Of a stretch of 64,000 nucleotides of DNA, positions 1 to 64,000 are shown in pieces. A model generated the notes under the pieces. It made no database searches, had not been told where the DNA came from, and saw nothing but the letters and a program-made list of their open reading frames with translations. How positions within the stretch are numbered: position 1 is the stretch's first letter; every line of letters starts with the position of its first letter. This DNA comes from a virus (lineage: Duplodnaviria > Caudoviricetes): the IMG/VR virus record IMGVR_UViG_3300021387_000661, positions 32,001 to 96,000 of that record; one strand, given 5' to 3'. The position numbers and the translations under genes were made by a program.

Positions 1-2607
1 AGAGAATGCTTTGAATATTTCCACAACTGTAGATGCCTTTGTTATGTCAAGCGCATTGACGGTATCTACTGTTGTTTTGAATGGTAAGGCAAAGTTCTTT
101 AAAACTTTTATCAATTTTATATTTCCACCATTATTAAGTTTTTGAAGGTCTGCAACATTTAGTATTAAACCATTGATGGTTTTATTTATATTTTTTAATG
201 ATACATCCGGGTTGAAACTTTCCCAAGGTTTAAGGTGTTGTATTACTGGTGAGAATGTTTTTACAATAGTTGATAATGAACCTATCTTTGCAAGCAGATT
301 TCCACCTTCAGCAGCATTGGCCATACCTTCAGCTGCTTTTCCAACAGTCTTACCTATATTTGCAAAAAAATTTCCAACCTTTTGTAGGATTCCACTTTTA
401 TTTTCTGCTTCTTTTAACTCTCTAAGACCAAACAAATCAAGTAAACCATTGATGGTTTTACCCATATTTTCAATAGATTTCTGACCACCATTGTAATTTT
501 CCCAAGGCATTATAGATTCTTTAATCTTTGCTGCCATACCAGTTGCCAGGGCAATGGTTCCCATCTTTATTAATACACCACCGGAATTTAATAATGATGT
601 GGCCAAATCGAGCATTCCACCAGCAAGATGAAGGAGTTTGAAACCTTGAGGGGCAGTATCATCAAGACCAAAAACAGATATCAGTTCTTTTATAGTGTCA
701 CCCATCTTTTGAATTGCATTAACACCATTGTAATTTTCCCAAGGTTTAAGGTTGAGTTTAATGATGTCAGCAAGACCTGTGGCAAGCATAATGGTACCCA
801 TTTTAACCAGGACACCACCAGCACTCATCAATGTACTTGCCAAATCAAGCGGTCCACCTAAAAATCTTAATGTTTTTTGTCCAAAATTTTCATTTGTTTT
901 ATCATTAAGTCCAAATGCATCTTTTAGGGAATAAAAAGCAGTCTTTAAGTTTTCTGCTGCTGGTTTTGCATTGAATTTATTCCAGGGGATTAAGGTAAGT
1001 CTGATAACATCAGCCATACCTGTGGCAAGGGTGATGGTACCCATTTTGGCAATAACCTCTCCACCTTGTAATAAAGCAATTGCCATATCAAGTACTTTAC
1101 CACCAAATTTTTTTAATTTTCCCTTAAGTCCTTCCTTCTTACCATTTTTGTCATCACCAAGACCAAATGCATCTTTCACAGCACCAATACCAATTTCAAG
1201 ATTTTTTGCTGCCTTGACACCATTGAAGTTATCCCATGCCTTTAATCCTTTGTATAAAATTCCAAGTCCAGCTCCGGCAAGGAGTAACTGACCCATAATA
1301 AAGAATGATGAACCAAAATTAAGAACACCCATAGCAATATCCATAACACCCCCAGAAAGTCTTTGGAAAAATGTTTTCTTTTCATTACCCTTTCCCAGTT
1401 CCAGACCAAATATATCTCTCAATCCACCAACTGCTTCTTGTATGTTGGTCATTGCTGTTTTTGTATCCAGAGATCTCCAGGAATCTATCACAACACCAAA
1501 GACACCAAGACCCGCACTCAACAAAAGTAATGAAGCACTACCAACTGCTATGGGTACTGCAAGTAGTCCAACACCTGCTACAGTAAGTCCAACACCTGCT
1601 ATACTTGCCATCATCAATCCAATATCCTTGAGTTTCATATCTTTGACTGCCTTCATCATAAGTCCCAAACCAAGGGCAAAAGTGATGATACTTGTACTCA
1701 TAAGTAGCAAAACTGTGGCACCTTTCTTTACATGTCTGTCCACCTTACTTAAACCAACCATAGTACCTGTCATCAACCAGATGACACCCTTTACAAGAAG
1801 AGCACCAAGCATTGCAGGAATAGCGACAGCTGCTACACCTGTAAGGATTATAGATGTTAAGAACATTGAACCACATGCCTTAAGGATATTGGACATTGAC
1901 TTCTTACCTCTTTCAATTTTGTCTTTGTTCTCATCTATTTTCTGGAACAGTCCAAGAAGTCCTCCATTTTTATCTCTTTTACCACCAAGGAATATTTTCT
2001 GAATTGCCTTTGATCCTCTCTGTGCCGGTCCTGCTATTTTTGCAGTCTTGGCAAGTTTACCCATCATTTCAGTAGAAGTATTGATGAAATTCATTGTGTT
2101 TTCAACTTCTTTCTGATTCTTGAATTCCCTGAACATCTCCAAAGACTTTGACATTATCTGTTTAAGATGTTTGAGTTTTAATTTGGTGAGGATAAAGTCC
2201 TTGATGTTTATATTTTTTAATTTCTTTATGGCATCAATTGAATTGGATAATCCTCCAAATCCCTTGTCATTATTTTCTCCTCTGAAATTATTTCTTGTGA
2301 GTGTTCTGCCTTTATCAGACATTTTATCCATCTTGAGCAGAATTTTATTAAGGGTATTGGATATTGAATTTGTATTTTTGATGAGATTTTTATTACCATT
2401 GGCAGATGTGATTTTACCAGTTAATTTATTTAATCTGTTTTGTTTATCTACATTATCCAATTTTTTGTTTATAGACATCAAAGAAGAAAGGATGCCACCA
2501 CATACGGCGTCCTTTATTTCCTTTACATCGGGTTTGATACTTTTGTTTGTGTCATCAGCGATCTGAGCAAGCTTTGTTGTCAGTGCCTGTAAACTTTTAT
2601 CTGCCAT
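1..2607 (-). CDS. Tape-measure-like protein, N-terminal part (runs off the window start)
   Basis: ATG at 2607 (MADKSLQALTTKLAQIADD...). The frame appears open to position 1. Ala/Gly/Leu/Lys-rich helical sequence with hydrophobic stretches and recurring ~80-aa PW(E/N)xF units. Late promoter at 2632-2639, next to gp4. Missing from the ORF track because it is truncated. Confidence 0.7.
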   Translation of the reverse strand, partial: MADKSLQALTTKLAQIADDTNKSIKPDVKEIKDAVCGGILSSLMSINKKLDNVDKQNRLNKLTGKITSANGNKNLIKNTNSISNTLNKILLKMDKMSDKGRTLTRNNFRGENNDKGFGGLSNSIDAIKKLKNINIKDFILTKLKLKHLKQIMSKSLEMFREFKNQKEVENTMNFINTSTEMMGKLAKTAKIAGPAQRGSKAIQKIFLGGKRDKNGGLLGLFQKIDENKDKIERGKKSMSNILKACGSMFLTSIILTGVAAVAIPAMLGALLVKGVIWLMTGTMVGLSKVDRHVKKGATVLLLMSTSIITFALGLGLMMKAVKDMKLKDIGLMMASIAGVGLTVAGVGLLAVPIAVGSASLLLLSAGLGVFGVVIDSWRSLDTKTAMTNIQEAVGGLRDIFGLELGKGNEKKTFFQRLSGGVMDIAMGVLNFGSSFFIMGQLLLAGAGLGILYKGLKAWDNFNGVKAAKNLEIGIGAVKDAFGLGDDKNGKKEGLKGKLKKFGGKVLDMAIALLQGGEVIAKMGTITLATGMADVIRLTLIPWNKFNAKPAAENLKTAFYSLKDAFGLNDKTNENFGQKTLRFLGGPLDLASTLMSAGGVLVKMGTIMLATGLADIIKLNLKPWENYNGVNAIQKMGDTIKELISVFGLDDTAPQGFKLLHLAGGMLDLATSLLNSGGVLIKMGTIALATGMAAKIKESIMPWENYNGGQKSIENMGKTINGLLDLFGLRELKEAENKSGILQKVGNFFANIGKTVGKAAEGMANAAEGGNLLAKIGSLSTIVKTFSPVIQHLKPWESFNPDVSLKNINKTINGLILNVADLQKLNNGGNIKLIKVLKNFALPFKTTVDTVNALDITKASTVVEIFKAFS

Positions 2608-2641
2608 TAAATGCAATTATCTTATGTATTATATTTATGAC

Positions 2642-3133
2642 TCAAAGGAAATTAAGGTTGGATTTTTCAGTTACATAAACAAAGTTGTAACCATTTTCAG
2701 CACACCATTTTTTAGCATACTGTCTCTTGCAGGTATTCTTTATGAATGCCTCCATCAGGTAGTTGTAATTCTGAACCGCCTTGAGTGTTTTTCTTTTTGG
2801 TTCTTCTGGCTTCTGTAATTGTGATGTAGGTTTTACCTCTACAATATATTTCACAATCTTACCATCTGGTTTCTGATAAGCAAAGTAGAAATCAGGATAA
2901 TAGGTGTGTATTCTGTTGTCCAGGGTGTAGAAATACTTGATGGACACGGGTTCAGAAGCCCACTCCACCACTTCAGGTGTGAGATCCAACCATTTACATA
3001 ATTTAAATTCCCAGGAAGACCTATATATAATCTGTTTTGAATTGGTCTTATATTTTTGTGGATAGGAAGGTTCATAGTAACCTTGCTTGAACTGTCCACC
3101 CCTTTTGGGTTTCAGGTCTTTTATTCCTGCCAT
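2642..3133 (-). CDS. gp4: Head completion nuclease (T4 gp4-like, TnsA-type PD-(D/E)XK)
   Basis: Motifs YRSSWE, WASEP, YYPDF, EVKP are typical of T4 gp4. Confidence 0.9.
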   Translation of the reverse strand: MAGIKDLKPKRGGQFKQGYYEPSYPQKYKTNSKQIIYRSSWEFKLCKWLDLTPEVVEWASEPVSIKYFYTLDNRIHTYYPDFYFAYQKPDGKIVKYIVEVKPTSQLQKPEEPKRKTLKAVQNYNYLMEAFIKNTCKRQYAKKWCAENGYNFVYVTEKSNLNFL

Positions 3134-3171
3134 AAATTTGTTATTTTTACAAAAGATAATTATATATATTT

Positions 3172-3867
3172 ATGGAAAATAATAGTTTTTACACAAAAGG
3201 AGAGAAAGAAGAAATTGTTTCCAGGATAAATCAAGTACATACAATAACTATGTTTTGTCCCATTGGAGATTATTGTGTGCAGTCATTGAAAAATTCATTT
3301 GAGACGATGTTACCTAAATATAAGAAATCAGATGACCTGTGGAAGGGAATACCCGCCATTGAAGCATTGAATGCATTTGTTTTTACAATTTCATTTTTAA
3401 ATACATCTGGTCTGGATGTTAATAAAGATATATTTGGTATAATCGCTGGCTCATTGAAGATGTTTAAAAAATTGAAGAAAATCAATTTTAAGTTTACAGA
3501 TGATGCTGATATCGCCGATACATATGACAGTCTACTGAAAAAATCCAAAGAGGGAGTGAAAAGATGTATATATAATGTTGATGTTCTTGAAATGAATCTT
3601 TCTGATATGTTTTCTCAATCAATCATAGATTTGTTGAACAAGGTGTTTGTATATAATGAACTTATTCCAAATTCATATCTTGAGAGAAAATTCAAATTGG
3701 ATTTTAAATATGATGAGTATATTACATTTATGGATATGTTCATAAGTAACAATAGGGATAATTTAAATTTATTGGACAGTAAGATATGTGATTACTTCAG
3801 GTCATTTCCTCCATTGGTAAATGAACATAAACCCAAAATAAGAATTATAACCAATTATATTGATTAA
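3172..3867 (+). CDS. Hypothetical protein
   Basis: 231-aa ORF, TTTGTTATTTTTA motif upstream. Confidence 0.7.
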   Translation: MENNSFYTKGEKEEIVSRINQVHTITMFCPIGDYCVQSLKNSFETMLPKYKKSDDLWKGIPAIEALNAFVFTISFLNTSGLDVNKDIFGIIAGSLKMFKKLKKINFKFTDDADIADTYDSLLKKSKEGVKRCIYNVDVLEMNLSDMFSQSIIDLLNKVFVYNELIPNSYLERKFKLDFKYDEYITFMDMFISNNRDNLNLLDSKICDYFRSFPPLVNEHKPKIRIITNYID

Positions 3868-3890
3868 TACAATTTGTTATATTTAATTAT

Positions 3891-5075
3891 ATGAAAAGAT
3901 TTACATTAATTATAGATGGACATAATTTCTTTTACAGAAGTATCTGGTCTACATTTAAACAGAGTAGTAAGAAGATACTTACCACCCAGAAAGATATGGA
4001 TACTTTTGAGAAGAAATTGATGGTTGATTTCTGTGCTGTCATCAAGCAGTTGGGACCAGTCATCAATGATGTTGTTTTCATTAGGGACAGTCATTCTTGG
4101 AGAAAGGATTTACTTCTTCAACAGGAGTATAAAGGAAATAGAAAGAAAGTCCAGGAAGAGATAGACAAGAATGGTTTTAATACAGTTACTGCAAACTTTA
4201 TTGATACATTGAGAAATATTGGTGTCAAGGTTAGTTATGCAGAAAGGAGTGAGGGTGATGATTTGATTTATGCCTGGAGTGAACATCTCTTTAATGAAGG
4301 TAAGTCAAGTCTTATCTTGTCAACAGATAAAGACCTCAATCAACTTGTGAAGTGTGTTGATGGTGTCCATATCATTCAATATGGACCAGTAAATAATAAA
4401 CTGTGGGTATCAGAAGGTACTAAAAAGTTTATTGACAAGTTGAATGAGAAACATGAAGTCACCCAGGAGAATCTGTTCAATGAGATATTCACCATCTCCA
4501 TTGAGAATGATCCATTTGAGAGATTTATTGAAACAACCAATGTTGAAGTAGTGGATCCCGAAGTGGTGAGATTTATGAAGATTATAGGTGGTGATACTTC
4601 TGATAACATATATCCTGTGTATTATAAACCAGGTACAGAAACAACAAAGGCAAAGGGTCTTGGTCCAAAGACTGTTGAGAAGATATACAACCAATTCAAG
4701 GAGAAACTTGGATGTGAGTTTGACTATCATATCTATGGTCAGGAAGATACAGTCAAGATGCTGTGTAATATCATTTATGATGTTGCAAAAATCAATGATG
4801 AGAACTTTACCAGGAGGATGTTGTATGAGAATATAAAGACCAATGCATCTTTGGTATCTTTAACAAGTGAAACCATTCCTGAAGATGTGTTGAATAATAT
4901 GTCAACAGATATTCTTCTTGAAGATTCAAAGAATCCAGTTATTCTTTCAAAAATTACAAAGGAGACTATTTTCTCAAAATCAAGATTCAAGGATTATAAA
5001 TCCAGTATCCAAATGAGAAGTAATGTGATGAAAGGAGTTAAGGATGATGGTGATATGAGTTTTATAAAAGGATAA
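3891..5075 (+). CDS. rnh: RNase H / 5'-3' flap exonuclease (T4 rnh-like)
   Basis: LIIDGHN, YKGNR, EGDDLI, STDKDLNQL, GGDTSDNI motifs. Confidence 0.92.
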   Translation: MKRFTLIIDGHNFFYRSIWSTFKQSSKKILTTQKDMDTFEKKLMVDFCAVIKQLGPVINDVVFIRDSHSWRKDLLLQQEYKGNRKKVQEEIDKNGFNTVTANFIDTLRNIGVKVSYAERSEGDDLIYAWSEHLFNEGKSSLILSTDKDLNQLVKCVDGVHIIQYGPVNNKLWVSEGTKKFIDKLNEKHEVTQENLFNEIFTISIENDPFERFIETTNVEVVDPEVVRFMKIIGGDTSDNIYPVYYKPGTETTKAKGLGPKTVEKIYNQFKEKLGCEFDYHIYGQEDTVKMLCNIIYDVAKINDENFTRRMLYENIKTNASLVSLTSETIPEDVLNNMSTDILLEDSKNPVILSKITKETIFSKSRFKDYKSSIQMRSNVMKGVKDDGDMSFIKG

Positions 5076-5285
5076 ATGATGAGTAAAACTGTGATAAAGA
5101 TAAGAAGAAAGACTGATGGTAAAATCCTGACAGATGTTATAAATGATGTCTGTCAGGTTCATAATATCTATGATGGTGACAATCTAATTCTTTCTGAAAA
5201 GGAATGGTTTATTGGGTATTCAGAGTGTGATGGATTTTTTGAAACATCTGATTTTGAGGAGGTTAAAGATGAAAGAGTTTTTTGA
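5076..5285 (+). CDS. Small hypothetical protein
   Basis: 69-aa ORF tightly packed in the operon. Confidence 0.6.
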   Translation: MMSKTVIKIRRKTDGKILTDVINDVCQVHNIYDGDNLILSEKEWFIGYSECDGFFETSDFEEVKDERVF

Positions 5286-5739
5286 GGTTTTGAACTGTTA
5301 TTGTAATAGAAATTCTGGAGCAGTAACAAAAGATGAAAAAAGAAAATATTCATATCTTTTACGTAGAGTATTTTCTGCACAGTTTCCTCTTCAGTGTGAG
5401 TTGGTGAACAGGTTGGACAGTGATCCACTTGTTGATGCAGAAGTTATATCTTTACTTGCCTTGAGGTTTAATGGACTTCCATCTTTTCTTAAGACCAGGA
5501 TAGATCAGAAAAAGAAGAAGGAGACTATCAGGACTTATTATGAGGATGAGGTATTGAATAAGTATATGGAGATAAATGAGTGCGGTATTAGGGAAGTTGA
5601 AGAGGCATATGCTGTCAATAAATCAGAAGTGGATAATGCACTTAAACTCATCAAGTCTAATTTCTTTAATAATAAGGAAAAGGTCTTGGTGAATAAGAAT
5701 ACCAATAAAGAAGAAGAAACTGAAAAAACATTATTTTAA
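5269..5739 (+). CDS. Probable clamp-loader small subunit (T4 gp62-like)
   Basis: Likely start ATG 5269 (MKEFFEVLN). Size and pattern (YSYLLRRVFS...ELVNRL...KKKK...KYMEINECGIREVEEA) resemble gp62. Confidence 0.45.
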   Translation: MKEFFEVLNCYCNRNSGAVTKDEKRKYSYLLRRVFSAQFPLQCELVNRLDSDPLVDAEVISLLALRFNGLPSFLKTRIDQKKKKETIRTYYEDEVLNKYMEINECGIREVEEAYAVNKSEVDNALKLIKSNFFNNKEKVLVNKNTNKEEETEKTLF

Positions 5740-5741
5740 TT

Positions 5742-5942
5742 ATGGAAGTCGAGACTAAATTTAATATTGGTGATAATGTTTATTTTATTACTGATAATAA
5801 AGTTCAGAAAATGGACATAACTGGTATCTCAATATCTGTAAATGGTAATGAATCAAATATTGAATACACATTACACTTTGACACTAATATCAATGAAAAT
5901 TTGGTATTTGCATCAAAGGAAGAACTATTAAAATCATTGTAA
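5742..5942 (+). CDS. Small hypothetical protein (paralog of next gene)
   Basis: TKFNIGDNVYF...SKEELLKSL. Confidence 0.7.
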   Translation: MEVETKFNIGDNVYFITDNKVQKMDITGISISVNGNESNIEYTLHFDTNINENLVFASKEELLKSL

Positions 5943-5943
5943 T

Positions 5944-6198
5944 ATGAAAAAGGAATTTAAGTATAAGCCGGGAGACCTTGTTTGGTTTATGCATGAAAAT
6001 AAACCAATCTGTGCTAAAATTTCAAGGGCTTTATATAGGAAGTCTATTAGTTGTGTTGATTTTGAGACTATATCTGAATCAGAAAGATATTATGTTACTT
6101 TACATATAAAGGATGCACCTTGTGCTTTAAAAGAACTTGGTGATTATGGAACAGAGGATTTGTTTGATGATAAACAGAGTTTATTAAAATCCTTATAA
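5944..6198 (+). CDS. Small hypothetical protein (paralog of previous gene)
   Basis: FKYKPGDLVWF...DKQSLLKSL. Confidence 0.7.
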   Translation: MKKEFKYKPGDLVWFMHENKPICAKISRALYRKSISCVDFETISESERYYVTLHIKDAPCALKELGDYGTEDLFDDKQSLLKSL

Positions 6199-6243
6199 TT
6201 TGTTATTTTTAAAGTATAGTTTTTAATTATTAATATAAAAAAT

Positions 6244-7068
6244 ATGGCAGAAGAAAAAAAAGTTATTACTGATGAGCAGGTAAATGCCACAGTTGAAAGG
6301 GTAAAGGAACTTAATGAGGCCCGTGCTGAACTTGTTTCATTGAAGGAAGAACTTGCTGGTCACCAGAAAGATTTGGCAAATGCTGAAACTATTTTTGGTG
6401 TCAAGTCAAATGAGTATGAACTTCAGAGGGGACATGTTGATAATACCACTTCTAGAATTGAGGAGGTAGAAAAGAAGGTTGCAGAACTTTCTTTCAAGAA
6501 GTCAGAACTCAAGCCAGTTCTTGATGAGTTGGCAAAGAGGTTTGAGGATGCATATAAGAATGATACTTCAAAGGAGTATCATATTGAGGTTGGTCCAAGA
6601 CCGGAAAAGGAAGATGAACCTGTTGATGGTTCAAAGGGTAAGAAGGTATTCAAGCAGCTTCTTGAGTATCTTAATCATAATGTAAACTTTACAGCAAAGA
6701 GTGCCGTAAACCTTTTGGTTCTTGTCCGTAATATGGAAGAGAACAAAGCCTGGGTTAATTCCAAGGAGTTTGACAATGTCATCATTCTCCGTTCTGCAAG
6801 TGTTCTCAGTTTGTGGAGATGTATTATGGAAGATTTTTCCGGAAAGGGATTTTTTGAGGCTAGGACATTCCTTGAGTGTTGGGCAAATTGTGGTCAGTCT
6901 ATTTCTGATGCTGTTCGTAAAATCCAGAAGGATAATGCTGCAACTCGTGAAATAGGTACTCAACTTAACACAGTTGAAGAAGAGTTTGACCGTAGTGAGG
7001 ATGATCTTCCAAAGGAAGAGCAGCAGATTACCACCCAGGAGGAAGTTGCACCAGAAGTTTCAGAGTAA
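6244..7068 (+). CDS. Hypothetical coiled-coil protein
   Basis: 274-aa ORF, own promoter motif at 6199, terminator after. Confidence 0.75.
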   Translation: MAEEKKVITDEQVNATVERVKELNEARAELVSLKEELAGHQKDLANAETIFGVKSNEYELQRGHVDNTTSRIEEVEKKVAELSFKKSELKPVLDELAKRFEDAYKNDTSKEYHIEVGPRPEKEDEPVDGSKGKKVFKQLLEYLNHNVNFTAKSAVNLLVLVRNMEENKAWVNSKEFDNVIILRSASVLSLWRCIMEDFSGKGFFEARTFLECWANCGQSISDAVRKIQKDNAATREIGTQLNTVEEEFDRSEDDLPKEEQQITTQEEVAPEVSE

Positions 7069-7079
7069 TAAATTGAACT

Positions 7080-7114
7080 GGTTTCCTGGATATTAAATAT
7101 TCAGGAAACCTTTT
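7080..7114 (+). terminator. Intrinsic terminator
   Basis: GGTTTCCTGGATATT/AATATTCAGGAAACC stem followed by TTTT. Confidence 0.75.
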
Positions 7115-7170
7115 ACATAAATACTTTGTATGTTTAACCGTTCCATTCAGGAACATTAATGAAATAATAA

Positions 7171-8340
7171 ATGGGTATTTTAACTCAAAGAGTAGAAATT
7201 TATTCTGATTCAGATCCACTGAATTCTTATTTTGTAGACATTCCTGTACATAAAGGTGAGAAAATTATGTGTCATGAACCATATGTTCTTGATGCATTGA
7301 AGATGTATGCACAGTCTTGTTCTGATGAAGTGATGGATGAAATTGCCCAGTATGAAAGATTGGGTAAATTCAAGGATGTTAGGGAGGGATGTATATCTCA
7401 TTATGATGAAAAGAAATCATCTGTTGATATTTCCCTCTCACAGAAACATTCGGTTGCTGTAACTGTCAACCGTAATGAGAAGGTCAATGTTGGAGATAAG
7501 ATTGATGTTGTTGTCACCAAGGCAAGAGGACATCTTTTTGCTGATGCTTCTTCAAAGACTGCACAGGTTGAGAGGTTGAGACAGGAACTCATCAAGGAAA
7601 TCCAGACACCTACATCTGCATATATTGGACATGTCAAGGAGATTGTCTATAATGGTGCAAATGTATTTAATGGTTTTATTGTCGACATCAAGGGTGTGAA
7701 GTGCTTTATGCCTGGTACAGAGTCTGATGTTGTTCCTCTTAATGACTTCAATGAACTCCTTGGTCAGGATCTCTATGTGATGCCTGTAAACCAGATTAAG
7801 GACAGCATCATTGTTTCCCATAAGGAATTCCTCAACACAAAGAAACCAAGTGTTCTTGATAGACTTGAGAATCTTGAAAAGGGTACAGTCATTACTGGTG
7901 TTGTTTCTTCTATCAAGCATTTTGGTGCATTCATTCTTATTGATGAGTGTGTTGCAACATTGCTTTCTGTATCTGAAATGAATGAGGTGACAGAGGCAAA
8001 GTTTAAGTCAGGTCAGTTGAAGGTGGGTGATTCTATTGACTTCTACATTGACAGTATCAGTGATGAGAAGGTTAGTGTTACCCAGACTGTAAGTAAGACT
8101 GAAGGTTGGGATAAACTGAAAGAGACAATTGATAAGACACCTGATTATAAGTTGAAGGGTGTAGTAAAGAACATCTTTGACAATGGTGTTGTCATCCTTT
8201 CAGAAGAATTCAATGGTATCACATTCTTCTTGTCATCAAAAGTTGTTGAACTTGACAAACTGACTGTTGGCCAGGAAGTGGAACTTCCAGTGGAGAATGT
8301 TGATGTAGTCAAGAAGACCGTAAGGTTGAAGATTGCTTAA
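7171..8340 (+). CDS. Ribosomal protein S1-like multi-OB-fold RNA-binding protein
   Basis: S1 repeats: GFIVDIKGVKCFMPG, ITGVVSSIKHFGAFI...LLSVSEM...LKVGD. Confidence 0.82.
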   Translation: MGILTQRVEIYSDSDPLNSYFVDIPVHKGEKIMCHEPYVLDALKMYAQSCSDEVMDEIAQYERLGKFKDVREGCISHYDEKKSSVDISLSQKHSVAVTVNRNEKVNVGDKIDVVVTKARGHLFADASSKTAQVERLRQELIKEIQTPTSAYIGHVKEIVYNGANVFNGFIVDIKGVKCFMPGTESDVVPLNDFNELLGQDLYVMPVNQIKDSIIVSHKEFLNTKKPSVLDRLENLEKGTVITGVVSSIKHFGAFILIDECVATLLSVSEMNEVTEAKFKSGQLKVGDSIDFYIDSISDEKVSVTQTVSKTEGWDKLKETIDKTPDYKLKGVVKNIFDNGVVILSEEFNGITFFLSSKVVELDKLTVGQEVELPVENVDVVKKTVRLKIA

Positions 8341-8360
8341 ACACTGATTCACAAAATTTT

Positions 8361-8394
8361 AAGTGGTTATTCCTAATGGAATGACCACTTTTTT
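8361..8394 (+). terminator. Intrinsic terminator directly followed by a late promoter
   Basis: AAGTGGTTATTCC-TAAT-GGAATGACCACTT plus T-run, then CATAAATA. Confidence 0.8.
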
Positions 8395-8425
8395 CATAAA
8401 TACATATATATAATATGATTATTGT

Positions 8426-9004
8426 ATGGCTTTTTTAAGCGGTAAAAATAATAACTTTAAGTTTGAATTCCCAAAGTATTTTGTACCAGATGAGATAGAC
8501 AAGAAGTATAGTCCATTATTGAACAGAATCCCAGGTAATATGTGTACTACAGTTGTGGACTTTATCAATTATAGTATTATGTCTGTTGAGATTGAAGTGA
8601 ATCCAGGAGAATATGATCCTATTGAACAGAGAGACAGGGGAACACCATTTAGAAGATTGTCAAGGTCTGGTTTCTACCCAGATTATTTGTTTGCAAAGAA
8701 TATCACAATTACCTTCCAGTTGGATTCTGCATATTTAATTTGGAGTATTATGGTTGATTTGTTCTATTATTATTATTGTTGGGATAAAAAGGATGATGAA
8801 AAATATATACCACAGTTACCTGGAATGGAAATATTGGACAGTTATAATAAGGTTTTGTATAGGATTAGTTTCTTCAATTTGTTATATACAGGTATCAGTG
8901 GTCTTGAATTTAATTTCTCATCAAATGGTATTGAGCAGAAAACAATAACCACCAACTGGGTTGCCAATGAAATATTGATGGATTTTGAACCATCACATGT
9001 GTAA
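8426..9004 (+). CDS. Tail tube-fold protein (gp19/gp3/gp54-like)
   Basis: NNFKFEFP...ITITFQLD...ISGLEFNFS pattern, late promoter at 8395. Confidence 0.5.
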   Translation: MAFLSGKNNNFKFEFPKYFVPDEIDKKYSPLLNRIPGNMCTTVVDFINYSIMSVEIEVNPGEYDPIEQRDRGTPFRRLSRSGFYPDYLFAKNITITFQLDSAYLIWSIMVDLFYYYYCWDKKDDEKYIPQLPGMEILDSYNKVLYRISFFNLLYTGISGLEFNFSSNGIEQKTITTNWVANEILMDFEPSHV

Positions 9005-9005
9005 A

Positions 9006-9041
9006 ATAAAAGAGAGAGTGTTTAACTCTCTCTTCTTTTTT
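9006..9041. terminator. Bidirectional terminator between convergent genes
   Basis: AGAGAGAGT-GTTTA-ACTCTCTCT flanked by A and T runs. Confidence 0.75.
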
Positions 9042-9984
9042 ATTCTTTTTCTGTATTATCAGAATCTGAATCATCTGATTTTTCACCAAATTTGTCAAAG
9101 TGATAAGATTCTTTGATAGAAGGATAATCCTCATATACAAACTCATCAAATGACTTGACTGCACTTTCTGTAAATGCTGTGAGTTTGTAGTTTGTTGAAT
9201 CAATAAGAGCAAGGAACTCATCAATGGTAGAATTTATTTCAGAGTGGTCTCCAAGGACACACTTATTATTTTCCACAAATGCCTTGAGTTCAGTAAGGTA
9301 TTCACCCTCTGTCTTGCCATCCCCTACAATGCAGTTTACAAATGGGTCTTCAATCACACCACAGATACCTTGGTACTGTTCAATAATGTCATCTACAATA
9401 TCAAGCGCTTTTTCATAGAATTCATTAAGAGTAACATGGATGTGATGCTTTCTTGTCTTTAGGTGGAATCTCCAAACAATAGTAACACATTCCTGGATTG
9501 TACCAAAGAAATTGGCAACAGTAACAACACTATCACAAGGTTTCATACCACTATTATCACAAGAGGTACAACAACCATCTGTAGGATTCTCATCACCACA
9601 TTCAGGTGTAACATCTGAAACAACAGGTGCTGGGTCTTCTGGGATGATAGGATCAACCACATCAGTTGGAGTACAAGTAACCTCACTACCAGGTTCTTCA
9701 ACAGGTGCATCAACAGGTATATCTTGTATTGGTGGAACAGTGTCTGCCAATGGTGCAGGTTCTTCAACAGGTGCTGGAATCACATCATCAGTTGGCGCAA
9801 GTGTCTGGTCTTCTGTTGATACAACTGGTTCATCAATAGTAGGTATCAATGTATCATCAATATCTGAATCTTCTGTTGATATGTTGTTATCTATAACATT
9901 TTCATCTTCATTCTGAAGGTTATCCTCATTGATGACTGTGGAGTTTTCTACAGTCTGTTCAATTACTTTTTCTTCTTTTTTCAT
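9040..9984 (-). CDS. Ferritin/Dps-like (DUF5856-like) protein with acidic Pro-rich N-terminus
   Basis: WRFHLKT...H..LNEFYE....DDIIEQYQG four-helix-bundle motif, late promoter 10013-10020. Confidence 0.65.
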   Translation of the reverse strand: MKKEEKVIEQTVENSTVINEDNLQNEDENVIDNNISTEDSDIDDTLIPTIDEPVVSTEDQTLAPTDDVIPAPVEEPAPLADTVPPIQDIPVDAPVEEPGSEVTCTPTDVVDPIIPEDPAPVVSDVTPECGDENPTDGCCTSCDNSGMKPCDSVVTVANFFGTIQECVTIVWRFHLKTRKHHIHVTLNEFYEKALDIVDDIIEQYQGICGVIEDPFVNCIVGDGKTEGEYLTELKAFVENNKCVLGDHSEINSTIDEFLALIDSTNYKLTAFTESAVKSFDEFVYEDYPSIKESYHFDKFGEKSDDSDSDNTEKE

Positions 9985-10015
9985 AATTAATTGTTTTATA
10001 AGTTTATATAACTAT

Positions 10016-10270
10016 TTATGAGTTAGTTCGAGTAATAGTAAAAGTTGGAGTATTGAGAACATAATGATTATCACCTTGATCAGCATTTATAATTGAAACT
10101 GTAATATTATCTTTATTTACATCATGCCAACCCTCTAACTCTATCTCTTTAAAAGTACCACTATTTAGATCAGTAATGGTTATAGGATTACAATCTGGAT
10201 GATTTAATTCAAGTGATAACTTTTGATTGTTAGCATTAGTTTGTTTGATTTTAATTTTATAAGTAGCCAT
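10016..10270 (-). CDS. Small beta-rich protein
   Basis: 84-aa ORF at the end of the baseplate operon. Confidence 0.55.
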   Translation of the reverse strand: MATYKIKIKQTNANNQKLSLELNHPDCNPITITDLNSGTFKEIELEGWHDVNKDNITVSIINADQGDNHYVLNTPTFTITRTNS

Positions 10271-10283
10271 ATTTTATTTATAT

Positions 10284-11195
10284 TTAATATACTATATTTA
10301 TGTCATTAAGTCCAAGTGCCTTTAGTAATAAGAAACCTAGATATTGTGTACCTGATAGACTACTCATTATATACACACTATCTACAGAATTTTCAGAGTT
10401 AAACATATATATTTCCATACTTCCATCATCAATACCTCTTGAAAATCCAGCAACATTACATATGTTTTGATAATATGTATATTCTTCTGAATTATTGTAG
10501 CGACTAAATCCCATTCCACAATAATCATCACCATGATATACTCTTACATTATCAGGTTGTTCTGAAAGACCAAGAAAATGTCTGTATTCATGTACATATG
10601 CACCTAAATTTTCATATTGATTACCCATATGTATGACACCCTTAAAACTGGTATCTGCCCCGGAACCAATACTATTTCCACCATATTGTATTGATGTTTT
10701 GAATTTTCCATCTGTATTGGTCATAGGTGATTTACTTCTGGTATTAGTGACTGTATAATCATAACCAACTGCTCTCATACAATCAATGAATGAACTTACT
10801 TTATTTCTAAATACTGTTTCATCTGGACAACCTGAAGTACTTGTGATATCCAAAGTGAATTGATTTTGTTCACTTATCAATGAACAGGTAGTAAATGTTT
10901 TTACAGGAGTTTCAAGATTCTCTATACTCTCATCTCCTTCTGTAACTTGAAGTTTTATTTTATATTTTGTGTTAGGTTGTAATCCATCCAAGTCATAAAA
11001 TAATGGACCATAACCATAAAGATTTCCAGTGATATTGTGTCCTTCCTCACAATACATTTCTTCAGTATATGTATATGTTGAAGCAGAAGAGATTTTATAA
11101 CCCAATCTCCACTTTGTTAAAGTATCATTGACATATGCATTTATCTTTATTCTGATAACAGCACATGTTGCTCCAGGTATAATTGAAATGTCCAT
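10284..11195 (-). CDS. FN3-like domain plus putative zincin metalloprotease
   Basis: LDGLQPNTKYKIKL FN3 signature, HEYRHFLGL (HExxH) motif. Confidence 0.6.
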   Translation of the reverse strand: MDISIIPGATCAVIRIKINAYVNDTLTKWRLGYKISSASTYTYTEEMYCEEGHNITGNLYGYGPLFYDLDGLQPNTKYKIKLQVTEGDESIENLETPVKTFTTCSLISEQNQFTLDITSTSGCPDETVFRNKVSSFIDCMRAVGYDYTVTNTRSKSPMTNTDGKFKTSIQYGGNSIGSGADTSFKGVIHMGNQYENLGAYVHEYRHFLGLSEQPDNVRVYHGDDYCGMGFSRYNNSEEYTYYQNICNVAGFSRGIDDGSMEIYMFNSENSVDSVYIMSSLSGTQYLGFLLLKALGLNDINIVY

Positions 11196-11202
11196 TACCG
11201 AA

Positions 11203-14200
11203 TTAATTTATTGTTATCTTAAATGTTTGTGATGATGAATTGTAGTAAAGTATTCTATTATTACCCCATTGACCTTCTTGACCAGTTATGATTTCATCAT
11301 TTGCTGTTTTAACAGTAATTTGGTTTTGTATATCAGTGGATAAAAATACTAAATAACTTTTTCCAGTTAATGTGTATTCTGTACCAGATGGTTTAGATAA
11401 ATCTATTATGGATAATAGAGTTGGATTTCTCTTATCATAGTAATATGAATAATTAGTATCTATACCACTTAGTGTTTTATTAGGACTCATTAGAGCAAAT
11501 CTTAAGCTGGATGATTCTTGTAATATTGAACACATAAATTCTCTTTCATAAGAGTCAATATAACTTGTTAGATTATCATCACCATCATATGCTGATGATA
11601 ATCTAACAACACCAAACTTTAATCTATTTGTTGTGTTTTTTGCTATTGAATAACTTAATGTTGATTCCAATCTTCCAATTGTTAAACTTATATCATTTGG
11701 TATCATTGTATTGGTATCAAAAGTGTAGTTGTTACCATTTGCATAATTCTTGTGACAAGTATATGTTCTTTGTACAGCTGGATAATCATGGTATATATCA
11801 TAATAATAAACTCTGTTTCCACTTATGGATACTGCTCCATCTGCAAGTCCACATAAAGTAAATGATGTATTAATTGATTCATTTTTATATGGAATGAGTT
11901 GGACACAAGCAAATGAGTAATTAGAAACAGTTCTTACTCTACTGGTATGTTGTACTCCAGTTCTTCCATATACATCAAAAGTAACATTATTATTTGCATT
12001 TGAACTACTTATTGTAAATGTACCATGTGCAACAGAAAGTTTGCCAGTAGTATATCCATCTTTATTGCATAGAATAATAGAATATTGATAATCATCATTA
12101 TTATCATATATATCAATTTGTTTATCTGCTATTTTTGAAAAATTGTAGTTATATGTATTTTGATGGTTAGATATATTAACAGTATAATCTATTTGTTTAT
12201 TTGCAGAATTTTTAATAATAATTGGGAAACCACCAGACTCTGATTGTAAATCTGGATAACTATATGTTTCTTTTATTACAAGAGGTTCAGCAGATATTTC
12301 AACATTTTCATCTTCATATGTTATGTCACCTTCAACATCAACAGGAACTTCATCTGGGGTGAGGTTTATATCACCTATAACATCAACAGTTACTTCATCT
12401 GGAGTGAGGGTTATGTCACCTTCAACATCAACAGTTACTTCATCTGGGGTGAAAGTTATATCACCTATAACATCAACTGGTACTTTATCTGTGACAAGGG
12501 TTATGTTACCTATAACATCAACAGGTACTTCATCTGGGGTGAGAGTTATAGTACCTTCAATATCAACAGGCACTTCAATTCTTTCATCCAGTTCAAGAGA
12601 TATTGTTGCAGTTGGATTGTTGAAGGAAAGAGGAACTATTTGATTCTTATATCCATTTTTAGATATAACTGCCCAAACATAATCTTCACCTGTGAATAAG
12701 GGGTCGGTTGATATTGACCCCCCAATAAGTTGAGTACAATTTTCATCTTTATACCAGGAAATATAGGCAATAATACTGGAATCTGTCAAATTTATCCTAT
12801 AGGTGTGTTGAATTATTGTAACATTAACTTCAGTATGTTCAGGAGTTAGATGAGCATATTCTGGTTCTACTCTACATCCTGTACAATCTATTTTTATCCA
12901 TACATTTTCAAGAGGTGTTGTTATTGTTGTTGCTCCACCTGTACCTTCTATAGGTTGAGACATATTTTCATCCTTAAACCAACCAATACTACACATACCA
13001 GCATAATAAGATATATCAGATATGTTCACTTTATATGTATATGTAGGTACATCATCTTCATATGTTATATTACCTTCAACATTAACAGGTACATCATCTG
13101 GAGTAAGGGTTATGTTACCTACAACATCAACAGGTGTTTCATCCAGGGTGAGGGTTATATCACCCATAACATCAACAGGTGTTTCATCTGGGGCGATGGT
13201 TATATTACCTATAACATTAACAGGTACTTTATCTGTGATGAGGGTTATGTCGCCTACAACATCAACAGGTATTTCATCTGGAGTAAGAGAAATGGTTCCT
13301 ATAATGTCAACATAAACATCTGTATTAGGTTTGGGTTTTCTTTCTATTGGGGATTGAGTCCTTAATTCATTAAGATATTGTGTTTCATTCAATAATTCTT
13401 GTTCACTAATGAAATCATAGTCTTTTTTGAATGATTGATAAAGTTTATAATTTGCAGATTTGCTGACCACTATGATATTTCGTGAAATACTGTATTTGTT
13501 GCCTAATTTATCATCAAGTTCCAGTGTGACCGTATATTCACCTTCTTTTTTCAACAAGAGGGTGAGATATCTTTTTCCAACAAATTCTAATGTATTACTT
13601 TCTTTGGGTAAGCTATTGTTTTTAATAGTCCATTTAGGATTTATTTTACTTGAAATTTTACTGTATTCATATCCAAGCAGAAACCAGGTGTAAGGTTTTA
13701 CATCTACACCATTTTTAATATATCTTGTGTATTTTACAAAAGGTTTTAATTCTGCTGATTCATATGATATATTATCTGCAAGATACCATTCATTTTCAAT
13801 ATTATTCACATAATATGGTCCAGGATGTATCAATTTACCATCAGAACTATAATAAGGCATGGAGGCATCATCTTCTATGTTTTTTGTTGTTCTTTCTCCT
13901 GTTGCCCAACTGTGCATACTGGTTATATTTTTCTGGATGAAATCATACATACCTTCATCCATTTCAGAACTTATCTTTTCAGGAATTTTTCTGGTATCAT
14001 AATAAAAACCAATCAGATTTATCTCATATGGTTCTACTTTCAAGAATTTAGTAAATGTCTTTGATTGAATAATTTTTTCATTTTCATCCTCCAGGTCTAC
14101 AGTTACATCATAGTATCCTATAAATGGGACCTGAATAAAAAACTGGTTGTATTCAGAAATGCTTTTATGTTCTACCCAAAATCTGTCTTTTATGTCTTTA

Positions 14201-15933
14201 AACATTTGGTCACTTTCAAATAAACCATATGTTGAAGCATTTTCTAAATCATGGTATTCATATTTTTTTACTATACCTATTTTTCTTAAGTCATCATCAT
14301 ATTGGTTTTCATCTTTTGACATTGTGACCTTCCAGGAAATTTTGGTAGGTGCATTATCATTGTTGTAGTCCCATTTGTTGTTTTCCATCATAATACGGTC
14401 AAATGTTTTATTGATTAAAACAAATTTACCACCGAATCTGATATATGGGTTTTTTGTATAGTCATACTCATTACTTTCATATGGATAATCATCATTATAA
14501 TTCAATTTATTATCCTCATAGTATTCTTTAAAAACTTTATAATATTCACAAATATCATTATTTTTGTTTTTTATTGTGGTATTTAATATATCCAATAATA
14601 CTGTATTTGTGCTGTCATCTGAAATTTCAGATAAATATGTGTCAGATATATCTGACAACACCTGATTCCTGAATTCTGATGAATTTTCATATATTTCAGG
14701 ATATAAATATTTAGCAAAGAATGTGTTGTCAGTTATGTGTGTATATTGACTTGGTGCAACATCAATACATATAGGTAATGTATTGGTATTTGATGTTTGA
14801 CCTCCTGATATGTGGAGTGTAGATAGTTTATGAAGTCCAAAATAATTACCTTCACCGATAATATCAACAATCTTACTACTACCAGGCATAAACTCCTTGT
14901 CCAGTTTTTTCTTCAGTGCAAAGAGTTTCACAAGGACTTCTTCAAGGGTGTATGCGAATGCTTCCCTTACTTCAGGTAACCCCCAATCATTATTTTCCCC
15001 GGTTAGTTCATTGATGTTATATACAAGTGCCAAAGAATTGATTTTCTTATAATCCTTATTGGGTACAACAATGTTCCTGGCACCAATTCTTATGGTTTCC
15101 TTGTTCTTGAGACTGTATTTTGAACTATGATATATTTTTCCAAAGTTTATATCATCTGGATTGACATTTTTCCAATATTCAATGATGTTGAGATTTTCAT
15201 AACCAAAGAATTTGATGGCATTTATAATGGCTTTATATGAACCTATATATGGATATATGTTACTTCCTTCAAGAATCAACTCCTTTCTTTTTTCATTAAG
15301 GAGGATGTAATCAGGTTTGTATTCATGTATGTCACTCCTGTTAAATATTATTTCATCTTCAGGAGTTATGTTGTATCCAAGGTTGGAGTTCCATATGGTC
15401 AATCTTTCATCTTCCTCAACTGTTTCGGCATAGAATTTGATTTTTGCAAAGACAGAACCATTATAATACATAAAGAGAGTCCTGTTATATGTTGTTGCAT
15501 CATACTTCTCATTTGCTATAAATCCTATATGAACAGGAATAACTTCATTTTTCAATACTTTATCAAGAGGAATCTCATATGTATCAAATGTGTTTATAAG
15601 AAGGGTTTCACAATCCGGACCATCATTGGGTGTGTAAACAAGTGATGATTCTTCATTTGATTTATAATCCTCATCAAATGTAAACATAAAAAATTCATCC
15701 ACAAACTTATTGAGCAAATCCCATTTGAAGACTATCTTTTCATTATTGTTTTGCCCAATAGGTCTATAGAATAAATTATTTATCTTTTCAAGAATATATA
15801 TTGTGGTGTTTGCATAAAGGCCAACACTTACTTTAGGAAGATAGATATTACCTTCCCAATAACCAGAATCATTCAATTCAAAGTTAAGATTGTAACCATT
15901 GTAATCAAAAAACTGTAAATTCCGAATATTCAT
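11203..15933 (-). CDS. Large baseplate wedge / virion structural protein with internal repeats
   Basis: 1576 aa downstream of the gp6-like gene. YIGSYKAIINAIKFFGY is a wedge-type motif, followed by a PKD-like segment and a variable C-terminus. Confidence 0.7.
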   Translation of the reverse strand: MNIRNLQFFDYNGYNLNFELNDSGYWEGNIYLPKVSVGLYANTTIYILEKINNLFYRPIGQNNNEKIVFKWDLLNKFVDEFFMFTFDEDYKSNEESSLVYTPNDGPDCETLLINTFDTYEIPLDKVLKNEVIPVHIGFIANEKYDATTYNRTLFMYYNGSVFAKIKFYAETVEEDERLTIWNSNLGYNITPEDEIIFNRSDIHEYKPDYILLNEKRKELILEGSNIYPYIGSYKAIINAIKFFGYENLNIIEYWKNVNPDDINFGKIYHSSKYSLKNKETIRIGARNIVVPNKDYKKINSLALVYNINELTGENNDWGLPEVREAFAYTLEEVLVKLFALKKKLDKEFMPGSSKIVDIIGEGNYFGLHKLSTLHISGGQTSNTNTLPICIDVAPSQYTHITDNTFFAKYLYPEIYENSSEFRNQVLSDISDTYLSEISDDSTNTVLLDILNTTIKNKNNDICEYYKVFKEYYEDNKLNYNDDYPYESNEYDYTKNPYIRFGGKFVLINKTFDRIMMENNKWDYNNDNAPTKISWKVTMSKDENQYDDDLRKIGIVKKYEYHDLENASTYGLFESDQMFKDIKDRFWVEHKSISEYNQFFIQVPFIGYYDVTVDLEDENEKIIQSKTFTKFLKVEPYEINLIGFYYDTRKIPEKISSEMDEGMYDFIQKNITSMHSWATGERTTKNIEDDASMPYYSSDGKLIHPGPYYVNNIENEWYLADNISYESAELKPFVKYTRYIKNGVDVKPYTWFLLGYEYSKISSKINPKWTIKNNSLPKESNTLEFVGKRYLTLLLKKEGEYTVTLELDDKLGNKYSISRNIIVVSKSANYKLYQSFKKDYDFISEQELLNETQYLNELRTQSPIERKPKPNTDVYVDIIGTISLTPDEIPVDVVGDITLITDKVPVNVIGNITIAPDETPVDVMGDITLTLDETPVDVVGNITLTPDDVPVNVEGNITYEDDVPTYTYKVNISDISYYAGMCSIGWFKDENMSQPIEGTGGATTITTPLENVWIKIDCTGCRVEPEYAHLTPEHTEVNVTIIQHTYRINLTDSSIIAYISWYKDENCTQLIGGSISTDPLFTGEDYVWAVISKNGYKNQIVPLSFNNPTATISLELDERIEVPVDIEGTITLTPDEVPVDVIGNITLVTDKVPVDVIGDITFTPDEVTVDVEGDITLTPDEVTVDVIGDINLTPDEVPVDVEGDITYEDENVEISAEPLVIKETYSYPDLQSESGGFPIIIKNSANKQIDYTVNISNHQNTYNYNFSKIADKQIDIYDNNDDYQYSIILCNKDGYTTGKLSVAHGTFTISSSNANNNVTFDVYGRTGVQHTSRVRTVSNYSFACVQLIPYKNESINTSFTLCGLADGAVSISGNRVYYYDIYHDYPAVQRTYTCHKNYANGNNYTFDTNTMIPNDISLTIGRLESTLSYSIAKNTTNRLKFGVVRLSSAYDGDDNLTSYIDSYEREFMCSILQESSSLRFALMSPNKTLSGIDTNYSYYYDKRNPTLLSIIDLSKPSGTEYTLTGKSYLVFLSTDIQNQITVKTANDEIITGQEGQWGNNRILYYNSSSQTFKITIN
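12308..12580 (-). repeat. Six 45-bp / 15-aa tandem repeats (DEVPVDVIGDITLTP), block 2
   Basis: Directly visible in DNA and protein. Confidence 0.9.
13050..13320 (-). repeat. Six 45-bp / 15-aa tandem repeats (DETPVDVVGNITLTP), block 1
   Basis: Directly visible in DNA and protein. Confidence 0.9.
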
Positions 15934-16217
15934 TAGTCAATCCTTTTATAGTCTTTTCTGACAGCATAATTGTTGAAGTTTCTTAAATACTTCACACTGT
16001 TGATGAGATGAGACATAAGTCTATTTAAGTATGGAAAAAATAGTCTTATGTTTGGATTCTTCTGAAGATACTTACTGGTGTTGTCCTCCATTAATGTTTC
16101 TTCATATTTATAACCCTCATTCTTTGTCTCCCATCTACTTTCATTAATTTTATCATAGATGGAATCAAAGCCTTTATATTTGATGATGTTTAAATCTGTA
16201 TTTTTAGATGTGTCCAT
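15933..16217 (-). CDS. Small baseplate-operon protein
   Basis: 94-aa ORF coupled between wedge genes. Confidence 0.65.
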   Translation of the reverse strand: MDTSKNTDLNIIKYKGFDSIYDKINESRWETKNEGYKYEETLMEDNTSKYLQKNPNIRLFFPYLNRLMSHLINSVKYLRNFNNYAVRKDYKRID

Positions 16218-16220
16218 TTG

Positions 16221-17990
16221 TTAAGAGTTGTTTTTTAAGAGAGTATTAAGTTTTCTCTGCATACTGAGATTGTATGATGAACTGTCAACCTTATCAACAA
16301 AGAAGATGTTGAGCGGACCCAGTTTACCATCCTCTGGGGTTTCAGTATAGTAATTACCATCCCTGTCCTTCCATCCACCTTTTGGTATGAATATTTCATA
16401 TTCATTTATCTTCAGATTACCAAAGTCATCAAAACCTACCCTTGGGTCTTCGTCATATCCAACCGCAACTCTCTTTTGCTTTTCCTTGAATTCGAGGCCG
16501 GTCCAGGACATTTCATTGGTATAATAATATCCATTTATTATCGCCTTTTCATTCTCTTCATTGACAAAGAATACATCACAGGTATCAACACCATCAACAC
16601 CCTCAACAAGAGAAATAATATCAGAAAGAGGAACAATGTCATTCCTGTTTATGTTGAGAAAATATTTGTTGAGCAATGAACGGATACTTGACTTAATCTG
16701 TACCTTGTCAATATCCTCAAAATATCTGACAATGATATTAATCACATATCTCTTCACCGTAGGATCAACAATGTCCACTTCTGCATTGACCAACATTCGT
16801 CCTGAATTCTCCAGGGCATTTATTATTGATTGTTTTTCATAATCACTTAACAAGAATTCTTTTGCGGGGAGTTCAAAGAAGTCTTGGCTGTTTGAGAGTT
16901 TCTTTTTGATGTTTGGTATTATTTTCAAATAAACAATGTTATCATCAAATGTGTTTTCATCCTCTTTGGTATTATATGCATAGATGAATGAATACTGATT
17001 GTATTTAGAAAGATAACTTACATAGTTTTCAGGGGTTGCCAATACAAATGATTTACTTGCTTTAGGAGCAATGAGTTTTGTGAATTCAGGATCCTCAAAG
17101 TCACAACCAAGCATAGGAGGAGCAATGGTTTCAATGGTGAGTACATCATTGAGATTCACCTCATTTCCATATTCATCAACACCGGGATCATCAAAGATAT
17201 ATGTTAAATGTGTTGAATCTGCATTACCCTTGTAACCATCTGTTTTAATATATATTACTTCTATCATTGCCCCTGCTGGTGGAATTTTACCAAATTCACC
17301 ATTACCAAAGAAAATGGAAAGACCCACATTGACAGAAGATTTTACTATAAAGCATTCTGAACTTTCATATTCATCATCAGCAGGCATGTCATACAGACTC
17401 TCAACCCTTTTCCAAGGTTTACCATTCACAAGTACAGATACATTGTCATTGTCTGTCATTGATTTGACAATGGGGTTGAATGATTGAAGGGGAGTTCCAT
17501 CTGATGTGAATGTCTGACTTTCAACTTCACCCTGGGTGAAGTTGACATTTATAAAGTTATTGTCAGAAGTGTTGAGACGGATATATTCAGAAGGGAGATT
17601 CAAGAAATAAGTACACCCTGTCTCGGCTATGGTGAATTTTGAAAAGTTATTAATGGTGATATAATTACCCTCAATGAGATCTGTTGATGTGTTGAGCTTC
17701 AATGCCAACATACCATAAGCACTTCCACCCCTGTATGCATTATGTCCTGTCATCTGTGCAAGACCATATATAGTTTCCACATTCTGGGCTGTCCTTATGT
17801 TGAGCTCTTCTGCTGTGTGGGCAATATATGTGAATATGAGTTCAGCAATATTGGCTATTACTGTCAAAAGTTGTCCAAACGGAGATGCTGCCGTGAACAC
17901 GTGGATTGTCTGATTATATTTAGACTGTAAGAAAGATACAGCCTGTTCCATCAGTTCACTTGCCTTGAGTCTAGTTTTGGATAAAAACAT
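16221..17990 (-). CDS. gp6: Baseplate wedge subunit (T4 gp6-like)
   Basis: IFFGNGEFGKIPPAGAMIEVIY...DG..GN motif, adjacent to gp25-like gene. Confidence 0.85.
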   Translation of the reverse strand: MFLSKTRLKASELMEQAVSFLQSKYNQTIHVFTAASPFGQLLTVIANIAELIFTYIAHTAEELNIRTAQNVETIYGLAQMTGHNAYRGGSAYGMLALKLNTSTDLIEGNYITINNFSKFTIAETGCTYFLNLPSEYIRLNTSDNNFINVNFTQGEVESQTFTSDGTPLQSFNPIVKSMTDNDNVSVLVNGKPWKRVESLYDMPADDEYESSECFIVKSSVNVGLSIFFGNGEFGKIPPAGAMIEVIYIKTDGYKGNADSTHLTYIFDDPGVDEYGNEVNLNDVLTIETIAPPMLGCDFEDPEFTKLIAPKASKSFVLATPENYVSYLSKYNQYSFIYAYNTKEDENTFDDNIVYLKIIPNIKKKLSNSQDFFELPAKEFLLSDYEKQSIINALENSGRMLVNAEVDIVDPTVKRYVINIIVRYFEDIDKVQIKSSIRSLLNKYFLNINRNDIVPLSDIISLVEGVDGVDTCDVFFVNEENEKAIINGYYYTNEMSWTGLEFKEKQKRVAVGYDEDPRVGFDDFGNLKINEYEIFIPKGGWKDRDGNYYTETPEDGKLGPLNIFFVDKVDSSSYNLSMQRKLNTLLKNNS

Positions 17991-18009
17991 ATATCTATGA
18001 TTTTTATTA

Positions 18010-18369
18010 TTATACTAAATAAGATGAAATTTTTTTATTATTTATTATAAGATCTACGATCATTGCCACATTCAAATCCCATTTTACAAATTGAACATCT
18101 ACATCTACATTATATGATCCATCAAGATAAATGAAAGACCTTATTTGTTCCATTATTACCTGTTTGATGTATTGTTCATTGTATGTTGTCTCAAAGAGGT
18201 ATTTACCCAGATTACATCCGAATTCAGGCATACAAAGGACATCACCTTTATTGGTGAACAAAATCATATCAACCTGCTGGATGATTTCATCAAGTTCACC
18301 AGTTATTTCAAGAATACCTTCTTTATATCTTGGTTCCTCCTCGGGAATTGCATAAATATCTCTTAACAT
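18010..18369 (-). CDS. gp25: Baseplate wedge subunit, gp25/GPW family
   Basis: ILFTNKGDVLCMPEFGCNLGKYLFE. Confidence 0.88.
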   Translation of the reverse strand: MLRDIYAIPEEEPRYKEGILEITGELDEIIQQVDMILFTNKGDVLCMPEFGCNLGKYLFETTYNEQYIKQVIMEQIRSFIYLDGSYNVDVDVQFVKWDLNVAMIVDLIINNKKISSYLV

Positions 18370-19655
18370 TATTGAATTTCATTTACATTTGTTTTTTCAA
18401 CGTCATCATCTATCTCCGCCATTGATGTAATGACGGTGGTATCCTTTAATGAACCACCCTTCATAATACCACCCATCTTACCGAGAGCTCCGGAAACCCT
18501 ACAATCTTTTAATTTGATGTTTCTACTTATAAATGAATCTATAAATCTACTATCCTTACAATCTGCATATCCAAAAAGGTTACACTTGGTAACAGAAGAT
18601 TTTTCAATATTAGTATCATAAATGTCACAATTCCTGATTGTACAATTGATGAGTTCACTGTCAACAATATCAACCCCATTGAAATGATAACATTTCCGTA
18701 CTTCAAGATTCTTTAATTGAAGTCTGGATAAATCAGAATCATAGTTGATTTCCGCCTCTTTTATATCATTCTTGATGACAATGTCAAAGAGTTTGTCCTT
18801 GATGGCAGGGAAGATGATGTCAATGTCCATATTGTCATTGTTCAAGTCTTTTGTGAGCTTAATCTTCTTATATTGTCCCTTGAAACTTTCATAACAACTA
18901 AATGATCCAAAAATGGTTTTATATTCATCATCAAGTTTTTCAATCTTCTTCACCTCCTCATCTGTGAAATCATAAGACATACTTGTGTTGTAGAGAGTGA
19001 TTACCGTGTGGTTGATACATTTAAGAATCTCTTCCCATTTACCCCTGTAATCAATTTCTTGAGCATATTTGAATATGATGTAACCAAGTTTGATGGTAGA
19101 AAAGTCAATACCATAGATGTCTTCATCATCCATATATTTCAAACCATCCAACCTTTTTTTAATGGTTTCGGCACAAGATTCTAAATCCAATGGTTTGATG
19201 TCTGTTAATTTTTCAAAGTTACCATCCAATGTCAAATCACCAAGATGTTTTAAAACATAATCCTCATTGAACTCCAAAACAAATTTCATTACATTAATCT
19301 GATTGATGTCACAGAATCCATCATTGAAACCGATTCTGAAATAAAGATATGAGTTCTTTTCATCCTTCAGACCTTTCAATAGTTCAAGGATTTTAGGAAG
19401 AACAAACAGTGCTTCATAGTAACTGTACTGTGGAGTCTTTACAATACAGTATTTACCATCCTGGATGAGAACAGCATTGTGTTCTGTTGGTTCAAGGAGC
19501 TTATATTTGATGTTGGAAAAGTTTACATCTCTGTTGAGAATATCTTTGAGTTTTCCTAATAATACATTTTCATCATCTTTGAACTGACCCCTGAATTCAA
19601 AACCAAGTAAGGAGTTTCCTGTAATGTGGTCATTCTGGAATAAATTATTGTTCAT
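18369..19655 (-). CDS. Degenerate amidoligase-fold protein with C-terminal beta-helix
   Basis: GFEFR resembles amidoligase GFEFE, C-terminal short repeats (INCTI, RNCDI, KDCRV). Confidence 0.45.
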   Translation of the reverse strand: MNNNLFQNDHITGNSLLGFEFRGQFKDDENVLLGKLKDILNRDVNFSNIKYKLLEPTEHNAVLIQDGKYCIVKTPQYSYYEALFVLPKILELLKGLKDEKNSYLYFRIGFNDGFCDINQINVMKFVLEFNEDYVLKHLGDLTLDGNFEKLTDIKPLDLESCAETIKKRLDGLKYMDDEDIYGIDFSTIKLGYIIFKYAQEIDYRGKWEEILKCINHTVITLYNTSMSYDFTDEEVKKIEKLDDEYKTIFGSFSCYESFKGQYKKIKLTKDLNNDNMDIDIIFPAIKDKLFDIVIKNDIKEAEINYDSDLSRLQLKNLEVRKCYHFNGVDIVDSELINCTIRNCDIYDTNIEKSSVTKCNLFGYADCKDSRFIDSFISRNIKLKDCRVSGALGKMGGIMKGGSLKDTTVITSMAEIDDDVEKTNVNEIQ

Positions 19656-19685
19656 AAAGTATATACTATTATATAGGTATTTATG

Positions 19686-19716
19686 AAAAAAGGAGTGTCT
19701 TGTGTGACACTCCCTT
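19686..19716 (-). terminator. Terminator after the sigma gene, fused to a late promoter
   Basis: GGAGTGTC...GACACTCC stem with A-run, TATTTATG at 19678. Confidence 0.75.
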
Positions 19717-19720
19717 GGAA

Positions 19721-20410
19721 TTAAAGATTGTATAAATCAAATGGTCTTCCATTTTCATCAAGACAAGATATGGAAATTGTACCATTGTATTTTTTGGGAT
19801 GAAGAATCCTGTGTGCCCCGGCAATACCAAAGTATGCGATTTGCGAACAAAATGCAAAAGCACTGTAAGGTCTTCCATTGACATCAACAGGTTCATACTT
19901 CCAAAAACAAGAACAGAGATCCAGGACAGCATTGGCCTTACAATCTTCACCATCATCAGGGTTAGACCAGTAGAAACTTCTTGCAATGTTTTCTACAATG
20001 AGTTGGAACATTTTTGCCAGTTTATCACTGACAACAGGTTTTCTCATTTGTATTTCAAGTGATGTTGCTTCCTCCCTGGTCAATTCACCTTCTTTGATAA
20101 GTTCTTCAATGTCAAGTTTTTCATACTCCCTCACCTTACGGATCCAATATGATCTCTCTGGCATATAACCATTCTTGATGGCAAGGTCATACTTTTCTTT
20201 TAATTCATTGTCATTGCTTTCAAAAAGGTAACCAATCTTTAGGATTTTTGAATTATCTTCTTCCACGTCTGATTCTGAATTGCCATTATCATATTGTGGG
20301 AGATTTGAATCAAACCCATAGGATACTGCTTTTTCATATCCATCAGTTATACATTTAAGGATCTCTTCTCTTAATTCCGCATTACTTAAATAATTTTTCT
20401 TTTTTGACAT
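19721..20410 (-). CDS. gp55: Late-transcription sigma factor (T4 gp55-like)
   Basis: NYLSNAEL N-terminus, KMFQLIVENIA, and AFAFCSQIAY (cf. NPFAYFTQI). Contains an insertion relative to gp55. Confidence 0.8.
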   Translation of the reverse strand: MSKKKNYLSNAELREEILKCITDGYEKAVSYGFDSNLPQYDNGNSESDVEEDNSKILKIGYLFESNDNELKEKYDLAIKNGYMPERSYWIRKVREYEKLDIEELIKEGELTREEATSLEIQMRKPVVSDKLAKMFQLIVENIARSFYWSNPDDGEDCKANAVLDLCSCFWKYEPVDVNGRPYSAFAFCSQIAYFGIAGAHRILHPKKYNGTISISCLDENGRPFDLYNL

Positions 20411-20488
20411 TTTAAGTAATAGATGTTGTATATATTAAATATAACAAAAGTAAAAATGTGGTGATTTTTTAAATCTCCACATTTTTTA

Positions 20489-20764
20489 TTATATACATAT
20501 TTGTATATTCTTTTTTGCAGTGATGATTTCATCATCATCTTTATAACAGGTGACTAATGATTCATCATCCAATTGACCAATCTCTGTTGCTGAAACCAAT
20601 ACCTTGTCACCTTTTTTTAAACCGTCAACAGGTTCAATGACTTCTGCCTCAACATAACCATTTTTTTTCATCTTTTTCTTGTCATGTTTGAGAAGGTCTG
20701 CATCAGCAGGGTTTTCAAGGAAAGTTTCATTAACAAATTCTTTGAAACTCTTTATCATTCCCAT
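20489..20764 (-). CDS. Small putative head-internal protein
   Basis: N-terminal IKSFKEFVNE, similar to the T4 capsid targeting sequence. Confidence 0.65.
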   Translation of the reverse strand: MGMIKSFKEFVNETFLENPADADLLKHDKKKMKKNGYVEAEVIEPVDGLKKGDKVLVSATEIGQLDDESLVTCYKDDDEIITAKKNIQICI

Positions 20765-20766
20765 AA

Positions 20767-22347
20767 TTACTCCTCATATGTTTCCTGGAGTTCCTTTTCA
20801 AACTTCCTGATTTCACCTTCAACAAGTTCAAGGGCTTCTTTTACCTGTTCATTGTTATTGGTTTCTTGGAGACCGGCAATAAGCTGTGACCTCTTCTCTG
20901 AAAGGAATGAAAGGGTTTCCTTGATTTCATTTCTCTTTGACTCAATAACAGCATTCTTGATTCCTTCAGCCTGGAGTTTTTCTGAAAGGATAGCTGTAGC
21001 ATCATACTTCATAAACTCCTTGATTGAATCCAATGCTTCCTTTGCAGTTTTATAGTAAACCATCTCATTGATACCAAGACCAACATTTACCTTGTTTACA
21101 TAAACACCTTCCTGTACATTGATAACAGTCACAAAGATACCTGCAAGTTTGTCATTCTGGATAGTTGTAACAGGTGAATCAAGTTCATAAAGAAGGTCTT
21201 TTGACTCAAAGAACTTAACAAGTTTTTCACAGTTACCAATAGTCTCACGGTCAAAGATACCACATCTCTTAAGTGTCTCATTAAGGTCAATGATGGACAT
21301 CTCATTGATGTTATCTACACCAGTAAGAGAAATCTCATCTGTGTTGCAGTTGTATTCAAGGACCATATTGTTTTTACCATAGTAAACAAGCCTGTCTTTG
21401 TCTGCCTCATACTTCAATATTGAAAGACCTTCAAGTACATTGATATATTTTTTATCAGTAACTGTAGCCTCTTCAAGAGTCTTACCATCAAAGATGTAGT
21501 TCTTACCATTAAGGAAGAATACCTTCTTATTCTCATCAATAAGAATAGGTGAGAAAGTTTTTCTTACAGAACAGTTACCATTCTCATAGATTCTGGTATC
21601 AACCTCACCCTGCTCTGACTTCTCTTCAGCAACAATAGAAGAAAGAAGAGCCTTTGCATCATTGTGCCATGAGTTCTCAAGAAGGACATCTTTAAGTGCA
21701 AGTCTTACATTCTCCTCACCAATGAGAGTATCTACAAGACTTTCATAGAGATTAGCATATGATGGGTTTGATGTCTGATTAGAAATACTGTTTGCAAAGT
21801 TGGCTGCAACATAACTCCATTTATCAGCAATGAATGATTCAGCAATCATATTTCTGAAATCAGCAACAGGCATCAACCAATCATACTGTGCAAGTGCAGC
21901 ATGAAGACCTTCTGCTACAGTGTACTTAACAACTGGATTTACAAGTGTATCATCAATCTTGTAACCAGCCTTAATCTTTTCCTCCATTACTGTTTCATCA
22001 TTTTTTGAAATCTGGAGTTTTGCCATAGCATTCTCGATAATCTTCTGTGCGCTTGATGCAGAGAAACCAAGACTGTTGTCAGACTTCATTTCTTCAAGTG
22101 CTGCAATAGTCTTTTTAGACTGTGTGTGCAATTTTTCAAGTGTTAGTTTCATATCTTTATTTTCTTTTACAATGTTTATGTCTTTGTTAACCTGTGCAGT
22201 GTGCTTGTTATAATAGTCAAGGTGTGACTCCACCATCTCTGGAATCATACCCAACTGCCATAAAGACTGCTTGATAACCTCATCAGACTGACCTGTCTTC
22301 TTGAATGAAGCGATCAAGTTGATTAAATTTGTATTTAAATTATCCAT
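20767..22347 (-). CDS. Late (probably virion) protein with C-terminal coiled coil
   Basis: 526 aa, late promoter 22370-22377. Confidence 0.7.
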   Translation of the reverse strand: MDNLNTNLINLIASFKKTGQSDEVIKQSLWQLGMIPEMVESHLDYYNKHTAQVNKDINIVKENKDMKLTLEKLHTQSKKTIAALEEMKSDNSLGFSASSAQKIIENAMAKLQISKNDETVMEEKIKAGYKIDDTLVNPVVKYTVAEGLHAALAQYDWLMPVADFRNMIAESFIADKWSYVAANFANSISNQTSNPSYANLYESLVDTLIGEENVRLALKDVLLENSWHNDAKALLSSIVAEEKSEQGEVDTRIYENGNCSVRKTFSPILIDENKKVFFLNGKNYIFDGKTLEEATVTDKKYINVLEGLSILKYEADKDRLVYYGKNNMVLEYNCNTDEISLTGVDNINEMSIIDLNETLKRCGIFDRETIGNCEKLVKFFESKDLLYELDSPVTTIQNDKLAGIFVTVINVQEGVYVNKVNVGLGINEMVYYKTAKEALDSIKEFMKYDATAILSEKLQAEGIKNAVIESKRNEIKETLSFLSEKRSQLIAGLQETNNNEQVKEALELVEGEIRKFEKELQETYEE

Positions 22348-22382
22348 AATAAGGTATCTATTATATTAGTATTTATGCAAAA

Positions 22383-24083
22383 TTAAAGTTGACTAAATGG
22401 ATTACTGTTGTCCTTATCCTTATCCTTTTCATCATTTTCATTAGAAGTGTCATCAGACTTTGTTTCTTTATCATTTGATTCTTCATCTGAATCACCCTCA
22501 TCTGTATCTTTTGGTTTTTCTTCCTTTGATTTTTCTTCTTTTGGTTCTTCTTTCTTTGAAGATGTATCATCCTTTTCAGGTTTATCTTCTTTACTTTCCT
22601 TTGCTGCTTTTTCAGCATCTTCAGCAGTTTTTTTGGTGTCCTTTATGTCACTCTTAATCTTCTCTGTATCTTTCTGGAGATCCTTAATCATATCTTCAAT
22701 AGATCTTAATGTCTTCTTTTCCTTCTTTTCATCCTCTTCGTCCTTATCCTTCTTCTTGAAGTCCGCAAATGACATTACTTGACCGATTTTCTTTTCTTCA
22801 GGTTTTACATCCAATGCATTATTCTGTACATCTTCTGGCGCATTGTTGATGTCAAGGTCATTTAATGTTTTATGATGTATGGTATTAAGATAAGATGTAA
22901 ATGAGAGATTGTCATTCTGGTCTTTTGTCTTAATTTTATCATTTATCTTATCAATGATTTCATTGAAAATCCTGACAACACCAGGAGACATAACTAATGA
23001 CTTATAATCTTCAGGTTTCTTTGCTTTGAAACTACCAAGGAGAGTTTTGAAGATAGATTTATATTCAGGATTTTCCTTTAAGAGTTTTTTGGTAGTTTCA
23101 TTTGAAATTTCATTAAGGTCAACATCAAAATCAACATTGATGGATTCCTTAACTATATCATTTGTATCAACATCAAAATCTTCCAATTGGGATTTCTTAT
23201 ATTTGATGTATCTGTTGAATAATCTATAGAACAGTTCAAGATACCTTTGTGCTTCATCATCACTATGAAGAAGGATAGAATCCATATCCTGACCTGTCAT
23301 AAAAACTGCAAAATCTGATAATAGAACATCTGTGTTATCCTTGAATCCCTTGTTTGACTTGTTCTTCAAAATAATATTGGTCATATAAGGGTCAATGAGT
23401 TTTGCAGAAACAGGTTTGGTTACACCATCATCAGAAACAAACTTGAAGATGAAACCATCAATTGGTGAATCAAATCCATCATTCTGGAAAAGAGAATGTG
23501 TAAGACTAGGATTCAAAAGAGTGATAATAAACCTTGCAAATGAATCCTTGGTGGATCCACTCTTTAAATAATCATTCAACCTGTCCTTTTGATATTGTGT
23601 GAGATATCCCCTGAATACAGGTTCCTGATAAGCAATGTCAAACATCTCAGCCCAAGACCTGAGATCTTCAGCATCTTCAATTTTTGTTCCACCTGATGTG
23701 ATGATACAAGAGAGAACCAAGTTATTTTTTGGAAGAACTGAATAATTGATGAAACTTGGCTGGTGACTTGGAAAATACTTACAGACAAATGTCCAGTTGC
23801 TTGGAATCTTGTCTATGATTATCTTACTCAAGTTACTCAAATAGGTCATACCAGTTGAATAGAAGTTGGTCATAACTTTATCTGCAACTGTAATTTCTCT
23901 CTTGTTAACACCAGAACCTTTATAGAAGGTCAACTTCCTGTTGAGGTCTGCTTCTGACTTTACCTTTTTCTGGAATGATAAAGTAGCAGCATTGAGTTTT
24001 TCATTAACAATTACCTCTTTGTTTAAAAGGTTGTCTAAAAACTCCTGACCTTCTGAATTTAATATGTTTTGTAAACTTATCAT
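22383..24083 (-). CDS. RNA-ligase-like nucleotidyltransferase-fold protein with acidic low-complexity tail
   Basis: Motif I-like NEKLNA, motif IV-like DGFIFK, motif V-like AKLID, late promoter 24102. Confidence 0.5.
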   Translation of the reverse strand: MISLQNILNSEGQEFLDNLLNKEVIVNEKLNAATLSFQKKVKSEADLNRKLTFYKGSGVNKREITVADKVMTNFYSTGMTYLSNLSKIIIDKIPSNWTFVCKYFPSHQPSFINYSVLPKNNLVLSCIITSGGTKIEDAEDLRSWAEMFDIAYQEPVFRGYLTQYQKDRLNDYLKSGSTKDSFARFIITLLNPSLTHSLFQNDGFDSPIDGFIFKFVSDDGVTKPVSAKLIDPYMTNIILKNKSNKGFKDNTDVLLSDFAVFMTGQDMDSILLHSDDEAQRYLELFYRLFNRYIKYKKSQLEDFDVDTNDIVKESINVDFDVDLNEISNETTKKLLKENPEYKSIFKTLLGSFKAKKPEDYKSLVMSPGVVRIFNEIIDKINDKIKTKDQNDNLSFTSYLNTIHHKTLNDLDINNAPEDVQNNALDVKPEEKKIGQVMSFADFKKKDKDEEDEKKEKKTLRSIEDMIKDLQKDTEKIKSDIKDTKKTAEDAEKAAKESKEDKPEKDDTSSKKEEPKEEKSKEEKPKDTDEGDSDEESNDKETKSDDTSNENDEKDKDKDNSNPFSQL

Positions 24084-24110
24084 TCTATTTTCAAATTACT
24101 ATATTTATGG

Positions 24111-25019
24111 TTATTTAACAATCTTCCTGTGAATTAAATCTTCATTCAAATCTTTCTTCTTCAAGTCATCTAATGATTTTACCCTCATTGGTACTTGATG
24201 GGTGTTGGATTTTAATGTGGGTTCTTCTATATGATGTGCATAAACAGATTCTGCAATCTTTTCCATTACACCACCTGTCCTCATACCCCAGACACCAAAT
24301 TCATCTGGTCTGTATTCAATGATACCCTTCTGATCTTTAGGTACCTGAAGAAGAAGTTCATCAATCTCACAAAGAAGAAGACCATGTTCAAATGCAGGAA
24401 TGAAACACTTCATTTCAATACTGAACTCTGTTGAGAATTCCTTTTTGTCATTGAGTCCAAATTCTTGGGGAAGATTATGATTGTAATCTTCAGGTACTGT
24501 CATACAGGCATCAACATTGAACATACCAAAATCAACTTTGAAATAGTTTGGGTTTTTGTAAATCTTTGAAACAATCATTTCAGTTACTTTAAACAATTCA
24601 ATATTGTTTGCACATATGACCTTACAATCAAAGGAAAGAGTGACAGGGATCCACTCTACATTCAAGTAAAGTGTCCTCAAGACACCCTGACTCTCCCTCA
24701 CTATCTTTGTTCTGTTATACTTATTGGTCTGTTCTGCTGTATTTACTGTAAAACCAGTAAGGTTCACCATACATCTTGGTACATGTTCATAGTCACCAAT
24801 TGCCTTACCCATTTGAAGAGCATCATAGTAAAACTCATCTTTTAACATACGTTCTTGACCTGTAATAGAATACAAACAAGGTATGGTTACTTTTTGAACT
24901 GAACCATCATCTAGTCTATTATAAATATACATCTTCTTATTTAATTCAGCAAGAAGACATACTATCATAGACCTTATGAAAACATCATCTTTATTATATT
25001 TCTGATTATACTCACTCAT
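24111..25019 (-). CDS. gp15: Tail sheath stabilizer / tail terminator (T4 gp15-like)
   Basis: KVTIPCLY, VPRCMV, IPVTLSFD pattern. Confidence 0.7.
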   Translation of the reverse strand: MSEYNQKYNKDDVFIRSMIVCLLAELNKKMYIYNRLDDGSVQKVTIPCLYSITGQERMLKDEFYYDALQMGKAIGDYEHVPRCMVNLTGFTVNTAEQTNKYNRTKIVRESQGVLRTLYLNVEWIPVTLSFDCKVICANNIELFKVTEMIVSKIYKNPNYFKVDFGMFNVDACMTVPEDYNHNLPQEFGLNDKKEFSTEFSIEMKCFIPAFEHGLLLCEIDELLLQVPKDQKGIIEYRPDEFGVWGMRTGGVMEKIAESVYAHHIEEPTLKSNTHQVPMRVKSLDDLKKKDLNEDLIHRKIVK

Positions 25020-25501
25020 TACTCTTCTTCCTCTTCTTCAGGTTTTTCATATCCTGCATCATCAAGTGCCTTTGCAACCTTATCCAATGTCTTGTCATCA
25101 TCAGGGTCGATGCCAAGAAGATTTTCCACATCACCAACCCTGTCATTGAGGTCTACAATCTGGTCTTCTGTACTCATATCATCAAATCCTCTGTCATTGA
25201 CTTTTTCCTCTTGGTCAAAATCTTCCTCGTCCTCATCATCATTGATATGGATATAACCTGTAATCTGCGGGTTATAGTCAGCAACCATATTTTTTGTAAT
25301 ATAGTTGATGTAAAACTTGTTCTTACCATGGAGTTTAGTGTCAAGCATCTCTCTCCAACCTATTTCACGCTTGGCTCTGGATGTGTTAAGATACTTGATG
25401 ATGTCTTTATCAAATGCAAGATGCCTGGCCAAGTCCTTAACAATGTCCTTATCAGATTTCACTTCAAGAAGGAATTCTGTATAATTCTTTATATTGTTCA
25501 T
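25019..25501 (-). CDS. Putative head-internal acidic protein
   Basis: N-terminal IKNYTEFLLE CTS-like sequence, late promoter 25529. Confidence 0.65.
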   Translation of the reverse strand: MNNIKNYTEFLLEVKSDKDIVKDLARHLAFDKDIIKYLNTSRAKREIGWREMLDTKLHGKNKFYINYITKNMVADYNPQITGYIHINDDEDEEDFDQEEKVNDRGFDDMSTEDQIVDLNDRVGDVENLLGIDPDDDKTLDKVAKALDDAGYEKPEEEEEE

Positions 25502-25536
25502 ACTTTAATATATGTACATAGTATAAGGTATTTATG

Positions 25537-25575
25537 AAAAAGAGTGGGGTTGATATTCAACCTCACTCTAAAAAA
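25537..25575 (-). terminator. Intrinsic terminator (AGAGTG..CACTCT family)
   Basis: AGAGTGGGGTTGA-TAT-TCAACCTCACTCT. Confidence 0.75.
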
Positions 25576-25603
25576 CAACAAAACAAATATGACTACACAA
25601 AAA

Positions 25604-25843
25604 TTAATTATCAAGAACACCAAGTATCTGGGTTTCCTTTACATTGGCAATTCTCCAATCAGCCATTGTACCATCATATTCCTTCTGTACAATCCTGTTG
25701 GCCTCTTCTGTGGTCTTTGCATGCACCAACCATTTTTCCTGCCATTTCTTAATCTTTGGATTTCCAGCCCTGTCTTCCTGATCAGTCTCTTCCTGAAGCT
25801 TAACAGTCACTTCAAAATAATTGATTTCTACTTCTTTTGCCAT
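25604..25843 (-). CDS. DUF4494-like protein (Bacteroidota-type)
   Basis: YFEVTVKL...KKWQEKWLVHAKTTEEAN...VKETQILGV. Confidence 0.7.
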   Translation of the reverse strand: MAKEVEINYFEVTVKLQEETDQEDRAGNPKIKKWQEKWLVHAKTTEEANRIVQKEYDGTMADWRIANVKETQILGVLDN

Positions 25844-25845
25844 AG

Positions 25846-26430
25846 TTAAAATAATTTTACATTGTTATTGAGAATTTCATTTGGTAATTTACTTACTTCC
25901 TTCAAATCTTCTAGGATTTGTATCTGTAGATAGGAACTTAACCTCTTCCACATTGTCTGTAATCCAACACCACAATATTCACACACCAAAACAAATAATT
26001 GTGCCATTGTGTAGTCTTGCTTCATCTTTGGATAACAATAAATGATGATGTCATTTATTGTTTGATAATTTATTGTTACCTTGTCCTCACCAAGTAATAA
26101 TTCTTTGTACTTGGAATCTTCAATGATTTCTTGGAATGCTTTTTCAAACTCAACATCTTCATAAGAAGAATTGTATTGATAACTGTGTGGATCAATTGTA
26201 ATTTTTTCATTAGAAAAATCCTCTGTATAATCAACTTGATTCCACTTGTTATTCTTAATTTTTAATGTTCTGGATGTTTTAATTCTCTCCTCTACTGTTT
26301 TCTCACCTGATTTTTTTGAGAAAATATCTACACCATTTTCATCAAGGAAAGTTCTTTTATCTACTGCAATGTCTTCTCCATCATCTATTGGGTCAATGTT
26401 AAAATCTGCAACCTCATAATTATTGAGCAT
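25846..26430 (-). CDS. Hypothetical protein
   Basis: 194-aa ORF, promoter motif 26457-26469. Confidence 0.7.
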   Translation of the reverse strand: MLNNYEVADFNIDPIDDGEDIAVDKRTFLDENGVDIFSKKSGEKTVEERIKTSRTLKIKNNKWNQVDYTEDFSNEKITIDPHSYQYNSSYEDVEFEKAFQEIIEDSKYKELLLGEDKVTINYQTINDIIIYCYPKMKQDYTMAQLFVLVCEYCGVGLQTMWKRLSSYLQIQILEDLKEVSKLPNEILNNNVKLF

Positions 26431-26485
26431 TTTAGTTTAGATTTCATTATATATATTAAAAATAACAAAATATTTATAAACTGTT

Positions 26486-26498
26486 TTTGTTATATTTA
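26486..26498 (+). promoter_or_regulatory. Phage replication-class promoter motif TTTGTTATWTTTA (representative of 13 copies)
   Basis: Also at + 3137, 3873, 6199, 29913, 30700, 35444, 37613, 53044, 55823, 59468 and - 20436-20448, 26457-26469, always just upstream of a start codon. Confidence 0.8.
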
Positions 26499-26549
26499 GT
26501 CTCGAATGAAGGTTACCTTCTAAAGTAATCATTAAAATTTAGTTTAACA

Positions 26550-29480
26550 ATGTTATTGGACATATTACAAGACAAATCAAACCTCCAGGTGTCTTACTGG
26601 GGTCCTGATGGAAAGACCCACATTGAGGTCATTAAAATCCCGGATGAAGAACAGTATATCTGGGTTACCAATCAAAAAGACAAAACAGATCTAAAATTCA
26701 AGGGTATCCACAACTGGAATGGAAAAACAGTTTACAAACACAGGGTGGATCCACAAAGAGAAAAACTCAACAGGTACAGGCAGTATGAAATCCTGGATTC
26801 TCAACCTGATGAATTGAAGGAGAAGATATTTTCTTATAATCTTCCGGAACTTTTCTTTATAGATATTGAGAATATACAACAGGAAGGAAAACCCAATCCT
26901 GAAAAACCAGATAAACCAATCACAGTCATAGGTGTATGTTGTCCTAATGATACAGTGATGGTTCTTTCTGGTGGATATAATCTTACAGAAAAGGAACAGG
27001 AAAGCATTCAGAAAAGAATTGATGAACACTTCAAGCAAGTGAACAGACACTTCAAGTTTGTGTTCAGGTATTTTAAAACAGAATATGACCTTCTTTATTT
27101 CTTCTTCTCAATGTTCATCCCAAAGATGGCGATGATGACAGGATGGAACTTTGAGGATTATGACTGGAGGTATATGTACAACAGGGCAAAACTCCTTGGT
27201 ATTGACCCCTCCCTTGCATCACCTTCAAGGATACTGACAGGACAGGTTGACAGACCTGCACATGTGGGTCTCATTGACTACCTGAAGGCATATAAGAAAT
27301 GGACCTGGAACTCCAATGAGAATTACAGATTGGATACTATTGGTGAGAAGTTGTGTAAAATCAAGAAGGTACAACACTCTGAATCTCTTGATGATATGCT
27401 CAATAATAATTTTGAGAAGTATGTGTATTACAATGCAATTGACTGTTGTCTTGTTAAGTTAATTCATGAAGCATGTAATGCACTTACTTGTGGATTGACT
27501 ACTGCCTGGCTGGGTAGAATTAAGGCAATGGATTGTTTCTCTACTACCTATATTCCTGAAAACCTATTGAGGGCATCATTCTCTGGTGAACACAAGGTAC
27601 TAGGCATTGACCCATTTGCAAAGAAGAAAGAAGGTGAAAAGTATGAAGGCGCATTCGTGAAGCAACCAATTCCCGGACTTCACAAGTACTGTACCTGTAA
27701 TGACTATGCATCACTGTATCCTTCATTGATGAGACAGTTCAATATCGGTCCTGAAACACTGGTGACACTTCTTCCTGAAGCAGATGAAGTACTCAAACAG
27801 CAATGGAGGGACAAGGGTTATATAGTATGTGCATCCGGTGCAGTCTTCCAGAAGGAGGATGGTCATCTGAAGAAGATTATCACTGACCTGTATTTCAAGA
27901 GAAAGGCATATAAGAAGACATCATTCAAGTTCACACAGATTTATTATGACCTGAAAGACCTCAAGCATGCCAATGCATCTTCGGAAGAGATTGAGGATTA
28001 CCTGAACAAGAATGACTTTGCCGGCAGGAAGGCAAGTGAGGTGGATGAGATTATGTCCTACTGTCAGGTACAGGCAGACATCTACAACAACTTCCAGCTT
28101 GGTACAAAGGTGGTTATCAATGGTATCTATGGTGCATTTGGATTCTCTGGATTCTACTTCTACAATCCTACCATTGCAGAGGCAGTCACCAAACAGGGTA
28201 AGAATGCCATCCTTAATGCAGAGAGGCTTATCAACCTCTGGGCAAACAAGGTATGGCAGAAGGATACCAAGACTCATCAGTTGATGGGTATAAAGATTAC
28301 TAAACCAAATGAAAATATTGGACCAGTCAGTGTATATATTGATACGGATTCTATATATTCATCTTATTATCAAATAGTTAGAGTCACAGACTGGTTTGAT
28401 CATGATGTGTGGAGACTGACAAAGATCAACAAGCAGAATGACCAGAAGGATTTCACCTATGTATCTAAAGGTGGTTATCCTACTGAAGAAGATGCAAGGA
28501 AGTACTTTGATGTTGATTCCATTGATACCACAAAATATGAATGGAGTATTGATACTATTGAACCTGAAGGTAGGGAGTTTTGTCTCACCATCAACAGGGT
28601 GTTTATGTCCAACTACCTGAAGAAGATACATGAGGAATATGCCAAGAAGAATGGCACTCCAAATATTCTTGACTTTGAACTTGAGGCATACAATGAAGCA
28701 GGTATCTGGTTGGCAAAGAAGAAGTACATCAAGAATATGACCTGGGCAGAACCTAATGTCTATTATGACTCCTGTACCAAAATCAAGGCTACTGGTGTTG
28801 AGATTGCTCAGACCAGTTCATCACAGTGGGTGAAGAACCAACTGACAGACCTGGTGAAGTGGATTTTCCAGCAGGAGGAATTTGTACTTGACAGTTTTGT
28901 GAAGAAATTGGCAGGTGTGAAGAAACAGTTTATGCTTCAATCACCTGAAACCATCAGTGTTAACAAGGGTATGAACAAATACAGTGAATATGTGTTGAGT
29001 GATACAAGTGATATTGAGATGAATCCAAAGGCAATGATAACCGTTCAGGGCGCAGCACTCTATAATTATATATTGAATAACAATGTGAAGTTCAAGAAGA
29101 GATATTCAACACTCTTTGATGCCGACAAACTCTGTGTACTTTATATTAAACCAACTGAAAGATATAAGTACTGGAAGAAGGAAATGCAGATACCTGTGAG
29201 TGAATATGTCAAGAATCCAGATATGTATAAACTTATTAGTGATGCAAAAGAAACAAGAAAAGGTAATATTGATGTTTACACAGATATTATGAGTCTTCAG
29301 AAGTGTGAAGCATTCAGTTATCCAGCAGGAATGTTCCCTATGGATATGGCAGCCAACCTGGAGATTGACAAGAACAAGATGTTTGACCTTCTGGTATTGA
29401 GTCCTGTCAATAGGATTGTTGAAGCAATGGGTTATCCTGCTATTGATATTTCTATGACAACAGAGGCTGGATTGTGGTAA
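26550..29480 (+). CDS. gp43: Family B DNA polymerase (T4 gp43-like)
   Basis: Exonuclease motifs DIE, GWNFEDYD, YNAID; polymerase motifs DYASLYPS, KVVINGIYG, YIDTDS, KKKY. Confidence 0.96.
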   Translation: MLLDILQDKSNLQVSYWGPDGKTHIEVIKIPDEEQYIWVTNQKDKTDLKFKGIHNWNGKTVYKHRVDPQREKLNRYRQYEILDSQPDELKEKIFSYNLPELFFIDIENIQQEGKPNPEKPDKPITVIGVCCPNDTVMVLSGGYNLTEKEQESIQKRIDEHFKQVNRHFKFVFRYFKTEYDLLYFFFSMFIPKMAMMTGWNFEDYDWRYMYNRAKLLGIDPSLASPSRILTGQVDRPAHVGLIDYLKAYKKWTWNSNENYRLDTIGEKLCKIKKVQHSESLDDMLNNNFEKYVYYNAIDCCLVKLIHEACNALTCGLTTAWLGRIKAMDCFSTTYIPENLLRASFSGEHKVLGIDPFAKKKEGEKYEGAFVKQPIPGLHKYCTCNDYASLYPSLMRQFNIGPETLVTLLPEADEVLKQQWRDKGYIVCASGAVFQKEDGHLKKIITDLYFKRKAYKKTSFKFTQIYYDLKDLKHANASSEEIEDYLNKNDFAGRKASEVDEIMSYCQVQADIYNNFQLGTKVVINGIYGAFGFSGFYFYNPTIAEAVTKQGKNAILNAERLINLWANKVWQKDTKTHQLMGIKITKPNENIGPVSVYIDTDSIYSSYYQIVRVTDWFDHDVWRLTKINKQNDQKDFTYVSKGGYPTEEDARKYFDVDSIDTTKYEWSIDTIEPEGREFCLTINRVFMSNYLKKIHEEYAKKNGTPNILDFELEAYNEAGIWLAKKKYIKNMTWAEPNVYYDSCTKIKATGVEIAQTSSSQWVKNQLTDLVKWIFQQEEFVLDSFVKKLAGVKKQFMLQSPETISVNKGMNKYSEYVLSDTSDIEMNPKAMITVQGAALYNYILNNNVKFKKRYSTLFDADKLCVLYIKPTERYKYWKKEMQIPVSEYVKNPDMYKLISDAKETRKGNIDVYTDIMSLQKCEAFSYPAGMFPMDMAANLEIDKNKMFDLLVLSPVNRIVEAMGYPAIDISMTTEAGLW

Positions 29481-29481
29481 C

Positions 29482-29514
29482 AAAAAAATGGAAGTCATCA
29501 GACTTCCATTTTTC
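29482..29514. terminator. Bidirectional terminator
   Basis: AAAAATGGAAGTC-ATCA-GACTTCCATTTTT. Confidence 0.85.
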
Positions 29515-29873
29515 TATTTAACACTATGAAAATGCCATTCATCCCTGTTTAAATCCTTTTCACGGACATCTTTACCAGTAATACCATCAATTACACCATG
29601 TAAAACTTTTCCTGGTTCCATACTTCTGATTTCTACACTGTCATCAGGCATTACATATATACATGCTGCATATTCAATGTCATAAGGAGGCATATTTCTA
29701 ATGGCATCTTCATCAAAATCAATTTCAAAAAATTTAACATCAAGTGATACTTTCTTTGTTACATCTTCTGCTACAAAATTGATTTCTTTACCAAAATGTT
29801 CAGATGGATCTATAAAATCATTGAAGTTTTCATTGATTTTTTCATTTGTAAATTCACTAAATTTCTTAATCAT
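29514..29873 (-). CDS. Putative head-internal protein
   Basis: N-terminal IKKFSEFTNEKINE CTS-like sequence, late promoter 29897. Confidence 0.65.
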   Translation of the reverse strand: MIKKFSEFTNEKINENFNDFIDPSEHFGKEINFVAEDVTKKVSLDVKFFEIDFDEDAIRNMPPYDIEYAACIYVMPDDSVEIRSMEPGKVLHGVIDGITGKDVREKDLNRDEWHFHSVK

Positions 29874-29929
29874 AGTCTTTTTTAAATGATATATGTTATT
29901 TATGTAAGTTGTTTTGTTATATTTGAGTT

Positions 29930-30694
29930 ATGATAGACATTAAAGAATTCAACATACCAAGAAATATCTTGGAAATTCTCTTGAAAGACAGAACTACTGG
30001 TCAGAACATCCTTTGGGGAACTGACCAGTATGGTTTTGATCCAAAGTCTCATATTGATATTCACCAGATTATTTCAGGTGATGTGATTAAACCAAGGGTA
30101 CTGAAATCATTGGAAGACCAGAAATCCAGGACTGATTCCAAGGCAGAGGTTTATACTCCTATTGAAATCATCAAGAAGATGAATGATGCAGTGGATACTG
30201 AAGAACCACTTAATGAAACATACATCAGGAGGAAGGTTCTTGAAGTCACCTGTGGAGAAGCACCTTATCTTGTATCCAGGTATGATGTATCAACAGGGAA
30301 GATGATTCCATTGTCAGAAAGGCAGGGACTTCTGGACAGGAAAATGAGGAGAATAAACAGTATCCCAACCACAACAGATATTGAGACTTGGAGGGTGTGT
30401 ACCATTTATGCACTACAGGCAGTCTATGGTTATGAGTGGCAGGGTGATTCACTTCTTCTTGCCAGGGAGAATGTCTTATATGATGTGATTGACTGGTTTG
30501 AAGACAGATTCAAGAGTGCAATACCAACCCAGATGATGGAAGAGTTTGCAAATATCATTTCATATAATCTCTTTCAGATGGATGGTGTGACAATGTGCAT
30601 ACCTTATTCTGATACACCAGCAAAGGTGATGGATTGGATATTGGATGAGATGGAAAGATTTGATGGACAACCTGAAGAATTGTCTTTATTTTAG
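29930..30694 (+). CDS. Restriction-modification methyltransferase-like protein (SAM-binding half only)
   Basis: KAEVYTP, LEVTCGEAPYL, YGYEWQ motifs; no NPPY/DPPY motif. Confidence 0.75.
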   Translation: MIDIKEFNIPRNILEILLKDRTTGQNILWGTDQYGFDPKSHIDIHQIISGDVIKPRVLKSLEDQKSRTDSKAEVYTPIEIIKKMNDAVDTEEPLNETYIRRKVLEVTCGEAPYLVSRYDVSTGKMIPLSERQGLLDRKMRRINSIPTTTDIETWRVCTIYALQAVYGYEWQGDSLLLARENVLYDVIDWFEDRFKSAIPTQMMEEFANIISYNLFQMDGVTMCIPYSDTPAKVMDWILDEMERFDGQPEELSLF

Positions 30695-30743
30695 TATTTT
30701 TTGTTATATTTAATTCAGAAAACATTTTTAAGTTTAATATAGT

Positions 30744-31601
30744 ATGAAGAAAATCATTTTAAAGAATTGTGATACTCATGAGGTGATATCACTTTTTAAG
30801 AAATCTAGTTCACTGGATAACTTCATTTTTATCAATGTGAGAGGTAATCAGTTTGAATCAACTGCTTACAACAAGAACAAGTCTGCATTGAAGTCTATTA
30901 CTGCTGACCTTACAAATTATTGTGGTGAGTTTGTGAATGAACTTGGTGATGATCTTGTAAAGATTCAGTTCACCAATGCAAGTAAGTTGATTTCTGTACT
31001 TGGCCTTGTAGGTACAGAAGGTGTAGATGTTACTTTCTATATTGAAGATAACAACTATGCAAAGAAGGTTGTTGTTGAGAACACTGAAGTAAACCTCACT
31101 GTTCCAGCTGCTGATAAAGAAGCACTCTCATTCCTTGAGATTCCTGATCATGCCCGTCATACCATCTTTGAGGACACCTCAACCCTTGAATATAAGGTTG
31201 GTATTAGTGAGAATGAGTTTAAGTATCTCTCACAGTTGTTCCAGTTGAATAAGGAATCTTGTCGTGTCTGTTTCTCTATCAGTGACAATGTGGTTACTGT
31301 GTCAGAGATTGAGAGTACCGATGAGAATGTCCGTGATGCTGTCAATGTGCTTCTTGATGATTATAATATTAAGGAGTTTGATGCATTTGAAAAACTCTAT
31401 TCAAAGAAACTTAATTATGATAACTTTGATGCCAAGACAGATGAGGGTTATCTTCACTGCTTCAACAAGTCATACTTTGTATGGATTGATGCAGATGAAC
31501 ATTATGACATTGAGTTCCACAGTAACAAGATAAAGTTCATTTCTATTGATGAAAAGGGAACGAAGACTTATGTTGTCCTTACTCCTGTTCGTTTTGCTTA
31601 A
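30744..31601 (+). CDS. Probable sliding clamp (T4 gp45-like)
   Basis: Clamp-like size, acidic alpha/beta pattern, replication-class promoter, near the polymerase. Confidence 0.55.
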   Translation: MKKIILKNCDTHEVISLFKKSSSLDNFIFINVRGNQFESTAYNKNKSALKSITADLTNYCGEFVNELGDDLVKIQFTNASKLISVLGLVGTEGVDVTFYIEDNNYAKKVVVENTEVNLTVPAADKEALSFLEIPDHARHTIFEDTSTLEYKVGISENEFKYLSQLFQLNKESCRVCFSISDNVVTVSEIESTDENVRDAVNVLLDDYNIKEFDAFEKLYSKKLNYDNFDAKTDEGYLHCFNKSYFVWIDADEHYDIEFHSNKIKFISIDEKGTKTYVVLTPVRFA

Positions 31602-31619
31602 ACATAATAGTATTAAAAA

Positions 31620-31651
31620 TAAAAGAGAGGTTTTTATGACCTCTCTTTTTT
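31620..31651. terminator. Bidirectional terminator
   Basis: AAAAGAGAGGT...ACCTCTCTTTT. Confidence 0.8.
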
Positions 31652-32687
31652 ATTTCCTGTCTTTTACCAATCTCACACAGAGTTTACCATTAGTTGTATC
31701 TTGTGTTACACTATCATTTACATTATGATGATCATTCAATGGTGTGTGACAAGGTTTACCATCATTGAAAGTAAATATATTTGCAAATCTATTATTATTT
31801 GTATAAAGAGATGATGTCCAACAATAATAATAATCTTTATCTATGGGTTTATCACCAGCAGATGTATATATTAAACCTTTCTTGAAGAATACTAATTGAT
31901 GTGGAAATCCATCAAATACAAATCTATCATCATTTTCCCAGAATGAACCTTTTTTATAAATATCATCAAGTTCTGCAACTTCTTCAAGTGTTGGGAGTCT
32001 CCAACCACTGTTTTTAACAAGTTCAAATACTTCATCAAATGTAAAGTAACAGTCTCCATCTTTTAATGAAAGGTCATCATCTGCCCACAAAACAGATCCT
32101 CCCATATCAAGAGGTTTAAGAGATTTTATGTTTGTGAAATCATCTTCTTTCTTAACATCAGTTCCATTGCCTCTTCTCCTGATGTCATTCCAAACAGATT
32201 CAGAAACATAATTCTTGTCTTTTACAAGGAAAACAAAAAGTCTGTTTATCGACTTGTTGAAGTTTGTAACATCAAAAACATTTGAATTATTAAATCCATA
32301 TGCATATGCACTACTTGGGAATTTGGCATTGATTTCTTTTGTCCACATATGGAATCCATAACTTCCATTGGTCTTGAGTCTTAATTCATTTCCATCATAA
32401 AATTTAAGGTGCTTACATCCTTCATACCAGGCAATCCTGATATTCCAATGCAACTGGTTCACTTCATCAACAGTAGGAAGTCTCCAACCATTATTGTTAT
32501 AATCTTTTACATCATCAAAATGGAATTTCACCTCACCATCAATCTCAAGGTTGTCAATTGCCCAATAGATTGTTGTGTTTTCACCAAAGTCAACATAATC
32601 TGGATTGAAAGCATCCTCTTGCTTGATATCAGTACCTATACCCCTTCTTCTGATGTCACTCCAGACTGATTCACTTAATTTCTTCAT
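31650..32687 (-). CDS. Two-unit tagged protein with two Fib_succ_major/DUF1566-like (C-type-lectin-fold) domains
   Basis: Each half is tag + D(F/M)G...WA.D(N/D)L...GWRLPT..E...WT...(F/R)LVKD. Confidence 0.75.
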   Translation of the reverse strand: MKKLSESVWSDIRRRGIGTDIKQEDAFNPDYVDFGENTTIYWAIDNLEIDGEVKFHFDDVKDYNNNGWRLPTVDEVNQLHWNIRIAWYEGCKHLKFYDGNELRLKTNGSYGFHMWTKEINAKFPSSAYAYGFNNSNVFDVTNFNKSINRLFVFLVKDKNYVSESVWNDIRRRGNGTDVKKEDDFTNIKSLKPLDMGGSVLWADDDLSLKDGDCYFTFDEVFELVKNSGWRLPTLEEVAELDDIYKKGSFWENDDRFVFDGFPHQLVFFKKGLIYTSAGDKPIDKDYYYCWTSSLYTNNNRFANIFTFNDGKPCHTPLNDHHNVNDSVTQDTTNGKLCVRLVKDRK

Positions 32688-32689
32688 AG

Positions 32690-33475
32690 TTAATCTTTAA
32701 ATTTTATGAATGCTACACCTTCTGTACCACTTGGATTGTTTTCATAATCCAATTCAAATTCTTTCAAATGTACCCATCCAAGTTTTGTATATGTGTCTAT
32801 CAATTCTTTCCTTAAATCCTCATACCAGTTATCAAGCATAGGATATGTGATTATATGTATATCTTGAACCGTATCATAATCAACATCTTCTAATTCACAA
32901 GGAGGTATTGTTGGATTTCCATCATCATCATACCAAGTTCCATCATCTTCATAGAGTATTGCACCACCAACATCATAATCAGTACCAATCAAATCATATA
33001 TGGTATATTTTGCAAATTCAGACATATGATTGTCTTCAAAAATCTTCTTTGTGTATTTGACAAGAATATCCTGGATTTCAAGTTCAGAACTATACATCTG
33101 CTCAAATCTTCCATTTTTAATCAACTCATCAATATAATCATCCCTGTCTTTATCTATATAATCTCTCAATACATAGACATCATATTCATCTTCACCAATA
33201 TCCCATTTATCACAACCAAATACACCTGCTATTTCTGTATCACCCCAGATTATGGTTGGATTGTTTTTGGGTCTATTAAATGCAAAACACCTCCAGGGGT
33301 CAGAGTTTTCTTCTTCATAAACATCTCCAAGTCCCCAGAAATCTTTCATAAGTTGATATTTAACACCATCAATGACAAGGGTAATACCTTTGTCTTCCTG
33401 TTTTACATCATCGCCAAGACCTCTTCTTCTGATGTCACCCCATATAGATTCAGTTATGTTACTTAATTTTTTCAT
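32690..33475 (-). CDS. WxDIRRRG-tagged acidic protein
   Basis: Starts MKKLSNITESIWGDIRRRGLGDDVKQED. Confidence 0.8.
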   Translation of the reverse strand: MKKLSNITESIWGDIRRRGLGDDVKQEDKGITLVIDGVKYQLMKDFWGLGDVYEEENSDPWRCFAFNRPKNNPTIIWGDTEIAGVFGCDKWDIGEDEYDVYVLRDYIDKDRDDYIDELIKNGRFEQMYSSELEIQDILVKYTKKIFEDNHMSEFAKYTIYDLIGTDYDVGGAILYEDDGTWYDDDGNPTIPPCELEDVDYDTVQDIHIITYPMLDNWYEDLRKELIDTYTKLGWVHLKEFELDYENNPSGTEGVAFIKFKD

Positions 33476-33490
33476 ATACTTCTCAATTTT

Positions 33491-34123
33491 TCATATACTT
33501 ATTAATATTCCAAATGAGTCCACAATGTCATCAATTGGTTTGATTACCTTATAATCAAGTTCATTCTCTTTACAGAACTTCCAGAATCCACACTTCTCAA
33601 TGTCTGGGTCTTTTATCCTGTTCTCAATAAATGCCTGGATCATATCTTCCTTCTTTGCATTTCCCTTACCGGAGAGATTCTTCTTTCCCTCTGTTGGAGA
33701 AATGATAACCAAACAGTCTTCACCAAAATCCTCCAGTAATTTAATCCTTAAAAATGAGTTGAACAGTGCCAGGTCCAGGGTCGATGATGATATACTTCCA
33801 TAAGAGAAACCTTCAAGTCCTATAATGACCTCTTCATCACCAACCAATTCTACCAATCTGTTTGAGATTTTGTTTGCGATCATTTTCGCAGCCCTCATCT
33901 TTGTTCTCTGTTCTTCCCTGTAGTCCTTCTTATCAATCTCCCTGGTGTATGGGTTGAGTTCTATAATACCTGAAAGTTGTCTGTGATAGTTGAAAGTCTT
34001 GTTCTTACCAGTCTTCCAGTCCTTTCCATAATCATCAAAGAAAGAGATGAAAGAATATTCACCATCTTTATATATACACACTGCCGGCGAAATCAAACTA
34101 TAATCTATTCCTATTTTAATCAT
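33491..34123 (-). CDS. ruvC: RuvC-like Holliday junction resolvase
   Basis: IGIDYSL, LEGFSYG, KK..SGKGNAKKEDM, DDIVDS. Confidence 0.85.
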   Translation of the reverse strand: MIKIGIDYSLISPAVCIYKDGEYSFISFFDDYGKDWKTGKNKTFNYHRQLSGIIELNPYTREIDKKDYREEQRTKMRAAKMIANKISNRLVELVGDEEVIIGLEGFSYGSISSSTLDLALFNSFLRIKLLEDFGEDCLVIISPTEGKKNLSGKGNAKKEDMIQAFIENRIKDPDIEKCGFWKFCKENELDYKVIKPIDDIVDSFGILISI

Positions 34124-34620
34124 CTCAATGGTACTCCTTTTTCTCCATTAATTTCTGGTTCTTCCCTCAATACATACTCATTACTATATTTGTACACATA
34201 GAACTTCTTATTTTCAAGTCTGTATTTGATACTTCTTTTTTCCTGGATACTCATATCTGAATATTTTATAGGATTATAACTCTTGACACCATTGGCTTCC
34301 ATAGTATAGTTATCTGCACCATGTGATGTATTGTGGTAGATAGACAGATACCAGGCATCTTCATACTTGAAATGGATCCTTATTACATTTGGTTTCTCTA
34401 TATTCATCACTTTTTCAAGAGGCCATATGATGAGGTCATAAAGGAAATCATACAATCTCAATTCAGTTGATTTATACTTTGGTACAATATCAATAAGTAT
34501 GTTTCTCCACCAGTGTTCATAATCCTGTTCTGGTAAATCTTCCTGTTTGATGTCAGAACCTATACCTCTTTTTCTGATGTCATTCCAAACACTTTCAGTT
34601 ATACTACTCAGCTTCTTCAT
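34120..34620 (-). CDS. WxDIRKRG-tagged protein
   Basis: Starts MKKLSSITESVWNDIRKRGIGSDIKQED. Confidence 0.8.
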   Translation of the reverse strand: MKKLSSITESVWNDIRKRGIGSDIKQEDLPEQDYEHWWRNILIDIVPKYKSTELRLYDFLYDLIIWPLEKVMNIEKPNVIRIHFKYEDAWYLSIYHNTSHGADNYTMEANGVKSYNPIKYSDMSIQEKRSIKYRLENKKFYVYKYSNEYVLREEPEINGEKGVPLR

Positions 34621-35410
34621 CTACTGTAAACCAATTTTTAGTATATTCTTTATATTTCTTGAAGTTCTTCACTGTTGTTGCTGTGATAGGGATGCCAATG
34701 TTACAAGCATAATCATTGAATGACCAGACAATGAAAACAACATCATCTAATTCAGGGAATGTGTCAATCATACTTTCTTTATAATCAATTAAACTGGAGG
34801 CAGTACTTCCTTCGCCATATTTATCAGTATATTGTATTTCCCAATCATAAACATCTGATTCATCAATTAACTGTAAGATATAATCACTTTCATAATAAGA
34901 TATATTATCAAATTTTGTTTCAATAAAACCACCTTTATGTCTTGGTAGGTATGCAATGTCTCCACCAATCTCTTTTAGTTTGGTTGCAATACCTTTACAG
35001 ATTGATATATAGTCTTCTTCAGATACTCTGTCTTCAAAGTCATCCAGGTCAAAGTCTTTCATTTCATCATATGTCAAGAAATCTGCAATCAGGTCTGTAC
35101 CATGTCCTCCATCATATATAAGATATGTATAAGGTGCTTCAAATGCCCTGATGTTTTTCATTTCTTCTGGGGAATATGCCTTATCTCTGGTATTCAAGAT
35201 TGCAACCCTACATTCAACATAACTATCATTGTAATTAAGGATTTCTTTTATGAGTTCTTCATAATAAGAATCAGAAGCATTTTTCAGATAGATATCTACA
35301 TCAATACAAGTGTGAACTTTTTTACCATCCTCTTGTTTTACCTCAGTACCTATACCCCTTTTTCTGATGTCATTCCATACTGATTCTGTTATATTACTTA
35401 ATTTTTTCAT
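34604..35410 (-). CDS. WxDIRKRG-tagged acidic protein
   Basis: Starts MKKLSNITESVWNDIRKRGIGTEVKQED, late promoter 35432. Confidence 0.8.
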   Translation of the reverse strand: MKKLSNITESVWNDIRKRGIGTEVKQEDGKKVHTCIDVDIYLKNASDSYYEELIKEILNYNDSYVECRVAILNTRDKAYSPEEMKNIRAFEAPYTYLIYDGGHGTDLIADFLTYDEMKDFDLDDFEDRVSEEDYISICKGIATKLKEIGGDIAYLPRHKGGFIETKFDNISYYESDYILQLIDESDVYDWEIQYTDKYGEGSTASSLIDYKESMIDTFPELDDVVFIVWSFNDYACNIGIPITATTVKNFKKYKEYTKNWFTVDEEAE

Positions 35411-35494
35411 TTATTAATAAAATATATAAGATATTTATGGATTTTTGTTATATTTAGAATACTGAAAGAAGTTTAATTTTAAGTAGATAATAAT

Positions 35495-36304
35495 ATGTTT
35501 GAAAAAGTAAATCCTTCACATCCAGACAAGGTTGCTGATAGAATTGCAGGAGCATTGTTAGACCTTGCATATGCCAACCAGGAGAATCCAAAGGTTGCTG
35601 TTGAAGTACTCATTGGTCATGGTCTTTGTACAATCATTACAGAATCAAGTTTTGATTTCAATGAGGAAAATGTACTCCCCATTGTAAAGAGAATTGCCGG
35701 AGATGGTGTAGATCTTAAACTCATTGCTGTTCCACAGGATGAACATCTTGCACATAACCAGGATGATGAAATTCGCTGTGGCGATAATGGGATCTTCAAG
35801 GGTGAACCACTTGATGGAGAAGAAATGGAACTGAGTAAATTAGCACAGGAAATTTATCAGATTTATCCTACTGATGGTAAGTATATCCTGGATGAGAAAT
35901 CAAATACATTGATTGTTTGTCAAAGTAATGCTGATTCTGAAGAACTTAAAAATTGGTTGGAAGAAAAGTATCCTCATTATACAGTCATTGTGAATCCTCT
36001 TGGTGATTGGACTGGGGGACCAGATGTTGATTCTGGGGCAACCAACCGCAAGCTTGGTTCAGATATGGGTAGGTCTGTCACCGGTGGAGGACTTTGGGGG
36101 AAAGATGCATCAAAATGTGACTGGTCTGTAAATGTATATGCATTTCTTGAAGCACAACGAACTGGAAAACCTCAAAAGTTTTTTTGTGCAATTGGAGATA
36201 CAGAAATAAATGGTATACCATATTCTGAAATTGTAAAGATTGCCCTTGAATATGTTAAACAAATTGGTGGATTTGAATCTGCTGCATCTTGGGGACTCAT
36301 TTAA
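35495..36304 (+). CDS. metK: S-adenosylmethionine synthetase (short phage type)
   Basis: EKVNPSHPDKVADRI, GDNGIF, DSGATNRKL, GGGLWGKD. Confidence 0.93.
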   Translation: MFEKVNPSHPDKVADRIAGALLDLAYANQENPKVAVEVLIGHGLCTIITESSFDFNEENVLPIVKRIAGDGVDLKLIAVPQDEHLAHNQDDEIRCGDNGIFKGEPLDGEEMELSKLAQEIYQIYPTDGKYILDEKSNTLIVCQSNADSEELKNWLEEKYPHYTVIVNPLGDWTGGPDVDSGATNRKLGSDMGRSVTGGGLWGKDASKCDWSVNVYAFLEAQRTGKPQKFFCAIGDTEINGIPYSEIVKIALEYVKQIGGFESAASWGLI

Positions 36305-36320
36305 GAAGAAAGGAGAGAAC

Positions 36321-37520
36321 TTAAAAAATTCTCTCTTTTAATTTTTTAATATCATCACCTTTTAGAATTATGATATTATTTTTAATCATACATTGGTGTT
36401 TGGATTCAGCCAAACCATCTTTATACTCATTTCTATCATATGGGCAAATCATTTTATCTCCATCAAAGAATTGATCACCTTTTACTTCATATAATTTACC
36501 ATTAATACAAAAGTCAGGGTGATAATAATGTTTCATTTCTTCATATTCATATTCAAATGTAATATCTGGTTGATATTCACAAGGAATGTTATTTTCTTTA
36601 CAATATTGATAAATTTCTACTTCCCAAGATGAATCAAATGTTAAACCATCATAAAGAATCATCTTTTGTTTTTTGTGTGACCATTCTTTAGTTTGTGAAT
36701 AATTTATTACACCATATTTCTTCTTACAGGTTTCTTGCATTTTATCAAGACATTCTTGTGTTTGTGTATAACTTTCAACACCATATTTTTTTCTACAAGT
36801 TTCTTTTGCTTTTTGTCTGAATTCTTTGACTTGTAATGCATGTTCAACACCATATCTTTCTAACATCACAGATTTTTGTTTTTCTTTATATTCTGGTGTT
36901 TGTGTAAAATGTTCTACTCCATATTTTTCTAAACTTGTTTTTCTAACAGATTTTTTATATTCTTCTGATTGTTGATAATATTCTACTCCATATTTTTCAA
37001 CATTTGTTTGTTTTACTTTATTTCTACATTCAGATAAGGAAGAATAATTTTCTACGCCATATCTATCTTTTGATGTATTTTTATATTTTTGTCTGATTTG
37101 TATTGATTGTAAAGGGTGTTCAACACCATATTTTTCTAGACAAGTTGCTTTTATTTTTTCAAGACATTCTTTTGTTTGTGAATAATTTTCAACACCATAT
37201 CTATTAATACATGTTTCTTGCCTTTTTATTAAAGTGTTCTTATCTTTTATAGAACAATTTTTACAACAATGTAAGTTATATTCCTTACTAAATGATAAGA
37301 AAGTACATCTCTTTCCACAAACTGGACATAACCCAAGTTTTAATTCTGGGTCATCATTAAAGTAGTGAAATAGTTTTTGTGTGAATTTAAAATCAGATGG
37401 AAAATTCCAGGTAGATAAAATCTGATAGTGCTCAGGAAATTTCTTTTTGAATTGTGGTTCTTCTATATTACCATTTGGGTGTGTCTTAAGAATAGACAAC
37501 ACTTCTTCCTTTGTCATCAT
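36321..37520 (-). CDS. Free-standing putative homing endonuclease (Cys-rich finger, KYGVE repeats, PD-(D/E)XK)
   Basis: CPVC..C...CC..C, ~25-aa KYGV repeats, DSSWE...YHPDF...EVKG; inserted antisense between core genes. Confidence 0.8.
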   Translation of the reverse strand: MMTKEEVLSILKTHPNGNIEEPQFKKKFPEHYQILSTWNFPSDFKFTQKLFHYFNDDPELKLGLCPVCGKRCTFLSFSKEYNLHCCKNCSIKDKNTLIKRQETCINRYGVENYSQTKECLEKIKATCLEKYGVEHPLQSIQIRQKYKNTSKDRYGVENYSSLSECRNKVKQTNVEKYGVEYYQQSEEYKKSVRKTSLEKYGVEHFTQTPEYKEKQKSVMLERYGVEHALQVKEFRQKAKETCRKKYGVESYTQTQECLDKMQETCKKKYGVINYSQTKEWSHKKQKMILYDGLTFDSSWEVEIYQYCKENNIPCEYQPDITFEYEYEEMKHYYHPDFCINGKLYEVKGDQFFDGDKMICPYDRNEYKDGLAESKHQCMIKNNIIILKGDDIKKLKERIF

Positions 37521-37629
37521 AAATATAGTGATATTTTATATATTAGAGCAGGTGGGACAATTTACCAGATTTACCATCTGCTCTTTCTATATTTATGAAA
37601 ATTTATATTTGGTTTGTTATATTTAGTGT

Positions 37630-38691
37630 ATGGAAAATAGGAAAATTTGGTTAATTGCAGACACTCACTTTGGATATAAAGGAGATGATGAAGAATTTTT
37701 AAATGACTACATTGGTTACTTTGAAGATGTTGTCATACCATTGATGAAGAAAGAGGTCAAGGATGGGGATATATTGATCCATTGTGGAGATGTCTTTGAC
37801 AACCGTTCCAATATTGGATTGAACACCATATACAGAGTAATTAAGTTATTTGAGTCATTTTCAAATATCTTCAATGACATCAGGATAACGGTTGGTAACC
37901 ATGACATTCTCAAGAAATCAACCAATGACATCACATCCATCAATATGTTGAAACATATACCACATATTAAGATTTATTATACACCTGAAGTGGAAGTTAT
38001 TGATGGAAAGACCTGTCTTTTTAATCCCTGGGTGGAAGATCCAGCAAAAGAGAAGGAGATACTTGCAGGAGTAAATGTAAATTATGTGTTTGGTCATCTT
38101 GAAATTGGAGGGTCACAGATGACAAGTAGGACAGGTATGAAGATTGAATTCCAGGGTGGTGTAAAACCATCAGACTTTAAGGATGCCCAGGTTTATGCTG
38201 GTCATATCCATATCAAACAGGATAATAAGAATATTCATTATCTTGGGAATCCTTATCATAAAGATAGAGGTGATAGGGGTAATCCAAAGGGTATAACTAT
38301 TCTTGACTTGAAAACTGGAAAGACCAGGTTTGTTGAAAACATTATTTCTCCAAGATATTTAAAGGAAAACATTTATGACATTCTTAATCTGACTGTTGCA
38401 GACCTCAAGACAAGGTGGAACAATAACAGGATAGACCTTCATATGAAGAATACAGATTATACAAAGTGTAGTTTTGATGAATTGAAGACTGCCCTGGGAA
38501 ACTGTTATAGGAGTTTTGAGCCACATGGGGATGAGGTTGTTGCAGAATTGAATATTGTGAATGACATCAATTTTAATGATGCAAAAAGTAGTGATGATTA
38601 TATGGATGATTTTCTTCACAATCAGGATGTAGATGAGAATATGATGAATGCCATAAAAGAGAAACTAATTGAGTATAGAGACAGATTATGA
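37630..38691 (+). CDS. gp47: Recombination nuclease subunit (T4 gp47 / SbcD / Mre11 family)
   Basis: ADTHFG, GDVFD, GNHD, GH, GHIH metallophosphoesterase motifs. Confidence 0.9.
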   Translation: MENRKIWLIADTHFGYKGDDEEFLNDYIGYFEDVVIPLMKKEVKDGDILIHCGDVFDNRSNIGLNTIYRVIKLFESFSNIFNDIRITVGNHDILKKSTNDITSINMLKHIPHIKIYYTPEVEVIDGKTCLFNPWVEDPAKEKEILAGVNVNYVFGHLEIGGSQMTSRTGMKIEFQGGVKPSDFKDAQVYAGHIHIKQDNKNIHYLGNPYHKDRGDRGNPKGITILDLKTGKTRFVENIISPRYLKENIYDILNLTVADLKTRWNNNRIDLHMKNTDYTKCSFDELKTALGNCYRSFEPHGDEVVAELNIVNDINFNDAKSSDDYMDDFLHNQDVDENMMNAIKEKLIEYRDRL

Positions 38692-38954
38692 TAAAATTTC
38701 AAGCAGTAAATAATGTGGTTATATTGGTGAAGGATAAAGGAGAACCATCACCAATTATATTACCAAATCAGCAACCAAAGAATATGTATGAAATCCCAGA
38801 ACCATATACAGGTGTGATAGATAGTGTGGGGATAGACAATGAATGGAAGAAAGGAGACCATATTGCTTTCTGTGATATGGGTGGTGTTTATATGAAAGTA
38901 GATGATATTGAATATGTGGTCATTACTCCAGAAATGATAATTGGTAAATTGTAG
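38688..38954 (+). CDS. groES: GroES-like co-chaperonin
   Basis: IILP loop, GVIDSVG, KKGDHI, EYVVI..EMIIGKL. Confidence 0.75.
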   Translation: MIKFQAVNNVVILVKDKGEPSPIILPNQQPKNMYEIPEPYTGVIDSVGIDNEWKKGDHIAFCDMGGVYMKVDDIEYVVITPEMIIGKL

Positions 38955-38956
38955 TT

Positions 38957-39100
38957 ATGGAAGAAATTGTTTGGAACATAAGATTGGGAAAATTCAACAT
39001 CCGTTGGAAAAAGTATTATTATCCACCTTTCATTCAGAAAGATTTTTGTAAAGAATACAAGTATTTCAGTATTGGTAAACTTACATTTGTTATTATGTAA
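38957..39100 (+). CDS. Small hypothetical protein (47 aa)
   Basis: MEEIVWNIRLGKF... fills the operon gap; below ORF-track cutoff. Confidence 0.45.
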   Translation: MEEIVWNIRLGKFNIRWKKYYYPPFIQKDFCKEYKYFSIGKLTFVIM

Positions 39101-39117
39101 TTGTAAATTATGTAGAT

Positions 39118-39984
39118 ATGGATTTTGATGATATTTTTAATAATTCATTTGAGAAAAAGATAGAAGATAAGAACTTGGTGAACTTCAAGGTAAATGAATG
39201 TAGGAGACTTATTCTTGAGAAGTTTGGAGACATTAAGTTTATTGAGGAAGGTCATCAGTATTTTATTGGGGAGGAAGAATACATTCCTGTTAGTAACATC
39301 ATTAAAGAATATGAACCCGAAGTTGACTGGGATCAGAAAGCAGAAGATTATGCCAGAAAGTGGGGAAAAAAAAAGGAGGATGTACAGAAGGAGTGGAAAC
39401 TCAATAATCTGAAATCAACTATTTCCGGGACTAGGACACACTCTTTTGGTGAGAGTTATACCAATCTGTTGTGTGGTCATCCTGAACTCATCTGTGAGCA
39501 GAATAAACCACAGTATATTGAGGAATACAACACAATGGTTTCCACCTATCCAAAGGAGGATGCAGTGAAGAAGTTTTATGATGAATTGGAGACCAATTTA
39601 CATCCTATTGGTGCAGAGTTTAAACTTTCTTCAGAATACATAAAAGAATCCAGATCCATCTGTGGTACTTGTGACCTTTTGTTTTATGACAGTGAGAAAG
39701 ATGCTTATGTGATTGGTGACTGGAAGACAAACAAGTCATTGATAAAGGAATTTTCCAGGACTAATGGAATTCATATGACAGGGTGTATGAGTAAGTTTGT
39801 TGATGAACCTCTTTCACATTATACACTTCAATTCAATATTTATCAGAGAATGCTTGAATCTGTTGGATTGAAGATAATTGACAGGATACTGATATGGTTG
39901 AAGGATGATGGAACATATGAAAGGATAAATATTGAGAAGATTCCAGATAATGTTGTAGATAAGATTTTGAAAGGTGAGGATTAA
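39118..39984 (+). CDS. PD-(D/E)XK exonuclease (RecB/Cas4-like family)
   Basis: GTRTH, CGTCDLLF, IGDWKTN, HYTLQFNIY. Confidence 0.85.
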   Translation: MDFDDIFNNSFEKKIEDKNLVNFKVNECRRLILEKFGDIKFIEEGHQYFIGEEEYIPVSNIIKEYEPEVDWDQKAEDYARKWGKKKEDVQKEWKLNNLKSTISGTRTHSFGESYTNLLCGHPELICEQNKPQYIEEYNTMVSTYPKEDAVKKFYDELETNLHPIGAEFKLSSEYIKESRSICGTCDLLFYDSEKDAYVIGDWKTNKSLIKEFSRTNGIHMTGCMSKFVDEPLSHYTLQFNIYQRMLESVGLKIIDRILIWLKDDGTYERINIEKIPDNVVDKILKGED

Positions 39985-39999
39985 TTCCCCACCTTTTCT

Positions 40000-40007
40000 C
40001 ATAAATA
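40000..40007 (+). promoter_or_regulatory. gp55-type late promoter CATAAATA (representative of about 20 copies)
   Basis: Also + 7116, 8395, 42804, 47309, 48205 (TATAAATA), 48761, 60334 and - 2632, 3167, 10013, 10295, 19678, 22370, 24102, 25529, 29897, 35432, 37590, 53031, 55790. T4 late consensus is TATAAATA. Confidence 0.85.
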
Positions 40008-40012
40008 ATTGT

Positions 40013-42769
40013 ATGAGTACAACCAATGAATCAATATGGAATGACATCAGGAGAAGAGGTAATGGTTCTGATGTGAAGAAAGAAGATGATGTGAATCTTC
40101 TAGATATAGATGGACTCTATGATTATATCAAATCCAAATATGAGAAATATGTATTTGATTTAGATAAGGACACATTTGGTATATTAAATAAAAGGAATAT
40201 TGTTGTAGATATAATATCCAATGTGAGTCTGTTTACATCATATGATAAAAGTGGTAAATTGGATCACATTCTTTTATCTTGGACAAAAGTAAAGATAGGA
40301 ATGCCATTCTTTGATAAACTTTCAGAAAGGTTTAATGTACAATCACCAAATGTGTGTAGAAGAAGGATTACTGAAAAGGATGGTACCTGTACAAACCAGA
40401 CATATATAGATGTTATTGATTTCTTTTTGAAAAATATGGACAATATGTTAGTTAATGAATCAATATGGAATGACATTAGAAGAAGAGGTAATGGTGATGG
40501 CGTCAAGCAGGAAGAATTTACAGAAGAATTTATAGATAAAGTAAAATCGGATTTAATTTGTTTTACTATGTCAGTTGTAAATTATATAGAGAATTATGAA
40601 CTGACATTTGATGGTTTTTACAAGTATTTGGAAGAAATTGAGAATCCAGATGAAGTCAAAAAAATCATTTATTATGTAAAAACTCATAAAGATGAATGTG
40701 ATAAACTTTTAGAAAAAGACATCAAATTTGAAAATAAATTACTAGATGAAAAGATTAATGTCTATTTATTGAGATTTGTTGACAATATTGTATATGATGA
40801 AAAGTATCATAATACATTGTCAGATATAAAAAAGTTTGCATCTGAAATTTTTAAAGGACATAAAAGTTCATATGATTTCCATATAAACAAAAAACTGGTT
40901 TTTAAGGATAAGTCTGAATTGTTTAATGACTATATTGAAGATAAATGGGAAGACGGTTCTCTTAAACAAAAGATTGATGATTTGATTAAAAATGAAAATG
41001 ATGAAATATCCAAATATGGATTTGTAAAAGAACCAGGAAAAACCATATCTGAAACAGTTAATGATTGGTGGTATTCATTGGATGAAGACAAAAGAAATGA
41101 TTTGGGATGGGATGAATTTGGAGAAGATGCAGAAGGAGAATACTATTCAGATCACAATCCTGATTATAATGAATATACTGGTGAAGATTTTGAAGCAGAT
41201 GAGTGGTGGGATGATGCATATGGTATAAGAAGGGTTAAAATCTATTGTAGTGAACATTCAAAAACAAATGAGTCAGTTTGGGGTGACATCAGGAAACAAG
41301 GTCTTGGAGATACCTTAAAGAAAGAAGATGATCCATTTGTAGATAGAGATATAGATTCTTTATCCAAGTATGAGTTCTGTGATTATTTGAATTTTCATTA
41401 TGAACCACTTATGGGAAGGAGTATTCACACAAATGAACATACAAGAGAAGTGACAATACCTATATACATCCATCAAGGATATGCACATATGTATGCAACA
41501 TTTAATGATGATTCAAAACTTGTAGATATAAGTCTTCCTCTTACACAAAAAAATCCTCCAAGATTATATAATAGGATGTGCAAGAAATTTAATGTTATCC
41601 ACACAAGGCCACACTGGTCATATATTAAACCAATTGATGGTGATGAATTGACCAATACATTTTGTCTTGAAGTGATTGATTTTATTCTTGAGAATGTTAA
41701 TCATCCTTTACTGAAAAAGATTGTCTTACACAAGGTGAAAAAATTAAATGAATCAGTTTGGGGTGACATCAGAAAAAGAGGTAATGGTACTGATGTAAAG
41801 AAAGAAGATGAGATGACACAAGATGATTTGGAAGCACTTAATGATTTTATATTTGGATTTGCAACAAGAGTAGTATGGGATGGAGTGAGGGATTCTTTGA
41901 CAAATTTCTTAAAATATATTGATGAAAATCCTGAAGCACTTGACTGTGACATTGATAGGGTAAAGAAGTATGTTGAAGATAATTGGCATAAAAGTATATG
42001 TGATGATGTTGAAGCAGCAATAGAACAGGAAGATAAGGAAAAAGAAGAAGGTATGAATGAATCCATTTGGAATGACATCAGAAGAAGAGGTAATGGTACT
42101 GATGTAAGGAAAGAAGATGATATGACTTCTGATGATTATAGGAATTTGAAGGTAATATTGAAGATGTTTGGTCGTGAGGTCAGATTCTTTGGTAATCATA
42201 AAAACCAGAAATTCTTTCCAGTAAATGCCAAGAAATATGAAATTACTCTTGAAGACTGTTTGTATTTCATTGATGTACTTGTTGACGGTAAATTTACGGG
42301 TGCTGATTTTTCTAAACTGAAAAGATATATTGAAGTAAATTGGGAACGAGACCCTATGATTAAGAACATTATACAATGGACTGTTGATGGTAAAAATTCA
42401 AAAGAAATTGACCAAGAAATCAGGAATGCCTCAAAAAGTGATGAGTTTTGGGATTTGAATGAATGTGATGGTGTCCCTGGTGGATTAACACCTGCTGATG
42501 TAGGTGGAATGGGATCTGCATATTTTCCTGGACCAAATGGAGAACCTGGTTCCGGAGACCTTCCATTGCCAACTGGAATAGTTTATAAACAAGTTGCACC
42601 TTTTGATACATTTATCAAAATGAGAAGACCAAAAAAGAATAAAAAGAAAAAGTTCAGAAAGGAAGATGAACTATGTGTTCATAGTGAAAATCCACCAATA
42701 TATAGTCATGTTGATGATTTTAGAGATTATGTGGATAGGACATATAATAATATTGATAAAAGGAAATAA
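40013..42769 (+). CDS. 918-aa putative polyprotein with five WxDIR(R/K)xG tags
   Basis: Probable start ATG 40013 (MSTTNESIWND), just after late promoter 40000-40007. Tags at 40025, 40454, 41267, 41747 and 42056. Confidence 0.85.
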   Translation: MSTTNESIWNDIRRRGNGSDVKKEDDVNLLDIDGLYDYIKSKYEKYVFDLDKDTFGILNKRNIVVDIISNVSLFTSYDKSGKLDHILLSWTKVKIGMPFFDKLSERFNVQSPNVCRRRITEKDGTCTNQTYIDVIDFFLKNMDNMLVNESIWNDIRRRGNGDGVKQEEFTEEFIDKVKSDLICFTMSVVNYIENYELTFDGFYKYLEEIENPDEVKKIIYYVKTHKDECDKLLEKDIKFENKLLDEKINVYLLRFVDNIVYDEKYHNTLSDIKKFASEIFKGHKSSYDFHINKKLVFKDKSELFNDYIEDKWEDGSLKQKIDDLIKNENDEISKYGFVKEPGKTISETVNDWWYSLDEDKRNDLGWDEFGEDAEGEYYSDHNPDYNEYTGEDFEADEWWDDAYGIRRVKIYCSEHSKTNESVWGDIRKQGLGDTLKKEDDPFVDRDIDSLSKYEFCDYLNFHYEPLMGRSIHTNEHTREVTIPIYIHQGYAHMYATFNDDSKLVDISLPLTQKNPPRLYNRMCKKFNVIHTRPHWSYIKPIDGDELTNTFCLEVIDFILENVNHPLLKKIVLHKVKKLNESVWGDIRKRGNGTDVKKEDEMTQDDLEALNDFIFGFATRVVWDGVRDSLTNFLKYIDENPEALDCDIDRVKKYVEDNWHKSICDDVEAAIEQEDKEKEEGMNESIWNDIRRRGNGTDVRKEDDMTSDDYRNLKVILKMFGREVRFFGNHKNQKFFPVNAKKYEITLEDCLYFIDVLVDGKFTGADFSKLKRYIEVNWERDPMIKNIIQWTVDGKNSKEIDQEIRNASKSDEFWDLNECDGVPGGLTPADVGGMGSAYFPGPNGEPGSGDLPLPTGIVYKQVAPFDTFIKMRRPKKNKKKKFRKEDELCVHSENPPIYSHVDDFRDYVDRTYNNIDKRK
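40025..42121 (+). repeat. Five dispersed ~66-bp repeats encoding NES(I/V)W(N/G)DIR(R/K)xG.G...K(K/Q)E(D/E)
   Basis: Copies at 40025-40090, 40454-40519, 41267-41332, 41747-41812, 42056-42121. Confidence 0.92.
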
Positions 42770-42772
42770 TTG

Positions 42773-42802
42773 AAAAGGAGTGGAGTTATCTACTCTTTTT
42801 TT
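42773..42802 (+). terminator. Terminator fused to late promoter CATAAATA (42804)
   Basis: GAGTGGA-GTTA-TCTACTC plus T-run. Confidence 0.7.
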
Positions 42803-42840
42803 ACATAAATATCTGTATAGAATGATATGATAAAAAAATT

Positions 42841-43788
42841 ATGGCAGATACCCTTGAAAACTCAATATCACATATTCAGGTAGGCAGTGAACTTCATCCA
42901 GTAGATGCAACTTTTTTAAATGGTAAACAAGACAGTGATTTTCAGGAAAAAAATATAGTCACAACTATAAATTCCGGTTCTACACATTCACAGTATCCAT
43001 CAGCAAGGGCAGTCAACAATAAGATAGCAGCATTGACAGGAGATGCCGCTATTGCATCAGAGGAAAATGGAGTTGTTACATTGAAGGCAGGAGTCGTTGA
43101 AACATCAGGTGTTATTTCCAACAGTAACACATCAGATATCATACTTCATAAGGTTGCAACAACCGGCTCTCCTAATGACATCACAGTTACATATAATGAA
43201 GAGACAGTTTCTTTGCAGACTGCCTTGGCAAATATCAAGACAGGTATTGACACTGCTGCATCAACAGGTACACAGTATATCATATCTACATCCAGGGCAA
43301 CAACACCTAACTCTACCACATATAATGGCCAGACTGGTACACTGTCACCATCATCTACAACAGCAGGTAAGGTATATCTTGTATCCAATGGCAATGACTC
43401 ATATGTTCAGTGGATTACGACACAAAGTGGAAGTAACTATTCTTGGACAAGTCTTGGAAGTACCACTGTTGACCTTTCTGGTGTTGTGAAAATCATCACT
43501 CTTAATGGTAGGCAGTATGCTGTTTCTTCAGGCACCACCCTTATTGACCTTGGCTATGTAGTCACCTCTGTGACGGGTCAGTCTACAATTGCAAACGGAA
43601 ATACTACATATGTTCATACGGTTACAACCACAACCACAGACACATCCACAGGTACAGATACAGTGACTTTGGAGACACAGGCAAAGATGGGTAATGTTGG
43701 AAACAATATTGCAGGACTTGCAGAAGCGACAGATGTGAAGGCAAATTTGGATAATAAGATAATAATAAGGACTTGGTCATCTAATTAA
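42841..43788 (+). CDS. Tail fibre / structural protein (Thr/Ser-rich)
   Basis: HKVATTGS, GKVYLV...YVQWI...WTSLGSTTVDLS fibre-type motifs, late promoter. Confidence 0.65.
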   Translation: MADTLENSISHIQVGSELHPVDATFLNGKQDSDFQEKNIVTTINSGSTHSQYPSARAVNNKIAALTGDAAIASEENGVVTLKAGVVETSGVISNSNTSDIILHKVATTGSPNDITVTYNEETVSLQTALANIKTGIDTAASTGTQYIISTSRATTPNSTTYNGQTGTLSPSSTTAGKVYLVSNGNDSYVQWITTQSGSNYSWTSLGSTTVDLSGVVKIITLNGRQYAVSSGTTLIDLGYVVTSVTGQSTIANGNTTYVHTVTTTTTDTSTGTDTVTLETQAKMGNVGNNIAGLAEATDVKANLDNKIIIRTWSSN

Positions 43789-43790
43789 TT

Positions 43791-44105
43791 ATGAGTTTAT
43801 ATATTGGAAATAAAAAAGTTAGACAGGTTGGGGTTGTGTTTGCAGAAGGTGATACATCTCAATTGAAAGCTGAGAATATCAAGTCAGGAACATCAATACT
43901 TGGTATAAGCGGTACATACACAGGTTCTTCAACACTTGGTGGTGGTGAATCACCAATTACATCAGATACTGTAGTGAGTGGTTATTCCGGTTGGGTTGAT
44001 GGTGTAAAGGTTGAAGGTGGTTTGGATATCAATGTCTATTATACTGGATCATCTGAACCAACATCAGATATTGGAAATGATGGTGATATATATCTTAAGA
44101 AATAA
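43791..44105 (+). CDS. Small tail-fibre-associated protein
   Basis: LKAENIKSGTSILGISGT and YTGSSEPTSDIGNDGDIYL motifs. Confidence 0.7.
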   Translation: MSLYIGNKKVRQVGVVFAEGDTSQLKAENIKSGTSILGISGTYTGSSTLGGGESPITSDTVVSGYSGWVDGVKVEGGLDINVYYTGSSEPTSDIGNDGDIYLKK

Positions 44106-44833
44106 TGATTATGGAAAAGAATATTGCATTGGCTATACAGAAAGAGAAACAATACATTTATGATAAGACACATACAGACAATGTGTTTTTGAATATACAT
44201 AATTATCTTGCAGAAGCAGGATATACAGATTTGGATGAATATAGAAAGGATGCAAAGGATTATTGGGTTAAATCACAGAATTATGAAGTTGTTGAAGAAC
44301 CTGTAATCAATGCAGATGTACCTGTACCTTATTTGACAAATGGAACGCCTGCATTTTTATATACAATCAATTGTGCATATAATTATGCATTCATTCCAAT
44401 GAGTTATACCAATTATGAATTATTGGAACAATATGGTTATACACCTGTTAAACTTGGGTATGAAAATTCAAATGGACCAATCCTTTCAGTAAATGGTGAC
44501 TTGAGGATTTATCTTATGTTTAAAAAGAATGAATATATTGAGATAACATATCATTATTTTTTGATTAAGTTGAAGGAGTATCTTGATGACTATTTTGATG
44601 ATGTTGCAATAAGTAACAATGACATATTGATTAATGGCGAGAAGGTACTTGGTGGTGCAATGATTGAACTTAATGGAATGTTGATAGTTGTATTCCAGAT
44701 TAATTTTGTCAACAAGAGAGAAGACATCATCAACATTTGTGGAATTACTCCTAAAATTCCTGGATGTGTTGATTCATCTGTTGTGACTGCTGAACAAATA
44801 AAAAATGAATTTTTAACATGGCTTACACTATAA
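44105..44833 (+). CDS. Lipoate/biotin-protein-ligase (LplA/LipB/BPL) fold protein
   Basis: NNDILINGEKVLGG resembles LplA RND(I/L).I.G.K..G. Confidence 0.6.
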   Translation: MIMEKNIALAIQKEKQYIYDKTHTDNVFLNIHNYLAEAGYTDLDEYRKDAKDYWVKSQNYEVVEEPVINADVPVPYLTNGTPAFLYTINCAYNYAFIPMSYTNYELLEQYGYTPVKLGYENSNGPILSVNGDLRIYLMFKKNEYIEITYHYFLIKLKEYLDDYFDDVAISNNDILINGEKVLGGAMIELNGMLIVVFQINFVNKREDIINICGITPKIPGCVDSSVVTAEQIKNEFLTWLTL

Positions 44834-45309
44834 ATCTTTATCCAACAAGTGATATTTCTTTCAGACATGAATCCAGTAGTGGAAATACTGGTTATAATAT
44901 GATAAATGAGACAGAACCTGATGAGGGTACAACATATATTCAGCAGGAATTGAGTAGCAATAATACAACTGTTATATCACAGTTTAATTGTGCTGCTGCA
45001 ACGGAGGATCCATCAAGACCAACAGGTAAAATAAAGGTAAGGAGTGTAAAAGTTGAAACATATTGGGGTTCTGTTGGTCAAAATGTTAGGTCTGTTACAG
45101 GTACATTGACAACAAGTGTTGCATTTGGTGATGGGAGTTATACTGCTGCCAGTTCAACAGATACACGAAATTCAACTACTATAAGTTATACACTTACAAA
45201 TTCAACATTCAATAATTTATCCATTGTTGGGACAGTATTTGAAAATATTGATGCTCTTGAAGCAAAATTACAATTAAGTACATCTGGTAGATATACCTCA
45301 TCAAATTAA
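44818..45309 (+). CDS. Tail-fibre-region protein, N-terminal part (possibly split from the next ORF)
   Basis: Ends at TAA, in frame with the ATG six nucleotides later. Confidence 0.55.
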   Translation: MAYTINLYPTSDISFRHESSSGNTGYNMINETEPDEGTTYIQQELSSNNTTVISQFNCAAATEDPSRPTGKIKVRSVKVETYWGSVGQNVRSVTGTLTTSVAFGDGSYTAASSTDTRNSTTISYTLTNSTFNNLSIVGTVFENIDALEAKLQLSTSGRYTSSN

Positions 45310-45315
45310 TACATT

Positions 45316-46242
45316 ATGGGTTGGAATACTGCTGTTGGTGGATTAAGAATATCCACATCACATATTGTTCTTGAATATGACTTGGTATTTGATTGTAAGG
45401 CTGAAATCATATCAGGTCATGGTATATCATCAGTGACACCTTCAACAAATCAGGAAGTAGTTGAGGGTGAGAGTTGTACATTTACTGCAACTCTTGAATC
45501 ATCTGAATGGGTATTTGTTGGATGGTATTCATCATCTGATTTTTCTGGTTCTCCGGAATCAACAAGTTTGTCATACACAAAGACAATTACGGAGAACACT
45601 ACATTATATCCAAAGGCAATACACAAGAACAATATACATATATATGGTAATACAGACAGATTCACATATGTATTATCAAGTACATCTGCTCTTGAAAATG
45701 CACAGGTTACACTGACAGTAACACCAACAAACAGTATATATCAGTTCAGTAGTATATATGAGGCTGATGTCAATGGTAACAAGACTGCTGTACATATATC
45801 CAATGACAATCCATATACATTCACAATGCCAGATAATGATGTGTATTTATATGTTGAGGTTGGTAAGAAAGTAAATGTGTATGTTAATTGTCAGAATTGT
45901 CAATTGAGTACAGGTACATCTCCTATAGAGAGTAGTGGTGGTAAAATGGAGACCATAACAATAACATATGATTCTGAATCTGCTGATTGGTCTGGTATAT
46001 ATTCGGACAGGAATTATACAAATAAAGTATCTGACACTACAACATATACTTTTATGGTTGGTGAAAGTGATGTTTATTTGTATGCAAAGGCAATATCAAA
46101 ACAACAGATATATGTGAAGGAGAATGGGGTTTGGGAAGCATATTCAAAAGTATATGTGAAGGAGAATGGTACCTGGGTTGAGAAAACAGATCCATCAGAG
46201 ATATTTGATATTATAAAGAAATATAAAAGAGTAACAGTATGA
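45316..46242 (+). CDS. InlB B-repeat-like structural/fibre protein
   Basis: Three repeats (FVGWYS...YT.TI....TLY), C-terminal YVKENG.W twice. Confidence 0.65.
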   Translation: MGWNTAVGGLRISTSHIVLEYDLVFDCKAEIISGHGISSVTPSTNQEVVEGESCTFTATLESSEWVFVGWYSSSDFSGSPESTSLSYTKTITENTTLYPKAIHKNNIHIYGNTDRFTYVLSSTSALENAQVTLTVTPTNSIYQFSSIYEADVNGNKTAVHISNDNPYTFTMPDNDVYLYVEVGKKVNVYVNCQNCQLSTGTSPIESSGGKMETITITYDSESADWSGIYSDRNYTNKVSDTTTYTFMVGESDVYLYAKAISKQQIYVKENGVWEAYSKVYVKENGTWVEKTDPSEIFDIIKKYKRVTV

Positions 46243-47306
46243 GAAGTAATGATACACAAGTAGGTCAGCTTGTCATCAATCTTGTAGAAACAAAAAGTCA
46301 GTTTGATGAAATAGCAAGTCAGGAAGGATTGAATGCAAATGAACTTTATCTTATATCCAATGATAATTCAGATCCATTGGTTAGGGTGAGTTATGCAAAT
46401 TCAAAAATCAGTTATACAACAGAAGGAGGTTCTACTGTTGATGTTATTAGTATATCCAATCTTAAATCTGAACTAGGTTTAACAAATGTTGCAACTGATG
46501 GTTCATATTCTTCATTGACTTCAAAACCACAAATTAATGGTGTTGAATTGACTGGAAACAAGACAACAAGTGATTTGGGTATATCATTGAATTATGCAAC
46601 AACACAGATAACAAATAAACCAAGTATTAATAGTGTTACTCTTACTGGTAATTTGACAACATCAGATTTGAATATCAGTTATGGTGATTTGAAAAATCTT
46701 CCTACAATTCCTACTGTATCAAGTACATATGTAACTGGTAATACAGGTGCTGCACTTACATCTGCCGGCGTTGACCAGGCACTTGAAAATTATGTACCAA
46801 AGACCAGGACTGTAAAGGGTGTTGGTGCTCTTGGTGGTGGTGGTGAATTAACAAGTAATAGGGAAATTACCCATAAAGATGCTCCAACAGGATTGTCAAC
46901 ATCGGCAGTAAAGATTGGAACAGATAGATATGGTCATGTTTGTCTTGGTGGTTCAATAACAGCAGAAGATGTAGGTGCAATTCCACTTTCATTATCATTA
47001 TCTGGAACTGCAACAAATATTGATGGTTCAAAGACAAATATTGTTGTATTTGGTCAGCAGTCTGAAACATTTGGTTTTTCTACAACACCTACATTGGGTA
47101 AGACCACCACAATACATTATGTAAATGAGACAGAGAATGCAATAAGCCTAACTATTCCTTACAACTTGGTAAACACCACATATTATAATGGTCAGAAATT
47201 GACAGCAAACAAAGTGGTGTCTATTCCAGTCAATACAAGTAAGAGATTTGATGTGTTGCTTGTACAGAATGGTTCAAATGTTTATGCAATGATAAATGAA
47301 TTATAA
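46239..47306 (+). CDS. Tail fibre protein
   Basis: KP(Q/S)IN(G/S)V.LTGN.TTSDL.I repeats, L.GGG.L...R.I.H, DRYGHV motifs. Confidence 0.7.
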   Translation: MRSNDTQVGQLVINLVETKSQFDEIASQEGLNANELYLISNDNSDPLVRVSYANSKISYTTEGGSTVDVISISNLKSELGLTNVATDGSYSSLTSKPQINGVELTGNKTTSDLGISLNYATTQITNKPSINSVTLTGNLTTSDLNISYGDLKNLPTIPTVSSTYVTGNTGAALTSAGVDQALENYVPKTRTVKGVGALGGGGELTSNREITHKDAPTGLSTSAVKIGTDRYGHVCLGGSITAEDVGAIPLSLSLSGTATNIDGSKTNIVVFGQQSETFGFSTTPTLGKTTTIHYVNETENAISLTIPYNLVNTTYYNGQKLTANKVVSIPVNTSKRFDVLLVQNGSNVYAMINEL

Positions 47307-47336
47307 CACATAAATATTGTATAAAAAGTATAGATT

Positions 47337-48194
47337 ATGAAGATATTTGGATTTGATGACTATCAGGTCTTGAATGAAAGTTTCAAGAGTGGTAAATTAA
47401 GAAATATTATCCAGCAGCATGGAATGCCAAAGTATGATTTGGACAGGAAGTTTCTTTATGACCTCCAGGATGATGATATTCTTGGTGTTATGGATTTTGA
47501 TGAGTGGTATGATTTTCACAGGGATAATAAGAATAGTTATCATATTGCCCTGGAAGATGGTAAGTATCTTGTACTTGGAAACATTGATACATTGAAGTAT
47601 TATGCTGATGATGAGGATTTCCAGGAAGAGTTTAAGAAAAGAAGGGATGAAAGACATCCTGGAAATGAACTCAATGATATTCCTTCATATGAAAGGGAAA
47701 AAGCCCTTGAAGATGAGACTACAAAACACTTCAGGGAGAAGAAGAATGAACTGGAACATAAGAGAAATCTTGAGACATTCAAGACCAATCTTGGTGACAA
47801 TCTTGGAAAACTTGCAGAGACTATAAGGGAAACTTTTGAATCAAATATAGAAGGCAAGATTTCAGACCTTGTTTTAGAATATAATGATAGTGTTTCTACA
47901 GAAATATCTGATGTCTTTGATGTTGAGTTTATGGGTATAACATATAATATTGATTATGATTATACCATCAATATTTCTGATGGATACAAAAAGTATGGTG
48001 CAACATATTATGATGTCACCATATCACCAAAGACAGCAAGAGTATATGATGATGAACTTGGTGATACATTTGATGTAACTGAACTCTTTGATGATCCAAG
48101 TGCTTTGCTGGCAGATTATGATATTGATGATGTGGAAGGAGAGATTTCTGACTACTATAAGTATTATGGTGTAAGCAGAGGAGATTTCTTTTAA
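47337..48194 (+). CDS. Putative head-internal acidic protein
   Basis: MKIFGFDDYQVLNE^S CTS-like start, late promoter 47309. Confidence 0.7.
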   Translation: MKIFGFDDYQVLNESFKSGKLRNIIQQHGMPKYDLDRKFLYDLQDDDILGVMDFDEWYDFHRDNKNSYHIALEDGKYLVLGNIDTLKYYADDEDFQEEFKKRRDERHPGNELNDIPSYEREKALEDETTKHFREKKNELEHKRNLETFKTNLGDNLGKLAETIRETFESNIEGKISDLVLEYNDSVSTEISDVFDVEFMGITYNIDYDYTINISDGYKKYGATYYDVTISPKTARVYDDELGDTFDVTELFDDPSALLADYDIDDVEGEISDYYKYYGVSRGDFF

Positions 48195-48232
48195 TGAATA
48201 ATTTTATAAATAAATAAAATAATAGTTAAAGT

Positions 48233-48709
48233 ATGGCATACATTAAGAAATTTAGTGAATTTATAAAAGAATCCATAGATTTTGATTCTTTTGAAGATAT
48301 CAATAGTTTAAGTATTGATGATATTTGTGATTATCTGATAAATGTGTATCCTAAATATCAGAATCCTAATAATCGCCATTATCAATATCCAACAAAAGAT
48401 ATTATTAAACCAAGTGATGATGGAATTTCTATGCAGATTGTAACAAATGTTGACTTTATTATAAGTAATACAAGAGGTCAATATGAATGTTTTTTATATT
48501 TTGATAAAGGATTTCCTGAAGAAAAGAAAAGAGGTTATTTTGATGTAATTACTGATATATGTTCTTTAGAAAAAGATAATGTTGAAGGATTTGAATGTAT
48601 TAAAGTAAGTCCTCTTGATAGTAAAGTTCTCACTCTTGATTTTTGTGTTAATGTTATAGATAGAATTAGTGAAAGTGACCCTGATAATGCATATTATATA
48701 AAGGCATAA
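48233..48709 (+). CDS. Putative head-internal protein, paralog of polyprotein units 1 and 3
   Basis: MAYIKKFSEFIKE^S; DINSLSIDDICDYL...TLDFCVNVID matches DIDSLSKYEFCDYL...TNTFCLEVID. Confidence 0.7.
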   Translation: MAYIKKFSEFIKESIDFDSFEDINSLSIDDICDYLINVYPKYQNPNNRHYQYPTKDIIKPSDDGISMQIVTNVDFIISNTRGQYECFLYFDKGFPEEKKRGYFDVITDICSLEKDNVEGFECIKVSPLDSKVLTLDFCVNVIDRISESDPDNAYYIKA

Positions 48710-48729
48710 ATTTTAGTTAGTAATAAGAT

Positions 48730-48760
48730 AAAAGAGCGGGATTTCAATCTCACTCTTTTT
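48730..48760 (+). terminator. Terminator fused to late promoter (48761)
   Basis: AAAAGAGCGGGAT...ATCTCACTCTTTTT. Confidence 0.7.
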
Positions 48761-48795
48761 CATAAATACTATATTGAAAATATATAGTTAATATT

Positions 48796-50544
48796 ATGAG
48801 ATATACAAGTAAGGGATATTTCCCCCTTAATGAGAGTAAAAAAGCAAAGGACATCCAAGTTGTCTTTTTGTCATCCAGGGCAGAGAAGACTACAAAGAGT
48901 TCCAATTCAATGTTTTTCTTTGAAGAAGCAGCCAAGAAGGCAGGATTGAAATTGATTACCATTGATCCATCATCATCTACAATTTCAAAAGGTACTGGTG
49001 ATGATTATAATGTAGTTGAGGAAAATGGTGATGCAAAGAAGAATTTTACACTCAACCCAACCAATACGATTATCGTACCTCGTCGTACTGTTTTGAAGAA
49101 CATTGAATCAAGAGATTTCCTTACAGAACTACAGAATGATGGTTTCTTTGTATTGAACACATTGGATGCAATTGATAACTGTGAGGATAAGTTCATAACT
49201 TATAAGAAGTTGAAAGCATATGGTGTTCCAACTCCAAAGACAACTGTTGTTACCAGTTCATCAATGAATAAACTTCAGGAGAAGGTTGATGCAATTGGAA
49301 GTAATTTTCCTATCATTATCAAGATTACAAAGGGAACACAGGGTATTGGTGTTGCACAGATTGACTCAATGATTTCACTTAAGTCTGTCCTCCAGGCCAT
49401 CTTTGCACTTGTACCAAAGGCAGATATTCTTCTTCAGGAGAAAATCAATTCTGATTATGACCTTCGTATCCATGTTCTTTATAAGGGATTTGAAAGGATG
49501 ACACCAGGTATTGATAATTTTGAGATTATTGGATGTATGCAGAGAAATCAGCTTGCTGGTGATTTCAGAAGTAATTATTCTCTTGGTTCAACAGCAGAAA
49601 AAGGACACCTTACACCAGAACAGGAGAAGATTGCAAAGATGGCAGCAAAAGCAACTGGATGTAGATGGTGTGGTGTTGACCTTATTATGGACAGTAGGAC
49701 AAAGGCATCTTATGTTATTGAGGTTAATTCATCACCAGGTACAAAGGGTATTACAACTGCTGCCGGTGATGATGTTGTTGGAATATTGATGGATATGTTC
49801 AAGGACTTCAAATATACAAAGTATGATTCAGATCAGATTGGTAGGTATGAGACTGTTACATTCAAGAATCTTGATGATGGTGTTGATGCTGCTATGAAAT
49901 TTGATGATAGTAAGACATTCACAGAATTGGAATGTAGTTCGGTAAATGCAACTGATGATGATGTTACCTTCTTGTTCAATGGAGTTACTTATAAGGCAGA
50001 ACTTTCAGGTATGAGAAAGGGAAATCCTATGATTGAGTTAAACATTAAGTTCAATGGAACTATCTATAAAAATGAGTTGGTTGTATTGAAGACAGTCAAT
50101 GACAATATTAATAAAAATGTTGCTGTTGGTGGTAGTAAGTTTCTTCATAGAATTTCTGACAAGGCTGTTGTTGTAGAGAATTCATTCATCTTAACAGATA
50201 ACACAACTGGATTTGAAGTTCCAGTACAAAAACTTGATGAGGGTCTTGAAGTTAAGGAAAAGAAAGGTGATGAATTACTTGATTTAAAGGGATTGAAGAA
50301 ATTGTTCACAAGATTTATCAATGGTAGTCAGAATGTTTATGAATATGAAGGTTGGAAGATTAAGAGTGATGATGGTAGAGACAACTGGACATTAAAATTC
50401 AGAGGTAATGAAATAGTAGAGTGTAAGGAAAACTATAGTACATTCATTAGTGATTATTTGACTTTTGAGAAAGCATGTAAGGTTGCTGGAGTCATTGAAT
50501 CATTCTATGGACATGAAGTTGATTTATCAAAATACAATAAATAA
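48796..50544 (+). CDS. rimK: RimK-family ATP-grasp ligase fused to a degenerate retropepsin-like domain and a C-terminal domain
   Basis: DKF.T...L...GVPTPKT, PIIIK..GTQGIGV, LLQEKI, DLR, DFRSNYSLG, GVDL, IEVNSSPG. Confidence 0.88.
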   Translation: MRYTSKGYFPLNESKKAKDIQVVFLSSRAEKTTKSSNSMFFFEEAAKKAGLKLITIDPSSSTISKGTGDDYNVVEENGDAKKNFTLNPTNTIIVPRRTVLKNIESRDFLTELQNDGFFVLNTLDAIDNCEDKFITYKKLKAYGVPTPKTTVVTSSSMNKLQEKVDAIGSNFPIIIKITKGTQGIGVAQIDSMISLKSVLQAIFALVPKADILLQEKINSDYDLRIHVLYKGFERMTPGIDNFEIIGCMQRNQLAGDFRSNYSLGSTAEKGHLTPEQEKIAKMAAKATGCRWCGVDLIMDSRTKASYVIEVNSSPGTKGITTAAGDDVVGILMDMFKDFKYTKYDSDQIGRYETVTFKNLDDGVDAAMKFDDSKTFTELECSSVNATDDDVTFLFNGVTYKAELSGMRKGNPMIELNIKFNGTIYKNELVVLKTVNDNINKNVAVGGSKFLHRISDKAVVVENSFILTDNTTGFEVPVQKLDEGLEVKEKKGDELLDLKGLKKLFTRFINGSQNVYEYEGWKIKSDDGRDNWTLKFRGNEIVECKENYSTFISDYLTFEKACKVAGVIESFYGHEVDLSKYNK

Positions 50545-50548
50545 ATAT

Positions 50549-50713
50549 ATGGGATGTAATTGTTCAAAAGATAGTACTCCTTTATCATTGAAACAGAAAT
50601 TGAGAAGGGAGTTTAAGCAGAAAGTTGCAGAGGTAAAAAAACTCTGGGAGGAAAGTGCTGATGGAAAGATTACATCAACAAAAGACCAATTAGGATTTAA
50701 ACCAAAAATATAA
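50549..50713 (+). CDS. Small MGCNC protein (54 aa)
   Basis: Probable start ATG 50549. Confidence 0.55.
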   Translation: MGCNCSKDSTPLSLKQKLRREFKQKVAEVKKLWEESADGKITSTKDQLGFKPKI

Positions 50714-50732
50714 AATAAAAACAGATAACATT

Positions 50733-51245
50733 ATGCTTAAGAAATTTAATGAATATATAGAGGAAGGTCTTATTTCAGATTTTCAGAAGAAACAGGAAGA
50801 AGTTTCTTCAAATGTATTGTCAGAGGAAAATAAACAATTTATAATTGAATTTTTAAGAAAAATGAATAGTGTTAATTTTCCTTGTGTATGTCATTTTGAT
50901 AACTGCTCTGTATGCTCTATAGAGAGGTATAATTTTGACGAAGAATCTGTTGGTGAGGACATTTATAAAGAATTAAAATCAATTAATCATATAAAAGATT
51001 CATTTGTTGAAAAGATTAAGATTAAAAGGAATGATATTATAGAATTTTCTGAAAAATTTGAAAAAAATAAATTATTAAATAATGCAATTTTAAAGTGGTT
51101 TAATGAAAGATTTGATACTTGGAAAGAAGAACATCCGATAAAAGTAAAAAAATCTGATGGGAAAGTATATGAAAAGCCAAACACATTTATGAGAGTTGGA
51201 TTTTTACTTGATTATAAGGATGAAATTATAGATGAAATATTTTAA
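50733..51245 (+). CDS. Putative head-internal protein
   Basis: MLKKFNEYIEE^G CTS-like start. Confidence 0.65.
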   Translation: MLKKFNEYIEEGLISDFQKKQEEVSSNVLSEENKQFIIEFLRKMNSVNFPCVCHFDNCSVCSIERYNFDEESVGEDIYKELKSINHIKDSFVEKIKIKRNDIIEFSEKFEKNKLLNNAILKWFNERFDTWKEEHPIKVKKSDGKVYEKPNTFMRVGFLLDYKDEIIDEIF

Positions 51246-51254
51246 TAATATAAT

Positions 51255-51794
51255 ATGTTAAAGAAATTTGATGAATATATAAAGTCTTTAAATAAACAAG
51301 ATGAGAGTTTTATACCAGATGCACCTAAATCAACCCAAACTTCAGATGGTAAAGAAATAGCAGGAGTAAAGGAGGTTATTGAGATTGAAGGACTTGGTAA
51401 GATGAAGGTGAAATTAGATTCTGGGAATAGTGCCATCAACGCCTTAATAGTAAAAGACTATTATGAGGACAAAGATGAGAAGACTGTGAAGTTTGACTTC
51501 AATGGTGAGGAGAAGAAGTTTGATGTTGAGAAACACATCAGAATCTGGCATCATGGTAAATCAACTGAAAGACCCGTTATCAAAGTCAATATAAAGTTCA
51601 ATGGAAAGGAATATAAGGATGAACTTGTCGACCTCAAGATTTCTGACTTGACAGGTACAAAGAATTACAGAAGCAGGATGTTACTCTGCAAAGACTTTAT
51701 GTCCAGGGCCAATGTGGTGATTGATCCAAGTAAGGAGTTCAAACTGACTGACAAGAAAGACATAAAGAAGAAAAAGAAGAAGAGTGAGAGTTAA
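51255..51794 (+). CDS. RimK-associated retropepsin-like protease (RimB / 'ATP-dependent Zn protease' family)
   Basis: KVKLDSGNS catalytic motif, ERPVIK, MLL...F; CTS-like start. Confidence 0.8.
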   Translation: MLKKFDEYIKSLNKQDESFIPDAPKSTQTSDGKEIAGVKEVIEIEGLGKMKVKLDSGNSAINALIVKDYYEDKDEKTVKFDFNGEEKKFDVEKHIRIWHHGKSTERPVIKVNIKFNGKEYKDELVDLKISDLTGTKNYRSRMLLCKDFMSRANVVIDPSKEFKLTDKKDIKKKKKKSES

Positions 51795-51815
51795 AATCTC
51801 ACTCTTTTTTTTTTG
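51778..51815. terminator. Bidirectional terminator
   Basis: AGAGTGAGA...TCTCACTCT plus long T-run. Confidence 0.75.
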
Positions 51816-52958
51816 TTATATACTGGATTCAAATAGTTTAATTACATCATCTATGTTGGTTGAAAATATTTCAATATAATTAAGTCCATTTTCTTTTGCA
51901 ATTTGTCTCTTGATTACATCTCTTACAGTCCAATTAGTTATTGCTTTATTATAATACTTTGATTTTTTAGATTTCCATTTTTCAACAATATTTAAATCAT
52001 CTTTATCATTTTTGTTGAATGGGTGTTTTCCATGTGTCCAATTTCCTTGTATTTCAATATATAAATCATAATCTGGTAAATAGAAATCACAATGATATGG
52101 ATATTGTTTAGAGTAATAGTTTCTTATGAATTTATAGTTTTGTTCAGAAAGATATTGAGAAAATTGTTCTTCTATATTTGAACTATTTGATGTATTATTC
52201 TTTTTCTTTGTTGAAAATATTTTATTTACTCTTTCTTTATTTTGGTCATTTAACTGTTCTTTGAATTTATCTGTTTTTGAATAGCTTGATACTCCATATT
52301 TTTCTAAACAAGTTTGTTTTGCTTTTTCTATATTGTTATAGTTTTTATCACCATATCTCTCTTCTTTTGTTATAAGTGCTTTAGAGTGATTGTTATAAAA
52401 TTCATATCCATATTTTTCTTTTTTGTGTAATTTTGCTTTTTCCTTTGAAGTATCATCTTGTGAAATATATTTTACACCTCTTTTCTTTATATTTGTTTCA
52501 ATGGACTTAATTTGTATATCTGGATTTTGCATTGGAAAATCATATCCAGTCTTTTGTTTATATGTTTGTTTTTGTTTCTCTACATATTCTGGTAACATAC
52601 TTGACATCTTCACACCATATCTTTCAAGATTTGTTTTGAATATTGATTCCATTCTTTCTGGAGATGTATATGCACATTTTTTTGAACAAAACTTTGTATA
52701 TCCTTCATAAAAGGACAAGAATTTACATCTGTTTTTACATATAGGACAAATACCTAATTCAAAAGTCATATCATTGTTGAAAAAATGATATAATTTTTGT
52801 GTGAATTTGAAATCTTGTGGAAAATTCCAATTACATAATATTGAATAAAGATGATTGAAATGTCTTGAAAATGACAATTCTCTTAAAAAGTTATAATTGG
52901 ATTTATCAGATAAGAATGATTTAACATCTTCAAAAGATGTACTTTGAATTTGTTTCAT
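51816..52958 (-). CDS. Free-standing putative homing endonuclease (Cys-rich finger, KYG repeats, Vsr/DUF559-like nuclease)
   Basis: Probable ATG 52958; CPIC..C...CSKKC; CDFYLP...YIEIQG.W.HG. Confidence 0.8.
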   Translation of the reverse strand: MKQIQSTSFEDVKSFLSDKSNYNFLRELSFSRHFNHLYSILCNWNFPQDFKFTQKLYHFFNNDMTFELGICPICKNRCKFLSFYEGYTKFCSKKCAYTSPERMESIFKTNLERYGVKMSSMLPEYVEKQKQTYKQKTGYDFPMQNPDIQIKSIETNIKKRGVKYISQDDTSKEKAKLHKKEKYGYEFYNNHSKALITKEERYGDKNYNNIEKAKQTCLEKYGVSSYSKTDKFKEQLNDQNKERVNKIFSTKKKNNTSNSSNIEEQFSQYLSEQNYKFIRNYYSKQYPYHCDFYLPDYDLYIEIQGNWTHGKHPFNKNDKDDLNIVEKWKSKKSKYYNKAITNWTVRDVIKRQIAKENGLNYIEIFSTNIDDVIKLFESSI

Positions 52959-53083
52959 AAATATTATGTTACTTTGTATCAAGAGGATTTCAGAGGTTTA
53001 CCAGACCTCATTAATGAAGTCCTCTTTCTATATTTATGAAAGTTTTGTTATATTTAGAATATAAATTATAAATATGTTTTAGT

Positions 53084-54310
53084 ATGGCAAAAAGTTCAGG
53101 TGAGTTTACTTTTAATGATTTGAATAAAGAGATATCAAAAAACTCAAAATGGGGAGGACTTATGTCTGAACCTGGTAAGGGTGTATCAGAAATTACTGAA
53201 TATATTTCTGTTGGGAATTATGCTTGTAATGCATGTCTCAGTGGAAGTATTTTTGGAGGTATTCCTAATAATAGAATAACTGGATTTTCAGGCATTTCAG
53301 GAGTTGGAAAAACTTATTTATTACTCAATCTTGCAAGGGAAGCAATACTTAAAGATTATTTTGTTATATGGTATGATTCTGAAAATGCAATAGAATCAAA
53401 ACAACTCAAACAGTTTAATATTGATCCTACAAAATTTCGTTATGAACCAGCAACCAGTGTTGAAGAATTTAGAACATCAATAACTCAAATTATTGATTTG
53501 CTGACAGAAAAAAAGGAAGCTGGAATGTCTATACCTAAAGTACTTTTTGTTCTTGATTCACTTGGTGGACTTCCAAGTGCAAAAGAAATAGAAGATGCAA
53601 AAAGTGGTAGTGATAAAGCAGATATGACCAAGGCTAAAAAAATCAGGTCTATTTTTAGAATTATTTCTATGAAAATGGGTGTGATAGGTGCAACTATGGC
53701 ATTATCGAATCATGTGTATGAAAATACAAATGCATATGTTCCTACATCTGTTCAGTCTGGTGGTCAGGGTTTGGTTTATGGCGCAAGTGTTATTCTTAAT
53801 CTTTCAAAAGCAAAATTAAAAGAAGGTTCTGATAATACACAGACAGGTATTATTGTGACTGCAAAACCAGATAAAAATAGATTTTGTATTCCTCATACTG
53901 TTAAGTTTTATATAAGTTATATTTCCGGGTGTAATCCCTATGTAGGTCTGGAAGAATACATTTCATTTGAGAGATGTGGTATCCAGAGAGGTAAGTTCAT
54001 CACTGAGAAGGAATATCTGAAGAGTCCTAATGAAGACTATATCAGATGTGAGAACAATGGTGTTGTACAGTATTTCGTACCAAGTGAGACTGCCAGGGGA
54101 TATTGTCTTGATGATGGTACCACTATTCCTTTGAATCAGATATTCACATCCAAGGCATTCACCAAGGAAAGACTTGAAAGACTGGATGAGTATATCAAGT
54201 CAGAATTCAAGTATGCTGAAAGCAATGGTGTTGAGGAAGTCTTTGAAGATGATAATGAACCAGATGAGACTGTTGATGTGAATGATTTGATAGGAAGTCA
54301 GTTGAATTAG
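53084..54310 (+). CDS. uvsX: RecA-like recombinase (UvsX)
   Basis: GGIP, GISGVGKT, YDSENA, VLDSLG, NHVY, SGG.G..Y.AS. Confidence 0.93.
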   Translation: MAKSSGEFTFNDLNKEISKNSKWGGLMSEPGKGVSEITEYISVGNYACNACLSGSIFGGIPNNRITGFSGISGVGKTYLLLNLAREAILKDYFVIWYDSENAIESKQLKQFNIDPTKFRYEPATSVEEFRTSITQIIDLLTEKKEAGMSIPKVLFVLDSLGGLPSAKEIEDAKSGSDKADMTKAKKIRSIFRIISMKMGVIGATMALSNHVYENTNAYVPTSVQSGGQGLVYGASVILNLSKAKLKEGSDNTQTGIIVTAKPDKNRFCIPHTVKFYISYISGCNPYVGLEEYISFERCGIQRGKFITEKEYLKSPNEDYIRCENNGVVQYFVPSETARGYCLDDGTTIPLNQIFTSKAFTKERLERLDEYIKSEFKYAESNGVEEVFEDDNEPDETVDVNDLIGSQLN

Positions 54311-54345
54311 AAAAAATCCAGGGTTTTATACTCTGGATTTTTTTG
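54311..54345 (+). terminator. Intrinsic terminator
   Basis: AAAAAATCCAGGGT...ACTCTGGATTTTTT. Confidence 0.8.
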
Positions 54346-54373
54346 GATATGTCAGAAATTTTTATTATCTTTG
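54342..54373 (+). promoter_or_regulatory. Bacteroidota housekeeping-type promoter (-33 TTTG / -7 TATCTTTG)
   Basis: TTTG 54342-54345, 20-nt spacer, TATCTTTG 54366-54373. Confidence 0.8.
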
Positions 54374-54398
54374 TAGTGAGAACAATAATAAAAAGATT

Positions 54399-54590
54399 AT
54401 GACATTTAAAATTTATCGCACTTCACACAGAGAAGTAAACTATCCAGGAGTTGTTGAGAATGATGGAAAATATTCAATTGAAATCAATTCTCTTGATGAT
54501 CTTGATAAAATTGAGAATACCTTTGAAGAGAAGTTAATTATCTCTATGAGGTATAAGACTATTGAGATCTATGATACTTACCGTGAGTAA
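54399..54590 (+). CDS. Small early hypothetical protein
   Basis: 63 aa after host-type promoter, ends IEIYDTYRE. Confidence 0.7.
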   Translation: MTFKIYRTSHREVNYPGVVENDGKYSIEINSLDDLDKIENTFEEKLIISMRYKTIEIYDTYRE

Positions 54591-54592
54591 TT

Positions 54593-54748
54593 ATGACAGC
54601 AATATATAAAGATTCTGTTGTTTCCTGTTATCCACAATATGTTGAAAATGGGATAACCTGGTATTGGATTCCTGGGACTGGTACTATTCCAGAAACAGAA
54701 CTATATTTTGGAGAATATAAACCAAATAGAGGAACTATGCCACTATGA
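54593..54748 (+). CDS. Small hypothetical protein (51 aa)
   Basis: MTAIYKDSVV..., tightly packed. Confidence 0.45.
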   Translation: MTAIYKDSVVSCYPQYVENGITWYWIPGTGTIPETELYFGEYKPNRGTMPL

Positions 54749-54885
54749 ACTTAAAAGGACAATGGAATAAATTTAATAAATTCCAACAATTGGATTTGAT
54801 ATTTTTTGCCAACAGAAAATTATGGAGACATTATTGGGGACTAAAGAAAAAATACTTAATTGAAAATGAAAAGAGTGAGGATTGA
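54745..54885 (+). CDS. Small hypothetical protein (46 aa)
   Basis: ATGA overlap with the previous ORF. Confidence 0.4.
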   Translation: MNLKGQWNKFNKFQQLDLIFFANRKLWRHYWGLKKKYLIENEKSED

Positions 54886-54900
54886 ACCTCACTCTTTTTG
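54868..54900. terminator. Bidirectional terminator
   Basis: AAAAGAGTGAGG-ATTGAA-CCTCACTCTTTT. Confidence 0.8.
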
Positions 54901-54901
54901 T

Positions 54902-55759
54902 TTATTCTGTTTTGAATAAGAAGTCTTCAAATGAAAGAATTGTCTGTTGCTCATTGAGAATCTTCATATCATATTCATATTCTGTTGCCTCATCATATTC
55001 ATCATTACAGAATTCTTCAAGGAGTTTATCAAAGACTGTTATTTCAAGCCCTTCTTCTTCAAGGTCTGCCAAATCAGTTTCTTCTTCATTCTTGATTGCT
55101 GCTTTCTTATATACTTTATGTATGCTGCTTGAAAAATAATCCCAGATTGATTCAACCAAGTTTTTGAATGTCTTATTCAATTCTTTGTCATCTTTGAACT
55201 TTGCTTTAATTTCTTCAATTCTTTCAACATCAGCATCAGTAGTTTTTGCAAGATTAGTGAATTGTTTGTTGAATGTGGTTTCTGGTTTGAAAAGGAAAGG
55301 CTTCAATATACTCAATACTTCTTTGTTAAGTTTTAAATTACCATTTTCATTTACCAGATAAAGGAGTTTTTTGAAATTATCATCAGATGTCAATGTTCTG
55401 AAAAGTTTACCATGCTTTAGTAGGGGAATAATTTTGATATCAACAAAGTCATATGTTCTGTTTCTCTTATGTTCAGCGCACCATTTTTTGGATGCTCTTT
55501 TGAAATATACACCACTCTCTGCACCCTTTACATATGTTGGTCTTGATGGTTTCTCTTCTATGACACCAGCTTTAAATTTGTTCAAATCAACATCATATGC
55601 ATTCATCGCCTTTATATAGTCTTCTTTTGAGACTTTATAATATTTGATGTTTTCAATAGTAGGTCTGTTATTTGATGATTCTACACTTGAACTGTTATTT
55701 TCATAAATTGGTTCAGCATTTACCTGCTGGTTATAATAATCCTTAAATGTTAAGACCAT
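54902..55759 (-). CDS. Putative head-internal protein
   Basis: VLTFKDYY at the N-terminus and ILSFEDFL at the C-terminus, late promoter 55790. Confidence 0.65.
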   Translation of the reverse strand: MVLTFKDYYNQQVNAEPIYENNSSSVESSNNRPTIENIKYYKVSKEDYIKAMNAYDVDLNKFKAGVIEEKPSRPTYVKGAESGVYFKRASKKWCAEHKRNRTYDFVDIKIIPLLKHGKLFRTLTSDDNFKKLLYLVNENGNLKLNKEVLSILKPFLFKPETTFNKQFTNLAKTTDADVERIEEIKAKFKDDKELNKTFKNLVESIWDYFSSSIHKVYKKAAIKNEEETDLADLEEEGLEITVFDKLLEEFCNDEYDEATEYEYDMKILNEQQTILSFEDFLFKTE

Positions 55760-55859
55760 AGTATTTTCCTTATTATATAAAGTATAAATTATTTATGGAA
55801 GGTTAAAAAAATTGTATCCTTGTTTGTTATTTTTATTATGATAAAAAATAGATGTTATA

Positions 55860-56126
55860 ATGATTGAATTAAACAAGGACAAAATTCAGGTAAGGTATAT
55901 AACCGGAATTAATAAATGCCTACCAGATTATCCAACACCACTTGATATACTTTATGAGAGTTGTGTGGAGAGTGCAGATAAGAATTTATTTTCAGAAGCA
56001 AAGATAGAAAATAGATATGGACTGGATGAAGATGGTGTAAAGAATATCATAGAATCACTTGAAAATCTTGAATATATTAAGAAAAATAACACGAGATATA
56101 AAATAGTTAAGACACCATGGGATTAA
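55860..56126 (+). CDS. Small winged-helix-like protein preceding the helicase
   Basis: IIESLENLEYIKK...YKI pattern. Confidence 0.55.
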   Translation: MIELNKDKIQVRYITGINKCLPDYPTPLDILYESCVESADKNLFSEAKIENRYGLDEDGVKNIIESLENLEYIKKNNTRYKIVKTPWD

Positions 56127-57454
56127 AAACAAGTATAGATCAGGAAAAACTGATATTTGCATATGCATTGAAAAGACCACAGTACTTTTTGAGTATGGGT
56201 GGTGATTTTTATAATAATCCTGACATACAGTATCTGGCAAACAATGCCAAACTGTTCTTCCAAGAGTATAAGGAATCACCATCGAGGGAACAGATGAAGG
56301 CCATTATTAAAGGAGATAAGAAGGAATTACCTTCTGAAATTGTGGATAGTATCTATGATGTGGAAATCAATGCATATGATGATGAGTTCCTCAAGGACAC
56401 AACAGAAGGGTGGATTAGGTTCAGGTCTTTGAATCATAATCTGTTTGAAGCAGTGACTTTGGTTAAGACAACAGATATTACCCTGGAAAATGTAAATGAT
56501 GTTGTGAGAAGGGCTGCATCTGTTGTTGCTGATACCAACCTCATTTCATTTGACAGGGATTTGGGTGATGATTTCTGGAATCCTGAAAGTCATAAGAATA
56601 TAAAGGAAGATAAGATTCCTTCAACCTGGGAATATTGGAACAAAGTATCTCATGGTGGACTTGACCATAAGACTCTTACTGTGTATATTGGCGGTACTAA
56701 TGTTGGTAAGTCTATTGTCCTTTGTAATGATGCAGCAAGTTATGTGAGACAGGGTAAGAATGTCCTCTTCATCACTTGTGAGATGGCAAAGGAAAAGGTC
56801 ACCAGGCGTATATCTGCCAACCTTCTGGATATGACATTGGAGGATTATGACAAATTGGTGGAAGACCCTGTAAAGGTGAAGAGAAAACTCAACCAGTTCA
56901 TAAAGAACAGTTTCTTTGAACCAGGTAAGTTGAGAATCAAGGAACTACCAACTGGACAGGGTACAGTACTGGATGTTGAAAGATATATCAAGGAAGTTGA
57001 GGAGTCACAGAATTATAAAGTTGATGTGGTTATCATTGACTATATCAATATTATGTGTAATTATCGTCAACCAAACTCTGAAAATACTTATTTGAAAATC
57101 AAGACATTGGCTGAAGATTTGAGAGGTCTTGCAGTAAAGTATGATGTATTGATGATTACAGCATCCCAGATTGGTAGAGGTGCATTGGATAGTTCTGATA
57201 TTAATCTGACTGATGTGTCTGAATCAATGGGACTTATGCATACAGTTGATAATGGTATTGGTATCATTCAGACAGAGGAAATGAGGATAGGAGAACTTAT
57301 TGATGGTGTTGCTGTTCCTTATTACTGGATGAAGATTCTTAAAATCCGCGAAGGCGAGGGAAAAGGACATAAGTTCAGGGTTGATATCAATTATGATAAG
57401 ATGAAACTCATTGAAAGAACAGATTGTATAGATACAAATGATCATTTAGGATAA
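56117..57454 (+). CDS. gp41: Replicative DNA helicase (T4 gp41 / DnaB family)
   Basis: GGTNVGKS, ITCEM, IIDYINIM, AEDLRGLA, TASQ, SESMG. Confidence 0.95.
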   Translation: MGLKTSIDQEKLIFAYALKRPQYFLSMGGDFYNNPDIQYLANNAKLFFQEYKESPSREQMKAIIKGDKKELPSEIVDSIYDVEINAYDDEFLKDTTEGWIRFRSLNHNLFEAVTLVKTTDITLENVNDVVRRAASVVADTNLISFDRDLGDDFWNPESHKNIKEDKIPSTWEYWNKVSHGGLDHKTLTVYIGGTNVGKSIVLCNDAASYVRQGKNVLFITCEMAKEKVTRRISANLLDMTLEDYDKLVEDPVKVKRKLNQFIKNSFFEPGKLRIKELPTGQGTVLDVERYIKEVEESQNYKVDVVIIDYINIMCNYRQPNSENTYLKIKTLAEDLRGLAVKYDVLMITASQIGRGALDSSDINLTDVSESMGLMHTVDNGIGIIQTEEMRIGELIDGVAVPYYWMKILKIREGEGKGHKFRVDINYDKMKLIERTDCIDTNDHLG

Positions 57455-57455
57455 T

Positions 57456-58571
57456 ATGGCAAAAATACAAATAGGAAATTCAAATAAAGAGATTCAGAAC
57501 AATCTCTTTGTCAGGTCAAATTCATCTTCATTTGATGCAGATAGTTGGTATATTGATTTGTTTGGTATACTACCTGTATATGAGTTTTATGTTGATATAA
57601 ATAGGTGTGATGATGAAGACTTTGATATTTACAATGTGATTTATACCGACCTTGTTAAAAGTGGTGATTTCACATCAATTAAATATGAGTATAGTAAGTC
57701 AAAGGATAAGATGAAACCTAATTTTGAAAATGGACATAACACTTGTGTATCCAGATTTTATCTTGTATCAAATACAGAACCCATTGTGATTTATTATGAT
57801 TGTAATGGTCTTTATATCTTATCCCATCTTGGTGTTGACAAGATAAATGAGGTCTTTGAGAAATACCTTAAACAATATGATCAGGATGATGATAATGTCA
57901 AGTGTTATGTCATTGTTAAGGACCCTGATATGTACCTTGATAATTTTGATATCAAGCTTAATGGTGACCTGAATTTTGATTTATATAATGATGGGTTTGA
58001 TGAAATACACAAGAATATTGTAAATTCCATTGAGAATGATGAGAACGGTCTTTATCTTCTTTATGGAAAACCAGGTACTGGAAAGAGTACATATATCAGG
58101 CATCTTATCAAGGAGTGTGGAACTGATAAACGGAAATTTGTATATGTTCCAAGCGGATTGTTTGAGGACTTTACTGATCCAGGTATCCTTCCTTTCCTTT
58201 TGAGGAACAAGGGTTGTGTGTTTATCATTGAGGACTGTGAGAGTCTTGTTACCATTGATGGAGGAGGAAGGAGTGAAGGAATTACAGATTTGTTGAATAT
58301 GACAGATGGTCTTCTTGCGGATGCACTCAACATCAAGATTATTTGTACTTTTAACACTGATTATGAAAAGATTGATGATGCTCTTATGAGACCTGGTAGA
58401 TGTAGGTGTAAGTATGAGTTCAATTTACTTGATAAGAAGAAGGCAAATAAGGTTGCAAAGAAGTTTGGACTTGGCAAAGTAGATAGGGATATTTCCCTGG
58501 CAGAACTGTTTAATCCTGAATTGGATTTTGCAGAAGAAAAGAAAAGGAAGATAGGGTTCAGTGTAAATTAA
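57456..58571 (+). CDS. AAA+ ATPase
   Basis: GKPGTGKS, IIEDCE, LLNMTDG, ALMRPGR, C-terminal KIGF. Confidence 0.9.
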   Translation: MAKIQIGNSNKEIQNNLFVRSNSSSFDADSWYIDLFGILPVYEFYVDINRCDDEDFDIYNVIYTDLVKSGDFTSIKYEYSKSKDKMKPNFENGHNTCVSRFYLVSNTEPIVIYYDCNGLYILSHLGVDKINEVFEKYLKQYDQDDDNVKCYVIVKDPDMYLDNFDIKLNGDLNFDLYNDGFDEIHKNIVNSIENDENGLYLLYGKPGTGKSTYIRHLIKECGTDKRKFVYVPSGLFEDFTDPGILPFLLRNKGCVFIIEDCESLVTIDGGGRSEGITDLLNMTDGLLADALNIKIICTFNTDYEKIDDALMRPGRCRCKYEFNLLDKKKANKVAKKFGLGKVDRDISLAELFNPELDFAEEKKRKIGFSVN

Positions 58572-58572
58572 A

Positions 58573-58604
58573 TTTGTAATTGTCAGGAAAAATCAGTATC
58601 TTTG
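58573..58604 (+). promoter_or_regulatory. Bacteroidota housekeeping-type promoter
   Basis: TTTG 58573-58576, 20-nt spacer, TATCTTTG 58597-58604. Confidence 0.8.
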
Positions 58605-58622
58605 TAGTGTAAAGATAAAGTT

Positions 58623-59411
58623 ATGAGAATTATAGACAATAAGAAAGATTATTATGATTATCTGGCAGGAGTCTTTGGTATAGATGGTTATATCACTTAT
58701 GACCGTAGGAACTCCAAACGTCTGGTCAATAAGACATCTGACCTTATAAATGAGCGATATCCTATGGGGTATGGAAATGTTTTCTGTACCTGGAAAAATG
58801 GTATCAGTCCAAATATTACAGGAAACCAGTGTTCTTATGGTTGGGATAATGGTTATGAGAACAGGGGATGGGCATATAGGAAATGGGGTTCTGGATATCA
58901 ACCTATGAAATCTGAACAGTTTCCTGATGCATATAATGTGTCTTCAGATTGGTTTGGACTTATCATTGGTTCTGTTGCATATATGTTCATTGTCTATAGG
59001 GTACTCCAGAATGAGACAGATGCAGAAGTGAAGATTATTCCCAAATTGATGAGGAAGTTTGCTTTTGACAGGTCACATACAAAATCAAAAGCACCAATTC
59101 TGATAGGTGAACTTACATATAATCATCTTGACATTCCATGGCAGATTTCTTGTAAAAAGGATGATGAGTTTTATGAAGCTGTTGCAAAAGTAGGTTATAT
59201 TGCACCTGATAAGTATGGTGATTACAAGGAGAATCCCATATTGGAAGGTACTTGGATTCCTTCATTGATTCCTGCTGAAGAGGTCTGGAATAACATCACA
59301 GATTATCTTCTTTCTATCAAAGAACCTGTGATTGTTGATAACAGGACAGATGTTCAGCATCTGGAATCACATGGGTTTGATAAAAAGACTTCATTCCGTA
59401 ATGTGAAGTAA
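58623..59411 (+). CDS. Early hypothetical phage protein
   Basis: MRIIDNKKDYYD...HGFDKKTSFR, after host-type promoter. Confidence 0.75.
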   Translation: MRIIDNKKDYYDYLAGVFGIDGYITYDRRNSKRLVNKTSDLINERYPMGYGNVFCTWKNGISPNITGNQCSYGWDNGYENRGWAYRKWGSGYQPMKSEQFPDAYNVSSDWFGLIIGSVAYMFIVYRVLQNETDAEVKIIPKLMRKFAFDRSHTKSKAPILIGELTYNHLDIPWQISCKKDDEFYEAVAKVGYIAPDKYGDYKENPILEGTWIPSLIPAEEVWNNITDYLLSIKEPVIVDNRTDVQHLESHGFDKKTSFRNVK

Positions 59412-59485
59412 TTATTTGTCATATTTTGTTTTTTCCTCCCACCTGTATAAATATAGGTGGGAGGTTTTTTGTTATTTTTTAATAT

Positions 59486-60328
59486 ATGGTAGATGTTCCT
59501 TGTGTTGTGAAGTGGATTGGGTCTAAAAGAATCCAGAGTGGGGAGATTGTTCAATACTTCCCAAATTTCATAGATACATATTATGAACCTTTTTGTGGGG
59601 GATGTTCTGTCCTCTTTCAACTACTGTCATCCCCAGACCATTTTGTGAATCAGTGTGTATGTTCTGATGTCAATGGTGATTTGATTGACCTTTGGAATAC
59701 AATTAAGAGAGATCCAGATGGACTTTATGAAGAATATGTCCGGATGTGGACAGAGATGGGGTTATTGGAAGATAAGCAGGATAAAAGGAAGTATTTTGAG
59801 ATGGTCAGGGAAGAGTTTAATCAGACCAGAAGTCCTTATTGTTATTTCTTTCTGTTGAGAACATGTACCAATGGAATACCAAGATATAACAGGTTTGGAG
59901 AGTTCAATAATTCACTTCATCTTACCAGAGATGGTGTAAAACCAAAGATTATTAAGAAGATTATATACAGATGGAGTAAACTTCTTAATGAGCATAATGT
60001 CATATTCAAAAGATGTGACTATAGGTCTATTCTGGATAATATGACTGAAGATGATTTTGCTTACCTGGATCCCCCTTATGAGATAACCAGGAGTACTGGT
60101 AAATATTTTGGAAAGATTGATTATCTGGATATGTTTGACAGGTTGAGATTACTTAAAGATAAAGGTATAAGATTTGCTTTGAGTTATGATTCTGATGATG
60201 AAGAACTTATTGTTCCTGGTGATTGTTATGAAAATTATATCAATGTCACATCCAAGAACAGTGGGTATAGGAGGACACTATTGAGAATGGATAATAAAGA
60301 TGTTTATGAAAGTTTGTATGTAAATTAA
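59486..60328 (+). CDS. dam: DNA adenine methyltransferase (Dam / D12 class)
   Basis: KWIGSK, EPFCGG, SDVN, YLDPPY. Confidence 0.9.
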   Translation: MVDVPCVVKWIGSKRIQSGEIVQYFPNFIDTYYEPFCGGCSVLFQLLSSPDHFVNQCVCSDVNGDLIDLWNTIKRDPDGLYEEYVRMWTEMGLLEDKQDKRKYFEMVREEFNQTRSPYCYFFLLRTCTNGIPRYNRFGEFNNSLHLTRDGVKPKIIKKIIYRWSKLLNEHNVIFKRCDYRSILDNMTEDDFAYLDPPYEITRSTGKYFGKIDYLDMFDRLRLLKDKGIRFALSYDSDDEELIVPGDCYENYINVTSKNSGYRRTLLRMDNKDVYESLYVN

Positions 60329-60373
60329 TCTTTCATAAATAACTTATATTATATAAATCATAAGAAATAAGAT

Positions 60374-62389
60374 ATGATAAAAAGATTCAAGAATTTTGAT
60401 GCTGATGAATATCTTGAAAAGAAAAATGCCTTAAGAGAAGCAACTGAAACAGTTGATAACATTGAGGATGTTGATCAGACAATGGAAATTCCAGAGGATG
60501 ATCCAGATGATATTCCAGAGGATGAAGTTATATTTGGCACTCCTGTTTATAAAGACCCATATCTTTTGAAAATCTCCCATATTGTTGGTAAGAAATTGAA
60601 GGCAGCAGGTCTTGGAAATTTTGGTGTTGCATATAATATTGTTTATTTGAATAATGTTTCTGGTGTTAGATTTTATGAGACAGAAGGTACCAGGAGTATT
60701 GTATGTTGCCGTGACACAAATGAAAAATCTATTTCCATTTTCAATAATTTTGAGGTTGGTAAAGAGAATGTTGCAATAGTTACTTATTCAACAAAGAAAC
60801 TTGGTTTCAAGGATATGATTGATCAGTTGATTGATGACTTGAAGGGTGATACTGTAAATGAAGGAGTTATTAATGAGGCTACTGATAGATATGGTTCAGG
60901 TTGGACAGCAAAGGAGGTTATGTCTTTTGAGAAACTTGACCATGATGAAAGAGATTTTGTATATAGTTTCATTAGAAAATTCGGTAAGACAACGGCAGCA
61001 GCACAGTTCCTTGCATTGGCATCTGGTGGTGATCCAGTAGCCACAAGGGTTTGGAAGAAATATAAAGGTACAGATGATGTTAAAGGTGGTCCGGTTAAGT
61101 ATATGATGGATATGGCCAACACAGTTGTAACTGCTGCAAATGGAGTGAAACAGAGTGGTAGTTATCAGGCAGCTGTTGATGACAGGATTCTTGATAATTT
61201 GATTGCCGATTGTAAGGGTGCTGGTCCGGCTATTGTAACTAAATCAGAAGTCTCATATGACACTGGTGAAGAGGTTGATGAGTTTGAGGCAAGAAGGGCA
61301 GAAATGGAAGCAAAACATGAGACTGAGATTGAGGAGGATGCAAAACATTATGAGGAAACTATGGACTCTATTAGGTCTATCACAGAGGCAATGTGTAATT
61401 ATGTAAAGCAGAATGGTAAACTTGACAGAGATGATAAATCTATTATGTCAAGAAGGGGTGTCCTCATCACTGGTAAAGGTGGTATTGGTAAGACACATTC
61501 AATCAAGGAAGCACTTAAGGAAAAGAATATGATTATCAATAGAGACTATGTTTGGGCTGGTTCGGGTAATTCAACAGCAGATACAGTTTATAAACTTATG
61601 TATGATTTTAATGGTAAATTATTGATATTTGATGATTCACCAAACCTTTTTGATGGTGACTATCGTATATCAATGTGGAAGAATGCTCTTCAGACAGAAT
61701 TGGAAGACTGTTTGATTAGTTATCCTGGAAAGGAATCTAAATTGTCAATATATGATGTTAGAGATCTTAAGGGTGATAGACAGAGGAAATACTACACAGA
61801 GATTGGTCGTAAATCAATTGATGATAAAAATGATTTCTATAAAAGGGAAATGAAGAGATATGGTATTAAGTTCTCTGGAATTTCTGGAAAGGCTGTACCT
61901 ACTGCTTCTTCAGATCTTAGTCAAGAAGAGGTTGATGAAATCATGTTGAAACTTGATGAAAGGTGGAAGGATGAAGAGACAAAAACTAAACCAGCTATGC
62001 CTAATGAATTTATCTTTACTGGTTTGGTAATTATTATTTCCAACTATAGTAGAGACAGATTCATCCAGGAAGTTGGAACAGGTAACTGGGATGCTATTTC
62101 ATCAAGATTTACCAACTTTGATGTTTCACCAATGGCGGAGTCATTGTGGAGAGTTATGAAGAAGAGAATTCTCAGTGATTACAATGATAAGTCTATTGAT
62201 GATGAGAACTGTGCAATTCCAAGAGATATGGTGGAAGAATTTATTGAAGAAGTTGAATCATTGATTTCCAATAAAGATTACCAGTCAATCAACTGGCGTA
62301 CAATTACAATGTTCCATGATATTTTGAATGGTGCTCCTGGCCGTAAGACTTGGAAGTCAACATTAAGAGATGAATTATCAAGAAAATAA
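60374..62389 (+). CDS. Late P-loop/AAA-like ATPase with a long N-terminal region
   Basis: GKGGIGKT, LIFDD, IIISN, AISSR; late promoter 60334. Confidence 0.75.
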   Translation: MIKRFKNFDADEYLEKKNALREATETVDNIEDVDQTMEIPEDDPDDIPEDEVIFGTPVYKDPYLLKISHIVGKKLKAAGLGNFGVAYNIVYLNNVSGVRFYETEGTRSIVCCRDTNEKSISIFNNFEVGKENVAIVTYSTKKLGFKDMIDQLIDDLKGDTVNEGVINEATDRYGSGWTAKEVMSFEKLDHDERDFVYSFIRKFGKTTAAAQFLALASGGDPVATRVWKKYKGTDDVKGGPVKYMMDMANTVVTAANGVKQSGSYQAAVDDRILDNLIADCKGAGPAIVTKSEVSYDTGEEVDEFEARRAEMEAKHETEIEEDAKHYEETMDSIRSITEAMCNYVKQNGKLDRDDKSIMSRRGVLITGKGGIGKTHSIKEALKEKNMIINRDYVWAGSGNSTADTVYKLMYDFNGKLLIFDDSPNLFDGDYRISMWKNALQTELEDCLISYPGKESKLSIYDVRDLKGDRQRKYYTEIGRKSIDDKNDFYKREMKRYGIKFSGISGKAVPTASSDLSQEEVDEIMLKLDERWKDEETKTKPAMPNEFIFTGLVIIISNYSRDRFIQEVGTGNWDAISSRFTNFDVSPMAESLWRVMKKRILSDYNDKSIDDENCAIPRDMVEEFIEEVESLISNKDYQSINWRTITMFHDILNGAPGRKTWKSTLRDELSRK

Positions 62390-62409
62390 TAAGTAAAAAA
62401 TATAATAAT

Positions 62410-64000
62410 ATGACTATAGAACAATTACTATGTCCTGCTGTTATCAGGTGGGAATCAGAGTTTAGAAAAAAACTCAATGAGAGTAATATTGAAATGTCTG
62501 AAGATGAAATTGATGCAGAATTTGATAAGTGGCTTGTAGAGAATGAGGAACTTATCAATCAGTCTGTCAAAGATAACATCAATCGTATCAATGAGACAAT
62601 TGAAAGAAATAAGCAGAAATTCGCAAAAAAACTGAATGAAAAATTTGATTTTGGTTTTGATGATGATGATTTTGCTAATGAAGATGGTGATGATACAAAA
62701 AAACCAGAAGAACCAGTTATTGAAGAACCAGAAGAGAAGATTGATCCTGATGAACCAGAAGAAGTAAGGACTATTACAGGTGCTATAAAACTTGTTGATA
62801 AGAAGGACTCAAAGTATAATATTTTTGGTGTGATTAATGACTTATATGATATGATTGAGGAGGAACATACCAATGAGATGACACATAGGTCAATTTTAAG
62901 GAAATTGGATGTATCAGACATTACAAATATGTCTGCATTGTTTGCATTTACAAATCTTCCAAATATTGATTTGAGTGCTTGGAATACAGGTAGGGTAAGA
63001 ACTATGGAAGGTATGTTCTACAAATCAACATTCAACAATGACACTATTTGTGAATGGGATGTTAGTTCTTGTAAGGACTTTAAGAATATGTTCTTGTTCT
63101 GTCCATTCAATCAGTCATTGAAGAAATGGACTCCTGCATTTGTAGAAAAGACCTTTACCAATCCTGACGGAACAAGGGAGAAAAGGTCAGTAAGACAGGA
63201 TCTTCCAGTCATTGGTGGTACAGAAGATGAAACAAGAAGTGTTGCCAAGAAATTCAGACGTGGTATGTTCCAGGCAATGAGGGATGAGGATGAAGTTGCT
63301 GAAAGTAAGAAATATACACATGTTGTTGATTATGATTCTTTCATAAATGAAGGAAAGTTTAAAGATTTTATACATAAGGGTGTTGAAAAGGTTAAGAGTT
63401 TCTTCAAGACCATTATGATGAAGTTTGGTGATTTCATAACTTTCTTTAATGAGAATGGTGATATTTATCCTGCTGTTAGTCCTTATTCATCATTGAATGC
63501 TATTGCTGCTGGAGAAATTCCTGGGGTTTCAGCATTTTGTGATGTTGAGAATGATTGCCTTAATGGTGTAAGTAATGAGGCAAGTGTTGTTGAAAGTCCT
63601 GAATACTATGGTATCATTGACAAGGACAGTATTGAGTACAGAAACTATGAGACCTTTAAGGGTATGATCAATGAACATTATGCAAAGTATGGTAACACTG
63701 GTGCTTTCCAGATGGTTAATGAGGAAGAATTCAAGAGAGTTGGTTTCTCTGCTGCTGAAGGTGGTGTTGCTGCAAGGGACATCTATAGTGATGATTTGAG
63801 GGAAATCCTTGAAGACCTTGTTGAGAATGTTCCTGCTTATAAAGGTGATAGACATGGTGGCGCTGTATTTATCTGGGGTGCTCCAGGTATTGGTAAATCA
63901 ACTATTCCAAAGGCAATTGTAAAGGCATGGAATAAAGAAAAGGGTGACGCCCTTCATAAGAAAGCACTTATGGTTGTTCAGTGTGGTGACTTGACTATAG
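62410..64000 (+). CDS. BspA/DUF285-type repeat protein fused to a MoxR-like AAA ATPase (runs off the window end)
   Basis: ATG 62410; LDVSDITNMSALF, WNTGRVRTMEGMF, WDVSSCKDFKNMF repeats; FIWGAPGIGKS near the end. Confidence 0.75.
   Translation, partial: MTIEQLLCPAVIRWESEFRKKLNESNIEMSEDEIDAEFDKWLVENEELINQSVKDNINRINETIERNKQKFAKKLNEKFDFGFDDDDFANEDGDDTKKPEEPVIEEPEEKIDPDEPEEVRTITGAIKLVDKKDSKYNIFGVINDLYDMIEEEHTNEMTHRSILRKLDVSDITNMSALFAFTNLPNIDLSAWNTGRVRTMEGMFYKSTFNNDTICEWDVSSCKDFKNMFLFCPFNQSLKKWTPAFVEKTFTNPDGTREKRSVRQDLPVIGGTEDETRSVAKKFRRGMFQAMRDEDEVAESKKYTHVVDYDSFINEGKFKDFIHKGVEKVKSFFKTIMMKFGDFITFFNENGDIYPAVSPYSSLNAIAAGEIPGVSAFCDVENDCLNGVSNEASVVESPEYYGIIDKDSIEYRNYETFKGMINEHYAKYGNTGAFQMVNEEEFKRVGFSAAEGGVAARDIYSDDLREILEDLVENVPAYKGDRHGGAVFIWGAPGIGKSTIPKAIVKAWNKEKGDALHKKALMVVQCGDLTI

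Follow-up and report, generated by a model that had tools for sequence, protein, structure and literature searches.

A conserved 22-residue peptide tag on modular proteins of an uncultured T4-related jumbo phage: a candidate variant of the T4 capsid targeting system

[quoted passage not shown] The phages phiKZ and SPN3US have expanded sets of paralogous inner-body or ejection head proteins whose propeptides are cut at x-x-E by a gp21-related protease, in families of plastic size (PMC5694885, PMC10052503). Different again are the "polyvalent proteins" and the effectors fused to MuF that occur in phages and conjugative elements; here, many modules share one polypeptide, which is proposed to travel in the head, perhaps to be cut up, and to be delivered together with the DNA (Iyer et al. 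2017, PMC5512222).

A repeated peptide tag in the 345-kb genome of an uncultured T4-related jumbo phage can be compared with each of these systems. The window analyzed here, a stretch of 64,000 nucleotides (positions 32,001 to 96,000 of IMG/VR record IMGVR_UViG_3300021387_000661), holds the 10 copies of the tag that a first-pass annotation had located in it. The phage belongs to a large uncultured set of gut and rumen jumbo phages that are distant kin of the Prevotella Lak megaphages. The capsid protein of its nearest INPHARED record is only 44% identical, and megablast and tblastn searches of INPHARED phages gave no match to the region or to its 268-aa tagged protein. Likewise, PHROGs and Pfam hold no match for the tag, for the recurrent "module A", for the helical modules or for the 261-, 166- and 268-aa cargos, and the ESM Atlas gave no usable match. 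The genome encodes a Gp23-type capsid protein (PF07068, 101.6 bits) and, in a 653-aa ORF, a gp21-type Peptidase_S77 prohead protease (PF03420, 37.3 bits, above cut-off) fused to a scaffold-like region with about 10 [YL]-[LIV]-A-E repeats. As the same tag lies just after a protease-fitting site on 27 small and mostly unrelated modules, these modules probably enter the capsid and are separated by cleavage inside it.

The anatomy of the tagged genes can be read directly from the window. A late-promoter-like box, CATAAATA, at 35432..35439 on the minus strand heads an apparent operon running from 35410 to 31650. Its first gene (34604..35410) encodes a 268-aa protein in which the 9-aa leader MKKLSNITE is followed by the tag (35303-35398 with flanks) and an acidic cargo. 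The second (34120..34620), overlapping the first by 17 nt, encodes a 166-aa protein with the leader MKKLSSITE, the tag (34513-34608) and a cargo without detectable kin among the other modules. An untagged RuvC-like resolvase gene (33491..34123, minus strand; PHROG 159, E 1.9e-14) is operon context rather than cargo. The two remaining minus-strand genes encode a 261-aa protein (32690..33475) with the leader MKKLSNITE, the tag (33368-33463), an acidic cargo (pI 4.2) and no Pfam or PHROG match, and a 345-aa protein (31650..32687) built of two tag-plus-Lcl_C lectin-like modules, with one tag at its start (32589-32684) and the other internal (32118-32213). Pfam PF07603 (Lcl_C / DUF1566) matches two stretches of the latter, at 37.4 bits against a cut-off of 34.9. 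This operon lies among replication genes and includes the RuvC-like gene, a setting that counts against a place for the tagged proteins inside the head.

The most elaborate architecture is found on the plus strand, where a second CATAAATA box (40000..40007) lies 5 nt before the ATG at 40013, the true start of a 918-aa "beads on a string" polyprotein (40013..42769) without Pfam or PHROG match. Its five tags (40016-40111, 40445-40540, 41258-41353, 41738-41833 and 42047-42142) head, in order, a module A, a helical module, a second module A and then another pair of helical modules, of which the final one ends in a C-terminal tail unit of about 100 aa (42464..42766, plus strand), which follows L-N-E/C (the slash marking the predicted cut) and consists of a look-alike of the capsid-protein N-arm, VGGMGSAYFPG...GSGD, and then a Lys-rich stretch. 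The first-pass annotation had placed CATAAATA before every tagged gene of the window; this is true of the 35410 gene and of the 40013 ATG, and not of the genes starting at 34620, 33475 and 32687, which are downstream members of the operon that 35410 heads, so that the boxes head two transcription units only. Across the genome, five tagged genes or transcription units have the box upstream (G000 10004, 67410, 72013, 184445 and 198527), and for 52 of its 85 copies an ORF of 60 aa or longer starts with ATG within the next 40 nt, as compared with 6-27% for control 8-mers. The genes marked in this way include the protease, a portal-position ORF and the baseplate hub.

A search of the whole genome and its relatives, as had been suggested, finds 27 tag copies in 16 ORFs spread across five loci, far above chance expectation, and 41 copies in the genome of a close relative. 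Public metagenomes contribute 353 tagged protein clusters, with a maximum of seven copies per protein. The more distant G006 (363 kb), G009 (413 kb), LR756500.1 and Lak-C1 have no ES[VI]W tag detectable with tag profiles A1 and A3; in G006, 11 proteins begin with MG[IV]L[LK]NLT.EYFG...R.ED, a shorter cousin tag confined to N-termini, and nine of these are DUF285 proteins. The residues S, W, D, I, R, G and E of the tag are unchanging in the present genome, E, S, W, D, G, [KR], E and D are conserved across lineages, and the invariant columns of a 140-sequence module alignment are confined to the tags. Synonymous codons differ among the copies (five for Ser, three for Val, three for Ile), and selection therefore acts at the level of the peptide. 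Within W-x-D-I, the Asp codon is GAC in 25 of 27 copies, against 23% genome-wide (p = 4e-14), and the Ile codon is ATC in 16 of 27; this preference yields near-identical 11-14-nt cores in the tag-coding DNA and was not found in relatives. The tag had been described as basic, yet its net charge is about 0, and other lineages have D-I-Q-D-R-S or G-I-L-D-R-G in place of the local sequence. With several lineages acidic at the variable positions and modules that are mostly acidic, a basic DNA-binding label is rejected.

The residues that precede the tag follow the pattern [ILVM]-x-E/S, with x mostly N. In a set of 410 tags, Glu occupies P1 in 405 and Ser occupies P1' in 407; at P3, I, V, L or M is present in 354 and T in 42. 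Four tags that have no upstream Glu begin M-S-[VI]-W, such that removal of the initiator Met would yield the same N-terminus as a cut after Glu. The same [LV]-N-E/S context occurs in the head proteins: the propeptide boundary of the capsid protein is L-N-E/S, invariant in relatives down to 49% identity, and the junction between protease and scaffold is V-N-E/S, invariant in the four genomes with different tag variants that were compared (G000, G001, G003 and G007). Where [ILVM]-N-E-S occurs without a tag, it falls at residues 5-25 of the protein in seven of 11 cases (p = 1e-5). As the capsid-protein, scaffold and tail-unit sites are predicted to be cut without a tag, the tag would be unnecessary for cleavage itself, which weighs against the cargo interpretation given below. 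Self-cleavage through an N-to-O acyl shift at the invariant Ser was considered and dropped, since the scissile region is predicted to lack structure.

The first tag of a protein is preceded by a leader of 6, 9 or 11 aa in 114 of 149 representatives, and by one of at most 13 aa in 130. The 11-aa leader MIPDFKTYI.E, present on some tagged proteins, fits the T4-like pattern [FYW]-x-x-[FYW]-[ILVMT]-x-E; leaders of this kind are found on 14 of 436 genes, as against 1.05 +/- 1.03 in shuffles, and four of the 14 genes encode tagged proteins. Most tagged proteins have instead the 9-aa MKKLS.ITE or a 6-aa leader; these end in [ILV]-x-E and are unlike the T4 CTS, a point against head-internal cargo. The tail unit resembles the N-terminus of the capsid protein (BLASTP E 3e-7) and is kept in 26 relatives behind [ILV]-x-E, and its GGMG-xxxx motif follows that of the capsid protein in the two genomes compared. 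The tag-less G006 has the unit as a separate gene of 104 aa, whose 10-aa leader is MEDIEKNINE/. Complex prediction for the mature capsid protein with the tail unit returned an ipSAE of 0.00, which counts neither way on binding.

The cargo behind the tag is as diverse as had been claimed, with at least 12 unrelated types. Module A, a family of about 130 aa, accounts for 13 of the 27 modules of the genome, two are Lcl_C lectin-like, and 12 have no detectable similarity to any other. Lcl_C, DUF285, WYL_2 and GNAT are the only domains that were found among the tagged proteins. WYL_2 and GNAT, the latter found in relatives, are of cytoplasmic type; the Lcl_C modules and the leucine-rich repeats of DUF285 look adhesin-like and would be fitter for the virion surface, which weighs against a head-internal location. 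Most modules are acidic to near-neutral (pI about 4-7), and the tail-bearing one has a pI of 8.3. Relatives permute the modules freely, with the joints exactly at the tags: the 268-aa protein has more than 160 metagenomic homologues, and its cargo is fused in different relatives before or after a lectin module, or after module A, DUF285 or an untagged domain.

In AF2 models of two cargo contexts, the tag stays outside the folded cargo and is predicted to be a flexible short linear motif. Within residues 1-171 of the polyprotein, the module A fold has pLDDT >90 and both tags <50; in the 268-aa protein, tag residues 1-30 have pLDDT 44-56 and the body about 63-93 per 10-residue block, mostly 76-93. 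The possibility that the motif is integral to a known folded domain finds no support in these models or in the range of cargo, the same tag heading at least 12 unrelated types, and its low pLDDT next to confident cargo in two types led to rejection of the tag as a piece of the cargo fold. Docking of the tag onto module A in cis is likewise unsupported, both tags being unplaced in the model built from the 140-sequence alignment. The best structural match to module A is the C-terminal "double-wing" domain of T4 MotA (VIA Z 7.8 and 7.4, rmsd 2.8-2.9 A over 97-98 residues; Foldseek prob 0.87 for T4 MotA in the PDB, 1kaf, and 0.96 for Acinetobacter phage Acj61 MotA in BFVD). The match is weak, with E 0.05-0.3 and Z under the tool's caution line of 8, and the scores of PsiB, RWD/UBC and T3SS-chaperone folds are not far behind. 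The two also differ in that sequence identity is only about 8% and that the cargo modules, mostly acidic to near-neutral, are not basic DNA binders. For the 268-aa cargo, no fold match was found (best Foldseek E 0.14, best VIA Z 5.2).

The tag comes in "dialects", one per phage lineage, which are uniform inside a genome and change faster than the cargo. Tag identity is 73% within proteins and 48% between them, between orthologues, identity is 78% for the cargo bodies and 45% for the tags, and dialects differ even between phages with 91-92% identical capsid proteins. Uniformity within genomes combined with fast divergence between them argues for a single partner that co-evolves with the tag. 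Over the four dialect genomes, neither the protease domain nor capsid-protein residues 1-110 vary; both are thus unable to read the variable tag positions, which excludes them as the tag receptor. The scaffold region, the portal termini and capsid-protein residues ~180-270, the most variable stretch of that protein, do vary among these genomes; comparing the four revealed no partner for the tag. An extended proposal, which we consider unlikely, is that the tag is a lineage-private address code by which all 27-41 modules are matched to one fast-evolving head receptor, so that any module acquiring the tag through recombination at its coding joint would be loaded, cut free and delivered, and co-infecting cargo of another dialect would be excluded. 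If true, this would amount to plug-and-play effector loading with built-in incompatibility, of which we know no description for T4 or any giant phage. A tag uniform within and divergent between genomes also provides a computational handle for finding the receptor.

The interpretation we prefer, at about even confidence, is that the tagged genes encode head-internal cargo and represent an expanded, modular variant of the T4 CTS/internal-protein system rather than a wholly unknown one. Tagged proteins would be made late, singly or as polyproteins of up to five modules here and up to seven in relatives. They would enter the prohead core, sometimes aided by a T4-CTS-like leader, MIPDFKTYI.E, and, for the polyprotein, by the C-terminal mimic of the capsid-protein N-arm. 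The gp21-type protease would then cut after Glu in [ILVM]-x-E/S, giving each freed module the common N-terminus S-[VI]-W-x-D-[IM]-..-G-x-G-...-[KR]-K-E-D. Kept on the mature module, the tag may bind one phage-encoded, co-evolving partner, which would explain the lineage-specific dialects, and its likely role would be to hold or organize modules in the head, to govern their exit with the DNA, or both.

The first-pass annotation knew of no described system of this kind; the CTS on the hypervariable internal proteins of T4 is the direct precedent (PMC3012670, PMC8442874). In both systems, small proteins that otherwise vary greatly, late in T4 and putatively late here, begin with a short conserved peptide, and the cleavage site (predicted in the present case) follows Glu and has a hydrophobic P3. 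Both phages also encode a protease of the S77 family and a capsid protein of the Gp23 type, and CTS-like leaders occur on some tagged proteins. In contrast to the T4 CTS, to which it has no sequence similarity, the conserved 22 aa follow the predicted cut and would remain on the mature protein; the tag also recurs internally to form polyproteins of up to seven modules, and there are 27-41 modules per genome in lineage-specific dialects. A gp21-related protease, expanded sets of head proteins (putative here) and x-x-E sites (here predicted) are shared with phiKZ and SPN3US, whose propeptides, however, exceed 100 aa and are removed, whose cleavage motif is A/S/G-x-E, and which have neither a common retained tag nor tag-delimited polyproteins; their families show no sequence similarity to the tagged proteins in Pfam or PHROGs. 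Polyvalent proteins are similar in stringing together many independent modules in shuffled architectures, but are defined by Ard, methylase, ART and peptidase domains and MuF/portal fusions, and no repeated delimiting tag has been described for them (PMC5512222). Their conflict and effector domains (Ard, MTase, ART, peptidase, MuF) were not found in tagged proteins with Pfam and PHROGs.

Other interpretations place the modules elsewhere. T4 Hoc binds the capsid through a short conserved end, and by analogy the tag could be a capsid- or fibre-docking peptide that anchors lectin-like, leucine-rich-repeat and other binding modules on the virion exterior, with uncut polyproteins binding several sites. 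The adhesin-like cargo is consistent with this rather improbable alternative, as is the variability of capsid-protein residues ~180-270, which may face outward, and concerted dialects would fit any single docking site. Display on the surface does not explain, however, why Glu is nearly always found at -1 and a hydrophobic residue at -3, why this context matches the maturation sites of the capsid protein and the protease, why some tags begin as M-S-[VI]-W, or why CTS-like leaders occur. The N-arm is an inner-surface element in HK97-fold capsids, so its copy in the polyprotein tail, together with the Lys-rich stretch, also points away from the exterior, as do the cytoplasmic-type GNAT and WYL_2 cargos.

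In extracellular contractile injection systems, cargo is loaded by N-terminal packing domains, and recruitment by the tag to a tail or spike, or to an intracellular hub (a phage or host factor) without any virion role, may be considered in the same light. Three tagged genes do directly follow, on the same strand, a gp5-like baseplate hub gene, another tagged cluster follows a DnaJ-like gene, and a disordered linear motif would suit such recruitment. Yet the lumen of a myophage tail is occupied by the tape-measure protein, the tagged genes are scattered across five loci, and the protease-site context, CTS-like leaders and capsid-protein-like tail unit all point to the head, making this alternative quite improbable. 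Least plausible, and in our judgment very improbable, is a tag that serves mainly as a conserved inter-domain linker or as a nucleotide-level recombination joint for shuffling, with no addressing role. Relatives do shuffle modules precisely at tags, and the GAC and ATC codon bias provides the near-identical nucleotide cores that a joint might use; the remaining synonymous sites nevertheless vary freely, the bias is missing in relatives, the sole invariant alignment columns lie in the tags, and peptide conservation across dialects far exceeds that expected of a passive linker.

Pfam and PHROGs lack both the 22-aa motif and module A (~130 aa), which merit family definitions whichever interpretation holds. 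If the modules prove to be displayed on the surface, they would constitute a new modular decoration system instead. As a short portable peptide, the tag could serve for packaging foreign proteins, as the T4 CTS has done. If head-internal cargo is the right interpretation, the T4 paradigm of CTS-targeted, protease-trimmed internal proteins would extend to gut and rumen jumbo phages that spend about 5% of their coding capacity on a shuffled library of tagged modules, and the signal, staying on the mature protein, would be a candidate for organization or ejection, beyond entry alone.

All ten copies of the tag that the first-pass annotation reported in the window, in the minus-strand genes 35410, 34620, 33475, and 32687 and in the plus-strand gene 40013, were found where described; counted over the whole genome of this phage (G000), the tag occurs 27 times, in 16 ORFs at five loci. 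The tag Ser is encoded by TCT, TCA, AGT, TCC, and TCG, and synonymous sites vary; conservation is therefore at the level of the peptide, not the DNA. A profile built from the 27 copies matched 353 protein clusters at the 50% identity level (1.84 billion representatives searched), and a single protein carries as many as 7 copies. The 410 tags in 149 of the matched proteins define the consensus [ILVM]-x-E-S-[VI]-W-[SGAN]-D-[IMV]-x-x-[RKQ]-[SGA]-x-G-x-x-x-[RK]-K-E-D-[DE]-[VIL], in which position -1 is Glu in 405, position 0 is Ser in 407, and position -3 is hydrophobic in 354 or Thr in 42. Of the 149 proteins, 114 have a leader of 6, 9, or 11 residues ahead of their first tag (11 residues in 53), and the count rises to 130 if leaders of up to 13 residues are included. 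The four tags without this Glu start M-S-[VI]-W; loss of their initiator Met would leave an identical N terminus.

This phage is a T4-related jumbo phage. The window spans bases 32,001-96,000 of its parent IMG/VR record (344,746 bp, 94% complete, 34.7% G+C), which encodes a 575-aa major capsid protein of the Gp23 type and, within a 653-aa ORF, a Peptidase_S77 (gp21-type) prohead protease, whose domain takes up residues 1-175. The closest deposited genome is that of an uncultured 462-kb phage, with 44% capsid-protein identity; Prevotella Lak megaphages, at 33-34%, are next among the nearest. The capsid protein contains Q-S-L-N-E↓S-A-L-G-Y (arrows denote predicted cuts) at a position consistent with where T4 gp23 is cut in maturation, as judged by alignment to mature gp23, and its L-N-E-S is invariant in 20 of 20 relatives, down to 49% identity. 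The protease domain ends in K-R-V-N-E↓S-Y-G, invariant in the four genomes compared that carry different lineage-specific versions, or dialects, of the tag (G000, G001, G003, and G007). These two four-residue sites match [ILVM]-N-E↓S, the context in which the tag most often stands. Among non-tag occurrences of [ILVM]-N-E-S, 7 of 11 fall between residues 5 and 25 of the protein concerned, against an expected 8.8% (p = 1e-5). Beyond the V-N-E↓S joint, the protease domain is followed by a scaffold-like region of about ten 14-residue repeats, each ending in [YL]-[LIV]-A-E (G000 112238-114199, outside the window), an arrangement suggestive of a fused protease and scaffold that carries the sites for its own destruction.

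Leaders resembling the T4 capsid targeting sequence (CTS), MKTYQEFIAE (PMC8442874), are also encoded. The pattern M-x(0-8)-[FYW]-x-x-[FYW]-[ILVMT]-x-E occurs in 14 of 436 genes versus 1.05 +/- 1.03 in shuffles; examples include MVKTFKEFIKE↓S, MIKKFEEFINE↓S, and MAYIKKFSEFIKE↓S, all three close to the T4 peptide, as well as MIKKFSEFTNE and MLKKFNEYIEE↓G. MIPDFKTYI.E↓S, which starts four tagged G000 proteins, fits the pattern too. Small late proteins with such leaders, encoded in the window at 20764(-), 25501(-), 29873(-), 48233(+), and 50733(+) and at G000 141120, 178314(-), 198470(-), and 9957(-), look like classical internal-protein candidates, a family distinct from that of the ES[VI]W tag.

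The modules headed by the tag are diverse. Thirteen of the 27 in G000 belong to one family of ~130 aa (module A) with 25-32% pairwise identity, two are Lcl_C lectin-like, and 12 are singletons, among them a DUF285-like module, a WYL_2 protein, and several that are acidic. In relatives, DUF285 repeats and a GNAT domain also occur as cargo. In an alignment of 140 sequences of module A and its flanking tags, invariant columns are confined to the tags. AlphaFold2 assigns module A pLDDT values >90 over residues ~25-145 and both flanking tags values <50, with only a short helix over W-x-D-I-R. In the 268-aa product of gene 35410, which is unrelated to module A, the tag scores 44-56; taken in 10-residue blocks, the body scores about 63-93, with most blocks at 76-93. 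Since tag confidence is low beside both cargo types, these models place it outside the cargo folds and do not make it an integral part of a known domain, the outcome that the first-pass annotation had named as one that would refute its proposal. Module A best resembles the C-terminal double-wing domain of T4 MotA (rmsd 2.8-2.9 A over 97-98 residues), with a Z of 7.4-7.8 that falls in the range the structure-comparison tool rates as a common arrangement; the modules here are mostly acidic.

Comparison among relatives illustrates how freely these modules are recombined. The 268-aa cargo is found on either side of a lectin module and also behind module A, DUF285, or an untagged domain, and every such junction falls at a tag. 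Tag identity is 73% within one protein versus 48% between proteins, and orthologous bodies of this cargo are 78% identical while their tags are 45% identical. Phages with 91-92% identical capsid proteins carry different dialects: D-I-R-K-R-G-N-G in G000, D-I-H-K-R-S-N-G in G003 (41 tags), D-M-M-R-R-G-S-G in G001, and G-I-L-D-R-G-x-G in G002 and G007. Further dialects include IQDRSS, MQDRGT, VHKRSI, and IYKRGA. Across the genomes compared, hardly anything changes in the protease domain or in capsid-protein residues 1-110, which excludes them as readers of the variable tag positions; variation is seen instead in the scaffold region, the portal termini, and residues ~180-270 of the capsid protein. 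Uniformity within a genome combined with fast divergence between genomes argues for either a single co-evolving partner or gene conversion. Across the 27 G000 tags (e.g. window 40037-40051) there is a position-specific synonymous bias, the Asp of W-x-D-I being GAC in 25 (genome 23%, p = 4e-14) and the Ile being ATC in 16 (genome 23%). This bias, which is absent from the relatives G001 and G003, could reflect gene conversion over short tracts or a joint at the nucleotide level. In G006 (L066-L085), a relative without the ES[VI]W tag, 11 proteins (e.g. G006 44877-47745, 123132, 222601) start with a shorter cousin, MG[IV]L[LK]NLT.EYFG...R.ED, found at N termini only; of these proteins, nine contain DUF285 repeats and the other two are unrelated.

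The 918-aa polyprotein of gene 40013, which carries five tags, ends in a unit of a different kind. Its last ~100 residues follow L-N-E↓C and contain VGGMGSAYFPG...GSGD, matching the N-arm of the capsid protein, VGGMGAAYFPG...GSGD, which stands right behind that protein's own L-N-E↓S (BLASTP E 3e-7). The unit is kept behind [ILV]-x-E in 26 relatives, and in the tag-less G006 (363 kb) it is a separate 104-aa gene with a 10-aa leader, MEDIEKNINE↓CDGVPGG. In the two genomes compared, its variable tetrapeptide follows that of the capsid protein (AAYF/SAYF in G000, DMFF/DIML in G006). The tail unit is the strongest indirect tie of any tagged protein to the capsid; pairing the tail with the capsid protein in a complex prediction gave no verdict either way.

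The late-promoter-like box CATAAATA occurs 23 times in the window versus 7.3 +/- 2.8 expected. Of the 85 copies in the whole genome, 52 stand no more than 40 nt ahead of a gene start; the protease gene, the hub gene, and the portal-position ORF are among those so marked. Late promoters had been proposed ahead of all the tagged genes; the box does head the two units (35432-35439 and 40000-40007), but genes 34620, 33475, and 32687 have no box of their own. In several genes it stands just 4-5 nt ahead of the ATG (window 40000-40012; G000 198527, 9957, 19997, 171036, 258376, 263343, and 342574), and if it is a T4-like late promoter, their mRNAs would be leaderless or nearly so. For a 269-aa ORF between the two tagged units (35495-36304(+)), the match to S-adenosylmethionine synthetase is confined to that enzyme's N-terminal domain (PF00438, E 5e-10).

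Several DUF7487-type genes with repeated Y-G-V-E-x-x-x-Q motifs stand among conserved genes at window 36321-37520(-), G000 116741-118483, and L002 4432-5397(-), and look like mobile (homing-endonuclease-like) insertions. One directly follows the capsid-protein gene, with a counterpart in G006 (60% identity) and none in G001, G003, or G007. Immediately upstream of the portal-position ORF, a 975-aa ORF (G000 107480-110407, outside the window) shows only ~26% identity in phages that share >90% identity in both the portal-position ORF and the capsid protein. It is a hypervariable head-module protein and a candidate for an exposed or receptor-type component.

The most economical reading is a T4-style internal-protein system with cargo delimited by predicted protease sites, in which the modules would be cut apart at these sites and the conserved, lineage-specific N-terminal peptide would stay on after cutting. 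Surface display of the tagged modules is kept alive as an alternative, as some cargo is adhesin-like. Precedents for the internal-protein reading are the hypervariable internal proteins of T4 with their CTS (PMC3012670), polyvalent proteins (PMC5512222), and, in phiKZ and SPN3US, the families of processed ejection proteins (PMC5694885). New relative to these are the tag, predicted to be retained, the polyproteins delimited by it, their number, and the dialects.

Follow-up and report, generated by a model that had tools for sequence, protein, structure and literature searches.

A tagged polyprotein gene in a T4-related giant phage, a candidate precursor of internal head proteins

The window analyzed here is a stretch of 64,000 nucleotides (positions 32,001 to 96,000 of IMG/VR record IMGVR_UViG_3300021387_000661) from the 345-kb genome of a T4-related giant phage. 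On its plus strand lies a single ORF (40013-42769, stop codon included) that encodes a protein of 918 amino acids and 108.2 kDa with no internal stop. An earlier note, made from the sequence alone, had proposed that this ORF is divided by five tags, each preceded by xNE, and both the translation and a tag HMM bear this out. The tag comprises 22 residues, with the consensus S-[IV]-W-x-D-I-[RK]-x-x-G-x-G-x-D-[VI]-K-K-E-D, and its five copies follow the triplets TNE, VNE, TNE, LNE and MNE, whose Asn lies at 40025, 40454, 41267, 41747 and 42056, respectively. When all 1532 ORFs of the genome were searched with the tag HMM, these five copies scored 40-50 bits each (E 1e-12 to 1e-14); a clean gap separates the true tags from the next-best match, at 7 bits. 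The LNE-Cys site noted earlier near 42460 is present as well: residues 815-818 form a sixth joint, L-N-E/C (the slash marks the predicted cut), with the Cys codon from 42464, and a tail of 101 amino acids follows. All six joints fit the motif of the T4-type head protease, which is Glu-specific with a hydrophobic P3. The features of the locus are listed in Table 1.

Table 1. Features of the polyprotein gene and of related genes in the window
Feature	Position	Strand	Description
CATAAATA box	40000..40007	+	resembles T4 late promoter TATAAATA; 5 nt before ATG
Leader	40013..40030	+	MSTTNE, six residues, ending in first T-N-E/S joint
Unit 1	40031..40459	+	residues 7-149, 16.8 kDa; tag 40031-40096, family A alpha/beta domain, VNE end
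Unit 2	40460..41272	+	residues 150-420, 32.6 kDa; tag 40460-40525, larger mostly helical domain containing family B module, TNE end
Unit 3	41273..41752	+	residues 421-580, 18.9 kDa; tag 41273-41338, family A domain, LNE end
Unit 4	41753..42061	+	residues 581-683, 12.0 kDa; tag 41753-41818, family B helical domain, MNE end
Unit 5	42062..42463	+	residues 684-817, 16.1 kDa; tag 42062-42127, family B helical domain, LNE end
Tail	42464..42766	+	residues 818-918, 11.3 kDa, pI 8.9; conserved Cys start, Gly/Pro-rich capsid N-arm copy, Lys-rich stretch, conserved C-terminal helix
Tagged gene, two tags	31650-32687	-	leader MKKLSE
Tagged gene	32690-33475	-	leader MKKLS[NS]ITE
Tagged gene	34120-34620	-	leader MKKLS[NS]ITE
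Tagged gene	34604-35410	-	leader MKKLS[NS]ITE
Untagged free-standing family A paralogue	48233..48709	+	leader MAYIKKFSEFIKE/S; TATAAATA box upstream

The polyprotein gene sits among recombination and DNA-metabolism genes, outside the head module, a position that counts against a role in head cargo; the genes for the internal proteins of T4 are also scattered. In the sense orientation, 62 of 395 genes have a box of the form [CT]ATAAATA at most 60 nt upstream, versus 23 in antisense, and the genes with such a box include those for the sheath, the portal and the protease, as well as the first genes of other tagged clusters. The box in front of the polyprotein gene hints at late expression.

Comparison of the units with hhalign grouped them into two families. 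Units 1 and 3, which had been suspected to be paralogues, aligned at E 1e-21, and the free ORF at 48233-48709, proposed earlier as a free-standing member of the same family, was matched over its full length by the family A HMM (E 1.7e-5, HMM positions 1-119, among the genome's ORFs). The helical pattern described for units 2, 4 and 5 corresponds to a common module (family B), and with the tags stripped, pairwise E values were 9e-15 for units 4 and 5, 5e-15 for units 4 and 2, and 2e-7 for units 5 and 2. Control pairs treated in the same manner (unit 1 with unit 4, unit 3 with unit 5, and the tail with unit 5) displayed no similarity.

AlphaFold2 models of the polyprotein were calculated as two halves, using alignments of collinear rows only. 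Confident separate domains were obtained, with pLDDT values of 86-95 for the unit 1 domain, 84-98 for that of unit 2 and 84-93 for that of unit 3, and confidence dropped only at the joint and tag (below 50 for the unit 1 tag and for residues 149-162), in agreement with the earlier expectation of independent domains with linkers at the joints. The pTM values were low (0.37 and 0.57). Together with the variable order of units in relatives and the occurrence of family A as a free-standing protein, these models support the view that the units are independent modules. The best fold match of unit 1 was the C-terminal domain of T4 MotA (VIA-align Z 7.9, rmsd 2.7 over 96 residues), which was again the top match of unit 3 (Z 6.2, rmsd 3.3 over 100 residues), both Z values being common for unrelated folds; Foldseek aligned family A to the MotA double-wing domain (MotA residues 107-211) at E 1.1. 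A MotA-like fold of these units is thus offered as a lead only. A Foldseek search of the PDB gave nothing at E <=0.001 for either half-model, and an ESM Atlas search with unit 2 yielded no usable match. The polyprotein matched no Pfam or PHROG family at E <=0.01, and hence no known enzyme or protease family in these two collections; tblastn produced no match among 50,697 phage records.

The tail resembles the phage's own major capsid protein (MCP). BLASTP aligned it to MCP residues 49-109 at E 1e-7, with 41% identity over 61 residues that take in the L-N-E site as well as the motifs GGMGxAYFPG and GSGD (GGMGSAYFPG...GSGD in the tail). These are the only two ORFs of the genome with this motif, and the tail also matches the MCPs of relatives. 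The earlier note had read the PFDTFIK of the tail as resembling a capsid targeting sequence (CTS), a reading that we abandon, as this heptapeptide falls within the segment that aligns with the MCP N-terminal arm. To judge from this alignment, the tail is a look-alike of the MCP cleavage site and N-terminal arm and not a CTS-bearing piece. It resembles the propeptide cleavage site and N-arm of T4-like gp23 proteins but lacks their HK97-fold body; its arm-like part is followed instead by Lys-rich sequence and a short conserved helix, and its first residue is Cys, against Ser in the capsid protein. We know of no T4 counterpart of such a look-alike. In the AlphaFold2 model the tail is disordered save for its last helix. 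A complex prediction for capsid protein residues 96-575 and the tail, run without controls, gave a score of 0.00, which speaks neither for nor against binding. The tail is a free-standing gene of 104 amino acids in one relative (G001) and is kept in more distant relatives without any tags; its joint reads [ILVMT]-x-E/C in about 119 of 121 proteins.

Among the phage's genes is one for a gp21-type (Peptidase_S77) protease, which matched PF03420 at 37 bits, above the cut-off, and PHROG 207 (head maturation protease) at E 1.7e-39. Its gene is adjoined by those of a T4-like portal and a gp23-like capsid protein, an arrangement that constitutes a T4-type head module. The capsid protein carries an SLNE/S motif at 52 residues, upstream of the conserved IALDLVPVVPM block, at its expected maturation site; after cleavage there, the N-arm ahead of that block would have 52 residues versus 38 in T4 gp23*. 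The protease, of 655 residues, has VNE/S directly after its protease domain, and its scaffold-like C-terminal part contains approximately nine Y-[LIV]-[AV]-E repeats. None of the putative sites in capsid protein, protease and tail carries a tag, so cutting does not require one, which is likewise a point against the cargo reading. Further cleavage where the tag ends (VKKE/D) was ruled out because P3 is there Lys or Arg, and a separate internal translation start for each unit was ruled out because the joints lack consistent start codons. Thr occupies P3 in 17% of joints, and in two of the five tag joints here, unlike in the classical T4 consensus I/L-x-E; this departure is a point against head cargo.

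The genome holds 27 tags, and a near relative 29. Twenty-three of the 27 follow the joint motif and the other four come directly after the initiator Met, whose removal would expose the same Ser, so that the tag would always end up N-terminal. Where tagged proteins have short N-terminal leaders, these always end in the joint motif. Among relatives we counted 729 tags in 245 proteins, with Glu at P1 in 725 of 729 (99.5%), Ser at P1' in 725 of 729, and I, V, T, M or L at P3 in 98%. Both the number and the order of units vary: relatives have 2-9 units and 0-9 tags, 124 of the 245 proteins end in the tail, and in most relatives a module like unit 5 directly precedes it. Some relatives carry GNAT, DUF285 and LRR modules. 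Public data comprise 424 protein clusters at 50% identity. The tags are uniform within one phage and divergent between phages with capsid protein identities of 91-92%. Our survey of the literature found no report of such a tag, of such a polyprotein or of capsid-arm mimicry by a tail, and the papers on Jug phages and bS21 phages are silent on them.

We consider it fairly probable that the product of this gene is a precursor for internal head (cargo) proteins, a chain that probably goes into the head and is split there into six pieces. It would be made late and enter the assembling prohead whole, where the gp21-type protease would cut after each [I/L/V/M/T]-x-Glu. The predicted products are five folded proteins of 12-33 kDa, each with the 22-residue tag at its start, plus a basic tail of 11 kDa with Cys as its first residue. 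The tag, modelled as a short helix and loop outside the folded domains, may act as a common address kept on each mature piece, and most likely binds a single phage-specific factor that determines whether the piece stays in the head or leaves it; if one signal per chain suffices for head entry, the conservation of five tags needs another reason, which is an argument against cargo. The tail may be the ancestral, conserved part to whose N-terminus cargo units were added cassette by cassette, and through its imitation of the MCP cleavage site and N-arm it is likely to attach the precursor either to the shell or to machinery that deals with the capsid protein. If the chain were cut only inside the head, the units would be supplied in fixed stoichiometry; they might also be delivered to the host. 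Fixed stoichiometry after protease processing had been the interpretation of the earlier note, of which the independent modules and the protease-fitting joints stand and the CTS-bearing tail does not.

We also propose, though only tentatively, that this is one instance of clade-wide modular cargo loading, in which a protease-exposed 22-residue address on about 27 modules per genome, in polyproteins of up to nine units, would co-evolve with a single head receptor, the chains being anchored by the tail that mimics the MCP N-arm. If true, it would amount to a natural, programmable loading of many effectors at fixed ratios, with delivery to the host.

The cutting of this chain is read from sequence, and the protein could instead stay whole, as a multidomain 'polyvalent' protein in which the repeated tags link the domains or serve for binding and the Glu belongs to the tag motif without being a cutting site. 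Large multidomain phage proteins that are injected have been described (Iyer et al. 2017, cited in PMC7824862), and the GNAT, DUF285 and LRR domains of some relatives are typical for polyvalent proteins. Nevertheless, the four tags that directly follow an initiator Met have no Glu, which is therefore not part of the tag's own function, and in 98% of joints a hydrophobic residue or Thr stands at P3 even though the sequence in front of it comes from unrelated domains. The occurrence of the same motif at the expected maturation site of the capsid protein and at the end of every short leader also argues against an uncut chain, which we regard as distinctly unlikely. That the long ORF is an assembly artefact, in which tag repeats fused separate genes, is scarcely credible: the tags are indeed 66-nt repeats of high DNA similarity that can confuse assemblers, but the identical 918-residue protein was found in independent public assemblies from different sources, there are over 100 distinct relatives with several units, many of them on contigs of 250-416 kb, and the tag copies inside the ORF differ in DNA.

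If cutting takes place as proposed, the tag could still act after delivery or in the cytoplasm, by binding a host target or an early phage hub protein, and not as a head address. Every unit would keep its tag after the predicted cut, and the four tagged genes without a leader do not depend on a head protease; their products could act in the cytoplasm and never enter the head, which also weighs against the cargo reading. The fast divergence of the tag between close relatives could track different hosts, and in the wider clade it is the tail, not the tag, that is conserved. Host targets alone would, however, leave the strict uniformity of about 27 copies per genome unexplained, most tagged genes lie behind late-type boxes, and in the T4 precedent the short sequence common to the proteins is linked with targeting to the head (PMC3012670); we judge such a tag unlikely. 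Processing might also occur outside the head, by a host protease or another phage protease, to give intracellular products that are never packaged. The DNA-metabolism genes around the polyprotein gene would suit this scheme, and a virion location of the polyprotein is itself deduced; but the joint motif agrees with the specificity of the head protease family and with the site in the capsid protein itself, the tail is a copy of the capsid N-arm, and a late-type promoter box is present, so that we deem it very improbable.

Returning to the cargo reading, we regard the system as a novel variation on the internal proteins of T4. In T4, diverse internal proteins share one short targeting sequence and are trimmed by gp21 (PMC3012670, PMC5694885). 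IPI, IPII, IPIII and Alt of T4, with their CTS and gp21, are likewise diverse small cargos with one short conserved sequence, and they share with the present case a gp21-type protease, a predicted cut after Glu with a hydrophobic P3, and genes outside the head module. Leaders found here, such as MIPDFKTYIxE and MAYIKKFSEFIKE, are similar to the T4 CTS in length and character. The T4 proteins are single cargos, whereas here several are contained in one chain; and the T4 CTS is a removed N-terminal propeptide of 10-20 residues, whereas here the 22-residue element lies C-terminal of the predicted cut and the leader has only six residues (MSTTNE). This retention of the tag, unlike the CTS, is a further consideration against cargo. 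The polyprotein showed no sequence similarity to the T4 internal proteins, Alt or the CTS, in Pfam and PHROG searches at E <=0.01 or in tblastn against the 50,697 phage records.

In phiKZ and SPN3US, families of inner-head paralogues have expanded, undergo processing after x-x-Glu by a related, homologous protease and sometimes have identical N-termini (PMC5694885). These ejection and inner-body proteins resemble the present ones as an expanded family of giant phages with x-x-Glu processing, and differ in being single-unit proteins with removed propeptides of more than 100 residues and the motif A/S/G-x-E; the head module here is T4-like instead. Pfam at E <=0.01 gave no match of the polyprotein to their inner-head family A (PF12699). 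Polyvalent proteins (Iyer, Burroughs, Anand, de Souza, Aravind 2017) likewise combine several independent modules in one long protein thought to travel with the DNA, as do the five folded domains and tail modelled here by AlphaFold2, and some contain GNAT modules, as relatives here do (PMC7824862). They are not known to carry a repeated tag. In the present protein the joints match the head protease, and searches revealed no known enzyme domain. Polyvalent proteins are reportedly cut by protease domains of their own.

If the cargo reading is true, it would extend the T4 idea of one address and many cargos in two ways: protease-cut polyproteins would fix ratios and allow modules to be shuffled at standard joints, and the address would stay on the mature protein. 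Many proteins of this uncultured huge-phage clade would become candidate injected effectors, and the capsid-arm mimicry of the tail suggests a route by which a virus may bring passengers into its shell. Short packaging tags have already been used for loading foreign proteins into T4 heads, and another tag system, distinct from that one, would have practical appeal.

The tag copies were also compared at the DNA level. A role of the tags as DNA recombination anchors alone was ruled out because the copies differ at synonymous sites. At identical residues, tag copies use the same codon in 62% of cases versus 49% expected from codon usage, and within the 918-residue ORF this value rises to 80% versus 49%; such codon sharing makes some gene conversion among the copies likely.

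The polyprotein ORF, on a single source contig of 344,746 bp (~33% G+C; the window is its bases 32001-96000), carries five copies of a 22-residue tag, S-[IV]-W-[NG]-D-I-[RK]-[RKQ]-x-G-x-G-x-[DG]-x-[KR]-[KQ]-E-[DE]. Its translation bore out the five tags listed in an earlier note, each directly after T/V/T/L/M-N-E, and the sixth joint described there, L-N-E^C (^, predicted cut), is present at residues 815-818, ahead of a 101-residue tail that is Gly/Pro-rich first and Lys-rich after. When the 1532 ORFs of the genome were searched with a tag HMM, each polyprotein copy scored 40-50 bits and the top non-tag match 7 bits, which excludes chance. The 108.2 kDa precursor is predicted to yield products of 16.8, 32.6, 18.9, 12.0, 16.1 and 11.3 kDa (units 1-5, then tail). 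This anatomy is solid; the function is what we infer.

Profile-profile comparisons with tags stripped confirmed that units 1 and 3 are paralogous (E 1e-21; alpha/beta domain, family A) and that one helical module (family B) recurs in units 4 and 5 and in the middle of unit 2 (E 9e-15, 5e-15 and 2e-7), with no similarity in cross-family controls. There are 12 tagged family A members in this genome, and the family HMM matched the full length of the untagged, free-standing gene previously proposed as a paralogue (E 1.7e-5). Structure models were built as two halves, residues 1-425 (86 collinear rows) and 415-918 (100 collinear rows), because at full length the aligner put repeated modules in the wrong places. 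The first half had a mean pLDDT of 84 (pTM 0.57), with values <50 only at residues 1-22, 149-162 and 420-425; the second had a mean pLDDT of 70 (pTM 0.37), with low confidence at model residues 1-9, 163-182 and 267-278 (joints plus tags) and in most of the tail. Both predicted halves displayed what the earlier note had named as a check, domains independent of each other and joined by linkers at NE^S, and the tag was modelled outside the domain folds, with S-I-W-x-D-I-R-R-R as a short helix that leads into a loop. Fold searches gave no convincing match; the top match of family A in two independent models, the T4 MotA C-terminal DNA-binding double-wing domain, is weak, in a range that the tool itself rates as common for unrelated folds, and this predicted resemblance is a lead and nothing more.

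Coordinates of the features discussed (no prefix, window; L004, locus of the studied genome; L032 and L033, loci of relatives G001 and G004)
Feature	Position	Strand	Remark
CATAAATA box	40000-40007		5 nt before polyprotein ATG
Polyprotein ORF	40013-42769	+	918 codons read through
Family A domains, MotA double-wing as best match	40097-40459 and 41339-41752		fold search, Z 7.9 / 6.2 (weak)
[CT]ATAAATA box of free family A gene	48205-48212
Free family A gene	48233-48709
RimK-like ATP-grasp protein	48796-50544	+	PF08443, E 1e-29
Homing-endonuclease-like genes	L004:3473-5116 and L004:14703-16484		PHROG 3339, HNH
Protease protein, 655 residues, N-terminal Peptidase_S77 (gp21-type) domain	L004:10233-12200 = genome 112232-114199		outside window
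Four small leaderless tagged genes	genome ~275776, 296495, 301540, 301805		outside window
UvsX/RecA-like gene, G004	L033:221-1186	-
UvsX/RecA-like orthologue, G001	L032:199-1419
ATP-grasp-like gene, G004	L033:2044-3330

An exhaustive profile-free search (E up to 0.001) returned 424 protein clusters at 50% identity, and a second search 130 proteins 504-1607 residues long, many of them from 250-416 kb contigs. None of these relatives carries a protein name, and the polyprotein had no match among 50,697 deposited phage genomes. Over 729 tags in 245 of the relatives' proteins, Glu occupies P1 in 725 and Ser occupies P1' in 725; 98% have I/V/T/M/L at P3 and 59% have Asn at P2. Unit number and order, which the earlier note had suggested comparing, both vary in these proteins, order freely, with 0 to 9 tags per protein; GNAT acetyltransferase, DUF285 or LRR modules are inserted in some. 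The tail forms the C-terminal end in 124 of the 245, mostly behind a unit-5-like module, and its joint reads [ILVMT]-x-E^C in ~119 of 121 proteins.

Outside the window, the genome holds a T4-type head module with sheath protein, gp20-like portal, S77 protease and gp23-like major capsid protein (575 residues); homing-endonuclease-like genes lie between the sheath, portal and capsid genes. T4 gp21 cleaves I/L-x-E behind the Glu. In phiKZ and SPN3US, the homologous proteases cleave after S/A/G-x-E (PMC5694885). Here, the capsid protein reads KQSLNE^SALGY, with the predicted site 52 residues from the start, and the N-arm left before its conserved IALDLVPVVPM block is 52 residues, versus 38 in T4 gp23*. 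The protease domain ends at RVNE^SYGF, and the C-terminal, scaffold-like region of the same protein carries about nine tandem 14-residue repeats, HQDY-[LIV]-[AV]-E (HQDYLAEKMNQMI-like), each with a [LIV]-[AV]-E site. This region looks like a scaffold made for chopping by its own protease domain and, by analogy, could be chopped like T4 gp22. To judge from their sequences, all these sites fit gp21-type specificity; the polyprotein joints thus copy the sites expected for this protease on its classical substrates.

In total, the genome encodes 27 tags in 16 genes: one with five (the polyprotein), two with three, three with two and ten with a single tag. Twenty-three are preceded by [I/L/V/M/T]-x-E, the motif being part of an internal joint or of a short leader (MKKLSNITE, MIPDFKTYIxE or MSTTNE), and the remaining four directly follow the initiator Met (M-S-[IV]-W). 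Thus Glu and a hydrophobic P3 are always there whenever anything precedes the tag, and the leaderless tags, a natural control, indicate that the tag itself does not require them. The tag Ser would be N-terminal in all 27 cases, exposed by a predicted cut behind the Glu or by the usual loss of the initiator Met before Ser; the leaderless proteins may never need the head protease. A late-type box was found upstream of only one of these four genes.

Tag copies are nearly uniform inside each phage, and clearly different in phages with capsid proteins 91-92% identical to that of the studied phage (for example SAWGDMMRRGSGE.IR.ED and SVWADIHKRSNGEQVRKED versus SIWNDIRRRGNGTDVKKED in the studied genome); only S1, W3, a hydrophobic residue at 6, G12, K/R16, E18 and D19 are constant across variants. 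Such a pattern would be that of a peptide binding one putative, phage-specific partner. Identical residues use the same codon in 62% of cases among the genome's tag copies, versus 49% expected from codon usage, and in 80% inside the polyprotein ORF. The tag is thus maintained by selection on the peptide, and gene conversion probably contributes somewhat. In a near relative, G009 (IMGVR_UViG_3300028888_000043, 411.6 kb), 29 tag copies fall into four or five clusters, and the polyprotein ORF (L008) spans ~1030 aa between stops and has six tags; system size is therefore conserved although the tag sequence differs.

The first 60 residues of the tail align to capsid residues 49-109 (41% identity, E 1e-7 for the pair), from the L-N-E site through GGMG[SA]AYFPG and GSGD, motifs found in no other ORF of the genome. 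With the tail as query, capsid proteins of three relatives were also matched, and the variant pairs (AAYF with AAYF, DMFF with DIML, DIYF with NIVL) hint that tail and capsid sequences co-vary. PFDTFIK, previously taken as similar to the capsid targeting sequence of T4 internal proteins, lies within this arm-like segment and has no Glu site after it, and we thus do not read it as one. Tags are absent altogether from more distant relatives (capsid proteins 75% and 49% identical), two of which keep the tail, as a free 104-residue gene with the leader MEDIEKNINE^C in one and in a 213-residue gene with a unit-5-like module in the other. The tail is thus the older, conserved part, onto which tagged cargo was joined in one sub-clade.

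Boxes like the one preceding the polyprotein gene also lie ahead of the sheath, portal and protease genes and of other tagged operons, a weak hint of late synthesis. Throughout the genome, 62 of 395 genes have [CT]ATAAATA in sense among the 60 nt upstream, versus 23 in antisense, and one such box also precedes the free family A gene. In several genes the box ends merely 4-6 nt before the ATG, a spacing that points to late mRNAs with little or no leader. Our favoured reading, which we consider reasonably probable, is that the polyprotein is made late and then enters the prohead, where it is cut into six pieces. The capsid, protease and tail sites have no tag, and the tag is thus probably dispensable for cutting. 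Nor does it suffice to explain how the whole chain enters, a step that calls for no more than one signal. That no unit lacks it argues that each mature piece needs it, and it might serve as a grip on a core or DNA-associated partner, in ordered exit, or in the host. A possible role of the tail is to tether the precursor to the shell, or to whatever handles the N-terminus of the capsid protein.

T4 internal proteins are diverse cargo with one common short sequence and gp21 trimming (PMC3012670, PMC5694885). The polyprotein is similar in cargo, short sequence and predicted trimming, but it has no sequence homology to them, and its conserved element is predicted to be retained whereas theirs is removed. 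It shares with polyvalent proteins (PMC7824862) the idea of many modules in one, here presumably, injected protein, but is built from standard protease-plus-tag cassettes; paralogue expansion recalls the phiKZ and SPN3US ejection proteins. Literature searches found no published description of such a tagged polyprotein.

In both tagless relatives that keep the tail, the tail gene adjoins a UvsX-like gene. The UvsX/RecA-like gene beside the tail gene of G004 is apparently interrupted by an intein-like segment (GGCLVGGSKVIMSNGELKNIEDIRVGDKV), and its G001 orthologue is uninterrupted. A RimK-like ATP-grasp gene lies 6 kb downstream of the polyprotein gene, and a similar gene directly follows the G004 tail gene, indicating that the neighbourhood is conserved.
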